DNA from: Mobula hypostoma
Taxonomy: Eukaryota
Assembly (NCBI RefSeq): GCF_963921235.1
Contig: NC_086097.1
Location: forward strand, 116,934,001-116,998,000
Direction of reading: 5' to 3'
DNA length: 64,000 nt
The translations under genes were made by a program, and so were the position numbers. Positions 1-64,000 of this stretch are shown here, piece by piece. The notes under the pieces were generated by a model. The model was given only the letters and a program-made list of their open reading frames with translations. It did not search any database and had not been told where the DNA came from. Every line of letters begins with the position of its first letter. Positions within the stretch are counted from its first letter, which is position 1.

Positions 1-248
1 TTATTCAGCTTGTCATACTCACTCCTCTACCTCGTAATGAATAGGATTACAGTCCCTGCAGTAGGCTTACATGGACACAAGTTTTCGAGCAAGGTTGGGA
101 GCTGATGGAAGTTTGCACTCTCTCGCTTGATTCCACAAGTAATCTATGGTCATGGTTATTCAGGGAAGCAGCTCTGAAATTTGGAAATGAACCTTGTGCA
201 GGAATCCCAAAGTTACTGTCAGGGGTTAATTGTTGGTCATGCATTGTT

Positions 249-721
249 GGTGGCCAAGCATTTTAATTCCCATTCCCATTCCCATCTTGACATGTCAGTT
301 CATAGCCTCCTCTAGTGCCTCAGGGTGGAGGAGCAGCACCTTATATTCCGTCTGGGCATCCTCCAATATGTTGGCATGAATATTGATTTCTCTTTCTGGT
401 AATTTTTTTCTCTCCCCCTCCTCTCTTCTTCTGGCCCCCACTCCGGCCTCTGTTGACCTGCATATCACCTACCCTGGTGCCTCTCCTTCTTCCCATTCTC
501 CTATGGTCGACTCTGCTCTCCTGTCAAATTCCTTCTTCACCGTCCCTTTCACCTTTCACCTTCTAGCTAGCCTCCTCCCCCTCCCCCCACCTATTCATTC
601 TGTCATCTTCTCCCTTCCTTTCCGGTCCTGAAGAAGGGCCTCAGCCCCTAAACATTGACTGTTTATTCATTTCCATTGATACTGCCTGACCTGCTGCATT
701 CCTCTAGCATTTTGTGTGTGT
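249..721 (+). mobile_element. Penelope-like element 3' fragment with degenerate hammerhead motif
   Basis: Encodes EEQHLIFRLGILQ..GMNIDFS, matching the C-terminus of ORF 42675-44135. Followed by a pyrimidine-rich tract, GTCCTGAAGAAGGG..CCCTAAAC (~626-653) and the shared gctgcctgacctgctg tail. Confidence 0.85.
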
Positions 722-1811
722 TACTAGGCATTGAACTAGCAACCTTCTCACTCAAAATCAAAGCTGTTGTTATAAAGCTAGTGTGGCTGTCAAAGCAACG
801 AAGTACAGAGATGAGGAGGGGGCCGGCCAGCATTTATTGCCTATCCGTAATTGTGCTTAAAATACGATGGTGAGATGCTTTATCGATGTTCTACAGTTCT
901 TCAAATGTAGGTCCTCCCATAGCGCTATAGGGAAGGCAGTTCCAGGAATCGCACCAGTGATCTTCAGCTGTAAGTCCTCCCATAGTGCTCCCTCCTCACA
1001 GCTCTCCCCCAGCTCCCCACTTCTCCCTGCTTCTTCTAATCCCTCGCTGGCTGTCCGTAACTGTACACTATTTCTATTTCTCCTACCAGAGCTAATTTCT
1101 CATTTCTCTTTGTGAACCCTGCTTGTGCACATTTGAAAGCTGCAGACGCAGTGTTTTAAATTTTCATTCCATTGACCCTGATTGATGAACTATTGTGGAG
1201 AAGTATCTGTGATTTTATTTTTTCTTGTATGTGCTGACCTGTGCAAAGATTTTCCATATTCTGTTCATTAACACGGAACTATAGGCAATTAGTTGCTGTG
1301 AGCCCATGCAAGCAATTCATTTGGAGAGTGTAATCTTCCTAAATGATTATTAAAAGATGATAAAGGACTTCTGTAGTACATTAGCCTGGATTCAGGTGCA
1401 GATGTGAAGGCATTGCGTTCATAGATACATTAATTTTAATGCTCATGATTAATTGTTTATAAAGCTATCACACAGAGGCAAGTATGGAAAGATGCTTAGA
1501 GACATTTCTCTCATTTGATGTGCAGTCACTTTAAGTATTCTGAGCCTGAAGGCCAAGTTTACAAAAAGCTGACATCACAGAATTCCCTTGCTGAATATGG
1601 CATGTTACATTGCAGTGCATTGAATGGGTAACTCATCTGTTTGAAGTGGAGTTGAAACATTACAATCCAGCTTAGATCAGTTGTAATTGTGGGTTATAAT
1701 CACTATAAACTTGGGCTGTGCTCAAAACTGTATTTCAGCTTTAGGTCAAGATTTTATATTGAAATATGATGTGCGAATTGTAGTAATTTTACTTTTATTT
1801 CTCTCATACAG

Positions 1812-2392
1812 AAAAACGAAAAGCTAACCTGCTGGACCAGCTTACCAACACGAGTGGGACTATAATTGGGATCACATCTTTCATTGTGATTATCCTCATT
1901 GTTATCTCTGTTATTGTTCAACTCAAACAGCCGCGCAAAAAATTCATCCAAAGAAAACCAGACTTTGACCAAACAGTTTTTCAGGAGGTTTTTGAGCCTA
2001 CACACTATGAACTCTGTTCGCTTAAAGGAAAGGGGGCTGCAGCTGATCTAGGGGACATTGTAGATGACTTTGACAACTACCATAAACTGAGGCGATCGTC
2101 TTCTAAATGCATTCATGACCATCACTGTGGTTCCCAGATATCTAGCATTAAAGGTAGCCGTAGTAACCTCAGCACCCGTGATGCCACCATCCTCTCGGAA
2201 ATCCAGCCACAGCCAGTGAAGCCCAGTGTGCAGTCATTAAGTCGGCGGAATATCCTGGTCATGAAGCACAGCTACTCACAGGATGCGGCAGATGCATGTG
2301 ATATTGATGAAATCGAAGAAGTCCCAACTACGAGTCACAGGCTGTCCAGAAATGATAAGGCTGTCCAGCGGTCAGTATCAATTGATTTTTGA
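1812..2392 (+). CDS. NETO1: Neuropilin and tolloid-like 1, exon encoding TM helix and cytoplasmic tail (partial gene; upstream exons outside window)
   Basis: Polypyrimidine tract and CAG acceptor end at 1811 (phase 1). Translation (E)[115 protein letters not shown] closely matches the vertebrate NETO1 C-terminus as I recall it. Stop TGA at 2390-2392 followed by TAA. Confidence 0.95.
2371..2376 (+). promoter_or_regulatory. Internal alternative 5' splice donor (CAGCG|GTCAGT)
   Basis: Good donor consensus directly after AVQR, the point where mammalian NETO1 continues with FCLIG..TTRV. Phase 2. Confidence 0.7.
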
Positions 2393-4049
2393 TAAAGACT
2401 AATCATAAACAAGGATTCCACTATCCATCGTAATCATCTTGTCAAATCCAGTCTTTTCTATTTTAGTCTTCTTTTCATTTTCGATTACGGCAGACATGCA
2501 TGCACAATGGTACTTTGGGAAACTTTGTTAGCAGTTAACCTAAACAGAAAGTGAAAGAGAAATCTCTTCATAAATTGTAAATTGACAAGGGGTCTCCAGT
2601 CATTGAGTCTCTTCATAAATACTAAACTGACAAGAAGACAAGATGTAAACAAACATTGCAACTTGATTCAGCAGCATTCTGATCTGCTTTCTAATCTCTG
2701 AAGGGAGAGTTAATCATAAATTCTCAAGCTAAGGGGAAAGTAATTATCGTGCAGTCTATTTAATCCCGACAGAGGTTTTAAAGCTGTAGATGTTGAATGC
2801 AGTTTGTAGCGGACTCATCAGCAATGCCCATCCCAACTCTTCGTTCAAATCAGCAACCAACAGGTTCAGAGAATGGCTGGTTCGGATTTGTGGCTGTTCT
2901 CTGCACAGTCCAAACTCCAGCAACATTTGGTAGCTTTAGGAGGTGAAGAGACCACATATCCTCTTGTGATAAATATTACAATTATGTGATTAAACAACAA
3001 GCTTAGTGAGTGGAAGATAATTCAAGAGTATCCACTAAAACCAAAGAGAGTTCTGTAGTGTAAATATTATCTAACAGGAATGCATGTTATAGATATATTA
3101 ATAGGATGGGAACTTGCTATATTGCTTCAGACCTAGCGAAACGTAAAACTATTTCTATTTCACTCTCAATATATGAAAGGGGTATAAGAATGTCGGAATT
3201 GGAAGGAAAAAGACAAGAGCAACTTTTTAATTATATTGCTGCAAGGCTGATGATTTTTAAAAATATTAACAGAAATGATATAATCATTCATTTCTTTGCT
3301 TATTGTATAAGCTACTTTGGACTATTTATAATATATACACATCAATATACTCTATATTCAGACCTGGTGCATATAAACCATCACATGCTAGGTTAATAGC
3401 ACATAACAAGAACAGTGCATGAATCAATAATTTTGATAAAGTAAAATGAAAGATTAACTATTTTTTATCACTTACAGCACCTTGCATATTTCACAGGAGA
3501 ATCTGAAGTGAAAGGTTCTAGAAAAAGTGAATTAACTTACCTTTTGATAAATGTAAATAATTTATTATTATATGACAAGCAGGCAACCTCAGGCATCAAG
3601 AGCTTTAAATTTGCATTTTATGCTATTTTAGTAGTTCATCAGCAGTTCATTTTGTTCAATATTTAACCTCAATGAATATGTTTTGCAGCAGATAGTTTTC
3701 CCTGCTAAGACAACTTTTCTATGTTGACACACCTGACAGCACGGATCAAACGTATGCATGAAAAAGATCATATAAATGAAGTCATAAAGCATCAGAGATA
3801 TCTATATCCATGTACAAAGTGACTTCTACTCTCTTGTACCATCTGTGAACAATCTTGTGTGTTTTATTGTTGGCTGGAACCAAAAAAATTGCAGAGAAAT
3901 GCACATGGTATTTAAAATTTAGCGTAGACTTCCTGTTTAGCTGCATGGTCTGAGCATCTTGTTTGGTAGTGGCTGAACGTTACATTCTGCTGACAAATTT
4001 AGGTGCCATTAACGTCAATACAATTGAATTCAATTTTAGAAGCAGAGTA

Positions 4050-4385
4050 TTTGGCACAGCCACAAGACATGGGAGCAGAATTGGGCTATTCGGCCCACCA
4101 AGCCTGCTCCACCATTCCATCACGTCTGATTTATCATCCCTCTCAAGCCCTTCTCCTGCCTTGTCACCAAAACATTAAACACCCTTACTAATCAAGTACC
4201 TATCAAACTCTGTTTTAAATCTACCCAGTGACTTGGCCTCCAAAGCTGTCTGTGGCAATGAATTCCACAGATTTACCTCCCTCTGGCGAAAGGAATTCTT
4301 TCTCATCTCTGTTCTAAAGGGACATCCTTGTATCCTGAGACTATGCACTCTGGTCCTGGACCCCTCCCCCTACTACTGTAAACAT
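4050..4385 (-). mobile_element. CR1 LINE 3' fragment
   Basis: Homologous to the 3' end of the CR1 at 28211-28520 (ctgtggcaatgaattccacagatttacc). Confidence 0.8.
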
Positions 4386-4929
4386 CCACTTTATGTAGGT
4401 CTTATGGTAGGTTTCAGTGAGTTTCAATGTATTGAAACTTCCATGGTAGTGACCAAATGCAAATTTCTACCTATCTGACTGCAAGTTCAAGTCAAATCTC
4501 TAAATCAAAATTGTTGAACTTGTTTCTGCAGAATGTGGTGACACCTTTCATTTAGGATTCTAGTATGCATCATTCATTTCACCAATGTATTGGGCAAGTT
4601 CATTTGAGGATCAATGCAATTTGATTTCCCTCCATGTTTCTGCAGTCATGACCTGAGCTTGAGGAGAATGAAAACAAAACACATTGCTGATGTCAAGTAC
4701 TGTCGTCGATGTGATGTTCAGAAAGTGCTTTCCCATAACCATAAAATAGTGCTGCAGAATTTAAAAATATAAATACTAAGAATTGTCTCTTTAAATGTTC
4801 CTTCAAATTTATTTGCCGAATTGGTAGCTTAGTGCTACAACATTAGGTTTGCCAGTTACTTAACAATCATGAGGAAGACAATCAATATTTGTGATGTGTG
4901 AAGTTGCAAACAGAGTGACAAAGAAATAC

Positions 4930-7200
4930 AATACAGACATGGCCCTTCAGTCCAATCCATCCATGTCAACTAATTTGCTCTCTCAGCTCGTCTCCATTTC
5001 CTGTGTTCAACCTGTATCCCCAGTTACTTCTCAAATGATACTACTGTACCTGTCCTAACCACTTCTCCTGGCAGTTCATTCCAGATGCTTACCACGCTCT
5101 GTGTGAAAAACGTTGCCCTTCAAGTCCCTTTTAACACTTTTCCTTATCACCCGAAACCTCTGCCCTCTAGTTTGGATTTCCCTCAAGACACTAAAGAGTA
5201 TCTATCATCCACCTTATATGTGCCCATCATAATCTAAACATCTCTGTAACGTTGCCTCATTTTCCTATGTTCCTAGGAATAAAGACTTAACCTGGCCAGC
5301 CTTTCCCTATAATCTTGGAAGCATCCTTGTATATCTTTCTGCTTTAACCCCATTTTGCCTTTAGAGGATGATCAGAACTGTACACAATATGCCAGGTGTG
5401 GCCTCATCAATGAGTTATACAACAGCAACGTAATATCCCTACTCTGATGGTCATTCTCCTGGTTGAAGAAAACCAGTGTGTTCAGTACCTTTTCAACTAT
5501 TCTGATGACCGCTGGCACCACTTTCAATGAGCTATGCTGGGTATCTCTGTTCCATTACTTAGTGCCCTACCATTCATTGTATAATCCCACATTGGTTTGA
5601 CTTTTCAAAATGCGTCATCTCACAATTTTCTGCATTGAAATCCATTTTCTGCTCTTTGGCCTACTTCACTGTCTGATCAACATCCCCTGGTTATCAATGT
5701 TAACTTTCTTCACAATCAGCAGCACCTCCTTGTTTCACATCCTCCAGAAACATACTGATCAAGCCTTGTGCATTTGCATGCAAATCATTTGCAGTGTATA
5801 AATAACAAGTAGCAAGCATCCCAACACTGACTTCTGGGGCACATCACTTGTTACCAGAAAACAACCATTAGCCACCAATCTCTGCTTTCTGCCTCTGAGC
5901 TAATTTTGAATATATCTAATTCTCTCTTTCTGGCTATCCATCCCATAGGATGATGGTTCCTTTCAGTCAGTTAGTGGGATTGACCCCACTCCTCAGAAAG
6001 GAACAACGTGTGCGTGAATAGATTTTAGGTGAGTAGGGGGTTGCACAGGTCCAGACCCACCCTCTCTACATCCCCTCCCGGATCCAGCGGCATGGTGGGG
6101 TCCAAGACGGCTGGGGGAAGTTCTATTGCAGTGAATGGCCAGACCAAGCTTCGATGCAAGGGATGCCCTTTCCGCGCATCACGGCACGTGTTTGCTAGAT
6201 GGCCGTTGACCCTACGAGAGGGTTCATCCGCCCTTTGATGGGTCTTGTTTTTCATCCTGCAGTGTGGCTAGCCACCCTCCTCACCAGGCAAGCCTGGTGG
6301 GGGAGCCGGTTTAGTCGCTGACCACCGGACCATGCGACAGGTAGTACTGGGTTACATGGTACCAGTAGCACTCAGACGAGTGACCTGACCAGAACTATCT
6401 AACTAGCTCACCCTGGATTCTATGGGACCTACCTTTCCAGACAAGCCTGCCACGTGGGACCTCATCAAAAGCCTTACTAGAGTCATAGAAAAGTACAGCA
6501 CCAAAACCTGTTCTTCAGTCCAACTAGTCTGTACTGGACCATTTAAACTGCCTACACCTGTCGACCTGCACATAGCCGTCAATACCCCTACCATCCATGT
6601 ACATACCCAAACTTCTCTTAAATGTTGAAATAAAGCTCGCATGCCCCACTTGTTCTCCTTAAGCTTTTCATCTTTCACCTTTAACCCATGACCTTGAGTT
6701 ATATTCTCACCCAACCTCAGTGAAGCAGCGTGGTTGCATTTCCTTATCTATACTCCTCATAAATTCCAAATAGACAACAAAAACTGCCCTATCCTTGCCT
6801 GCCTTTTTAGTTACTTTTTTAAAAACTCTAACAGATTCTCAAAGCATGTCTCCCCATGTTAACTTATCCTAATCAGACTCTGTCTATCCAAATGCTGGTA
6901 GATCCAGTTCATCAGAATTCCTTCCAGTAGCTTCCCCGCCACTGATGTCTGGCTGATCAGCATGGTGCTCCTGGGCTACTTTTTTTAAAGAACAGCCACA
7001 TTCCAGTCTTCAGGAATGTCACCAGTGGCTAATGACAGAGCAAATAGCTCCACAGCACCCTCTGCAGTTTCCTCTTTAGCCTCTCACAATGTCTGAGGAT
7101 GTACTCAATCAGGCCCTGGGGATTTATTCACTTTAATGTGGCATAGGTCTGCAAATACATCCTCCCTGGTAATATGAATGTCCTCCAAAATATCTCCACG
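4930..7200 (-). mobile_element. Decayed CR1 LINE with nested insertions
   Basis: CR1 3'-end and RT remnants (aactgtacacaata, gtgggacctcatcaaaagcctt, atcaggccctggggattt). Interrupted at 5920-6395 and by a second CR1 tail at ~6480-6765. Confidence 0.75.
5920..6395 (-). mobile_element. Short GC-rich non-autonomous retroposon, family unassigned
   Basis: CpG-retaining insert inside a CR1. Flanked by TATCTAA (5913-5919 and 6396-6402), with a purine-rich tail on the minus strand and several hairpins. Confidence 0.55.
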
Positions 7201-7679
7201 CCTTTCTCTCATCTCTTGAAAGTATGATATGTTTTTTTTTCTTGTCTTACTTATTTTACTTATGACAGTGCATTAGAAGAAGTTTTCCCTTAATGGATGT
7301 AATATTGAGCAATAAAAATATTCTGATTTCTGCTTAAGAAAAATGTTCTGAAGTTGGTACAGAAATTTCTTTGTTGAAGTATTGCTATTTTAAACTATCT
7401 ACAGTACAATTATTAGTATAGAGCCTTGTAAGAAAATGTATTTCTAAAGCTGATCTACACATGCAAAATATTACTTGCTTGACTAAGCTCTCTGTTAAGG
7501 AAACAGTTGACTATTATACTATTTATAAAACTTTTTAAATTAGCAGCAATATTTTGCAAAATAAAAATTAATGCTCCTGTGAACAGTGCTGATCCATAAG
7601 GGAACTGAGTCTCTATATTGTTGTCCATCTCCAGTTAAGTCAGTTCCACTAGGTTATTAACTAGAGTTACACGTTCAAA

Positions 7680-8130
7680 AACACAAGGACACAAGTCCAT
7701 AAGCAATCAGCCATTCAACCCCACAAACTACTACTCAACATGATCATGGCAAATTCCACCCCCCCCACCCCGGTCTCACCTCCTCTTTTATGCCAGTTCC
7801 CCACAGATCTCATTTTCCCAATTTTTCATAAAAATAGTTAATTCCTCTTTATTTTCATCCAATAATATTCACTCCCTAACTTTCTGGGGTAAAGAGCTCT
7901 AGCAATTTTCGATTCTCTGTGAGAACTTTCTATGCTTCTCAGTTTTAGATGACTGCCTAACGTTGTGGCTGTTTACCCTCACTAGTATGAATGTTTACCT
8001 TGTTATATTGTACTCTCTCAGGATCTTACATGTTTCAATAAGATCACCCTTTATCCTTCTAAAGTGCTAAGAACATAGATTTAGACACTCACAATAAAGC
8101 AACTCTCTCATACCTGAGAGTAGTTTAAAC
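7680..8130 (-). mobile_element. CR1 LINE 3' fragment, decayed
   Basis: Similar to other CR1 tails (gccattcaacccc, catgatcatggc, gtttcaataagatcaccc). Confidence 0.65.
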
Positions 8131-8549
8131 TGCCATTGGACTGAAGGTACAGTGAGGCTATGTCATATAGTAAATTAAATATTTTACTAGCCATTTAATA
8201 ATTGGATTTTAATAAAGAAGAAACATTAATTGATCTAAGATACAACTTCCTTGTCCTTTTACTTCCTGTGCTAAATTATATACACATTGTGAAGAGTTTA
8301 GTGCAGATTATATAGATCTCAAGAAGTGAAAGCACCTAGTATTTTTAGGAGATAGGACTCCTGACAAAATTATTTCATTCCCATTCAATAAGCCATCAGC
8401 ACATGTTTTCTTAGTGCACTAGAGTTCAGATAGAATAGGAAACCTTGCAAAACTTAAAAATCTTTCAAGCTAAATAATTTAGGGTAGAACTTATCGATAG
8501 TGGGAAATGTGCTTCAGGCAGTGAAGGTGAAGAACTACCATAGTCGGCA

Positions 8550-8675
8550 AGCAAAAAATGCTGGAAGAACTCAGCAGGGCAGGCAGCATCTACGGAGAGG
8601 GTAATTAGTTGACTATTTATCCTCCAGCATTCTGTGTTTGTTGCCCTGGATTTCCAGCATCTGCAGAATCCCTTG
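8550..8675. mobile_element. Fold-back miniature element derived from the Penelope-like tail
   Basis: aaaatgctggaagaactcagcagggcaggcagcatcta followed by the inverted cctccagcatt..ctggatttccagcatctgcagaatc. Confidence 0.7.
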
Positions 8676-9020
8676 TCATAGAGTTATAAGGTGATAGTGC
8701 ACAACAACACAGAAACAGGCCCTTTGGCCCATCTAGTCCATGTGGAAATATTAATCTGCCTAGTCTCATGGATCTGAACCCAGACTGCAGCCCTCCATAC
8801 TTCTCCCATCCACATCCCCATAATCCACAACTTCCGTTATCAGCTCATTCCACATTCTCACCACCCTCTAAGATCAGGTTCCCCTTAAGTATCTCACCTT
8901 TCACCTTTAATCCATAACTTCTAGTTCTAGTCTCACCCAACAGTGGAAAAAGCCTACTTGTATATATCCTATCTGTACCCCTCATAATTTTGTATACCAA
9001 ATCTCCCCTCATTCACCCAT
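8676..9020 (-). mobile_element. CR1 LINE 3' fragment
   Basis: Matches the CR1 tail at 41190-41560 (cacagaaacaggccctttggccc, agtggaaaaagcct). Confidence 0.75.
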
Positions 9021-9116
9021 GCATGTTTATGATTCAAGGCCATTTCCGTTAATTGTACATTGTGTATTGAACCTACTGATTCATTGTGTTACATCTAAAT
9101 TATTTTCATTATATAG

Positions 9117-9204
9117 ACTGCTTGAGAATAATGTGCTGCTGGATGATTTTGAACATGCATCAAAGAATTTTGAAATTATGGACGTTGGTCACACGCCAGC
9201 ATGA
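9117..9204 (+). CDS. Candidate alternative terminal coding exon of NETO1
   Basis: TAG acceptor ending at 9116 after a T-rich tract. Phase-2 compatible with the donor at 2370/2371, giving R-LLENNVLLDDFEHASKNFEIMDVGHTPA*. No homology evidence. Confidence 0.25.
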
Positions 9205-11248
9205 GTCTCTTGGACATCTATTTATCGCCTGTTTCCTGAACCAAATGTGATGTGCAGTAATGCTGCAAAGACCAGTCATGGTGTAGCCTTGTGTCATTGC
9301 TGCAGCCGGATCCGGGATGGTACAGATATGCATTTATATGTTTAAAACAAATACAGGCTGAAGGTGGAGTGCAGTGATGGAAGATGAGGCTTCGGGACAC
9401 AGTATCTCAGCACTGGCGAGTAACTCCACAAACTCAACATAAATTAAACTACAATATGTCCGAAGTGGAGCTTCATAGAATCTGGGTGTTTTATCTTTTC
9501 TGTTTCATCACAATTCCAATTAATTTTAAGTAATATGAGTTCTATTTAGTCAGCTTCTTTTTGCTTCTTTGCTGGTAAATTGTTACCTACAATTGGAAAG
9601 TTTCATTTGTCCATGATAGAGAATGATAAAGTAATATAGTTAATTCTTTTAATGTTACTTACATCATTAATGTGTTTAGTACACAATAATATGCAATAAT
9701 TGCTTTACTGTAGCTTATCATAGAGGACAATGACATCCTAGATTACTTGTAAAACCTGAGATTCTAAAGACAACTCTTACAGTAGGTCCCAATTAATTAT
9801 AAAGGGATCTCAATATATTTTCAGGGAAGATTGAAACCTATGGAGTTATTCACAGCTTAGAACTAACATTTTTTTAACAGTATTGCTACTCATGCTTTTT
9901 ATCCTTCCACTTCCATATCTTGCTTTTTCAGTCGACTACATGCCAGAACAATTGAGGAAAATTGAGACCTGTTGTAAAGCAAAATTTATAAGTAATATTA
10001 ATTTGTTAGTGTTTGCCAGTATTGACTGATTGAACATGATAAACACGGTTGATTCCTGAAAAAAAAGTTGTCGCAAACTGATCATAGATAGGATATACAA
10101 CTGTCATTCATTTGTTGAACATGTTTTTATCAATGGGTACAAGTTGCACAATACTGTACACTGCGCATTGCACTGGAATTACATGCATTTCTTTCGACAG
10201 ATTCATGAAGTTGTATTTTTATCAATCGAGGCAAATAACAATACATTTCTACAGTATGAAGTGATAGTATGACAGAAAATGTAAACCTTTTTTGCATGAA
10301 TTTGTATGAATATCCACTTTTGTCTAAAATCTTGGCCCAAGGCAATGTGTATGGGTGAATATACGCTTTTGACTGACGAACTTTGCAATTGATAAGACAA
10401 ATCTTCATTTTATTGTGCAACATATTCCTTTATGATGGGGGATAAGCAAAGGGATGGAGGAGAATTTTCTGATAATGTGTCATGATTAGCCAGCATATAG
10501 GTGCTAAGAATTGCTAGCTTTGCTGGGAATTTCTCAGGAAGTGTACTTCTCAAAAACCCTCAGATCCTGCATTCGAGAACTTTTGTGTTGTTGGATAAAA
10601 CTGCTAAAGACAGCATAGGAATAGAGTATTCTGTGGTGTTCTACTGAGATCCTTGCATGTTATTGAAAAGATCTCAGTAATTCTGGCTATAAAAAAAAGT
10701 ATAAAACTATTTTTCCTCAACAAAGGGCAATGAAAAACTAAAGTGAAAATTTTGGATGGTTAGTACTCATTTTGGGGTGATAGCAGTGTTCTTAGAACTC
10801 AAAGCTGACGTATGGCGTATACATTAACATACCTGTGGGGCAAATTGTGCCAGGCGCCACTCAGGCACACAACTTGAACACCTGCTGAGCATTTTACGAC
10901 ACTAGTTGGCGTTAACTCTAAGTCGATGCTAATGTTTTCCTTTTGGAACTCAGAGTTCCAGCCAACGCCCCTCCTAACCTCACATGTCCGAATCCTCAGA
11001 AAGATGCAGGAAGGGTAGGTCAATGTCACAACATGAATGAATTGGTAACTGACTCTACGTTAATTGGCGGCTGTCTTACTTGGTAGTTGCTACGATTCTA
11101 CTGATGTCTTGTTCTTGCTGCTGTTGTGTCTTGTTATCTAGGTCAAACAAGATTGGCAGATGCTGAAGTGGTTTTTCTGACGTGTAAGGTCCTGTATTCC
11201 AAGCACTGAGTTCATATTTGTTCGCACAATTAATTGGTGAGAAAGACT

Positions 11249-11770
11249 AGAATCAGAATCAGAATCAGTTTTATCATCACTGACATAGGTCATCATATTT
11301 GTTGTTTTGAGGCAGCAGTGCAGAGTAGTACATAAAATATGCTATAAATTACAATCAGAAATGTATACAGTTTATAAAAAAATTTTAAAAAGTAGTGCAA
11401 AAAGGAGTAAAACAGTGAGTTCATTGGCTCAGAAATCTGATGGTGGAGGGGAAGAAATTGTCCCTAAAATGCTGAGTGTGTTGTCTTCAGGCTTCTGTAC
11501 CTCCACTCTGATTGTAGTAATGAGAAGAGAGCATACTTTTGGTATTTGAGGTCTTCAATGATGGATGCCACGTTTTTGAGGGATCATCTTTTTATGATGA
11601 CCTCAATGATTGGGAATCTAGTGCCCATGATGCAGCTGGCTGAGTTTACAGTGCTCTGGAGTTATTTTCTGATCCTGGCCAGCAGCCACTCCATAATAAA
11701 TGGTGGTGCAAGCAGTTAGGTTTTGATGATGGACCAGATCTTCTCAAACTCATCGTGAAATACAACTGCT
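11249..11770 (-). mobile_element. Rex1/Babar-like LINE 3' fragment
   Basis: (AGAATC)n tail followed by the decayed C-terminal region similar to 63205-63820. Confidence 0.65.
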
Positions 11771-12084
11771 CGGAGAAGACAAGGCAGTAAAAAGGAGAGG
11801 ATGAACGTTAAAAAACCTGAACTGAGAGCCATACTGTATTTGCCTAGGGTGTCCATGGATTAATTCTTCATCTGAAATTCCATTGAGGGCATCTCATATG
11901 TCTGTTATAAAGACTTCCTCACTCTGCTTTAAGTCCATAAGGTCTTCCTCACTAGGTGCAGTGCATTCTCCAACTCTAACTGCAGTCTTTCAGTCTTGAT
12001 GAACATTGACCATGAAGATAATCTTGTTTTGAATATTTTATGCATCTGGGCTGAACGTGGAGATTCAGAATATGAAGCAGACTC

Positions 12085-12362
12085 CTTCTTCTTCTCCTTT
12101 CATCTCTTACACCTATCACTTCCCAGCTTCTCACCTCATCCCCCCTTCTCCCAACCTACCCACCTTCTCCCTCATCTGGTTTCACCCATCACCTGCCAGC
12201 TAGTATTCCTTCCACTCCACCCCAGCTTCTTATTTTGGCTTCTTCTCCCTTCCTTTTCAGTCCCAATGAAGGGTCTTGTCCCAAAATGCTGGCTATTTAT
12301 TCCTCTCCATTGATACCACCTGACCTGCTGAGTTCCTCCAGCATTTTGTGTGTGCTGCACAA
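12085..12362 (+). mobile_element. Penelope-like 3' tail fragment with degenerate hammerhead motif
   Basis: agtcccaatgaagggtcttgtcccaaaatg followed by cctgacctgctgagttcctccagcattttgtg. Confidence 0.8.
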
Positions 12363-13369
12363 GAATTTTAGTTCTGTATTTACTTTTTGTATAACAGAGA
12401 TTAATGATGCTCGCTATTCAAAGTGAGCAAATACTTTTTGAATTAAAAAGTGGGAGTCAACCCATACCTGCTTTACAATTGTGATCTTTCCAACGGCCAG
12501 AATACCTTGGACAGCAGGTTCATTACAACTGCCACTGCTGCTTATTTGTTCTGCCCTGTATGAGAAAGAAAAGCATTTTACTCTGGCAACATCATGCGCA
12601 TGTGACCTAATACAGAAAATTGCACACGTCAATACTTGGCACCATGGCAACGGTCATGATATTTTCATTTTGCTAGGATCCAATGTGCCAAACTAAAGGG
12701 TAGCTATCAGAGGAAGGCTACCTGCCAGTGATATTGTTGATGACTGAGGAGCCTAACACATCATACTGTAGGTAAACATCATGGATTTGAAGAATCCCGT
12801 ACCACACACAAAATCTGTGAGGGTAAATAATGATTCCACTGATGAAGTAATCTAAATTAGCATTCCAGTACTCAGTGTAGAAGACAGCTCTTGGAATCAG
12901 CAAAAAAGAAGTATCACAAAGAAGAGTAAATGGAAAAAGGGAAAACCTATGAAGCCTTGGCTTCTGCTTCGGCTCAAGTAGCTGGTTCTAAGAGTTCTTA
13001 TTGCTTGCATAACAATCAAGAGAGTTTTCTGAAAGTCTTGACTAAAATTTACTTCCCTCTTTAAGATTTCTCATTGTACTTTGCCATTGCTTGCTACATT
13101 CACATGGACTGACCTATCACCTTCACAAATACATATTTAGTGTACTTACTTGATTTCATGTGGGCCGAGGACTAATGACTGCTACGAACATGGGGCCATT
13201 CCAATGGTGGCACTTGAGGCCCAAGCTGTTTGCCGCTAATCATTGGGCTTATACATTCTTTTGCAAAAAAAGTTAAGTCCAAGGCGAGCACCAGGATGTA
13301 GAGGGAGGTCCACCTGGGATCGAGTCAGGTTACTTTGAATGAAGTATCAACTATTGTTGGCTAAGCTGA

Positions 13370-13565
13370 GATGCAAGAGACTGCAGATGCTGGAACCTGC
13401 AGCATGATACAGTAAAAAGTGCTGGAGGAACTCAATGAGTCAGCAGCAGCAATGGAGGGAAATGACCCGAAGGACAGAAAAGAAATAAAGGGCCACAACC
13501 CAAGACACCAACCATTTCCCACTGTAGATGCTGCCTGACCCACTGAGTTCCTCCAATATCTTCTG
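13370..13565. mobile_element. Fold-back miniature element (inverted Penelope-like tails)
   Basis: gctggaggaactcaatgagtcagcagcagc and gatgctgcctgacccactgagttcctcca form inverted arms. Confidence 0.7.
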
Positions 13566-13897
13566 TGACGATTACAGATTAATTGACAATTGTGTTATTT
13601 GATAGTTGCCATAATTCTACTTGTGTTTGGATCTTGTAGCTGTATCATGTTGCATAGCTCAGACAAGCTTGCAGATGCTGAAACAGATTAGGACTTCAGC
13701 TGAGGTTGAAGTAAAGTGCTGGATTGTGGCCTTGGTCTAGAATCAGATTTGGATCAGGGCAACTTCAAATTGAGGACTGAGTCAGAATTATACAATTTAG
13801 CATGTAGCTGGCTATAGATAATCTGATCCCAGGTTAAACCAGCAGCGGGCTTAAATTCCATTCAAAGTGTAAATGATAACTCCCAACCAAGGAGAGT

Positions 13898-14095
13898 GGT
13901 GCAGTGATGCAGTGGGTAATGCTGCTGTTGCACGGCTACAGAGATGTTGTTTCAATCCCAGCCTCTGGCGTTTACTGGGTGAAGTCTGCATGTTCTCCCT
14001 GTGACTGCATAGATCTTCCCTCCAGATATTCAGGCTCCCTTCCACATTTCACAGGCATAGTAGTTGTTAGGCTAATTGGTTACTGTAAATTCCAT
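13898..14095 (+). mobile_element. tRNA-derived V-SINE (HE1-like), decayed
   Basis: Degenerate A and B boxes followed by the V-domain-like tgcatgttctccctgtgactgc and ttaggctaattggttactgtaaatt. Confidence 0.65.
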
Positions 14096-14114
14096 CAAAT
14101 GCAGATAGGCATAC

Positions 14115-14610
14115 ACACAAGAGATTGTGTGGATGCTGGAAATCCAGAGTGATATACACAAAATGCTGCAGGAACTCAGCATGTCAGGCAGAATTTTAGT
14201 CCTGATGAAGGGTTTCAGCCCAAAGTATTGACTGCTTATTTCTTTCCATAGTGTGGCACGTGGCCAAGTGGTTAAGGCGTTTGACTAGCGATCTGAAGGT
14301 TGTGAGTTTGAGTCCCAGCCGAGAAAGCGTGTTGTGTCTTTGAGCAAGGCACTTAACCACACACTGCTCCAGACCATCCAGATGAAAATGGGTACCGGCA
14401 AAATGCTGGGGGTTAACCTCGCGATAGACTGGCGTCCTATCCGGGGGTGGGGGTGGGGGGGGGGGGAGTCTTGTATTCTCAGTCGCTTCACACCACAGAA
14501 ACCGGCATAAGCACCGGCCTGATGAGCCTATAAGGCTCAGGACAGACTTTAACTTTGACCTTTCCATAGATGCTGCCTGGCCTATTGAGTTCCCCCATCG
14601 TTTTGTGTGT
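14115..14610. mobile_element. Fold-back miniature element with hammerhead remnant in the loop, split by a SINE
   Basis: Arms aaaatgctgcaggaactcagcatgtcaggcag and ctgcctggcctattgagttcc. Loop contains GTCCTGATGAAGGGTTTCAGCCCAAAG (~14199-14225). Confidence 0.75.
14252..14559 (+). mobile_element. Young full-length tRNA-derived SINE
   Basis: A box TGGCCAAGTGG and B box-like GAGTTTGAGTCCC, short (ACTTT) tail, and an exact 10-bp TSD CTTTCCATAG (14242-14251 and 14560-14569). Confidence 0.9.
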
Positions 14611-14739
14611 GTAGAGAGAATAGGTAGGTTACAAGCAAATAAGTAAGGGAATGCTACTGATGGAATTGATTGGATGGAATGGATGACCTCCAGGGTCATA
14701 AAGAAATAAAAGGAATCTCAAGAAGTTGCTTTGAGCAAC

Positions 14740-14808
14740 ATGCGCATGTGGACATGTACGTGTGCACACGTGTGTATGCATATATGTGCACATATGTGTA
14801 TGTGCACA
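14740..14808. repeat. Alternating purine-pyrimidine tract
   Basis: Nearly uninterrupted mixed TG/CA/TA/CG dinucleotides. Confidence 0.75.
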
Positions 14809-16895
14809 TTTGTGCATTAAAATGTTTAGAAATTTTAGGTATTGCCATTGTGCAAATTGTTGCAATGAAAGGTAAACTTCTCTTGGATTAATTTTCCTAT
14901 TAAAACTTTTTTTTTCATTTAATTAACTAAAGGGCATTAAAACATATGGTAAACTCGTACTGTGAGCAGGATCCTTCAAAATTTGAGCCAGTATTGTTGG
15001 TTTTCATCCAGACCTGATCTTGTGCATCTTGGATGTGTTATTCAGATTGTTCCCTGCTGGCTCATGTTATGAGACAAATAATTCCATTATGTTCTGCACT
15101 TCTGCAAAATGAACCAGTGCTGACTGACAGCAGCTGACAACTTGCCTCCATGGATTAGATGGCAGTCAGCGACCGAATCGGAGCATAGCTCATAGTCTCT
15201 GCTCAGCTTGCAAGCTGCTGCACTGCAGAAGGATGGCACGAGGGAGATTGTCCTGGTCTGCTGATGCAGTCCTCAGCATCTGAGTTGTCAAGGTGTACAG
15301 ATAAAGGGAACTGCAGGGTAAGGAGCCCAGGAGACCTAACAGGAATGCCAGAAGAGGTGTTTAAGGAGATCAGAATTTGCAATAATTTCTTTGAGTACCA
15401 AGATACAGTGCTGCAAAAATTCCAATGATCTCCCTTGTCTGATTGAACCGACTAGAAGCAACACAAATGCCATTTACTAGCCACTGCACCATTACACCAT
15501 GCGCTTCCAATTTCTCCAGTGGTCACATGTGCATCACACACCTCTCACTCAGTTACAGGTTTCTGAAAGTTTCTTAAATGTCCCTGATCTATCTGCCTCT
15601 ACCGCCACCCTTGGTACTGCTTTCCATGCGCCCACCTCTCTCTGTGTAAAAGCCTACCACTGAGTTTCCACTGCCGTATACTTTATTTTATGTGCATACT
15701 CTTGCACTCTATTACACACTTGTTGGGGAACGTTGCTGTCATTTACAAACTACTGCATCCAACAGTAAGAGCATCTTCTGTGTCCCTATCCTGTTATAGG
15801 GTTATAGGATGCCCAGGACTGTGGTCATAGGTGAACCAGAAATTCATCTCATTCTTTTACCTCAATACCTTCAGGTGTTTCGACCATCTGCTCTTGACTT
15901 TCCACTTCCCTCATCATGACCATACTCTGAAAGACTCCATAACTCAGATGCATGAAATACAGTGCACAACAACTCCTGCCTACCGTGACACAGGATACCA
16001 AAGATGAAGAAGATTCGATGGTTCCATTTAACATCGGACAATGTATACAGTATACAACCTGAAATTCTTACTCTTCACAGACAGCCACGAAAACAGAACC
16101 TCAAAAGAATAAATGACAGAAAAATATTAGAACCCCAAAACCTCCTCTCCCCCTCCCACGGACAAGCAGCAGCAAAGCATCAACCCTTCCCCCTCCCCCT
16201 CCCCACTTATTTCAGCAAGAGCATCAGAACCCACCACATTTAGAGCCTGTGCTGTCACTTAAATCTCCCCTTTTTCAGATTGCCTGGCCAACTGATACCT
16301 CAGCTGGGGAGATTGCCGGTGGGTCCATAGATAACAACTTGTGACTGTACCTTAATAAAAGTTCAAAGTTCAATGTAAACTTACCAAGTACAGGTATGTC
16401 ACCAAATGCTACCTTGAGATTCATTTTACAAAAGGCATTTATATTCTTATCTAAGAGTGTCCTGGTCCCATCAATCATTTGATCCAGATTATAAAATGAT
16501 ATAGTCAGAAATCAGGCCATCCGAGCCCAGAGCTGCTTGTGATCACCCTAATGGCCCCCTGCAATTGCCCATTCTCTAATGGAGCAAACTCACACTGACT
16601 TAGCTGCATCCAGAGGAAGAGCATTGAGCAAAAGGACCAGGGTACGAAAAAATACGTGAATGACAAGCACCAGAAGAATGCACAAAATTGGTTACCCAAA
16701 ACTCGTCTTATTTGAAAACATTAAGAGCGTTGAATATTTCTGAGGATTGTATGTGGATTGTCATCAGTTGGATATACTTGCATTTATGCTGTCAGTTGTG
16801 TACTCAAGTCCTACTATTTCTCATTCATTTCACAAATTTACACTGAATATAATGCTTGAAATACACGTGCCAAATGGTTTAAAAGGTGGAATACC

Positions 16896-17470
16896 CCGGT
16901 GGCCACGCTTTTAATTCAACTTCCCATTCCCAGTCTGACATATTGGTTCATGGTCTCCTCTACTGCATCTCTCGGGTTGGAGTAGCAACACCTCCTATTT
17001 CATCTGAATAACCCTCCAACACTGATTGCTCTGACTTTCAGAAATTTCTAGCCCCTCCCTTTCCCTCTTTTCCATTCCCCCTTCTGGCTCCCCTCTTACC
17101 CCATCTCTTCTCCTCTCCAACCCATCACCTCCCTCCCTTGTCTCCTTCCCTTTCTCACAAGGTGCAGGGTCTGCTCTCCTATCAGGTACCTTCTTTTTCA
17201 GTCCTTTATCATTTCCACCCTTCCCTCCCAGCTCTTTACATTACCTCCCACCCCCACCTTCCCCCTCACCTGGTTTCACCTATCACCTGCCATCTTGTAC
17301 TCTGCCCCTTGCCCCACCTTCTTATCCTGGCTTCTTCCCCCTTCCTTTCCAGTCTTGATGAAGCATCTCAGCCCAAAATGGGGCATGTTTATTCCCCTCC
17401 ATAGACTCTGCCTGACATGCTGAGGTCCTCCAGCATTTTGTGAGTTGTTGCTTTGCATTTACAGCATCTC
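16896..17470 (+). mobile_element. Penelope-like 3' fragment
   Basis: ccggtggccacgcttttaattc..cccattccc, pyrimidine tract, degenerate hammerhead (agtcttgatgaag..cccaaaa) and shared tail. Confidence 0.85.
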
Positions 17471-17676
17471 TAGTGTAAATAGTTTAAATCATGATTGATA
17501 ATTTGATGGCATTGGAAGATTAAGGAAAATAAAAGCCAATAAGGCACCGGGATATACTGATTGACACCTTAATGTTTCTTCAAAGGCTGTGATGTAATAT
17601 ATGATGATACACAAGATGTCTTCTTCCAAAATTCAATTGGCTATGGAATGGTTCCTAACGCTAACCTTCACACTGC

Positions 17677-19710
17677 TCTACTGACTCGCACCCCGACAAA
17701 CCCTGACTCACACCCCCATCTACCCTGATTCACATCCCCACAAACCCCGACTCACCCCCCCACATACCCTGAATCACACCCCCACATACCTTGACTCACA
17801 CTCTCACAAACCCTGATGCACCCCCACATACCCTGAATCACACCCCCCACATACCCTGACTCAAACCTCCACAGACCCTGACTCACACCCCCACATACCC
17901 CAACTCACCCCCCTTGTACCCTGACTCACACCCTCACATACCCTGAATCACACCCTCCACATACCCTGACTCACACCCCCCACATACCCTGTCTCACACC
18001 CCCACATACCCTGACTCACACCCCCACATACCCTGAATCACACCCCCACATACCCTGACTCACACTCTCACAAACCCTGACATGCACGCCACATACCCTG
18101 TCTCACACCCACCACATACCCCGACTCACACACCCCACATACCCCGATTCACCCCCACGTACCCTGACTCACACCCTCACATACCCTGACTCACACTCTC
18201 ACAAACCCTGAGACGTACCCCCACATACCCTGAATCACACCCCCCACATGCCCTGACTCACACCCCCACATACCCCGACTCACCCCCCACATACCCTGAC
18301 TCACATCCCCACACACCCCGACTCACACCCCCACATACCCTGACTGACACCCCCACATACCCAGACTCACACCGTCACAAACTCTGACACGCACCCCCAC
18401 ACACCCTGATTCACACCCCCACATACCCTGAATCACACCCCCACATACCCTGACTCACACTCTCATAAACCCTGACATACACACCACATACCCTGTCCCA
18501 CACCCACCACATACCCCGACTCACACACCCCACATACCCCGATTCACCCCCACGTACCCTGACTCACACCTTCACATACCCTGAATCACACCCTCCACAT
18601 ACCCTGACTCACACTCTCACAAACCCTGAGAGGCACCCCCACATACCCTGAATCACACCCCCCACATACCCTGACTCACACCCCCACATACCCCGACTCA
18701 CCCCCCACATACCCTGACTCACATCCCCACACACCCCGACTCACACCCCCCACATACCGACTAACACCCCCACATACCCAGACTCACACCCTCACGATCT
18801 CTGATACGCACCCCCTCACACCTTGATTCACACCCCCACATACCCTGACTCACACCCCCACAGACCCTGACTCACACTCCCCACAATCCCTGACTCACAC
18901 CCCTACAATCCCTGACACGCACCCCCACATACCTTGACACGCACCCCCGCATGCCCTGACACGCACCCCCGCATGCCCTGACTCACACCCTCACATACCC
19001 TGACTCACACCCCTACAATCCCTGACTCACACCCCCACATACCCTGACTCACACTCCCACATACCCTGACACGCATCCCCGCATACCCTGGCTCACACCC
19101 TCACAAACCCTGACTCACACCCCCCACATATTCTGACACACACCTCCACATACCCTGACTCACACCCCCCACATACCCTGACTCACTCTCCCCACAAACC
19201 CTGACACGCACCCTCACATAGCCTGACACGCACCCCCACATACCCTGACACGCACCCCCGCATACCCTGACTCATGTCCCCACATACCCTGACACGCACC
19301 CCCACACACCCTGACAATCACCCCCACATGCCCTGACCCACACCCCGACATACCCTGACTCACACCCCCACACACCCTGACAATCACCCCCACACACCCT
19401 GACAATCACCCCCACATGCCCTGACCCACACCCCGACATACCCTGACACGCACCCTCACATACCCTGACTCACAACTCCACATACCCTGACTCACACCCT
19501 CACATACCCTGACTCACACCCCTACAATCCCTGACACGCACCCCCACATACTCTGACTCACAACTCCACATACCCTGAAAATCACCCCCACATACCCTGA
19601 CTCACACCCTCACATACCCTGACTCACACCCCTACAATCCCTGACACGCACCCCCACATACCCTGACTCACAACTCCACATACCCTGACTCACACCCCCA
19701 AATACCCTGA
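17677..19710. repeat. ~22-bp minisatellite, roughly 90 copies (consensus ACCCTGACTCACACCCCCACAT)
   Basis: Directly visible tandem array with variant units and higher-order duplications. Confidence 0.97.
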
Positions 19711-21169
19711 GAAAGATTTTTTTTAAATATTGAAATCTTCTCGATGTACAGGACATCATTCCTCCCTATTCAGTAACACCAACATTTTTTACTCAACCTC
19801 ACTAGGAGAAAATAATCTTTCTAAATGACTTAGTGCAAAATTCATCCACAATATTTTTTTCTGAACTAGGTAGTTTTCTGGGACACAATATATAAGATGT
19901 TGATGTTTTGGTATCATTGACCTGCTTCACCCGAACAGAAAGGGGATGTTCACTAATATCTTTTAATTGGTCAGAGCATCAGTCTTAGTTGCACACTAGA
20001 TGTCAACCTCTTTTGATAATCGCAATTGTTATACAGACCCAATCTACATTTTCTACCTTCCCCTGCTGTTTGCATAGCAGACAGATCTCAACTGTTGCAG
20101 GGATTTTGGCAGGCAAATCATGGTAGTTCAGACCCTGAATGTCTGCTTCAACGAGGACAACTGTGTTTCCTGTTTCATGCATGTGTCATTGTTGATCAAG
20201 AACAAATCACCAGGAATGCAACAGTTTATTGACCTGAACTTTGTTTCCCAAGACTCCCTGACTTTGCTGCTTAGGTCTATTTTTCCTAAGATTTCTAACA
20301 TCCACAGTATTTTTGTTTAATGTATTCTTTGGGTTTCTTTTTGAACATTAGCAGTATGCAAATTGTCCCATTTATATGTGTACAACAACAATAAATATAC
20401 ATACATTAAACTTAATAGAATGCAAAACTGTACTATAAGTTTGTTAATTTTGCATGTATTATTCTTATTTAGCCTTCTGAAATCAGTAAGAGGGTTTGAA
20501 AATTGCATAGATTATGTTCAGATTTAAACCAATTGTACATTAATGTCAAAGCATTTTAATTTTGGTTTTACATCTTACAGAATGAAGCAAACTGTGAATT
20601 ATTATTACTGAGGGACAAACTGAAAAGAAAGCCTAGGCAGATTCTATTTGTTAAACTTTATTGAGCATCTTTAATCTTAGAAATAGGACTTAACTATATG
20701 AATTACTTGATTTGAAATAAAGATAATTTTTATCTTTAATATAAAACACTTGCATAAAATACTGGCATAATTAAATGTGGTTTTATTTTCAAAGCTTCCC
20801 TTATGGATCATTTTTGCCATGCATTTGTGTTTTTCCTGCTTTCAGCAGGTTCTTCTGCACAATTTATCATTATCTCCTGGCAGCACATCGCTATTGTGAT
20901 ATTTCTCACATATTGCCATTAGTTTCTCTTTACCTAACCTCTGCCCAAACAAGACTTGCAAGTATTGATTTAATCCAAGTAATGGTCTCTGCCCTTGTGT
21001 CTCTTCATTGGACCATTAAAGTTAAGAGCAACCTCATGCAAGATCTTTAGTTCCCTTCCTGATCTATTTGTTAACCAATTCAATGGAATCATCACTGAAT
21101 GATTATCTCAGTGACTGCCATCATTACATTAACCTGCAACTCTTTACTAAGCATAAGAATATTTGCTTT

Positions 21170-21453
21170 CAGTAACGTAGCTGTTAGTGCAACGCCTTCA
21201 CAGCTCGGGGCATCTGAGTTTGGAGCTTGATTCTGGCACCGTCTGTAAAGAGATTGAACGTCCTCCCCATGAACAAGTGGGTTTCCTCCAGAGGCTCTGG
21301 TTTCCACCCACAGTCCATTTAGGAGATTAATTGGCCATTGTAAATTGTCCTGTGATTATACTCATGTTGAACAGGTGGGTTGCTGTGTGGTACAGCTCAT
21401 TGGGCAGACAGGGCCTGCTTTGCCGTGTATCTTTAAATAAATAAATAAATAAA
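21170..21453 (+). mobile_element. V-SINE (HE1-like)
   Basis: tRNA-like head, gtgggtttcctccagaggctctggtttcc, and (TAAA)n tail. Confidence 0.8.
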
Positions 21454-23457
21454 GCCCTGACAATCATGTGTAGCTGTGGTATTTGTTGTATAATAGATTA
21501 TGATTGATGATACAGTAGGCAAAGGAAATTGTGGAACTCACTTTGATAAATACTTGACTCATCAATCACTAAGATCAATCTCAGAAGATATAATCAATCT
21601 ATTGGGCTCACTCAAGGTTATTCTTCCATTAACAAAGGCTTTATTATCAAAGCTCAGCTGTTCAGTTGGAGTGAGCAGAGCCCAGATGCAATGTAATTGT
21701 CATCATCAATCCTTTATTACAGCAGGATCATTAAAACAAAATATGTTTTGGTTTATTGAGATGCAGATTCTAATTCCCAAACTGTCCGATTATTTCTAAT
21801 GTATTGAGTGAGATAATCAGTTTGAGCTGAAACCTGATCTCTAACCAACATTATTGCAGGAATCTCTGAAATACATATTATATCTGATCAGCCTGAATCT
21901 TCTTTCTAAAAATACATGCATGGAATTAAATTTTACTGTCAAAATAGTGGTTCAGCTAATGGTGCTTGTTATTATTTATGTGAGAATGGTAGAACAGATG
22001 ATGTGGTTTTCTGCTAATGTGTAAAAGTAGTTGCCCAAGCCTAATTAGTACTCCAGAAATATAGTTCTATTTGCCGATCCTTCATCATTGGAACCCACTG
22101 AACAGCCATATTAAAGCAATTGATAGAAATTAAATAATAAAAAAAAGATTAAATCCTGTTACTATCCTTATGTATGGCTTTAACATCACATTAATTGCAC
22201 CCAATATCTTTCAGACCAAAAATTACCCAATACAAATATAGAGACTTATTCCCCCATGTTACAATATTTCAAGAATGTAATTGTGCAGTATAATATTTAT
22301 ATAATATTCTATCTTTTTTCTATCATTCTATTTCTATTTTTACCAATGATTCACCATTGAATCCAGACTCTGGTTTATGTACATTCCATTCTCAATCCCT
22401 CTGCAGAGACTAATTCCCAAAATATTCAGTTCATTGTAATATATAGTTTACAGTACAGGAAAACCAAAAGCCAGTCTGCTCAGTTGAAGAAATTCAAAGA
22501 TCATCAGGAACTAATCCCAGATTTTTTCTCTCCCCCTACTGTGACGTTATCACTTTAAACATAAAACAACTTGCAATGTAAAAATTAAAGTATCAAAACA
22601 TTCTCCTGAATTCTAACTAAGAATAGAAGGTTCTGGAAATGCTCAGAAGATCGGCAACATCTGTGGAAAGAGTATAAGAAATTACAACCTGTGGAATTAC
22701 AACTGGACTTCAAGCAGTGATACCTTTATCCAGCATTTATTTTACCATGGAGCGCCTCCAGCAGAGTGCAAGGCTCTGAGCTACAGAGCAATTTCAGCAT
22801 TTATTTACACTGCTGAACAGGTGAATACATGTGACTACAGGCATGCAAGTGAATCTGTTGTACAAGCAGATATACAAAACCAGGAGCAATTAAGTACATC
22901 CATAGCACAAGGTATTTTTAATCATAGAACAGACAGTGACTGAATCATATGAGTGCACGTTCCCCTTTTATGCACTCAAATGCTGCATCCTGATCATTAA
23001 AGACTGCAAATCTAAGCTTAGGACATTGGGTTACAAAAATTCATTGGGTTACAAATTTCAAATAGAAAACTGCAATTTAGTTGCTTAGTTCACTAACCCT
23101 TTTGCTGACCATTTTTCCACAAAACCATATTCTCATCATTATGTTTAACAGGCTGAGTTTTCCAAGTCTATGGGTCTTCCAGACCGTCCAACATGAAAAC
23201 GTGTGGTTTGGCTTTTTATACTATAATTATGTCAGACTTACATTTTTTAAAGATTTCATTAGTCATGAATTCAAGTAGGCTCAGCTTCACAGGGCAATGA
23301 AGAAGACTGCTTTCACTGCACTCTGTTTTGTGCGTATGTTTTCCATTGTAATATTTAACTGAAGAGATCAAGATGGACAGCCGTCACGGAATTGCAGTCA
23401 GCGGTGCTGTAATCACAAAATGCTTCAGAGTATTAGTCAATTGAAGGCTTGTGCTTC

Positions 23458-23720
23458 AGGGTGACATGGTAGCATAATGGTTAGCACTATTGCTTTACAG
23501 CGCCTACAACGGGGGTTCAATTCCTACGGCTGTCTGTTAAGACTTCGTCCCTTGTTCTCCTGACGTGTGGGTTTCCTCCGGGTGCTCCAGTTTCCTCCCA
23601 CAGTCTAAAGACGTACAGCTTAGTAGGTCAATTGGTCACATGGGTGGAATCGGCTGGCATGGATTCACTGGGCCAGAAGGGCCTGTCACTGTGCTGTATC
23701 TCTAAATGAATAAATGAACT
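23458..23720 (+). mobile_element. V-SINE (HE1-like)
   Basis: A box tagcataatgg, B box ggttcaattcc, V domain gtgggtttcctccgggtgctccagtttcctcccaca. Confidence 0.85.
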
Positions 23721-23749
23721 AAGATAAAAGTGTTTCCACAATGATCATT

Positions 23750-24040
23750 TTATTTATTTAGTTATTTATTGAGATAAAGCGCAGAATAGGCCCTTTGGCC
23801 CTTCGATCCACGCTGCCCAGCAATCCCCCGATTTAACCCTAGCCTAATCACGGGACAATTTACAATGACCTGTTAACCTACTAACCAGAACGTCTTTGGA
23901 ATGTAGGAGGAAACAAGAACACCTGGAGGAAACCCCATGCGGTTACAGGAAGAAGGTACAAACTCCTTACAGAGAGCAGCAGGAAGTGAACTCTGCTCGT
24001 TCGTAAGGTGTTGTGCTAACCATTATGCTACCACGTCGCC
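23750..24040 (-). mobile_element. V-SINE (HE1-like)
   Basis: Reverse complement of the same head and V domain, with a (TTTA)n tail on the plus strand. Confidence 0.8.
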
Positions 24041-26184
24041 CTGTGTCACTGTTTGTGGAAACTGACTGGGATATCATTGTGTTGGTGACATTGAAATGCT
24101 TGTTCCTACTTTGGCTGCAAGAAACTGATTTTTCTGCTATTCATCTGTATTGCAAAAACCTAGGCAAGGCTGGTTATGTGGAATGCCATAAAGAAACCAA
24201 AAAGAATGCCAAAGAACAAGTGAAGATAAAGCATATCAAGTGGCCATGATTAACAGACATCAACCTTAAGTTTTAAAATTGTGGCTGTATGAAAAAAATG
24301 GAGGAATGCTTCTTGTCTTCAAATTATTGAGGATTAAAGGAGAGGTGAAGCAAGTAAAATAATAAAGATTGAGGCTCGCTGTAAGAAAGCTAAGCGGGGA
24401 AAAGGAAGAAAGATGCCAATAAAAATTGATGTCCAAAATTAGCAAGAAGATTGCCTGTCACATAAGAGCTTGTTACCTGGAAGGTTCCCAAAATCAGTAT
24501 ATGCTTTGTTAAGTAGATACTGTCACAACCATCAGCTGGTTGAATTAGTGAAATTATTTCCTGCGATCTATTGATATTTGAACAGAATGCAAAAAGAATT
24601 AATGGATTCGTTATCTCCTGATTCTTTACTAATATAATAACTTTTTCAGTGGACACGTGGTTGACAGAATACTTTACCTTGGGCTTTCTTATGATGTTAA
24701 CTATGTTCTTATCCTCTTCTTCAGGGGGATGCTCCTGAGGATGGACGAGAATGACAGTGATGAATGTGAAATACATCAAGAGAGACAAACAGAACCTTAC
24801 TTCCTCCACCACTGTTAAACAAAGCTCACCGTCCACCCACTCCCACCCCCTCACCTTGGCTAACTAACTAGGATGTCCAACATATTTTCAGGCTCTTTGC
24901 CATTAGCATCATTTCCAGTCTCACACTGCAGCACATAATAGATGCAGAGAGAGAAAAAAAATGAATAATTCTAAGTGCCTGAGCCCATACTCATCGACCG
25001 ACAGGGATTGGATTCGCATAATTGGCGGAGCATTTATTAAATAGAAACTTCAGGTTTGGAAACTGCTGCAATTAATTCTTTGCAGTGAAACTACCACCGT
25101 TTAAACTATAGGCATCTCAGCCCAGCATATGGCTTGATTCATCGCACTCTAACTGCATGTGATTGATGCCCAGAGTGAATATATTTTGCATCTTAATGCA
25201 GTGTTTTCTCCAGTACAGCAAGTTTCTACCAATGAAAGTGCAATTCCAATTTTAAAAAAACAAATTGTTTTCAGAGAAATATTTGCTTAGTAAGTCCAAA
25301 TCTCCCAGCTCACAGTCATATTTGGACACAGCAGGAGCAATGAAATATTCTTTGATATTATCGCCCCAAAAAGAGAATGTAATTATTTCGGATGTCTCCT
25401 CCGAGCATTAACATTAAATTGTAAAAATGTCTGTGTAATTCTGCATTTATTGAGGAGGTGCTGTCGTTTAAATGCAAAAAAGTTCCATTTTGAAATTTGA
25501 ATACTGCAATATAAAACCAAGAACATGACATTATACTGAGTTTGTTTCCAGTTTTATTTCCATTATACATGAGACATTCTGTTCCCACGAGCTGCCAGTT
25601 CTAACTGTCGAATATGTATGTTGTTGTTCCTTTTGTTATTGCATTGCTTTAGGCTTTTTACAAGAAATGGAAATAAATAATTAAATTATTGAACAGAGGT
25701 TTTTCTTTATTATTTGAACGTTGCATTGAAACAAAACAACTGTGGCGCCTTGGAGTTGTTATACTTGTGTAACATGTGCACAGCTCCAAAGAGTCAAATT
25801 CCCTGCTTCAATCCTTTATTAGCAATTAGCAAGCATACAGTTCAGCATCATTGAGCGTTATCTCAGCGGTTAGCGAAGATATCACGTCCACGGTCCTACG
25901 CTACAGACTGCCACAAATACACAACTTAACCGGTTTGCTTTTACCATGTCGCAACTAATGTGACTAGTTACCATAATACACATCATAATTGTGCAATACA
26001 GAATGCATGGCTCCTACAGGTGGTTCCATTCTGTTCAGCCACCTTCAATCCCGATATCTTGACAACTACCTACAGAAGTCATTTTCAGTTTTGAATGAAT
26101 GCACTCATTTGGGAATTTTTTCCTGGATGTCTCTGAAATTAGTCTCCTCCTTTCATCCCTTAGTAGCATTGTTATAATCAATGG

Positions 26185-26280
26185 CCAGTCCCGATGAAGG
26201 GTTTTAGCCTGAAACATTGACTCCTGATTCCTTTCCATAGATGCTGTCTGATTTGCTGAGTTCCTCCAGCATTTTGCTCT
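26185..26280 (+). mobile_element. Isolated Penelope-like tail with hammerhead remnant
   Basis: AGTCCCGATGAAGGGTTTTAGCCTGAAACATTGACT followed by the shared tail. Confidence 0.75.
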
Positions 26281-26974
26281 TCTAATCAATGCCACTTGTT
26301 CTGGTGTCCTCCATAAGACGAAGTACAGGGTAATGAATGTGTTCTGTCTTTAGAGATCTTGTTCAATTCCAATCGTCCATAGATCATAAAATATTCTTTC
26401 AAAACTATTCAGTTTGTTCACCATATCTCCGGAGTGTTGTAAAAATCGGATCAGAATTATACAAGACTAATGAGAAAGTGAAGAGTGAGAAGCAATTTCT
26501 ACTGCCGTTGGTAGGAATGAGCATGCTGTCAAAGCATATGTTGGGCATTTGAATTTAATAATATTGTGGCAGCTTGCTCATATGTAGGGGTGTCCATGTG
26601 TTGGATGTTTTTAACCAGGAGACAGCCTGGTTTAGAGGAACAAACAATTCAGTTACACGTATTTTATTTTACAAACTAATTATACATAAAAGCTGCTTTG
26701 CACATGTTCAAGATCAATTCTGAGTTGTTTAGCAGTCCAGGAAGTTAGCTCAAAACAATCTGGGCATAGTTCACCTTAGCATAGATGATGTTTGTCCATG
26801 TCATTCACATAGTTGATGATGTCATAGATCACACTGTGCTCACCTCTTGCCCTGTTGAACAAGGTGAAGCTGAGAGGGGGACCCAATGACCTTTTTCTCT
26901 TCACTCACAAAGAATTCCAGAGGAATATCATGCAAGATTTAGAATGAGATGGCAACTGAAAGGACGACACATCA

Positions 26975-27268
26975 TGGGCATCACGGCAGTACAGTGGTTA
27001 GTGCAATACCTTCCGCTAACTACTCCGCCACGCTTGTAGCTCTGGGTGTTCCGGAGGCTGAAGTTCAGTCCTGGCGTCCTCTGTTTGTACGTTCCTCCCC
27101 TTGTGCGTGTGGGTTTCCTCCGGGTGCTCCAGTTGCCTCCCATAGATTGGTAGGTCAATTGGTCATGATAAATCGTCCTGTGATTAGCCGAGGGTTAAGT
27201 CAGTGGGTTGTTGGGTGGTGTGGCTCAGAGAGCCAGAAGGGGCCTGTCTCTAAATAAATTAAATAAAT
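26975..27268 (+). mobile_element. V-SINE (HE1-like)
   Basis: tRNA-like head, gcgtgtgggtttcctccgggtgctcc, and TAAA tail. Confidence 0.8.
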
Positions 27269-28210
27269 GCACACATCATCATCCAGCCTCTTTATTCAGT
27301 CGCCTGCACTATGTTACATAATTCACTGGATTGCTCTTCACTGATTGCAGAGTTTTTCCTACAGTGGCCATCAGCCCGTCGATCACCCTGCTATAGGTGG
27401 CAGGGAACCGGTTGGGTCACTCACTGGCAATTGAAGGAGATGCATTCTGTCCCCATTCACACTGTCTATGGCAGCGTTCTCTGTCTCAGTGGTCACCAAG
27501 GCCACAAATTGACAACTACAGGTTCTGTGCAGAGGTCCCAACGTGAATGATAGAGCTCCCATTTCAGTGCATGAATCTAGTTGTAAATGCATTTGTGCAA
27601 TGTTTGAAATGTTTTTGGACAATTTTGCATATATATTGTTGCATCTGAGTAGATGGCAACTCTAAACATGGCATCTGTTTAACACACCATAAGAGAGGGA
27701 AAACTCTTGTTTCCACTTAAAAGTATTTGATTTTACATGCAATTAAAGGAAATCATGTTAATTATTCAGTTAAATCACCTCTCAGACATACACTGTAACA
27801 TCTTGAGGCCCAATATGTCCAACTGGAAATGCTCATCCAAAGTTGTAAACTTAGAAGTTTTTAAGAATGTAATTCCTCCCTTTCTTTCCTGGTAGTAGAA
27901 TGAGGGGAGATTTAATAGAGGGGTACAAAATTATGTGGAGTATAGATAGGGTAAATACAACTAGGCTTTTTCTATTGAGAATGAGTGAGACTAGAATCAA
28001 AAGCTGTAGGTTAAGACTATAAGCCCATAATACTTAGGAGAGGAGTTAAGTGATTCAGCCTACAGAGTCCATAATATCATTCCATCATGACAAATTTATC
28101 ATCTGTCTCATCCCAGTTTTCCTGCCTTCTCCCCGTAACCTTTGACACTCGTACTAATCAGGAACCTGGCAGCCTCTGCTTTAAATATAGAATCACCTTT
28201 ATATGTAATA

Positions 28211-29556
28211 TAGAAACATAGAAAATAGGTGCAGGAGTAGGCCATTCGGCCCTTCGAGCTTGCACCGCCATTTATTATGATCATGGCTGATCATCCAACT
28301 CAGAACCCCGCCCCAGCCTTCCCTCCATACCCCCTGATCCCTGTAGCCACAAGGGCCATATCTAACTCCCTCTTAAATATAGCCAATGAACTGGCCTCAA
28401 CTGTTTCCTGTGGCAGAGAATTCCACAGATTCACCACTCTCTGTGTGAAGAAGTTTTTCCTAATCTCAGTCCTAAAAGGCTTCCCCTTTATCCTCAAACT
28501 GTGACCCCTTGTTCTGGACTTCCCCAACATCGGGAACAATCTTCCTGCATCTAGCCTGTCCAATCCCTTTAGGATTTTATACGTTTCAATCAGATCCCCC
28601 CTCAATCTTCTAAATTCCAACGAGTACAAGCCCAGTTCATCCAGTCTTTCTTCATATGAAAGTCCTGCCATCCCAGGAATCAATCTGGTGAACCTTCTTT
28701 GTACTCCCTCTATGGCAAGGATGTCTTTCCTCAGATTAGGGGACCAAAACTGCACACAATACTCCAGGTGTGGTCTCACCAAGAATTTGTACAACTGCAG
28801 TAGTACCTCCCTGCTCCTGTACTCGAATCCTCTCGCTATAAATGCCAGCATACCATTCGCCTTTTTCACCGCCTGCTGTACCTGCATGCCCACTTTCAAT
28901 GACTGGTGTATAATGACACCCAGGTCTCGTTGCACCTCCCCTTTTCCTAATTGGCCACCATTCAGATAATAATCTGTTTTCCAATTTTTGCCACCAAAGT
29001 GGATAACTTCACATTTATCCACATTAAATTGCATCTGCCATGAATTTTCCCACTCACCCAACCTATCCAAGTCACTCTGCATCCTCTTAGCATCCTCCTC
29101 ACAGCTAACACTGCCACCCAGCTTCATGTCATCCGCAAACTTGGAGATGCTGCATTTAATTCCCTCATCCAAGTCATTAATATATATTGTAAACAACTGG
29201 GGTCCCAGCACTGAGCCTTGCGGTACCCCACTAGTCACCGCCTGCCATTCTGAAAAGGTCCCGTTTATTCCCACTCTTTGCCTCCTGTCTGCTAACCAAT
29301 TCTCCATCCACATCAATACCTTACCCCCAATACCGTGTGCTTTAAGTTTGCACACTAATCTCCTGTGTGGGACCTTGTCAAAAGCCTTTTGAAGATCCAA
29401 ATATACCACATCCACTGGTTCTCCCCTATCCACTCTACTGGTTACATCCTCAAAAAATTCTATGAGATTTGTCAGACATGATTTTCCTTTCACAAATCCA
29501 TGCTGACTTTGTCCGATGATTTCACCGCTTTCCAAATGTGCTGTTATCACATCTTT
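28211..29556 (-). mobile_element. Young 5'-truncated CR1 LINE with open RT C-terminal frame
   Basis: ORF 28300-29574 contains QHGF..KSCLTNL, YLDLQKAFDKVPH, GVPQGSVLGP, FADD and LVRPHLEYC with no internal stop. Octamer-type tail (tagaaaca) at 28211. Confidence 0.95.
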
Positions 29557-29600
29557 ATTCAGAGGGTGGTGCAAGGATGGAACAAGCTGCCAGCGAAAGA

Positions 29601-30020
29601 GGTGGATATGGGTTTGGGTGGATAGGGGTTTGGGTGGATAGGGGTTTGGGTGGATATGGGTTTGGGTGGATAGGGGTTTGAGTGGATAGGAGTTTGGGTG
29701 GATATGGGTTTGGGTGGATATGAGTTTGGGTGGATATGGGTTTGGGTGGATATGGGTTTGGGTGGATAGGGGTTTGGGTGGATAGGGGTTTGGGTGGATA
29801 GGGGTTTGGGTGGATATGGGTTTGGGTGGATAGGGGTTTGGGTGGATAGGGGTTTGGGTGGATATGGGTTTGGGTGGATAGGGGTTTGGGTGGATATGGG
29901 TTTGGGTGGATAGGGGTTTGGGTGGATATGGGTTTGGGTGGATATGGGTTTGGGTGGATAGGGGTTTGGGTGGATAGGGGTTTGGGTGGATAGGAGTTTG
30001 GGTGGATATGGCTTTGGGTG
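29601..30020. repeat. 16-bp G-rich minisatellite, ~26 copies (GGTGGATA[T/G]GGGTTTG)
   Basis: Directly visible. Explains the 16-aa-periodic spurious ORFs at 29555-30079. Confidence 0.97.
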
Positions 30021-30339
30021 CAACATTTAAGAGAAGTTAGGATAAATACATAGATTGGAGGGCTATGGTCCATGTGCAAGTCGACAGGACTAGGCAGAAT
30101 AATAGTTTGGTACGGACTAGATGGGCTGAAGAGCTTGTTTCCGTGCTGTGGTGCTCCATGACTCTATGTCTTTATGGCCTATTCATGAGTATTCATCTAG
30201 TGATACACAGGCACTGCCACATGCTCAGCTGAGACACAGAATGTAAGAAGCAGAATTAAAATTACTGGAGAAGCTCAGCAGGTCAGGCACCTTCTGTGCT
30301 TTTGTTCGGAATTTTCAACATCTGCAGGTTATATGCGTG

Positions 30340-31320
30340 ATCCTCATTGCGTATATGAGAAGGGAGGTTAACGCAGCACTGTATACAGCACTAGTTAAGT
30401 CACAGCTTGAGTTCTTTGTCCAGTTCTGGTCATCACGTTACAATAAATGTCTGATTCTACTGGAGGGGACACAGAACGGGTTTGAAAGGATGTTACTGGA
30501 CTGGAAACTTAGAGTCAGTTGAAAAGATTGGGTAAGTTAGGGTTAAAGATCAGAATCAGATTTATTATCATTTTCATGTTATGAAGTTTTTTTTTACTCC
30601 TCTGGTAAAGTACAAGATAAAAAAAGTTCAAAACTAGAATTAGAATCGGGTTTATTGCTATGGCATAAGACATGAAATTAACTAAATATTAATCTAATTA
30701 AACAGGTAAGAGAGGAATAATGAGGTAGTATTTATAGGTATAAGGACCGTTCAGAATCCAATAGTGAAAGAGAAGAAGCTGTTGGTAAAATGTTGAGTGT
30801 GAGGCTTCAGGCACCTCCTCCCCGATGATAGTAACGATAAGGCATTGGTCAGACGGCTCTTGAGTACTGTGAGCCATTGAGGAGTATGAAGAGAGTTTGA
30901 TGGCGCTGGGCCCGTGCTCACTGTAGATTAGAAGAATGAACGGGGGTTCTCATTGAAACCTATCAAACATTGAAAGGCCTAGATAGAGTGGACTTGAAGG
31001 GCCTTTCTTATTGTGGGGGAGTCTAGGACCAGAGATCACAAAATAGAAGGGTATCTCTTCAGAACAGAGATGAAGAAGAATTTATTTAGCTGGAAGGTGG
31101 TGAATCTGTGGAATCCACTGCCACAGACATCTGTGAAGACCAAGTTATTGGGTATATTTAAGGCAGAGGTTGAAAGGTTCGTGATTACTAAGGGAGACAA
31201 AAGTTACAGGGAGAAGGCAGAAGAATGGGGCTGAGAGGGAGAATCTCAGCCATGGTGGAATGGTGAAGCAGACTCAATGGGTCAAATGGCCTAATTTTGC
31301 TTCAATGTCTTATGGTCTTT
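30340..31320 (+). mobile_element. Decayed CR1 3' regions with an intervening minus-strand Rex1-like tail (~30550-30860)
   Basis: LYTALVKSQLEFFVQFWS and FRTEMKKNLFSWKVVNLWN motifs. Confidence 0.75.
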
Positions 31321-31705
31321 TCCATTTGACATTGCACAACTCATCTTAACAACACATCGATATTTTCTGTGTTCAAAGATCACCCCGCTCTCTATCAATA
31401 ACGCTACCAATTCTCATATTTTCTGTGAACTTACCAAGTGTATTTCTTACATAAACATCTAAATCCTTTAACAAACAGTAAGAACCTCACTGATCCCTTT
31501 GCTACTTTACTGGGCACAAGCTTCTGATCACAAAATAAATATCTTCCACCATCATTCTCAGCCTTCTATTACCAGACCGATTTAAAGTGCAAAGTTTAAT
31601 AGTAAGTTTATTTTCAAAGTACATATACTGTCTGTCATCTTATATTACTTTGAGGTTTATTTTCTTACAGGCCTTTACAGAAAATAATAAAGAAATACAA
31701 CAGAA

Positions 31706-32041
31706 AAAGGATCTAGTTCCTCCCTGGCAAATATGATGAATAAATTCTTATGGGCTTCCAGCCCAGTACAGGTATCGATTATAACTGATGTTTTGATGAC
31801 AAACTGCCACCTTCGTCAGGGATGAATGATGCCTGGGTATGGTCAAGACTGGCGGTATTTATACCTCTGTAGTCCATCCCTCTTGAATGGTTAGTCATTA
31901 CTTCAAGGGACAGACTATAGAGGTCTAAATACCACTGGACTAGACATGCCCCGGCATCATCCCTAATGAGGATGGAAGAGTTTATCATCAAAATGTAGTT
32001 ATAATCGATACCTGTACCCAACTGGAAGCCCGAGTTTATTC
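31706..32041. mobile_element. Palindromic (fold-back) insertion with hammerhead-like motifs
   Basis: 31738-32041 is an imperfect inverted repeat end to end. Flanked by GAAATACAA[C/T]AGAA (31692-31705 and 32042-32055). Confidence 0.85.
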
Positions 32042-32181
32042 GAAATACAATAGAATTTAAGAAAAACTATAAATAACAAAGACTGACAAACTATTAGGAA
32101 ATGTCAGAGCAACAGAGCCAATTTAGCAGTAATAAACTGCAAAATAAGAAGCACAAAGGGCCACAAAACAAGAAAGAACAG

Positions 32182-33083
32182 TGTTACGTACCCCGTAACT
32201 GGATTGCCAAACCAGCAGAAATGGATCACTCAGTTGGAGTCTGGACTACTAGAACTAAGAAAGTTTTATTAAAGAAACAAGAAACACAGTACTCTAATCG
32301 AAAGGATAATAAATGCAACAGTTCAGCGATGATAAACTCACATGTACACAGAATTAAGATAACAGGATCAATCAAGCTCTATCGTCGCCTAGGGGTAAAT
32401 GACCAGTTTCAAAGTGACGCAAAGTTCAGTTCAATTGAATTCAGTTCAGTTCGCAGTAATCACTGCCGTGGGAGATAGACAGTGTGGGGGAAGGAGAGAG
32501 AGAGCAAAACGAATGAATATTCAAACGGCTTCCACACAGACCTTCGATATTCTTCGCAGTCAGCTTTCGGGCGAGCCCTTTGTGATGTCTTCTGAGGTCA
32601 CCGACCATGACCCCTCCGTTTCCAGATTCGATCGTTTCTCTACGGTGAACCTGGCACCCAGGCAAGGGCGGACACACACCAGGTTCCCGCTGATCGTGCC
32701 TTTCCACCCTGTGCGTCTATGGCTTGGTCCCGCGAGCAGCCTTCCAAAACTTCCCACCGACTTGTGGGAGATGCACCGCTTCCAGGGTCTCGTTACCTCG
32801 GGGTATCGTGTGTGTCTTGCCTTAGCGAACCTATCCCTTTTTATCCCCCTGCTGGGGTATCACCTGTCCATCACTTCAAACAGTTCAGGGTTCAAAGGGG
32901 GAGCCGATCTTGACAGCTCTCCTTCCGTTAAATTCTCCTGTCCCTTCATTAACATCTCCAAATGCTGCTCCATTGTTTTCCTTATCTCTCTTTCTCCTGA
33001 AGACAGGTGGCAGACCAACTGCTGATCCCACTGGTGCCAGCACAGGCCAGCTAACATCTTAATCTATGTGTATTCTCGTCACA
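32182..33083 (-). mobile_element. Solo LTR, 902 bp
   Basis: TGTTACG..CGTCACA termini, 4-bp TSD ACAG (32178-32181 and 33084-33087), AATAAA on the minus strand near 32265, CpGs retained. Confidence 0.88.
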
Positions 33084-33499
33084 ACAGATACCCAACAGCA
33101 GAAGGCAACAAGGTAACTAAAGGCTAGCAGAAACTTGTGGAAGCTGGCTGGTTTGAATGAGTGAAGAAGCACTGTGGATGAGAGCTGGGTTTAAATAGGC
33201 CGCAGGTGATTGGAAACGACTGTCAGGTGAGTCCTGTTAGTTGGGTAGAGACCGAGAGGTGCCTGCCTGTGCATGCCTTACAGAACCCACCCTTCTATGG
33301 CTGGCACCCAATGGCCCAGAATGATCAGGATGGGTCTAGTGGAACTCCTCAATGAGTGAAGGATCCAAAATTAAACTGGTCAGCGCCTGAGACCTCTCCT
33401 CTGGGCTGTACTCTTCCCAGATGACCTGGTACTGCACACCCCATCGGCGATGACGTGAATCCATCAACTAGTGAACCGTGTACACTGGACCACACACAC

Positions 33500-34690
33500 T
33501 CTGCTATACTTGGTTCCAGAAGTACAGGCTGTTTTGGATTTATTATTCAGGTATTGTTTAAGTAATCTTGTATATGTACTGTACATGTACTTCTGTAGAA
33601 ATATCTGCACATTTCTTTCCATCTCCAAATACACTTATCCTGTTCATTGAAATAATTCATTCCCAGTTATATGTGTAAATACAAAATCACGACTGTCTTG
33701 ACACTGCCATGTGATACGTGCATGCCTCGCTTAAAATAAACTCAAAGTTAGACCGGCATTTCAAACCCCCATGTCTTCCTCTGAATTAGTTTAATGTTTT
33801 GAAGTTACAAAACATAACATTAGCAATGACATATTTTTAAAACAAATCAGACACAGTTACCGACCTGTTGAAGTGAGACAATTGAAATAAAAAGAATGCA
33901 GAGAGAAACGTGAAATTTGAAGCCCAATACTTGTTGAGTTTTTTTTAAAAAAGTACTGCAGCACATCTTCTTTGCAAGGGAAAGAGTTCAGTTTTGAAAA
34001 GTCAAAAAAAAGACAGAAGACTTCACTGGTTCATAAGAGTGAGTACCGGGTGATAATCGAAAAAGTAGAAATGGCTGGCTACATTGGAAGGATAGACACA
34101 TTTGATAAAACAATAGATAATTGGATTTTATATGCTGAACAAATTGAGCAATATTTTGAAGCAAATTAAATAGCTAATTTAAAGCGAGTACCAATTTTGC
34201 TGAGAGCATTGGGTTTAAAGGCATACAGTTTGCTTCAAAGTTTGATTGCTGCCACCAAATCACTAGAAGTGAGCTTTGCTGATATTGAAAAAGTGATGCA
34301 GGAATACTTAGAACCAGAGCCATTGTTGATTACAGAATGCTTTTGGTGTCATAAATGAAATCAAAAAGACAGGGATCCATGTACCTGGATGAATCGAAGC
34401 AATAGTCTGAGCATTGTCAGTTCAGTAATGGGTTTAATAATGCGTGGAGAGATTGCTTAGTGTGTGGAATTTTACAAGAAGGCATTTGAAAACGGCTCCT
34501 AACATTTAAAAGAGTAATTGAAATCACTGTTTTAATTGAAACTGTAGACAGAGATACAATTGAGTTGCAGCCCGGAATGAAAGTGAGCATGTACAGAATT
34601 ATAGTGTTTAAACAGAAGCCAGCCTGGCCAAAGTGTTACCTGTGGCAGCGGCTCACATACACCAGACAAATGCGGATGTAAAGGTGAAAC
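33500..34690 (+). mobile_element. Mag-like Gypsy 5' fragment (LTR remnant and gag pseudogene)
   Basis: LTR-like end ..aaaacataaca at ~33819, gag N-terminus MAGYIGRIDTFD..DNWILYAEQIEQYFEAN at 34071, and a frameshifted CCHC knuckle at ~34632-34680. Confidence 0.75.
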
Positions 34691-35419
34691 GTACAGGAAC
34701 AACCAAGAGCAGAAACTCCTTCCATGCGGAAAGGATAGAGGCAGCGAAGCATTGCAGAAAATTATCCCCTTGCTCAGTGGCTCTGATTGACATTGGTATG
34801 CAGATCATAGCCAGCGGGCAAACTGACCAAGGTGCAGAGGATGGAGCAGAAGGTTTGTCAGAAGCCGAAGATGAATTGTGGGCTCGGGTCAGACATACTG
34901 TCCTGAGGGAAGCCATGGAGTTGAACTGCATGCTTTGGAACCAGATCTACTGTCTCAGTGGTAGCGAAGTTTGGGGAGAGCAATGAAGTGGGCTGCCTTG
35001 GAGAACCAGCCCATGACCGACATGATGACTTGTGGCCTCGTTGGCAGGTGGTAAACCCACGATGAAGTTCATTGTGATGTAAGATCACTGATGTATAGGG
35101 ACTGGCAGAGACCACAGGAGCCCAGAAGTGGCTGGTTGTAGGAATTAGACTTGGCACATTGAGGGCAGCCAGTGATGAAGTGATGTACACCTGCGATCAT
35201 CGTGGGCCACCAGAACCAGTGTTGCGGAAAATACAGAGCCTGGCCTGTGCCTGAATGTCCAGAGTGGGGTGAGGAGTCAGCCATCTGGGATACCATAGAG
35301 CGCACGGCTACCCACATGTAATATGGCTGTCAGGTGTGTTGGCCAGAGCCTGGCAGATAGGGCTTGGCTGATTTGGTTCTCAAGGTCCCAGATGATCGGG
35401 ACAAGGATCTGTGACTGAA

Positions 35420-36066
35420 GATACATACACAAAATGCTGGTGAACGCAGCAGGCCAGGCAGCATCTCTAGGAAGAGGTACAGTCGATGTTCCGGGCTGAG
35501 ACCCTTCGTCAGGACTAACTGAAAGAAGAGACAGTAAGAGATTTGAAAGTGGGAGGGGGAGGGTGAGATCCAAAATGATAGGAGAAGACAGGAGGGGGAG
35601 GGATGGAGCTAAGAGCTGGAAATTTGATTGGCAAAAGGGATACAAGGCTGGAGAAGGGAGAGGATCATGAGACGGGAAGCCTAGGGAGAAAGGAAGGGGG
35701 AGGGGATCACCAGAGGAAGATGGAGAGCAGGCAAGGAGTTATTGTGAGAGGGACAGAGAGAGAAAAAAAGGGGGAAAATAATAAATAAATAAATAAATAA
35801 ATAAATAAATAGCTAGATAGCTAAACAGATAAATCGATATATAGATAGGTAGGTAGGTAAATGAATAAATAAATAAAGGATGGAGTAAGAAGGGGAGGAG
35901 GGGCATTAACGGAAGTTAGAGAAGTCAATGCTCATGCCATCAGGTTGGAGGCTACCCAGACGGAATATAAGGTGTTCCTCCAACCTGAGTGTGGCTTTAT
36001 CTTGACAGTAGAGGAGGCCGTGGATAGACATATCAGAATGGGAATGGGATGTGGAATTAAAATGTA
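35420..36066 (-). mobile_element. Penelope-like 3' fragment with near-intact hammerhead and internal (TAAA)n/(TAGA)n
   Basis: Highly similar to 42281-42838. Minus strand reads AGTCCTGACGAAGGGTCTCAGCCCGGAACATCGACT. Confidence 0.9.
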
Positions 36067-36079
36067 TTAAAAATAAAAG

Positions 36080-36422
36080 GAATTAAAATTCAAACTGGTT
36101 AAGGTGGCTGGTTTGATGAGTGAACAAAGGACTGAGGGTGAAAAATGGGTATAAATAGGTGCTGAGTTGAAAATGAATGGCAGGGGACTCTTGTTAGCTG
36201 GGTGGAGACTAGGAGGCCTGACACACAACCAATGTGTGAAAGACAAATTGTGCAAAAAAAAATGCAAATAAATTACAGGTCAGTTATTCTGAGCTCAGTG
36301 GTTGGGAGGCTGTTGAAGTCGATTGTGAAGGACATGGCTTCGGGATACTTGGAGGCACATGATAAAATAGGCCATAATCAGCATGGTTTCCTCGAGGGAA
36401 AACCTTGCCTGACAAATCTGTT
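36080..36422 (+). mobile_element. CR1 RT fragment
   Basis: NYRSVILSSVVGRLL..NQHGFLEGKPCLTNLL. Confidence 0.75.
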
Positions 36423-36639
36423 ACTTAATTATCCAATCAATTTACAACTAACAATTTGTTGTTATGCCTCTCTTAGGCTTCTGCTACCTGAAAATGAACA
36501 GAAGATCCCAACAGACATGGGTTTTATTAATTCTCCCACCTCTTGTGACAAGTATCAATCAAATGTTGGGTACCTGCATATAATTGTAAACTATATACAA
36601 TAGTTCCAAGGTGAAAATATGAAAAAAGCAGTAATACCT

Positions 36640-37508
36640 TGCCTCCAACTTCCAACCTGCCTTTAAAATTCATTTGGTCTATTTCTGACACAACTCTTCC
36701 CTTACTCAATCTCTCTGACTCCATCTCAGGAGACAACTGTCTACTGACATCTTTTATATATCCACCGATTCTCACCGACATCTTGGTGATACCGCTTATC
36801 ATTCTATCATTTGTGAAAATTCAATTCTCTTTTCTCAGTTCCCCCATTCCTTCATCTCTGCCGCATCTGTTCCCAGGGTGAGCCTTTCCTTTCCAGGACA
36901 TCAGATCTGTCCATTTTCTTCAAAGAATCCAGTTTTCCTTCCTTCACTATAGATGATGCTCTCACCTGCATCTCCTCCATTTCCCGGACATCCACGCTTA
37001 CTCCAACTTCCCACTGCCTTAATGGGGAGAGAGTTCCTCATCCTCTTCTACCACTTCATGAGTCTCTGCATTGAACACATCACAACTTCCGCCATTTTCA
37101 ACCGGATCCTACATCTTTATCATCCTTCCAGTCTCTACTTTCCACAGGGATCCCTCCCTCTGTGATTCCCTTGTCCATTCATCCCTCTCAACTAATCTCC
37201 CCCAGTACGTACTCCTGCAAGTGACCAAAAACGCTACAGTTGCCCATTTACCTGCTCCCTTATGTTCATTCAATGTCACAAACAGACTTTCCAGGTGAGG
37301 AAACACTTCACCTGTGAATCTGCTGGGACCATTCACTATATCTGGAGCCCTTGATTTGGCCTCCTCTGCATTGGTGAAACCCTATGAAAATTGGGAGACG
37401 GCTATCTTGAGCACTTCCTCTCTATTCGCTAAGAATGGAATTTCCCAGTGGCCAACCATTTTGAATTCCTATCCCCATTTCTGTTCAGACATGTCGGTCC
37501 ATGGTCCT
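36640..37508 (+). mobile_element. Decayed Penelope-like element (RT thumb to GIY-YIG)
   Basis: LKFIWSISDTTLPLL, FHRDPSLCDSLVHSS and FQVRKHFTCESAG are homologous to ORF 42675-44135. Confidence 0.85.
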
Positions 37509-38211
37509 TGTTGCGCACAACTACATATCAATTAAATAATTGTAGTTATTTACGGTGGGGGTGGGGAGGGAACACTGGCTCAAGTTGTTGTGCTCGCAGG
37601 GGCGGCTGGGTTCTGATGTTCTCAGAGATGTTATTCAAATTCTGAGATTGATGTACTGGACTGTAGTTCAAACTAACCGTAGTTCCTATCGCCCTCTTTC
37701 AGTTCTATGTTTTTTCATGTTCTCACCCTTTCTTTCCTGTTGCCCATTGGCAGGCTGGTGGTTTGAGGCTTGATGTTCTTGCTGTTATTTTCCATGTGGG
37801 TGGTAAGTTAGTAGTTGTGCGAGGGAGGGGTTGGGGAGAGGTTTGGAGTTTACAAGTTTTTGTTTCTTTTTCTTTTCATGTGGGGGGGGGATTGATGTCA
37901 ACAACTATGTTTTTCAGTATTTTATGGCTTTCTGGTGAAGAGCTGTATTCTGCACACTTAATTTGATAATAAAATGAACCTTGAACCTTTGAATCTCTGA
38001 AACATTCGATTTTGTGTGGGTTACTCAAGATATTCAGCATCTGCAGAAACTCTTGTGTTTATTTATTCCAAGTTTTAAATGATATCATAAACTTTTTCAT
38101 TTGACAAAACACGTTTAGGACTTCTTTTCAATGTTGATACAGCTGCCATTTTGGTTTCATTGACTTTTGTATATTCAATATGTATCAACTGATCATGAAT
38201 GCTAAACTGCT

Positions 38212-38395
38212 ACGGTAGCACAGTAGCATAGTGGCCAGTGCAATCACTTTACAGCACTGGCAATCACCGATCTGGATTTGATTCCTGGTGCTGTCTGTAA
38301 GGAGTTTATGTGTTTTTTCACCCCATGACTGTGTTGGTATCCTCTGGGTGCTCCATTTCCTTCCACATTCCAGAGATATACAGGTTAGTAGTGTT
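38212..38395 (+). mobile_element. V-SINE (HE1-like), truncated
   Basis: tagcatagtgg A box, B box-like gatttgattcc, cctctgggtgctccatttcc. Confidence 0.7.
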
Positions 38396-38400
38396 TTGTC

Positions 38401-41040
38401 TGTGTGCAACTACATATCAATTAAATAAAAGCACGCACAGGGGAGATGGATGGCTTTAATAGGTGATTTCACATTGCAGCGAGAGAGAGAGAGAGTCATG
38501 TACATGCTTAGCCAATAGATCATACGCAATGCTGAAGGGGGGGGGTCATTGCTTTAAAAGAAATAGATCAGTACATTATGCTTCCTCCTCCTTTAGACCA
38601 ATGCAGCATAAACCTGTACATGTAAAAAACATTAAATTTCCTTTCATAAACCCATATTCCAAATAGACATACTTTCACAATAATAGTTCAGAGTTAATTT
38701 CACAGTTCTAAAGGATCTGTCTTTTGGAAAGGTACAGTCCTGTTTCTTTCAGGATAGCACCTCTGGGCCTGTGGAGTGGCATCAGGTTTGGTAGGTGTCT
38801 TGTCTACACCAACATTGTCAGTTTCCAGTATAAAGTTACTGTCAGTAACATGATCATTACTGAGAGGTAAGTCCGGTGACTGTAATGTGTCTGTATTGTT
38901 GGATGCAATTGACTCAGCTGAGTTCTTCAGTTGAGCATCCAGTATCTGGTCCATCATCCACTGTGTACATCAGTGGTCCAGTTCTTGTAGCTCTCCTACT
39001 GGGTGTCCACTTGTCCACTCAGTAATCGTGCGCTAGGACTTACCTGTCCAATCTCGAAGCTCCTTGCTGCTTCATTTGGCAACTGGCTGAACTGTTTATT
39101 CTGCACTTTCCTTCTTAATTCTGGTCTCAGGAGGTCTATACAAGATCCCAGATTCCTGTTCATGAACAGCATTTCAGGTGTTTGACTTGTCATCACATGA
39201 GCAGAGTTCCGATACACCAAAGGAAGTTGTCCACCTGGTGCTGTAGAGAAATGTCCTCCGTGTCCATCGCTTTAATGGACTCCTTGAAATTTTGGATAAA
39301 CCTTACAGCTAACCCATTCAGCAAACCCATTCATTGCTGGCTGGTGAGGAGATGACTTGAAATGTCTGATGCCATTTTTCTTCCTGAACAGTCGGAATTC
39401 TTCTGACATGTATTCTGGTCTGATGTCACTCATAATTTGTTCTCTTAAGACGTTTCTGGCAAAGATAGTCCTCAAGATGGAGACAGTCTTCGCTAAAGTG
39501 GTTGACTTCATTGGTATAATCTCTGGCCACTTAGAATGAACATCCACAGCAGTCAGAAACATAGAGTCCATGAATGGCCCAACAAAGTCAATATGTATTC
39601 TTTGCCATGCTGTCGACAGTCACTCCCATGGGTGTAATGGTGTGCTTGGCGGTGTATTTTGAACTTTTTGGAAACCCAAACAGCCTTTGGCCAAGTTTTC
39701 AATCTGCATATCTACAAACGTTTGTATTTTCAGCCACCAGACATAGCCCCGGATGAGGTTCTTCAACTTGACTGTACCCAGGTGTCCTTCATGCAGATTC
39801 TTTAACACTTTATAACTCCTCCCTTGGAGGGTCAGACACCCTGAGCCAATAGGCTGGTCCTGGACTTATTTCCTGGCATAATTTACATATTATATTTAAC
39901 TATTTATGGTTTTTATTATTACTATTTAATTATTTATGGTGCAACTGTAACGAAAACCAATTTCCCCCAGGATCAATAAAGTATGACTATGACTAAGACT
40001 ATGACGATGGTGTGCAGTCTAGAGGTAAACACAACATGATTTCCACACCTTTATGTTCTTTGACATACTGACAGTTGGTCTCCTCTCGCTGAGAACTCTG
40101 GAAACATAGGGTTACCATGACCTTGCCATCCTTGCATCATGATTTCATAGACTTTGACAATGTCCAGACATTCCTTGTTTTCCCTTGTATTTCAGAGTTT
40201 GTTATGTGCAACTGGTCTACCATTGCAGTGTGGAACATTTCTGCTGGGTCACAGTATGAAGATTTTTCTTCTTCAGTTGCCAATAGTGGAAGACATGACA
40301 AACCATCAGCATTGCTGTGTTGTTTGGTACCCATATCACAAGAGTGGGCTCCTAGGATTAGTGCCCAACATTGTAACGGGGTAGCAGTCATCACTGGAAT
40401 TCCATTCCTGGGATTGAAAATGGACATAAAGGGCTGGTGATGGGCAGTGATGGGTCAGAATGGGTGAGCAGTTCATCGGACGTTACTAGTCTCTTTGTTT
40501 CCTTGAATGCTTTTTCACATCTTTCTGACCATTCCCACTTTGCTCCTGTCTGCAATAGTATCCTCAATGGATGCTGCACTGTAGCAGTGTTTGGCTGGAA
40601 CAGGTGGCAGTAGTTTACAAGTCCCAAGTATGACCTGACTTGTGACACATTATCTGGTTTGGGTGCCTGTAGCACTGTTTCAAGCTTCTCTTGAGACTTA
40701 TGTAAGCCATGCTTGTCAATGACATGTCCACAATATGAGATTTCATTCTTGAAAAACTCACTTTTCTCTCTCTTTGTGTGCAGACCGTACTCACTCAGCC
40801 CGGTAAGCACTTTACCAAGGTTCTGGAGGAACTCTTCATCATTCTTTCCACTCGCAATGATGCCATCAAGATAGCATTGTGTTCCTAGGATCTCCTGGAA
40901 CACTTGGTCCATTGGTCTTTGCCAAATTGCTGGAGCTGATGCAACACCAAAGATGAGACGATTATACTGGAACAGTCCCTTGTGATTGTTGATTGTGAGG
41001 AACTTCCTGCTTGACTCCTCAATCTCTATTTACAGATAGG
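38401..41040 (-). mobile_element. Mag-like Gypsy pol pseudogene with PPT and 3' LTR
   Basis: RT GLFQYNRLIFGVASAP..MDQ..CYLDG, then H.NADGLS, LHEGHLG..YVWW and integrase VDVHSKWPE..SSPHQPAMNG. PPT at 38582-38594 and short LTR at ~38401-38580. A LINE tail is inserted at ~39815-40006. Confidence 0.88.
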
Positions 41041-41606
41041 CTTAGAAACATAAAAACATAGAAAACTACAGCACATTACAGGCTCTTTGGCCCAAACGTT
41101 GTGCTAACCCTGTAACCTACTAGAGAAACTGCCTAGGATTTCCCAACCGCATTGCCCTCTATTTTTCTAAGCTCCATGTAGAACCATAGAACCATAGAAC
41201 ATTACAGCACAGAAACAGGCCTTTTGGCCCTTCTTGGCTGTGCCGAACCATTTTTCTGCCTAGTCCCACTGACCTGCACCTGGACCATATCCTTCCATAC
41301 ACCTCTCATCCATGTACCTGTCCAAGTTTTTCTTAAGTGTTAAAAGTGAGCCCACATTTACCACTTCATCTGACAGCTCATTCCACACTCCCACCACTCT
41401 CTGTGTGAAGAAGCCCCCCCCCATGTTCCCTTTAAACTATTCCCCCTTCACCCTTAACCCATGTCCTCTATTTTTTTTTCTCCCCTTGCCTCAGTGGAAA
41501 AAGCCTGCTTGTACCCATCATAATTTTATATACCTCTATCAAATCTCCCCTCATTCTTCTATGCTCCAGGGAATAAAGTCCTAACCTATTCAACCTTTCT
41601 CTGTAA

Positions 41607-41735
41607 CCTTTCTCTTTCTCTTTTTTTTTCAGGTAGGAGTATATATCGAGGGGAAGGGTTAAGGGGAGGGGGGAGGGTAGACATTATTTTTTCATGTATT
41701 CACTTTGAAAACTCAATAAAAATTATATTAAAAAA
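41607..41735 (+). mobile_element. Short poly(A)-tailed retroposon 3' end (L1/Tx1-style)
   Basis: AATAAA at 41715-41720, A tail, and an exact 15-bp TSD AACCTTTCTCTGTAA (41592-41606 and 41736-41750). Confidence 0.8.
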
Positions 41736-42280
41736 AACCTTTCTCTGTAATTCAGTTTCTCAAGTCCCAGCAACATCCTTGTAAACCTTCTCTGCATTCT
41801 TTCAACCTTATTAATATCCTTCCTGTAATTTGGTGACCAAAACTGCACACAATACTCCAAATTTGGCCTCACCAATGCCTTATACAACCTCACCATAACA
41901 TTTCAACTCATATGCTCAATACTTTGATTTATAAAGGCCAATGTACCAAAAGCTCTCTTTACGACCCTATCTACCTGTGACGCCACATTTAAGGAATTTT
42001 GTACCTGTATTCCCAGATCCTTCTGTTCTACTGCACTCCTCAGTGCCCTACCATTTACCTTGTATGTTCTACCTTGGTTTGTCCTTCCAAAGTGCAATAC
42101 CTCACACTTGTCTGTATTAAACTTCATCTGCCATTTTCAGCCCATTTTTCCAGCTGGTCCAAATCCCTCTGCAAGCTTTGAAAACCTTCCTCACTGTCCA
42201 CTACACCTCTTATCTTCGTATCATCAGCAAATTTGCTGATCCAACTTAGTACATTAATATCCAGATCATTGATACATTGA

Positions 42281-44145
42281 AACAACATACATCAAAGTTG
42301 CTGGTGAACGCAGCAGGCCAGGCAGCATCTATAGGAAGAGGCGCAGTCGACGTTTCAGGCCGAGACCCTTCGTCAGGACTAACTGAAGGAAGAGTGAGTA
42401 AGGGATTTGAAAGCTGGAGGGGGAGGGGGAGATGCAAAATGATAGGAGAAGACAGGAGGGGGAGGGATGGAGCCGAGAGCTGGACAGGTGATAGGCAGAA
42501 GGGGATACGAGAGGATCATGGGACAGGAGGTCCGGGAAGAATGACAGGGGGGGGGGTGACCCAGAGGATGGGCAAGAGGTATATTCAGAGGGACAGAGGG
42601 AGAAAAAGGAGAGTGAGAGAAAGAATGTGTGCATTAAAAAGAGTAACAGATGGGGTACGAGGGGGAGGTGGGGCCTAGTGGAAGTTAGAGAAGTCAATGT
42701 TCATGCCATCAGGTTGGAGGCTACCCAGACGGAATATAAGGTGTTGTTCCTCCAACCTGAGTGTGGCTTCATCTTTACAGTAGAGGAGGCCGTGGATAGA
42801 CATGTCAGAATGGGAATGGGATGTGGAATTAAAATGTGTGGCCACTGGGAGATCCTGCTTTCTCTGGCGGACAGAGCGTAGATGTTCAGCAAAGCGGTCT
42901 CCCAGTCTGCGTCGGGTCTCACCAATATATAAAAGGCCACATCGGGAGCACCGGACGCAGTATATCACCCCAGTCGACTCACAGGTGAAGTGATGCCTCA
43001 CCTGGAAGGACTGTTTGGGGCCCTGAATGGTGGTAAGGGAGGAAGTGTAAGGGCATGTGTAGCACTCGTTCCGCTTACACGGATAAGTGCCAGCAGGGAG
43101 ATCAGTGGGGAGGGATGGGGGGGACGAATGGACAAGGGAGTTGTGTAGGGAGCGATCCCTGCGGAATGCAGAGAGAGGCGGGGAGGGAAAGATATGCTTA
43201 GTGGTGGGATCCCGTTGGAGGTGGCGGAAGTTACGGAGAATAATATGTTGGACCCGGAGGCTGGTGGGGTGGTAGGTGAGGACCAGGGGAACCCTATTCC
43301 TAGTGGGGTGGTGGGAGGATGGAGTGAGAGCAGATGTACGTGAAATGGGGGAGATGCGTTTAAGAGCAGAGTTGATAGTGGAGGAAGGGAAGCCCCTTTC
43401 TTTAAAAAATGAAGACATCTCCCTCGTCCTAGAATGAAAAGCCTCATCCTGAGAGCAGATGCGGCGGAGACGGAGGAATTGCGAGAAGGGGATGGCGTTT
43501 TTGCAAGAGACAGGGTGAGAAGAGGAATAGTCCAGATAGTTGTGAGAGTCAGTAGGCTTATAGTAGACATCAGTGGATAAGCTGTCTCCAGAGACAGAGA
43601 CAGAAAGATCTAGAAAGGGGAGGGAGGTGTCAGAAATGGACCAGGTAAACTTGAGGGCAGGGTGAAAGTTGGAGGCAAAGTTAATAAAGTCAACGAGTTC
43701 TGCATGCGTGCAGGAAGCAGCGCCAATGCAGTCGTCGATGTAGCGAAGGAAAAGTGGGGGACAGATACCAGAATAGGCACGGAACATAGATTGTTCCACA
43801 AACCCAACAAAAAGGCAGGCATAGCTAGGACCCATACGCGTTCCCATAGCTACACCTTTAGTTTGGAGGAAATGGGAGGAGCAAAAGGAGAAATTATTAA
43901 GAGTAAGGACTAATTCTGCTAGACGGAGCAGAGTGGTGGTAGAGGGGAACTGATTAGGTCTGGAATCCAAAAAGAACCGTAGAGCTTTGAGACCTTCCTG
44001 ATGGGGGATGGAAGTATATAGGGACTGGACATCCAAGGTGAAAATAAAAGCGGTGGGGGCCAGGGAACTTAAAATCATCGAAAAGTTTAAGAGCGTGAGA
44101 AGTGTCACGAACATAGGTCGGAAGGGATTGAACAAGGGGTGATAA
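42281..44145 (-). mobile_element. Young 5'-truncated Penelope-like retroelement (RT and GIY-YIG endonuclease)
   Basis: LDVQSLYTSIP, QTKGVAMGT, RYIDD, FLDL and VIY..C..C..YIGETRRRL..RFAEH motifs. One frameshift near 44045. 13-bp TSD ATTGATACATTGA (42268-42280 and 44146-44158). Confidence 0.95.
42345..42380 (-). ncRNA. Minimal type I hammerhead ribozyme motif
   Basis: AGTC-CTGACGA-AGG(GTCTCGG)CCT-GAAA-CGTC/GACT: helix I AGTC/GACT, CUGANGA, helix II, GAAA, palindromic ACGT, GUC cleavage triplet. Confidence 0.8.
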
Positions 44146-44221
44146 ATTGATACATTGATATAGATGACAAATACAATGGACCCAGCACTGATCCCTGTGG
44201 TGCACCATTAGTCACAGGTAC

Positions 44222-46935
44222 TATGATATACATGTACCTATCTACGAGTCTCTAAAAAGACCCAATTGTATCCGCCTCTACCACCTTCACTGGCAGTGTA
44301 TTCCATGCACCCACCACTCTCCATGTGAAAAACTTACCTTTGATATCCAACTCATACCCACTTCCAAGCACCTTAAAACTATGCCCCCTCATGATAGCCA
44401 TTTCAGCCCTGAGAAAAAGCCTCTGGCTATCGACACGATCAATGCCTATCATCATCATATGCACCTCTATCAGGTCACCTCTCATCCTCAGTCGCTCCAA
44501 GGAGAAAAGGCCAAGTTCACTCAACCTATTCTCATAGGGCACGCTCCCCAATCCAGGCAACATCCTTGTAAGTCTCCTCTGCACCCTTTCTATGGTTTCC
44601 ACATCCTTCCTGTAGTGAGGTGCCAGAAATGAGCACAGTACTCCAAGTGGGGTCTAACTAAGGTCTTATACAGCTGTAACATTACCTCAAGGCTCTTGAA
44701 CTCAATCCCATGGTTGATGAAAGCCAATGCACTGTATGCCTTCTTAACAACACTGTCAACCTGTGCAGCAGCTTTGAGTATCCTATGGACTCGGACCCCA
44801 AGATCTCTCAGAACCTCCACACTGCCAAGATCTTACCTATAGTATTATATTCTGTCTTCAAATTTGATCTACCAAAATGAACCACTTCACACTTAGTTGG
44901 GTTGAACTATATCTGCTAGTTCTGCATCCTATTGATGTCCCACTGTAACCTCTGACAACCCTCCAGATTGTCCACAACACCCCCAACCTTTGTGTCATCA
45001 GCCAACTTACTAACCCACCTTTCTACTTCCTCTTCTAGGACATTTATAAAAATCACAAAGAGTAGGGATCCCAGAACAGATCCCTGAGGCACACCACTGG
45101 TCACCGGCCTCTATGCAGAATATGGCCCATCTACAATGACCCTTTGTCTCCTGTGGGCAAGTCAGTTCGGGATCCACAAAGCAGGGTCTTTGCATCCCAT
45201 GCCTCTTTACTTTCTGAATGAGCCGTGCCTGGGGAACCTTATCAAATGCCTTACTGAAATCCATATACACTACATCCACTGCTCTACCCTCTTCAATGTG
45301 TTTTGTTACATCCTCAAAGAATTCAATCAGACTCGTAAAGAACGACCTGCCCTTGACAAAACCATGCTGCTTATCTCTAATTGGATTATGTCTCTCCAAA
45401 TGCTCGTAAATCCTGCCTTTCAGGACTTCTCTAACAATTTACCCACTACTGAAGTAAGACTCACTGGTCTACAATTTTCTGGATTATCTCCACTCCCTTT
45501 CTTGAACAAATTCGCAACCCTCCAATCCTCCAGTACTTCTCCCGTCCTTATTGATGATGGAAAGATCATCGCAAGAAGCTTAGCAATCTCCTCCCTTGCC
45601 TCCCATAGTAGCATAGGGTATATCTCGTCCAGTCCCAGTGACTTACCTAACTTAATATCTTTCAAAACTTGCAGCACATCATCTTACTTAATGTCTATAC
45701 ACTCAAGCATTTCAGTCTACTGTAAGTCAACCCCTTAAATGCCGAGGTCGTTTTTGCTGGTGAACACTGAAGCGAAGTATTCTTTAAGTACCTCTACTAT
45801 CCATTTGGTTCCATGCACATGTCTCCACTATCACTTCTGATTCGTCCTATTCTCACACCATTCATCCTCTTGCTCTTCACATACTTGTAGAATGCTTTGG
45901 GGTTTTCCATTATCCTGCTCGCCAAGGCCTTCTCATGGCAACTTCTAGCTCTCCTATTTTCATTCCTCAACTCATTCCTGGCACCCTTGCAATTTTCTGG
46001 AGCTCTAACAGTACCTAGTTTCTTGAACCTTTCATAAGCTTTTATTTTCTTAACTAGATTTTCTACATCCCTTGTACACCATGGTTCCTTTACCCTGCCA
46101 TCCTTTCCCTGCCTCAGTGGAACATACCTATGCAGAACGCCATACAAAATTTTCCCAAACAGATGCCACCTTTCTGCCATGCATTCCCCTGAGAACACCT
46201 GCTCCCAATTTATGTTCCCATGTTCCTGCCTAATAGCATCATATTTCCCTCTACCCTAATTAAATGTATTCTCAAATTGTCTGCTCCTATCCCTCTCCAG
46301 CACTATGGTAAAGGAGATAGAGTTGTGATTACTACCTCCAAAATGCTTTCCCGCTGAGAGATCTGACACCTGACCAGGTTCATTTCCCAGTGCCAGATCA
46401 AGTACAGCCTCTCTCTAGTTGACTCATCTACAAATTGCATCAGGAAATCCTCCTGAACGCATTTAATACACTCCACCCCATCCAAACCCCTTGGTCTAAG
46501 AAGATGCCAGTCAATATTAGGAAATTTAAAATCTCCCATCACAATAATCCTATTATTATTGCACCGTTCCAGAATCTGTCTCCCTATCTGCTCCTCGATG
46601 TCTCTATTACTATCTGGGGTGGGGAGGAGTCCATAAAAAAACATCCAGTAGAGTTATTTCCCCTTTTCTGTTTCTGACTTCCACCCACTCTGCCTCAATA
46701 GATAACCCCTCCATGACTTCCTCCTTTTCTGCAGCTGTGATGCTATCCCTGATTAGCAGTGCCACTCCCACACCTCTTTTGCTTCTCTCCCCGCCCCTTT
46801 TAAACATCAATGCCTGGCACACTCAGCAGCCTTTCCTGCCCCTGAGCCATCCAAGTCTCTGTAATGGCTGCAACAACGTAGTTCCATGTATTGATCCATG
46901 CTGTAAGTTAATCCACCTTGCTTATGATACTCCTT
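44222..46935 (-). mobile_element. CR1 LINE, near-complete decayed ORF2 (APE endonuclease and RT)
   Basis: ARSII..AITETW, GVGVALL, IIVMGDF..PNIDW, QHGF, YMDFSKAFDKVP, GVPQGSVLG and ADD motifs spread over frameshifted ORFs. Confidence 0.92.
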
Positions 46936-49030
46936 GCATCACTGAATCGTGGCTGAAGGATGGTTGTAGTTGGGAGTTGAATGTCCAAAGTTACACATTG
47001 TATTGGAGGGATAGGAAAGCAGGCAGAGGGGGAGGCGTGGCTCTGCTGGTAAAGAATGGCATCAAATCAGTAGAAAGATGTGACATAGGATCGGAAGATG
47101 TTGAATCCTTGTGGGCTGACTTAAGAAACTACGAGGGTAAAAGGACCCTGATGGCAGTTATATACAGGCCCTGATGGCTGGGAGTTTGGACCACAGTTTA
47201 CAACAGGAAATAGAAAAGCCAAGTCAAAAGGGCAATGCTATGGGTAGTCATGGGAGATTTTAACATGTAGGTCAACTGGAAAAATCAGGTTTGTAATGGA
47301 TATCAAGAGAGTGAGCTTGTTGAATGCCTAAAAGGTAGCTTTTTAGAGCAGTTTGTCATTGAGCCTACTAGGGGATCAGCTATACTGGATTGGGTGTTAT
47401 GTAATGAACAAGAGGCGATTAGGGAGCTTAAGGTAGAAGAACCCTTAGGAGCCAGTGATCACACTATGAGTGTGTTCAACTTGAAATTTGATAGGGAGAA
47501 AGTAAAGCCGGATGTAGCAGGATTTCTGTGGAGTAAGGGAAATTACAGTGGTATGAGAGAAGAATTGGCCAAAGTAAATTGGAAGCAGCTGCTGGCAGGA
47601 ATGCATTTCTGGGGGAAATGAGGAAGGTGCAGGACATGTGTATTTCAAAAATGAAGAAATACTCAAATGATAAAATAGTACAACCATGGCTGACAAGGGA
47701 AGTCAAAGCTATTGTAAAAGCAAATGAAAGGGCATACAACAAAGCAAAAAATAGTGGAACAATAGAGGATTGGAAAGTTTTTAAAAATCTACAGAGAACA
47801 ATTTAAAAAATCATTAGAAGGGAAAAGATTAAATATGAAAGCATGCTAGCAAATAATATCAAAGTGGAATACAAAAGTTTTTTCAAGTATGTTAAAAGTA
47901 AAAGAGAAATGAGCGTGGTTATAAGACCACTGTAAAATGAGGCAGGAGAAATAATAACGGTGGATAAGGAGATGGTGGATGAATTAAATGAGTATTTTAC
48001 ATCAGTCTTCACTGTGGAAGGCACTAGCAGTATGCCTAATGTTATAGTGTATGAAGGAAGAGAAGTGAGTGCAGTTACTATTACAAGGGAGAAGGTGCTC
48101 AAAAAGCTGAAAGACCTAAAGGTACATAAGTCACTCGGACCAGATGAACTGCACCCTAGGGTTCTGAAAGAGGTAGCATTAGAGATTATGGCGGCATTAG
48201 AAATGATCTTTCAAAAATCATTGGACTCTGGCATGGTGCCAGAGGACTGGAAATTTGCAAGTGTCATTCCACTCTTTAGGAAAGGAGAAAGGCACCAGAA
48301 AGAAAATTATAGACTAGTTTGTCTGACCTCACTGGTTGGGAAGGTGTTAGAGTCAATTGTTAAGGATGAGGTGATGGAGTACTTGGTGACACAGGACAAG
48401 ATAGTACAAAGTCAGCATGGTTTCCCTCAGGAAAAATCCTGCCTGACAAACCTGTTGGAATTCTTTGAAGAGATTACAAGCAGGATAGATAAAGGGGAAG
48501 TAGTGGATGTTGTATATTTGGACTTTCAGAAGACCTATGACAAGGTGGCACACATGAGGGTGCTTACCAAGTTAAGAGCCCATGGTATTACAGGAAAGTT
48601 ACCAACATGGTTAGAGCATTGACTGATGGGTAGGAAGCAGCAAGTGGTAATAAAAGGATCCTTTTCTGGTTGGCTGACAGTGACTAGTGGTGTTCTGCAG
48701 GAGTTTCTGTTGGGACCACTTCTTTTTATGCCGTATATAAATGATATAGATGATGGAATAGATGGTTTTGTTGCCAAGTTTGCAGATGATACAAAGATTG
48801 GTGGAGGATCAGGTAGTGTTGAGGAAACAGGTTGGATGTAAAAGGACTTAGACAGATTTAGGGGAATGGACAAGAAAGTGGTAAATCAAATACAATGTTG
48901 GAAAATGCATGGTCATGCACTTGGATAGTAGAAATAAATGTGTGGACTGTTTTCTAAATGGGGAGAATATCCAGGAATCTGAGGTGCAGAGGGACTTGGG
49001 AGTCATTGTGCAGAACATCCTGAAGGACTG
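46936..49030 (+). mobile_element. CR1 LINE decayed ORF2 of a different subfamily
   Basis: ITESWL, GGGVALL, VIYRP, GPDELHPRVLKE, QHGF..SCLTNL, YLDFQK and FADDTK motifs. Confidence 0.92.
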
Positions 49031-50159
49031 AAGAATAAATGAATCCAAATGATATTGCATTGCTTTCGTTATAGGAGTGACAGCTCAGGTGTACTGTGGA
49101 TTCTGCAGGTGCACAGAGATGCATTTGCCCACTGCCTCTTTCTCCAGAATCAGAATTAACACTGATATATTTGTGAAATTTATTGTTTTGGGAGAGCAGT
49201 ACAGTGCAATACATTTTTAAAAATCTATAAATTACAATAAGAAGTATAAAAAAAAAAGTAATGAAAAAAGAGAGTTGGTCTGCACTTTACCTGTACTCCC
49301 CTTAACTTCTTCCCCCTCAAACCTCCCTACACCCCCATTCCTGACTCCTACCCACCCTCCCTCAGGATTCACCCCCACTTCCAATACTTAAATGCTCCTC
49401 TGTCTCTGATGCAAGGGAACACCTGCAAGATAACCAGCTATTTTTCAACCAACAATCAAGAATAACAGCTGCCGAGCATCCACACCATAATGAGGACTGG
49501 GGAAGAGATTAGGTTTTACACCAGAAATGGTTCAATATAACTGACCAGTAGAATCAGAAAATAATTAACCCAAAGCACAAAGTGTTCAGGATTGGAAAGT
49601 TCAACAAGCAACAAAGAACAAAGTTCAGAACAAGAAGGATGGGTCCAGCAGGAAGCCTGTGACCTAAGGATGTGGGGGTACATGACACAGAACATGCATA
49701 AACTTCCCTATAAACTTAACCAACGCAGCTTTTTGAAAATGAAGAATTCTGCGGCATGCTGAGAATTAAGGGTTGAATTAGAAGTCCAGAGGTCAAGGCC
49801 CATTGGCCAGAGCCTGAGCCTACGAGTATCTGCAAGTCCACTGGGGAAATCGAGGCTCAATGTCTGCAAATCCGAGGCCAAGTCTGCCGGAGGCTGAAGA
49901 CTGCCTGGCCTGGGGTTAGAGGACTGTGAATGTGCATGGGTAGGAGGGAGGAATGGGAGTTATTTTGCTGTTGTTGGTTTTTTTGTGTTCTGTGTTGTTC
50001 TTACAACTACTTTGTACATGTTACGTTGGCAATAGAAACTGTGGCAACACTTTCGGGCAGCCGCTAGCATGCCCTTGGGTTTGTGATTGATAACTCAAAC
50101 AACACAACTCACTATATGTTTAGATGGACATGTAAAAATTAAATTTGAATTTTGAATCT

Positions 50160-51860
50160 TCTCCATTTGCAGCCCAAATACGAAGGCATGGCCTCGCAGA
50201 CAGCTCAATATGTGTGTCATTTATCAAGGAGAAAGAAGAAGTCATCACCCATTGGAAGGAACATTTTTGTGATGTCCTGAGAGACAAATCTATTCTTGAT
50301 GCGAACAGCATAGTTGCCCGTGGGGTCCACCCTTGTCACCGGCCCAACTGATAAAGAAACTAACCTAAACACAACATCATCTTTGGAGATTGATGACATC
50401 TGTGCTGAAGATATGAAACATGGTGGTGAGGATTTTTGCCAGTAATTCACAACATCTTCTCCTAAGTCTGGGAAGAGGAAGATATGCTAGGGGACTTCTG
50501 AGATGTGATAATCTCAGCCAGCTGCCAAAGAGGAGACAAGCCTGGCACTGGCACTCATGGGGAGGGAGATCGCCTTGCTTTCCTGTCCGACACGGGGCAA
50601 GTCTTACCTCAACCAGGGACTTGGGACTGGCTCAACTGCCACCCTCAAGTAGTTAAAGTACTTCTCAGCAAATCAGAGCACAGATTCTGCCCAGATAAGG
50701 CACAATGGACTCTGTATGCCAATCCTAAGAAAATTGCAGGAAGAGCATTAAGCACTACATATGACTTTCATGATGTCACAAGCACATTTTACGTCAATCT
50801 AGAGGCATTGTGGAGAAATTCATCTCCTCCTTAAATTCTCTCTATGATGTTATCCAAGCCATCATCACAACCTTAAGGTCCACAAAGTGATACGGTGTCT
50901 AGCGAGGCTTATGAAAAATGGAAAACTTTCCAAAGTGTATGACATCCACTGTGGAATCAATATCACCCTGACCTTAGCGGTTAAGTTGTTATAGAATATG
51001 ACACTAGAGAATGAGTGCATTTGGAGACCAAATTCCAAGTCACTATCTACTTATTCATTGAGTTATACTCAACAGCAGCAAATCAATCACCCTGTACTAA
51101 ACCAGTCCAACTGTTCATCACTGACCTCAGACAATAAAAATCCACAATGAGTCCATGGAAGAAGTGGACCACCTCACAGACTTCAGGTGCCACCAATCAG
51201 AAAAGACAGGCATTGATGATGAAATACACCATTGCCTTCATTGAATCTCTACAATTATCTGAGGTAAAGAACGTTTGAAGTGCCAGACACTGACACAACA
51301 TAATTGTCTATCTAGAAGCAATAATTCCTACTCTTTGACATTCTTCTGAGATTTGGACTTCCTTGACCAGGCACCTCAAGACAAAGGAAGGATATAACCA
51401 TATGCTGATATGGTCCTGATGACAGATCTTATGAAGTAGTCCATGAAGAAGTCATGAAGTCCTGACGAAGAAATGTCTACAGTTTATTCCTCTCTGCTGA
51501 TGCTGCCTGATTTGCAGAGTTTGTCCAGCTTTTTGTGTGTGTTGCTCTGGATTTCCAGCATCTGCAGAATCTTCTGTGTTTAGAATGTAACCACAGTTTT
51601 CTATGAAAAAAATCTTCCAAAGTCACTAACTGGATTAGTGAGCCAATGTCATGGCCCTGTTCCAGGCTGACATCTATAATACTGAGGCCCCAATTTCACT
51701 GTTAACTTCCTGAGGCAGGCAAGATCAACTGCATAGCCAGAATAAAAAGTCTATTCAGAGCTCTGACATACCCAGAGATCAGAATGTGGACAACAGAAAA
51801 TGCTCAACAATATTCTCAAAGGCTCCTTGAAAAAAGTGCAACACCGCTGTTAACTCCTGG
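50160..51860 (+). mobile_element. Heavily decayed RTE-type LINE
   Basis: Remnants EVITHWKEHF.DVL, DI.AE..KHGG, WEEE...GDF.D and KRGDK resemble the RTE RT N-terminus. A Penelope-like tail is inserted at ~51455-51580. Confidence 0.6.
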
Positions 51861-52199
51861 AAAGAGAAAGAGATTCATCGGCCAATTAAATTAAACTATA
51901 GTTATGAATGATATGCAATGTCATTCTGATTTATTTATTCACATACAGTACATCCTGCTGCTTACCCTGTGTTTTTTTTTAGTTTTCTTTGGCACTCTGT
52001 CTCCATCCCAAATACAACTAGTGCTGCCAGGTTTTTGGATGGTTGCTCTCTTTTGTTGATAGTAACTACCTTAGAAGGTTAGCATCCAACTGTGGTCTCC
52101 GGCCATGAATGGTTGCTGTCTAGAACATCTGCCTCAGGGGCAGGGGTGAGGGTATTGCCTGTGAACCACGGTTAGGAGGAGTACTACTGATATGATGAG

Positions 52200-54015
52200 G
52201 GAGCCCTCTTACTCAATGTCAGCAAGACCTAGGAGCTGATTACTGACTTCAGGAGGAGAAAACCAGAGACTCATGAGCCATTCCTCATCAGGGATCAGAT
52301 GGAGAGGGTCAACAGCTTTAAGTTCCTCGGTGTTAGCAATTCAGAGGATCTGCACTGGGCCCTATATATAAGTGCAATTATGAAGAAAGCACAGCAGAGC
52401 CTTTACTTCCTTGGAAGTTTGCAAAGATTTCTGCATGAGATCTAAAACTTTGACAAACTTCCATTGATGTGCGGTGGAAAGTTGTATCACAGCCTGGTAG
52501 GAAAACACCAATCCCTTGAACCGAAAATCCTACAAAAAGTATTGGATATGGCTCAGTCCATAAAGGGTAAAGCCCTCCAAATCATTGAGCACATGAACAG
52601 AGAATGCTGTCACAGGAAAGTAGTATCCATCATCAAGGACTCCCACCACCCAGCTCTCTCTCATTGCTGTGATCAGGAAGAAGATACAGGAGCCTTAGCA
52701 TCCACACCACCAGGATTGGGAACAGTTAATACCCCTCAACCATTAGGCCCTTGAACTAGTGGGGATAATTTCATTCAACTTTACTTGTCCCATCACTGAA
52801 CTGTTCCTACAACCCATGAACTAATTTTCAAGGTCTCTTCATCTCATGTTCTCAAACGAAGGAATTGGTTGTTGACTTCAGAAGGAGTAGCGGACCACAC
52901 GACCCAATTTACATCGGTGGTGCGCAAGTGGAACAGGTCAAAAGCTTTAAGTTCCTCGGGGTCATTATCACAAATGAGCTGACTTGGTCCAACCAAGCAG
53001 AGTTCACTGCCAAGAAGGCCCACAAGTGCCTTTACTTCCTGAGAAAACTAAAGAAATTTGGCCTGTCCCCTAAAACCCTCACTAATTTTTATAGATGCAC
53101 CGTAGAAAGCATTCTTCTAGGGTGCATCACCACCTGGTATGGAAGTTGTCCTGTCCAAGACCGAAAGAAGCTGCAGAAGATTGTGAACACAAGGCAGCAC
53201 ATCACACAAACCAATCTTCCATCCTTGGACTCACTTTACACCGCATGCTGTCGGAGCAGTGCTGCCAGGATAATCAAGGACAAGACCCACCCAGCCAACA
53301 CACTTTTTGTCCCTCTTTCCTCCAGGAGAAAGCTCAGGAGCTTGAAGACTCGTATGGCCAGATTTGGGAACAGCTTCTTTCCAACTGTGATAAGACTGCT
53401 GAACGGATCCTGACCCGGATCTGGGCCGTACCCTCCAAATACCCGGACCTGCCTCTTGTTTTTTTTTGCATACCTTACTTTCCATTTTTCTATTTTCTAT
53501 TTATGATTTATAATTTATTTTTTTAATATTTACTAATTTTTACTATTTTTAATATTTTATATTTGTAATCCAGGGAACGGGAAGTGCAGAATCAAATATC
53601 GCTGTGATGATTGTACGTTCTAGTATCAATTGTTTGGCGACAATAAAGTATAAAGTATATTTATTGCTTATTTGTTGATAATTATTTCTTTTGTATTTCC
53701 ATTTTGTTGTCCCTTGTACATTGGGTGTTTGGCTGTCCTGTTGTCAAGTCAAGTCACTTTTTATTGCCATTTCGACCATAACTGCTGGTACAGTACACAG
53801 TAAAAATGAGACAACATTTTTCAGGACCATGGTGCTATATGAAACAATACAAAAACTACACTGAACTACGTAAAAACAACACAAAAACTACACTAGACTT
53901 TCATTGATTCTATTACGTTTCTTGGATTGTCTGAGTATGCCCACAGAAAATAAATCTCAGGGTTGTATAGGGTGACATATATGCACTTTGATAATAAATT
54001 TACTTTGAACTTTGA
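52200..54015 (+). mobile_element. Older Rex1/Babar-like LINE 3' region
   Basis: LLLNVSKT.ELITDFRR and FKFLGV motifs, with tail gataataaatttactttgaactttga. Confidence 0.75.
52855..53659 (+). mobile_element. Young 5'-truncated Rex1/Babar-like LINE
   Basis: Open frame ELVVDFRR..FKFLGV..LYFLRKLKKF..FYRCTVESIL..WYG..FFPTVIRLLN, with tail caataaagtataaagtata. Confidence 0.88.
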
Positions 54016-54869
54016 AATTTGAGGACAGTGGCTTCATGCTATATAATGCCATTCCACTAGGTTCCAATTACTAGACCCATGCAGGTGATGTTAAAACAAT
54101 TGACTCATGCCATTGCCAATGCTGAAGTAACCCTTTCTCCTGTATAATTTTGATGAGAAGTTCTGTCACAGAACTTGACCATTTTCTGAACTGCCATATA
54201 TATTTGTAACTTGATTCTTTTCTGGAATGAATACAATAATGTGGTTATCGATCTGGATCCCACAGCTCAAATAAAACTTCCATTAGAGATATAGTGTTTT
54301 CAAGTTGCCATTGCAGACATTAACCATCTGATTGGATTGACCTAATGAGACACGAAGATGTGAGTTGCTTCCTCCTTATCTCCAAGAAGCAGAAATATAA
54401 AAAGTCAATATTTTGCAAAGCATCAGCCTTCATAGGGGCTGCCTGGCCTGCTGAGTTCCCACAGCATTTTGTGTGTGTTGCTCTAAATTTCTAGCATCTG
54501 CACAATCTTTTGTGAATATGATCCATGAGCTGCTGCAGCTTGAAATTATCAAGGCTAGCTGCCATAGTGTCACAGCAGTGTGCATTATGTCCAGGATGGA
54601 AAGGAAGTTCTGCTGGCTCCCAAGCTCTCATGTCCGTGGCTGCAGATGGATTCCATGCTTCTTTTCATATGTTGAAAATTCATACACAGCATGCAGTTAT
54701 TATAAATCTGCTGCATCCTTGCTTTAAGTGCTCCTACATAAGGTGTTCCCAACCTTTTTCATTGCATGGACCCCTACCATTAACTGAGGGATTCATGGAT
54801 TCATCCAAAGTTCAAAGTAGAGTTATTATCAAAGTACATATATGTTACCATATACTACATTGAAATGTG

Positions 54870-55372
54870 GATGATAGGACGATAGGTGGAGGGGTAGGTA
54901 GTGCTGAGGAAGCAATGTGATTGCAGCAGGACTTAGACAAATTGGAAGAATGGGCAAAAAAGTGGCAGATGGAATACAGTTTTGTGAAATGTATGATAAT
55001 ACATTTTTGTAAAAGGAACAATGGTGCGGGCTATTATCTGAATGGAGAGGAGGGTCAAACATCAGAGGGCAGAGGGACTTAGTAGTCCTTGTGCAAGACT
55101 CCCAGAAGGTTAATTTATAGGTTGAGCCTGTGCTAAAGAAGGTAAATGCAATGTTGGCATTTATTTCAAGGGGAATAGAATATAAAAGCAAGGAGATAAT
55201 TCTGAGTCTTTATAAGGCACTAGTCAGACTGCATTTGGAGTATTGTCAACAGTTTTGAGTCCCATATCTTAGAAAACAAGTGTTATCATTGGAGAGAGTC
55301 AAGAGGAGGTTCATGAGGATGATTCCGGGAATGAAGGGATTAACATATGAGGAGTGTTTGGCAGCTTTGGAA
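54870..55372 (+). mobile_element. CR1 RT 3' fragment
   Basis: LQQDLDKLEEWAKKWQMEY and LYKALVRLHLEYC motifs. Confidence 0.85.
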
Positions 55373-56030
55373 GAATTAGATTATGAGGACACTCAGTCCT
55401 CCTTTATTGTCATTTAGAAATGCATGCATTAAAAATGATACAACGTTCCTCCAGAATGATATCACAAGAAAACACAAGACAAACCAAGACTAAAACTGAC
55501 AAAACCACATAATTATAACATATTGTTACAACAGTGCAAAGCAATACGATAATTTGATAAAGAGCAGACCATGGGCACGGTAAAAGAAAAGTATCAAATT
55601 CCTGATAAGACTCATCATCTTACGCAGGCAGCAGAAGGGAGGAACTCTCCCTGACATGAACCTCCAAGCGCCGCCAACTTGCCGATGCAGCACCATTGGA
55701 AGCACCCGACGAAAACTTCGAGCGTCTGACCAGCCCCTCTGACACAGTCTCTCCGAACACAATCGTCTGCCGAGCGCTTCGACCCTGCCCCAGCTGCCGA
55801 GCAACAAGCAAAGCCGAGGACTCGGGGCCTTCTCCTCCAGAGATTCTGGACCACACAGTAGCAGCAGAAGCAAAGCAGGCATTTCAGAAGTTTCACCAGG
55901 TGTTCCTTTGTGCTCTCACATCCATCTCCATCAAATCAGGATTGTGCATGGCACCCTACTTGACAAATAACAGACATCACCACCAGAGTGGCTGCCGCGA
56001 GCTGCGTCGCGCCGCCATCTTCTCCTCCTA
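55373..56030 (-). mobile_element. Non-autonomous LINE-derived element, CpG-rich
   Basis: Minus strand starts GGAGGAGAAGATGGCGGCGCG and ends AATAAA..ataatctaa. A second copy begins at ~63818. Confidence 0.7.
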
Positions 56031-56194
56031 CTAATAATCACTGATTATTGTTGGACACTTAAGTGAGAAGCCCCAGACACTGAGTACACTGAGTACAAAC
56101 AAAATTACTCAATTATCAGTTTTCTTGGAAATTAAGCACAGTGTAAGATAAAATGAAACAAGAGTAAAATAAAGTGCTTGTCATCATGTGCAAA

Positions 56195-56429
56195 TGTGCT
56201 ACTAAAAAAACACATGGAGACAGAGAGAACTGAACTCAGGATGCCTTTACTTATTCAAAATCGCACGTTTAAATCTCCCCTCCCATGGGCCCCTGCGACC
56301 CGCGGGACGGACGTGACGTCAGACTGTCCCCGGAAGGTCCGCACCGAGCGGGTAGTTCCAAACGCGCTACCGTGTGTCCGCCCACGGCTCCCGACGGCGG
56401 TTCAAGTCCCACGTGTGCGGGCCGCCACA
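56195..56429 (-). mobile_element. Candidate short solo LTR, CpG-rich
   Basis: Minus strand starts TGTGGCGG and contains a TTTAAA box and AGTAAA. No TSD found. Confidence 0.4.
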
Positions 56430-56812
56430 TGCTGATGAAAGGCCATTGACCTGAAACAATGAAGCTGTTACTTTCTCCATTATTACTAACTCACCAGCTA
56501 AACTTTCTCCTGCATTTGCTGTTTCTATTCATAATAAATACAGTGATGATCTGGGAATAGAAATAATGATTCTGCCAACTGTTCATGTTTTCCTAACAAA
56601 TTAAAACACCATTAGCCGATGATAACCTAACCTACAGACATGGATGTTATTCAGGAGATATGGTTCTCAGAGGGAATAAAGTACTTGGTATTTCAAACCT
56701 GATAGGTTTTTCACAGATTCCAGGGCTGATGAAAGTTCTAAAGCCCACCTCCTGTACAAGGCAGGGAGTTCCAGACACGATTTCTGATCAAATACAGAAG
56801 ACAATTAAACAA

Positions 56813-59154
56813 AGCTACACACACAAAATGCTGGAGGATCTCAGCAGGCCAGGCAGCATCTATGGAAAAGAGTACAGTCGACGTTTCAGGCTGAGAGCCT
56901 TCGGCAGGGCTAAAGAAAGAAAAGATGCGGAGTCAGATTAGACTGTGGGGGAGGGGAGGGAGAAACACAAGGTGATAGATGAAACTGGGAGGGGGACGGG
57001 TGAAGTAAAGAGTTGGGAAGTTGATTGGTGAAAAAGATATAGGACTGGATTAGGGAGAATCTGACAGGAGAGGCCATGGAAGAAGGAAGAAGGGGAGAAG
57101 CACCAGAGGGAGGCGATGGGCAGACAAGGAGATCTGGTGAGAAAGGGAAAAGGAGATGTGGAATAGAGAAGGGTGGGGTGGGGGCATTTCCAGAAGTCCA
57201 AGAGATTCCTTCATGCCATCAGTCTGGAGGTTACCCTGATGGAATATAAGGTGTCGTTCCTCCAACATGAGTGAGGTCTCATCGTGACAGCACAGGAGGA
57301 CATGGGCTGACATCTCAGAATGGGAATGGGAAGTGGAATTAAAATGGGTGGCCACTGGGACATCCCACTTTTTCTGGCGGATGGAGTGTAGGTGCTATGT
57401 GAAGCGGTCTCCTAATCTACTTCGGGTTTCACTGATAGATAGGAGGCCACACTGGGAGCACCGGAGACAGTCAATGGCCCCAACAGACTCACAGGTGAAG
57501 TGCCGCCTCATCTGGTAGCGAGAAAGGAGGTGTAGGGGCAGGTGTAAAACTTGTTCCGCTTGCAAGAATAAGTGCCAGGAGGGAGATCAGTGGGGAGGGA
57601 CAAATGGACAAGGGAGTTGCGTTGGGAGAGATCTTTGTGGAAATTAGAAAGTGGGGGGAAGGGAAGATGTGTTTGGTGGTGGGATCCCATTGGAGATGGC
57701 GGAAGTTACGTAGAATTATGTGCTGGATGCGAAGGCTGGTGGGGTGGTAGGTGAGGACAAGAGTGACCTTATCCTTGGTGGGGTGGCGGGACGATGGGGT
57801 GAGAGCAGACATGCGTGAAGTGGAAGAGATGCAGTTGAGGGCAGCATTGATGGTGGAAGAAGGGAAGTCCCTTTCTTTGAAAAAGGAGAACATCTCCTTC
57901 ATTCTGGAATGAAAAGCCTCATCCTGCAGACACAAAGGAGACAGAGGAATTGAGAGAAGGGGATGGCATTTTTACAGGTAACAGGGTGGGAGGAGGAATA
58001 GTTCAGGTAGCTGTCAGAGTCTGTGGGTTTATAATAGACATTATTGGATAAGCTGTCTGCAGAGGTAGAGACAGAGAGATCAAGACAGGGGAAGGAGATG
58101 TCAGAAATGGGCCAGGTGAATTTGAGGGCTGGGTGGAAGTTGGAGGCAAAGTGGATGAAGTCGACGAGCTCGGCATAGGTGCAGGAAGCAGCTCCAATGC
58201 ATTTGTCAATGCAGCATAGGAAGAGTAGGGGAGTGACACCACTGTAGGCTTGGAACATAGACTGTTCCACATAGCCGACAAAAAGGCTAGTATAGCTGGG
58301 ACCCATGTCAATAACCATGGTTACACCTTTTGTTTGAAGGAAATGGAAGGAGCCCCTTACCCTTGCCCCTACACCTTCTCCCTCACTACCATTCAGGGCC
58401 TCAAACAGTCCTTCCAGGTGAGGCAACACTTTACCTGTCAGTCTGTTGGGGTCACCTATTGTATCCTGTGCTCCCAGTGTGGCCTTTTGTATATTGGTGA
58501 TACCCAGCTTAGATTGGGAGACTGATTCCCTGAGCACCTGTGCGCCGTCTGCCAGAAAAAGCAGAATCTCCCAGTGGCCATTCATTTTAATTCCACTTCC
58601 CACTCCATTCTGTCATGTCTATCCAACGCCTCCTCTACTGTCCTGATAAGGCCACGCTTAGGTTGGAGGAGCAACACCTTATATTCCATCTGGGAAGCTT
58701 CCAGCCTGAGGGCAAGAACACAGGCTTCTCGAACTTCGTGTAATGGCCCCCCTCCTTTTCTATTGCCCATCCCCTTTTCCCCTCTCTCACCTTATCTCCT
58801 TGCCTGTCCATTGCCTTCTCCTTTTTCATCCTTCATCCTTCCATGCCCTTCTGTCCTCTCCTATCAGACTCCCTCTTCTCCAGCCCTGTATCTCTTTTAC
58901 CAATCAACTTTCCAGGTCTTTAATCCACCCCTCCCCCTCCTGGTTTCACCTCTCACCTTGCGTTTCTCCCTCCCCTTCCCCCTCCCACCTTCTAACTCTG
59001 ACTTTTCAACTATTTTTCTCCAGTCCTGCTGAAGGATCTCGACCCGAAGCATCAACTCTACTCTTTTCCATAGATGCTGCCTGGCCTGCTGAGTTCCTGC
59101 AGCATTTTGTGTGTGTTGCTTGGATTTCCAGCATCTGCAGATTTTCTCTTGTTT
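56813..59154. mobile_element. Penelope-like element with inverted (head-to-head) structure
   Basis: Minus-strand copy 56813 to ~58331 joined to plus-strand copy ~58332-59154, with both 3' tails pointing outward. Exact 12-bp TSD ACAATTAAACAA (56801-56812 and 59155-59166). Confidence 0.9.
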
Positions 59155-59389
59155 ACAATTAAACAATGATTCTTTTAGGTCCTTTGCTTTCTTGGTATTT
59201 TCATCCGAGGTGTTCAAAAATACTTTTATTTTTAAGAATCCTAAATATCAGGCAAAATCGTGACTTTTTTCTATGCTTCTGTTTTCTGCTTCTGGCGGTG
59301 CAGAACTTGGCTAAATCTAGGATTGACCAGAACCTGGAAAGACAAGTTCCAGTTAGGAGGAGTCAGCATGATTGTGTGGGTATGGGGGG

Positions 59390-60815
59390 TCGTGTTTGAC
59401 AATCTTTTCGTTTTTTTGAAGAGGTAACAAAAAAAAGGTAGGTGAGGGTAGAGCTGTGTGCATTTTCTATTGGGACTGTAGTAAAGCTTTCAACAAGGTG
59501 GGCTGGTCTGGAAGATAAGGCCCTGTTGAATCCAGGGAGAGCTACTGAAGTGGATGCTGCGTATTTGTTCTTACAGAAGAACTGAAGCTCCAGGACAACA
59601 TCCTGTGCACCATCAACCTTCAGGCCACACCACTCAGCTACCTGTACTGATATTCTATGTGTGACTGTGTGCCGTCTGTGACCGTAAGTACTGTGTTTGC
59701 ACAGTTGCCCCGAGGAATGCTGTTTCGTTTAGCTGTATACGTGCCTATAGTTGAATGCCAATTGAACTTGAACTTGAAAATTTGCTCCGAAGGTAAGAAG
59801 CAGAGGGTTGTGGCTGAAGTTGCTTTTTAGGATAAAGCCCTGTGACTAATGTTGTACCAATGGAGTAAGTAATGGATCTTCTTGATATTTGGTATTTATG
59901 TATGTGATTTAGATGTGAATGCACAAGGCTTGATCAGTAACTTTGCAGCTGACATGAAACTAGAAGGTATTGTTGATAGAGAAGCAGGTTCTTGTAGATT
60001 ACAGGGAAAATGTTTAGTTAGTGAAGTGGGCTAAGGGGTGGCAAATGGAATTCAATACAGAGAAACGTGTGCAGATGCAATTTGGAAAGACAAACCAGCT
60101 TAAGACATACTGGGAATAGTAGGGAACTGGGAAGTGTCAGAGTACAGAGGGACAAGTGCATAGTTCATTGAAAGTAATGTCATGAGAAGAGCATGGTGAA
60201 AAAGGTGTTCAGCACACTTGCCTTGATCAGTCAGGGTGCTGAGTAGAGAAGTTGAGATATTATGTTGTCTAACTTCGTTGGTGAGTCTGCACTTGGGGTA
60301 CTCTGCACAGCTAGATCACAGTTGGAGGAAAGACATGGTTAAAATGGAAAGAGTGCTGAAAAGACTTATGTGGACATTGCCAGGACAAGATAGTCTGAAT
60401 TAAAAGAAGACATTGGCCGAACTAGGTCTTTATTCCTTGGAACATAGGAGACTGAGGGGCAATCATATAGAAATGTTTGAAATTATGAGAGACATTGATA
60501 GGGTGGATACTAATAGTCTTGTCCCCAAGGTAGGCAAGACCGAAACAATGGGCGTATGTTTAGGGTGAGGGGGAAAGGTTACATAGGGACCTGAGGGGCA
60601 ACCTTTTCATGCAACGAATGACACGTAGAAAGAATGAGATACTAGAGGAAGTGGTTGAATGAGGTACAATTGTACCATTTGAGAAACTCTTGGATAGGTA
60701 CATGGAGGGGTGGTGCATAGAGAGATATGGGCTGAAAGTGGTATTAATTGGGTTGGGCACACATGGACTGCATAGACTGAAGGGCTTGTATCCATAATGT
60801 GTTGCTCTGTAACTG
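59390..60815 (+). mobile_element. Decayed CR1 RT and 3' end
   Basis: FFEEVT, SKAFNKV, FAADMKL and WQMEFN remnants. Confidence 0.75.
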
Positions 60816-61014
60816 CAAAAATAACTCCGACTCTGAAAAAATGTTACAAATGGAAAAGCAAAGATTTATTTCAACTAAAACTTTCAACACAAATTATGCT
60901 TTTCATTTTCTACTTTGTTTTACCACCTTGATCATTGGAATCCCGTTGGAGGTTAATAAGAGCATCAGAATACTTTGCGCAATCAAGTGGGGATGAATTT
61001 CAAGACAAATTAAA

Positions 61015-61200
61015 TCTTACAGATGTTGGAAATCTTGAGCAACAAACACAGAAAATGCGGGAGGAACTCAGGTCAGGCAGCATCTACTAAGCGATATAAT
61101 CATGTCCTAATGAAAGGCCTTGGCCTAAAACATCGAATGTTTATTTCCTTGCATGAAAGCTGCCTGATCTGCTGAGATCCTCCAGCATTTTATGTGTATC
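61015..61200. mobile_element. Fold-back miniature element with hammerhead remnant in the loop
   Basis: Arms ggaggaactcaggtcaggcagc and gctgcctgatctgctgagatcctcc. Loop contains gtcctaatgaaaggccttggcctaaaac. Confidence 0.75.
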
Positions 61201-61486
61201 AGTCAAAATTTCCAGACAATACTGTGGGCCATGTGCATGGATTGCCACACGATGGCAGCAGATATCATCTTAACAATGGAGAGAGAAAGGGACAGATGAG
61301 AAAACCAGCCTTGATAAACTGCATTTTCACAACAGGGTAGGACACAGTGACATTATCCAGGAAATGTAAAAGATTCATTGATTGGCATAATCAGTATTTC
61401 AGTATTAAAAAGTTGATCTATATATGAAAAAGCAGTAACCACTGAATCTGGATATTGGAAATAAAAACAGAAATAGCTGCATAGTA

Positions 61487-62190
61487 AACACAAGTGATTC
61501 TGTAGATGTTGGAAAGCCAGAACAACACACACAAAATGCTGGAGGAACTCAGCAAGTCAGGCAGCATCTATAGAGAGGAATAAAGAGTCAACATTTCCGG
61601 CCGTAACCCTTTATCAGGACTGGAAAGAAAGCGGTAAGAAGTCAGGTTAAAAACACTGGAGGAACTCAGCAGGCCAGGCAGTATCTATGGAAAAGAGTAG
61701 ACAGTCGACCCTTCAGTGGGACTGGAGAAAAAAAGACAAGGAGTCAGAGTTAGAAGCTTGGGAGGGAGAAACACAAGGTGATAGTTGAAACCAAGAGGGG
61801 GAAGGGTGAAGTAAATAGCTGAGAAGTTGATTGGTGAAGGAGATACAGGGCTGGAAATAGTGGATCTGAAAGGAGAGGACACAAGGCCGTGGAAGAAAGA
61901 AAAGTGGGAGGAGAACCAGAGGGAGGTGATGGGCAGGTAAGGAGATAAGGTGAGAGAGGGAAAAGGGGATGGGGAATGGTGAGGGAGGGGGGAAGCACTA
62001 TCAGAAGTTCAAGAAATTGATGTTCATGTCATCAGGTTGGAGGCTACCCAGATGGCATATAAGGTGTTGCTCCTCCAATCATCGCGACAGTAGAGGAGGC
62101 CATGGATTGACATGTCGGAATGGGAATAGGAAGTGGAATTATCACCCGAAACATCAGCTGTTTACTCAGTTCCTGGCCTGCTGAGTTCCA
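61487..62190 (-). mobile_element. Penelope-like 3' fragment with tandem tails
   Basis: Two successive tail units (~61530-61625 and ~61655-61725), each with a hammerhead remnant. Confidence 0.8.
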
Positions 62191-62629
62191 CCAGGTGAGG
62201 AGAAAGGTAGGTGGGTGGGGAGAAGTGAGATTTTACTCTGGGCCTACTTTGTTAACTGAATTTTAATTGCTCATCCTGCACATTGGGATTCAAATTCAAA
62301 ATACAATAGAGGCCTGTTTCTGTTCCTCTATCTGTATTAATGGCACAGCAACTAAAGCACAATATCAACACAGCCTTATCAATCGGCAGCTGACCAGCCA
62401 CAGACACTAAGAACGATGTCAAAAAGCTGGTTTTAAAGGAGGAGACAGAAATGTAAGCCTCTTCCCGAGGAGGAGGAGCGGATGATTCAGCTCCTCAACA
62501 CTATTCAATACGGTTAGGGCTGATCAGACTGCACTCTCACCTACCCACAGTAACTTTCACCCCGGATTTACCTGCTACCTTAACAATATCCAACCGAGTA
62601 ACAGAGTAAATAAGCAACTTGTTGGAGGA

Positions 62630-63195
62630 ATTCCACTCCATCCTGCAGGTCATTAATATAAATAGTACATAACTGAGGGACAAGAACTCAGCCTTTGGGC
62701 TCTCCACTAGTTAAATACTTCCAGCCTGAAAGAGATCTGCCTATACTGGCTGACTGCTTTCCATGCCATACCTAATCGTCAATCTGTTGCAACACACTTC
62801 TCCTAACTCTTACTTTGTGGACCAGCCTTTTATGTGGCACCTTATCAAACGTTTTCTGGAAATCCAAATACACTGCATCTACAGACTGTGCTCTATCAGA
62901 CTGCTTGCTACATCCCCAAGAACTCCTGCAGGTTCATCCAGCAAGGTTAACAGTTAATAAAATCACGTTGTCGAAGATTCTCCAAATGGTTCACTGCTTC
63001 TTCCTTGATTATTGCTGCCAGCACCTTACCAACAGCAGATTTTAAGCTAGCCGTTTTTTGTCTTTCTCCCTTCTTGAAAATGAAGTCAGATTTGCAGATT
63101 GCCAATTCATTGGCACCTTCTATGACCTCAGGTAATTTTGAAGACTCTCAGCCAATAACACCATGATCACTGCACCTGCTTCCTTTAAAACTCTT
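62630..63195 (-). mobile_element. Decayed CR1 fragment
   Basis: atgtggcaccttatcaaac..ctggaaatccaaatacac is the reverse complement of the YLDFQK..DKVPH region. Confidence 0.65.
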
Positions 63196-63204
63196 GGTGC
63201 ATTC

Positions 63205-63817
63205 TTCAAGGTTCAAAGTAAATTTATTCTCAAAGTACATACTGTATAGGTCAACATATACTACCCTGAGATTCAATTTCTTGCAGGTGTTCATAGTAGA
63301 AGGTAGATTTACAGCAGAATTAATGAGAAACTATACAAAGACTGACAAACAATTGATGTGCAAAGGAAGACAAATTGTACAAACACAAGCAATAAATAAA
63401 TAATCAAACAAATCTGACAACAGGAGTGGTCGAGTCCCTGAAAGTGAGCCATGGGTTGTGCAATCAGTTTATGGATGAGGTGAGTGAAGTTATTCAGGAT
63501 GATTTAGGAGTCTGGTGGTTGAAAAGTAATAAGTGTTCCTGAACCTGGTGATGGGAGGGAGGAGGGGGCCTAAGGTCCCTGTGCTTCCTTCTTGATGGAA
63601 GCAGTGAGAAGACAGCATGGCCTGGATGGTGGGGTCCTTGTAGATGGATGCTGCTTTCTTGTGGCAGTGCTCCTTGTAGATGTGCTCAATGGTGGGGATT
63701 TTGTCTGCAAGGGATTGGGCTGTATCCCATCCCTTTTTATCAGCTTTTCTATTCTTGGGCGTTGGTGTTCCCATACAAGCTTTGATGCAACCAGTCCAGA
63801 TACTCTCCACTGCGCAT
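63205..63817 (-). mobile_element. Rex1/Babar-like LINE 3' fragment
   Basis: ESIWTGCI..KKAASIYKDP..RFRNTYYFSTTRLLN, with an aaggttcaaagtaaatttatt tail. Confidence 0.75.
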
Positions 63818-64000
63818 CTATTAGATTATGAGAACACTCAGTCCGCTTTTATTGTCATTTAGAAATGCATACATGCATTAAGAAATGATACAATGTTCCT
63901 CCAGAGTGATATCACAGAAAATAGGACAAACCAAAGACTAACGCAGACAAGACCACATAATTATAACATATAGTTACAGCAGTGCAAAGCAATATCATAA
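63818..64000 (-). mobile_element. Second copy of the 55373-56030 element (runs off window)
   Basis: Highly similar to 55376-55555. Confidence 0.8.

Follow-up and report, generated by a model that had tools for sequence, protein, structure and literature searches.

A minimal hammerhead motif in the end repeat of a Penelope-like retrotransposon, young and abundant in Mobula hypostoma

In the window analysed here, a stretch of 64,000 nucleotides of the Mobula hypostoma genome, 36 bases on the minus strand (42345-42380) can be read as a minimal hammerhead ribozyme. This raises the question of what carries the motif, whether its RNA could cut itself, and what cutting would do for the carrier. As such the motif is ordinary, since minimal hammerheads in the end repeats of Penelope-like elements (PLEs) have been known since 2014; what this genome adds is scale, and statistics on the role of the ribozymes in the element cycle. 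The answer that we consider probable is that the motif is a minimal hammerhead located in the end repeat of a PLE, likely of the Neptune clade, that is young and highly amplified. The copy is likely dead and is 5'-truncated. Self-cleavage is predicted to be weak and to occur in a dimer or together with the protein of the element, and the template of reverse transcription is likely uncut.

The motif at 42345-42380 and its carrier

The 36 bases agree letter for letter with the preliminary description, and from the GUC triplet cleavage is predicted between 42349 and 42348, as proposed there. On the minus strand the arms of helix I (42380-42377 and 42348-42345) enclose the core (42376-42370), an unpaired A (42369), helix II (42368-42357), GAAA (42356-42353) and the palindrome (42353-42350). 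This assignment is based on sequence, descriptor and folding, and its register on covariation. All the core requirements are present (C3 U4 G5 A6 N7 G8 A9, G12 A13 A14, A15.1-U16.1, H17). The minimal type-I architecture with a palindromic helix III, claimed earlier for this copy, also stands: helix III has no loop, and its palindrome is ACGU both here and in the young and middle subfamilies.

A descriptor of the paired minimal hammerhead matches the window only at this copy, with 0.1 matches per 354 kb in a Markov control. The bare pattern CUGANGA..GAAA occurs eight times in the window against 6.8 expected, which is not above chance. An Rfam scan gave no match to the motif at gathering scores, and the descriptor found no intact same-strand partner for it in the window.

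Minimal hammerheads were described in the pseudo-LTRs of the PLEs Xena, Poseidon and Neptune in fishes, the coelacanth and Xenopus (Cervera and de la Pena 2014, PMC4209133). According to the sections of that paper available to us, they share with the motif studied here the type-I fold without loop 3, the palindromic 15.2-16.2, the extra base between positions 9 and 10.1 (an A after A9 in the 42345 copy) and the occurrence of most copies as solo motifs. They differ at pair 10.1-11.1, a conserved G10.1-C11.1 there, while it is G·U in the 42345 copy and the youngest subfamily and G-C in the older subfamilies here. Save for this pair, the motif, judged from its sequence and predicted structure, matches the PLE minimal hammerheads, and it is another member of this already known system. 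The main sections of PMC4209133 do not name cartilaginous fish, which its supplement may list.

The link to Penelope made in the preliminary description holds as well. The motif lies in the 3' pseudo-LTR of a 5'-truncated PLE of 1.87 kb (42281-44145, minus strand) with reverse transcriptase (RT) and GIY-YIG domains, which is 99.3% identical to the full-length copy L059 and is flanked by a 13-bp target-site duplication (42268-42280 and 44146-44158). The ORF remnant (42675-44145, minus strand, stop codon 42677-42675) covers the C-terminal half of RT, a C-x4-C-x2-C linker and the GIY-YIG endonuclease, with Pfam matches to RVT_1 (E 2e-5) and GIY-YIG (E 4e-4) that are both below the curated cut-off. 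Between this remnant and the motif lies a pyrimidine-rich 3' UTR (42381-42674, minus strand). Past the motif, the conserved 3' part of the pseudo-LTR (42281-42344, minus strand) extends to the nearer of two putative reverse-transcription start sites, and the element terminates at this short 3' end, without the 35-nt tail extension. The copy is likely a dead insertion, located 40 kb beyond the stop codon of a NETO gene and on the opposite strand. Its target looks like a decayed LINE RT fragment.

Among 20 genomic loci fetched around close RT matches, three (L051, L056, L059) are full-length tandems. Counted from the ATG, their open frame is 1,015 aa long, and on either side of it lies an intact hammerhead, the distance between the two being 3,513-3,517 nt. 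An inverted 5' copy is also present in two of these three loci. As in endonuclease-bearing (EN+) PLEs, a single ORF contains RT and, at its C-terminus, GIY-YIG (Pfam matches below the curated cut-offs), and there are partial-tandem pseudo-LTRs, inverted 5' copies and an optional tail. The layout of the three loci is the standard partial tandem of such elements (PMC8557442, PMC3846280). In the parts of these two papers available to us, PLEs form partial-tandem and inverted insertions with a one-sided tail of 30-40 bp; direct and inverted pseudo-LTRs, the one-sided tail and target duplications are common to those elements and the one described here. The two motifs are about 3 kb apart in the full elements reported in the accessible sections of PMC4209133, and the 3.5 kb found here is likewise a dimer-ready layout.

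The element protein has 714 relatives at E<=1e-30, the best named one being a shark protein (72%). The C-x4-C-x2-C before GIY-YIG fits the Neptune-type CX2-5CxxC linker between RT and endonuclease, although Nematis has such a linker too, and it is by this motif, not by a tree, that we assign the element to the Neptune clade as likely. The protein relatives listed include no named Neptune reference.

Non-LTR retrozymes of animals have also been described (Li, Clavereau and Pollet 2026, 10.64898/2026.07.22.740005). In the part of that report available to us, they have type-I hammerheads tied to PLE pseudo-LTRs, also in the one chondrichthyan sampled. However, non-LTR retrozymes are non-coding tandem arrays with a hammerhead in each unit, while the 42345 copy is a coding, truncated PLE fragment with a single motif.

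Copies in the window and in the genome

Twelve relatives of the motif in the window had been named in the preliminary description. All of them are real pieces of the same end repeat, whose profile finds 22 pieces in the window, 10 of which are profile seeds; the 56432 copy is a weak later match. None of the twelve passes the intact descriptor, and 42345 is the only intact copy in the window. By the profile, decayed end-repeat copies are found at 12247-12354 and 17339-17445 (both plus strand), and two more at 61526-61734 (minus strand). A decayed head-to-head pair, also identified by the profile, lies at 14153-14251, with similar pairs at 13416-13567 and 61046-61198. In two short decayed copies the homology starts at helix I (26183-26276, plus strand, and 51457-51541, plus strand, a profile match with helix II deleted). 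A truncated copy at 35423-36065 (minus strand) has two core or palindrome changes. The copy at 56432-56521 (plus strand) belongs to an older family that also bears hammerheads but differs in helix II, and at 56818-59121 there is an older head-to-head pair of truncated elements, with the junction near 58355 and A6C in both hammerheads. A CpG-rich insert (56290-56431) directly precedes the old-family hammerhead and is possibly another mobile element end.

For the copy near 626 the preliminary description proposed a sense orientation within a NETO1 intron. The orientation and the intron stand: this old end-repeat copy (612-721, plus strand, found by sequence and profile) lies in the last intron of a NETO-family gene. 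It is preceded by the LDLa exon, some 6.5 kb ahead of the window, and followed by the last coding exon (1812-2392, plus strand), which has a PDB match to NETO2 (E 1e-50). The gene name is less firm and depends on a C-terminus that we take to be that of NETO1. The copy itself is dead: its core is broken, and G12 and the palindrome are lost. The last coding exon runs on to a short C-terminus that presumably resembles that of NETO2, the rest of the gene being, as we take it, NETO1-like; a motif search found no alternative last exon in the window. The 200 kb upstream of the window, where the 5' limit of the gene was not located, contain five intact copies, three on the minus and two on the plus strand.

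Two other regions of the window stand out: 18001-20000, with raised GC and a GC skew of -0.70, is probably a simple-repeat tract, and the longest stop-free frame (28303-30036, minus strand) is probably a piece of LINE ORF2.

The very large genomic load expected from these relatives is borne out. In the 3.48-Gb genome a looser core-intact pattern has 65,205 exact matches, the strict hammerhead 34-mer 45,476 and the tail 34-mer 77,448, each against 0 for the reversed control. The accessible sections of PMC4209133 give about 9,000 for Xenopus and 4,000 for the coelacanth, obtained with descriptors that differ from ours. We also applied the end-repeat profile to 29 stretches of 10 kb at round coordinates and found 56 matches in 290 kb, one per 5.2 kb (reversed control 0). 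The density of one per 5 kb estimated earlier is thus valid beyond the window. The descriptor finds eight intact motifs in the 29 stretches. Extrapolated to the genome, there would be about 0.67 million end-repeat pieces (range roughly 0.5-0.9 million), and the core would be intact in 10-14%.

Conservation and predicted folding of the hammerhead

Clustering of 270 aligned copies gave subfamilies whose members are 2-21% from their own consensus. Between the young families and the oldest, represented by the 56432 copy, 11 core positions are unchanged in the consensus, and there are differences at N7, H17, the linker and loop II. In helix I, a C-G pair of the young copies is U-A in six out of six oldest-family matches, and pair 10.1-11.1 is A-U in the oldest family, G-C in the older subfamilies and G·U in the youngest. 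Such compensatory changes in helices I and II between families are what is expected of PLE minimal hammerheads. In the oldest family the palindrome is seen only in a form that is likely CpG-decayed, and the old-family pattern with an undecayed palindrome has no match in the genome.

The covariation also bears on helix II, drawn as AGG/CCT in the preliminary description. This pairing should probably be replaced by an unpaired A followed by G10.1·U11.1, G-C, G-C and U·G around a CUCG loop. The new register is predicted to be 1.4 kcal/mol more stable (-6.0 vs -4.6 kcal/mol), and the covariation at helix I and pair 10.1-11.1 leads to the same unpaired A and four-base-pair helix II.

The preliminary description had made its reading depend on a core that is better conserved across subfamilies than the flanking tail. 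This is only partly the case: the core surpasses its immediate flanks, but between families the conservation of the tail stem equals that of the core, and one lineage has fixed A6C. Among inserted copies, core and tail identities are 0.981 and 0.982 for young copies (n=168, a set picked partly by core or tail patterns) and 0.873 and 0.904 for older ones (n=83). By this comparison of sequences, inserted copies decay neutrally, and since core and tail decay equally once inserted, nothing suggests a host use of the 42345 copy.

It is accordingly very improbable that individual copies such as 42345 act on host transcripts, co-opted in introns or UTRs. With 65,205 core-intact motifs some must be in transcribed sense orientation, and the shared palindrome could permit pairing in trans. 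However, the equal identities of core and tail speak against such a use, the NETO intron copy is dead, and the 42345 copy, at 99.3% identity to its family, is outside the gene.

A6C is found in 15 of 27 copies of one tail type versus 1 of 164 young copies; it has 971 exact genome matches, and 9 of 12 sampled A6C loci have the older tail. The middle-aged subfamily (56818-59121 in the window; L263-L274) was amplified with A6C, and the youngest subfamily has A6. The same core change occurs in natural hammerheads that were tested in vitro as stand-alone ribozymes, in which A6C, according to the part of the paper available to us, made cutting in Mg slower by orders of magnitude (Naghdi et al. 2020, PMC7151607). 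Taken as sequence patterns, the equal decay, the conserved tail stem and the amplified A6C lineage argue against strong selection on cutting.

The folding predictions agree with a modest activity. The monomer cannot form helix III because there is no room for a loop, and in its predicted lowest-energy fold the core and the cleavage triplet are paired with each other. In the dimer, legal pairs allow a double hammerhead, but at a predicted -9.5 kcal/mol vs -28.3 kcal/mol for the dimer minimum. Any cutting is predicted to be weak and to involve a dimer or the protein of the element, which would fit what is reported of relatives, whose activity is low and dimer-dependent or protein-assisted. In work by Lunse et al. 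in RNA Biol, PLE hammerheads are said to cleave as dimers.

We think it improbable that the motif never cleaves and is a vestige kept solely for its overlap with a promoter or a protein-binding sequence. The A6C lineage, the change from G10.1-C11.1 to G·U in the youngest subfamily and the self-pairing predicted for the monomer would all suit a vestige. However, the compensatory changes in both helices preserve the hammerhead geometry, and related motifs cleave as dimers or with protein, as reported in PMC11167929 and the accessible sections of PMC4209133.

The predicted fold depends on where the RNA begins. Counting from the cut site, helices I and II are predicted to form in RNA whose first base is at -36 to -32, and to be masked by the native leader from the 3' UTR. 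In 40 young copies the predicted probability of helix I is 0.43 without the leader vs 0.07 with it, and it is higher without the leader in 38 out of 40; beyond these, the comparison covered only two older copies. In three near-identical copies, 93-96% of 100 shuffled leaders mask less than the native one, a borderline result. A single copy used for another shuffle control was atypical in being unmasked.

Copy ends and the role of cleavage

To describe the ends we used 100 young copies picked solely by the tail 34-mer, with positions counted from the cut site (0). There are two 3' ends, at about +65 and about +102, as expected if reverse transcription starts internally at two sites. In head-to-head pairs less than 600 nt apart, one copy has the long and one the short tail in 50 out of 50, which puts a number on the one-sided tail known from other PLEs; for gaps below 3 kb this is the case in 61 out of 64.

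Most of these copies (91 out of 100) extend across the cut site, and three end exactly at it. Upstream of it, the 5' ends pile up: 35 out of 100 are at -21 to -46, and 20 are at -28 to -38, where the rate is 2.4% per nt at risk vs 0.07-0.38% outside -21 to -46. A by-eye tally of 100 listed of 1,505 selected copies gives 24 ends at -32, 21 at -31 and 12 at -30 (57 at -30 to -32), with five at -33. Position -32 is the first base of helix I. In the same 100 listed copies there is a smaller rise at -36/-37, and the cliff is sharp on its upstream side and tails off downstream. The pile-up is at the same position in copies with short and long tails (20/58 and 15/41). Genomic 5' ends piling up at helix I are not described in the main text of PMC11167929, and we found no published account of such ends at a hammerhead in a search that covered few subscription journals.

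Read from the sequence of the copies, the helix I cliff is most likely the 5' end of a transcript started in the pseudo-LTR. The last 15 bases of the 3' UTR contain what we take to be a branch-point-like A, a pyrimidine tract, CAG and overlapping initiator-like motifs, the latter with an A at -32 and -36 if the assumed consensus is right. A more specific version, which we put forward tentatively, is that transcription from the element's promoter begins with the first base of helix I. The ribozyme would then stand at the 5' end of the mRNA, foldable there and masked by the leader in read-through RNA, and would act as a position-dependent switch by which the mRNA loses its capped 32-nt leader. 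If so, the short genomic copies, in their tens of thousands, would record the helix I start site as a fossil map.

A spliced template with a fixed upstream exon was considered and rejected, because the flanks at -30 and -34 share no sequence. A less likely reading than an RNA start is that the pile-up marks a road block or template switch of the reverse transcriptase, at folded RNA or at splicing factors bound to the pyrimidine tract and AG. The site does read as a 3' splice site. In Drosophila Penelope an intron ends at helix I (PMC4209133, available sections), and the start lies 46 nt ahead of this intron. Four of the 100 tail-selected copies end at -44 to -46, beside the branch-like A. Among the 24 junctions at -32 in the 100 listed copies an extra cap-derived G was absent (7 G, 10 A, 7 C), and many junctions are inverted and have microhomology. 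Against a road block, the cliff is sharp upstream with its tail downstream, and short- and long-tail copies end at the same position. Moreover, 6 of 30 loci join the target duplication directly at -30 to -32, without an extra exon, and there was no GT-AG joint among the contig joints listed. The latter come from assembled contigs of runs presumed to be RNA; contigs of four such runs span the end repeat, but assembled contigs cannot show ends.

How an uncut hammerhead fits into insertion can be compared with the Anolis carolinensis element PAc, of the Poseidon type (Frangieh et al. 2024, PMC11167929). In both, the optional tail is set by two internal start sites and both target strands are primed; for the element described here, start sites and priming are inferred. 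In PAc the hammerhead is dispensable for insertion in vitro, and no RNA-seq ends were seen at the cut site. The PAc ORF begins inside the hammerhead, whereas the ATG of L059 is 138 nt past the cut site.

By analogy with the Anolis element in vitro, the protein would bind near the tail and start reverse transcription internally at the two 3' ends, one for each target strand. From that element and the end data, reverse transcription would then pass through an intact, uncut hammerhead. On RNAs beginning at the front edge of helix I the protein would run off after 100-135 nt, and this would account for the abundance of short copies and of short head-to-head pairs. Insertion would not need cleavage, which, as a side step, would trim tandem transcripts or take off the capped leader. 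As far as genomic copies can tell, they argue for an uncut template, two different start sites per insertion and a sharp event at the front edge of the ribozyme.

A different cycle follows from the model of Cervera and de la Pena, in which the two hammerheads of a tandem transcript excise the 3.5-kb unit, which is circularised and reverse-transcribed across the rejoined site. Two intact motifs do flank the ORF at unit distance, the core is kept with covariation across several subfamilies, and a religated circle would also yield copies that cross the cut site. We nevertheless regard this cycle as unlikely. The pile-up is unexplained by it, as a circle has no end at -32. A lineage was amplified with A6C, a change that made another hammerhead slower in Mg by orders of magnitude (PMC7151607, available part), and core mutants of the Anolis element were without effect on insertion in vitro (PMC11167929).

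Returning to the uncut template as the preferred reading, ends at the cut site itself should be considered. On the face of it, 23 of 100 listed of 1,689 selected copies end at 0 (by-eye tally, with about 15 rows set aside as internal deletions or duplications). A cleavage-site spike as a fossil of cutting in vivo was rejected: 13 of the 23 are inverted or deletion junctions with GACT/GAC microhomology, and the apparent spike vanishes when the microhomology of the two helix I arms is taken into account. Positions 0 to +4 have about 33 ends (6.6 per nt) vs 31 at +5 to +8 (7.75 per nt) in the same 100 listed copies. A small cleaved fraction may be present among the copies ending at 0.

With open full-length copies, this young family makes the role of the hammerhead testable by experiment. 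Recurrent internal deletions from the GTC of helix I to the GTC of the cleavage triplet remove the whole core (L171-L200; 100 listed of 1,689) and are likely template jumps on microhomology. A short tandem of a 31-nt unit (G000:C1:61736929-61736994) starts exactly at the predicted cut site, and a comparable tandem of tail pieces is found in L112.
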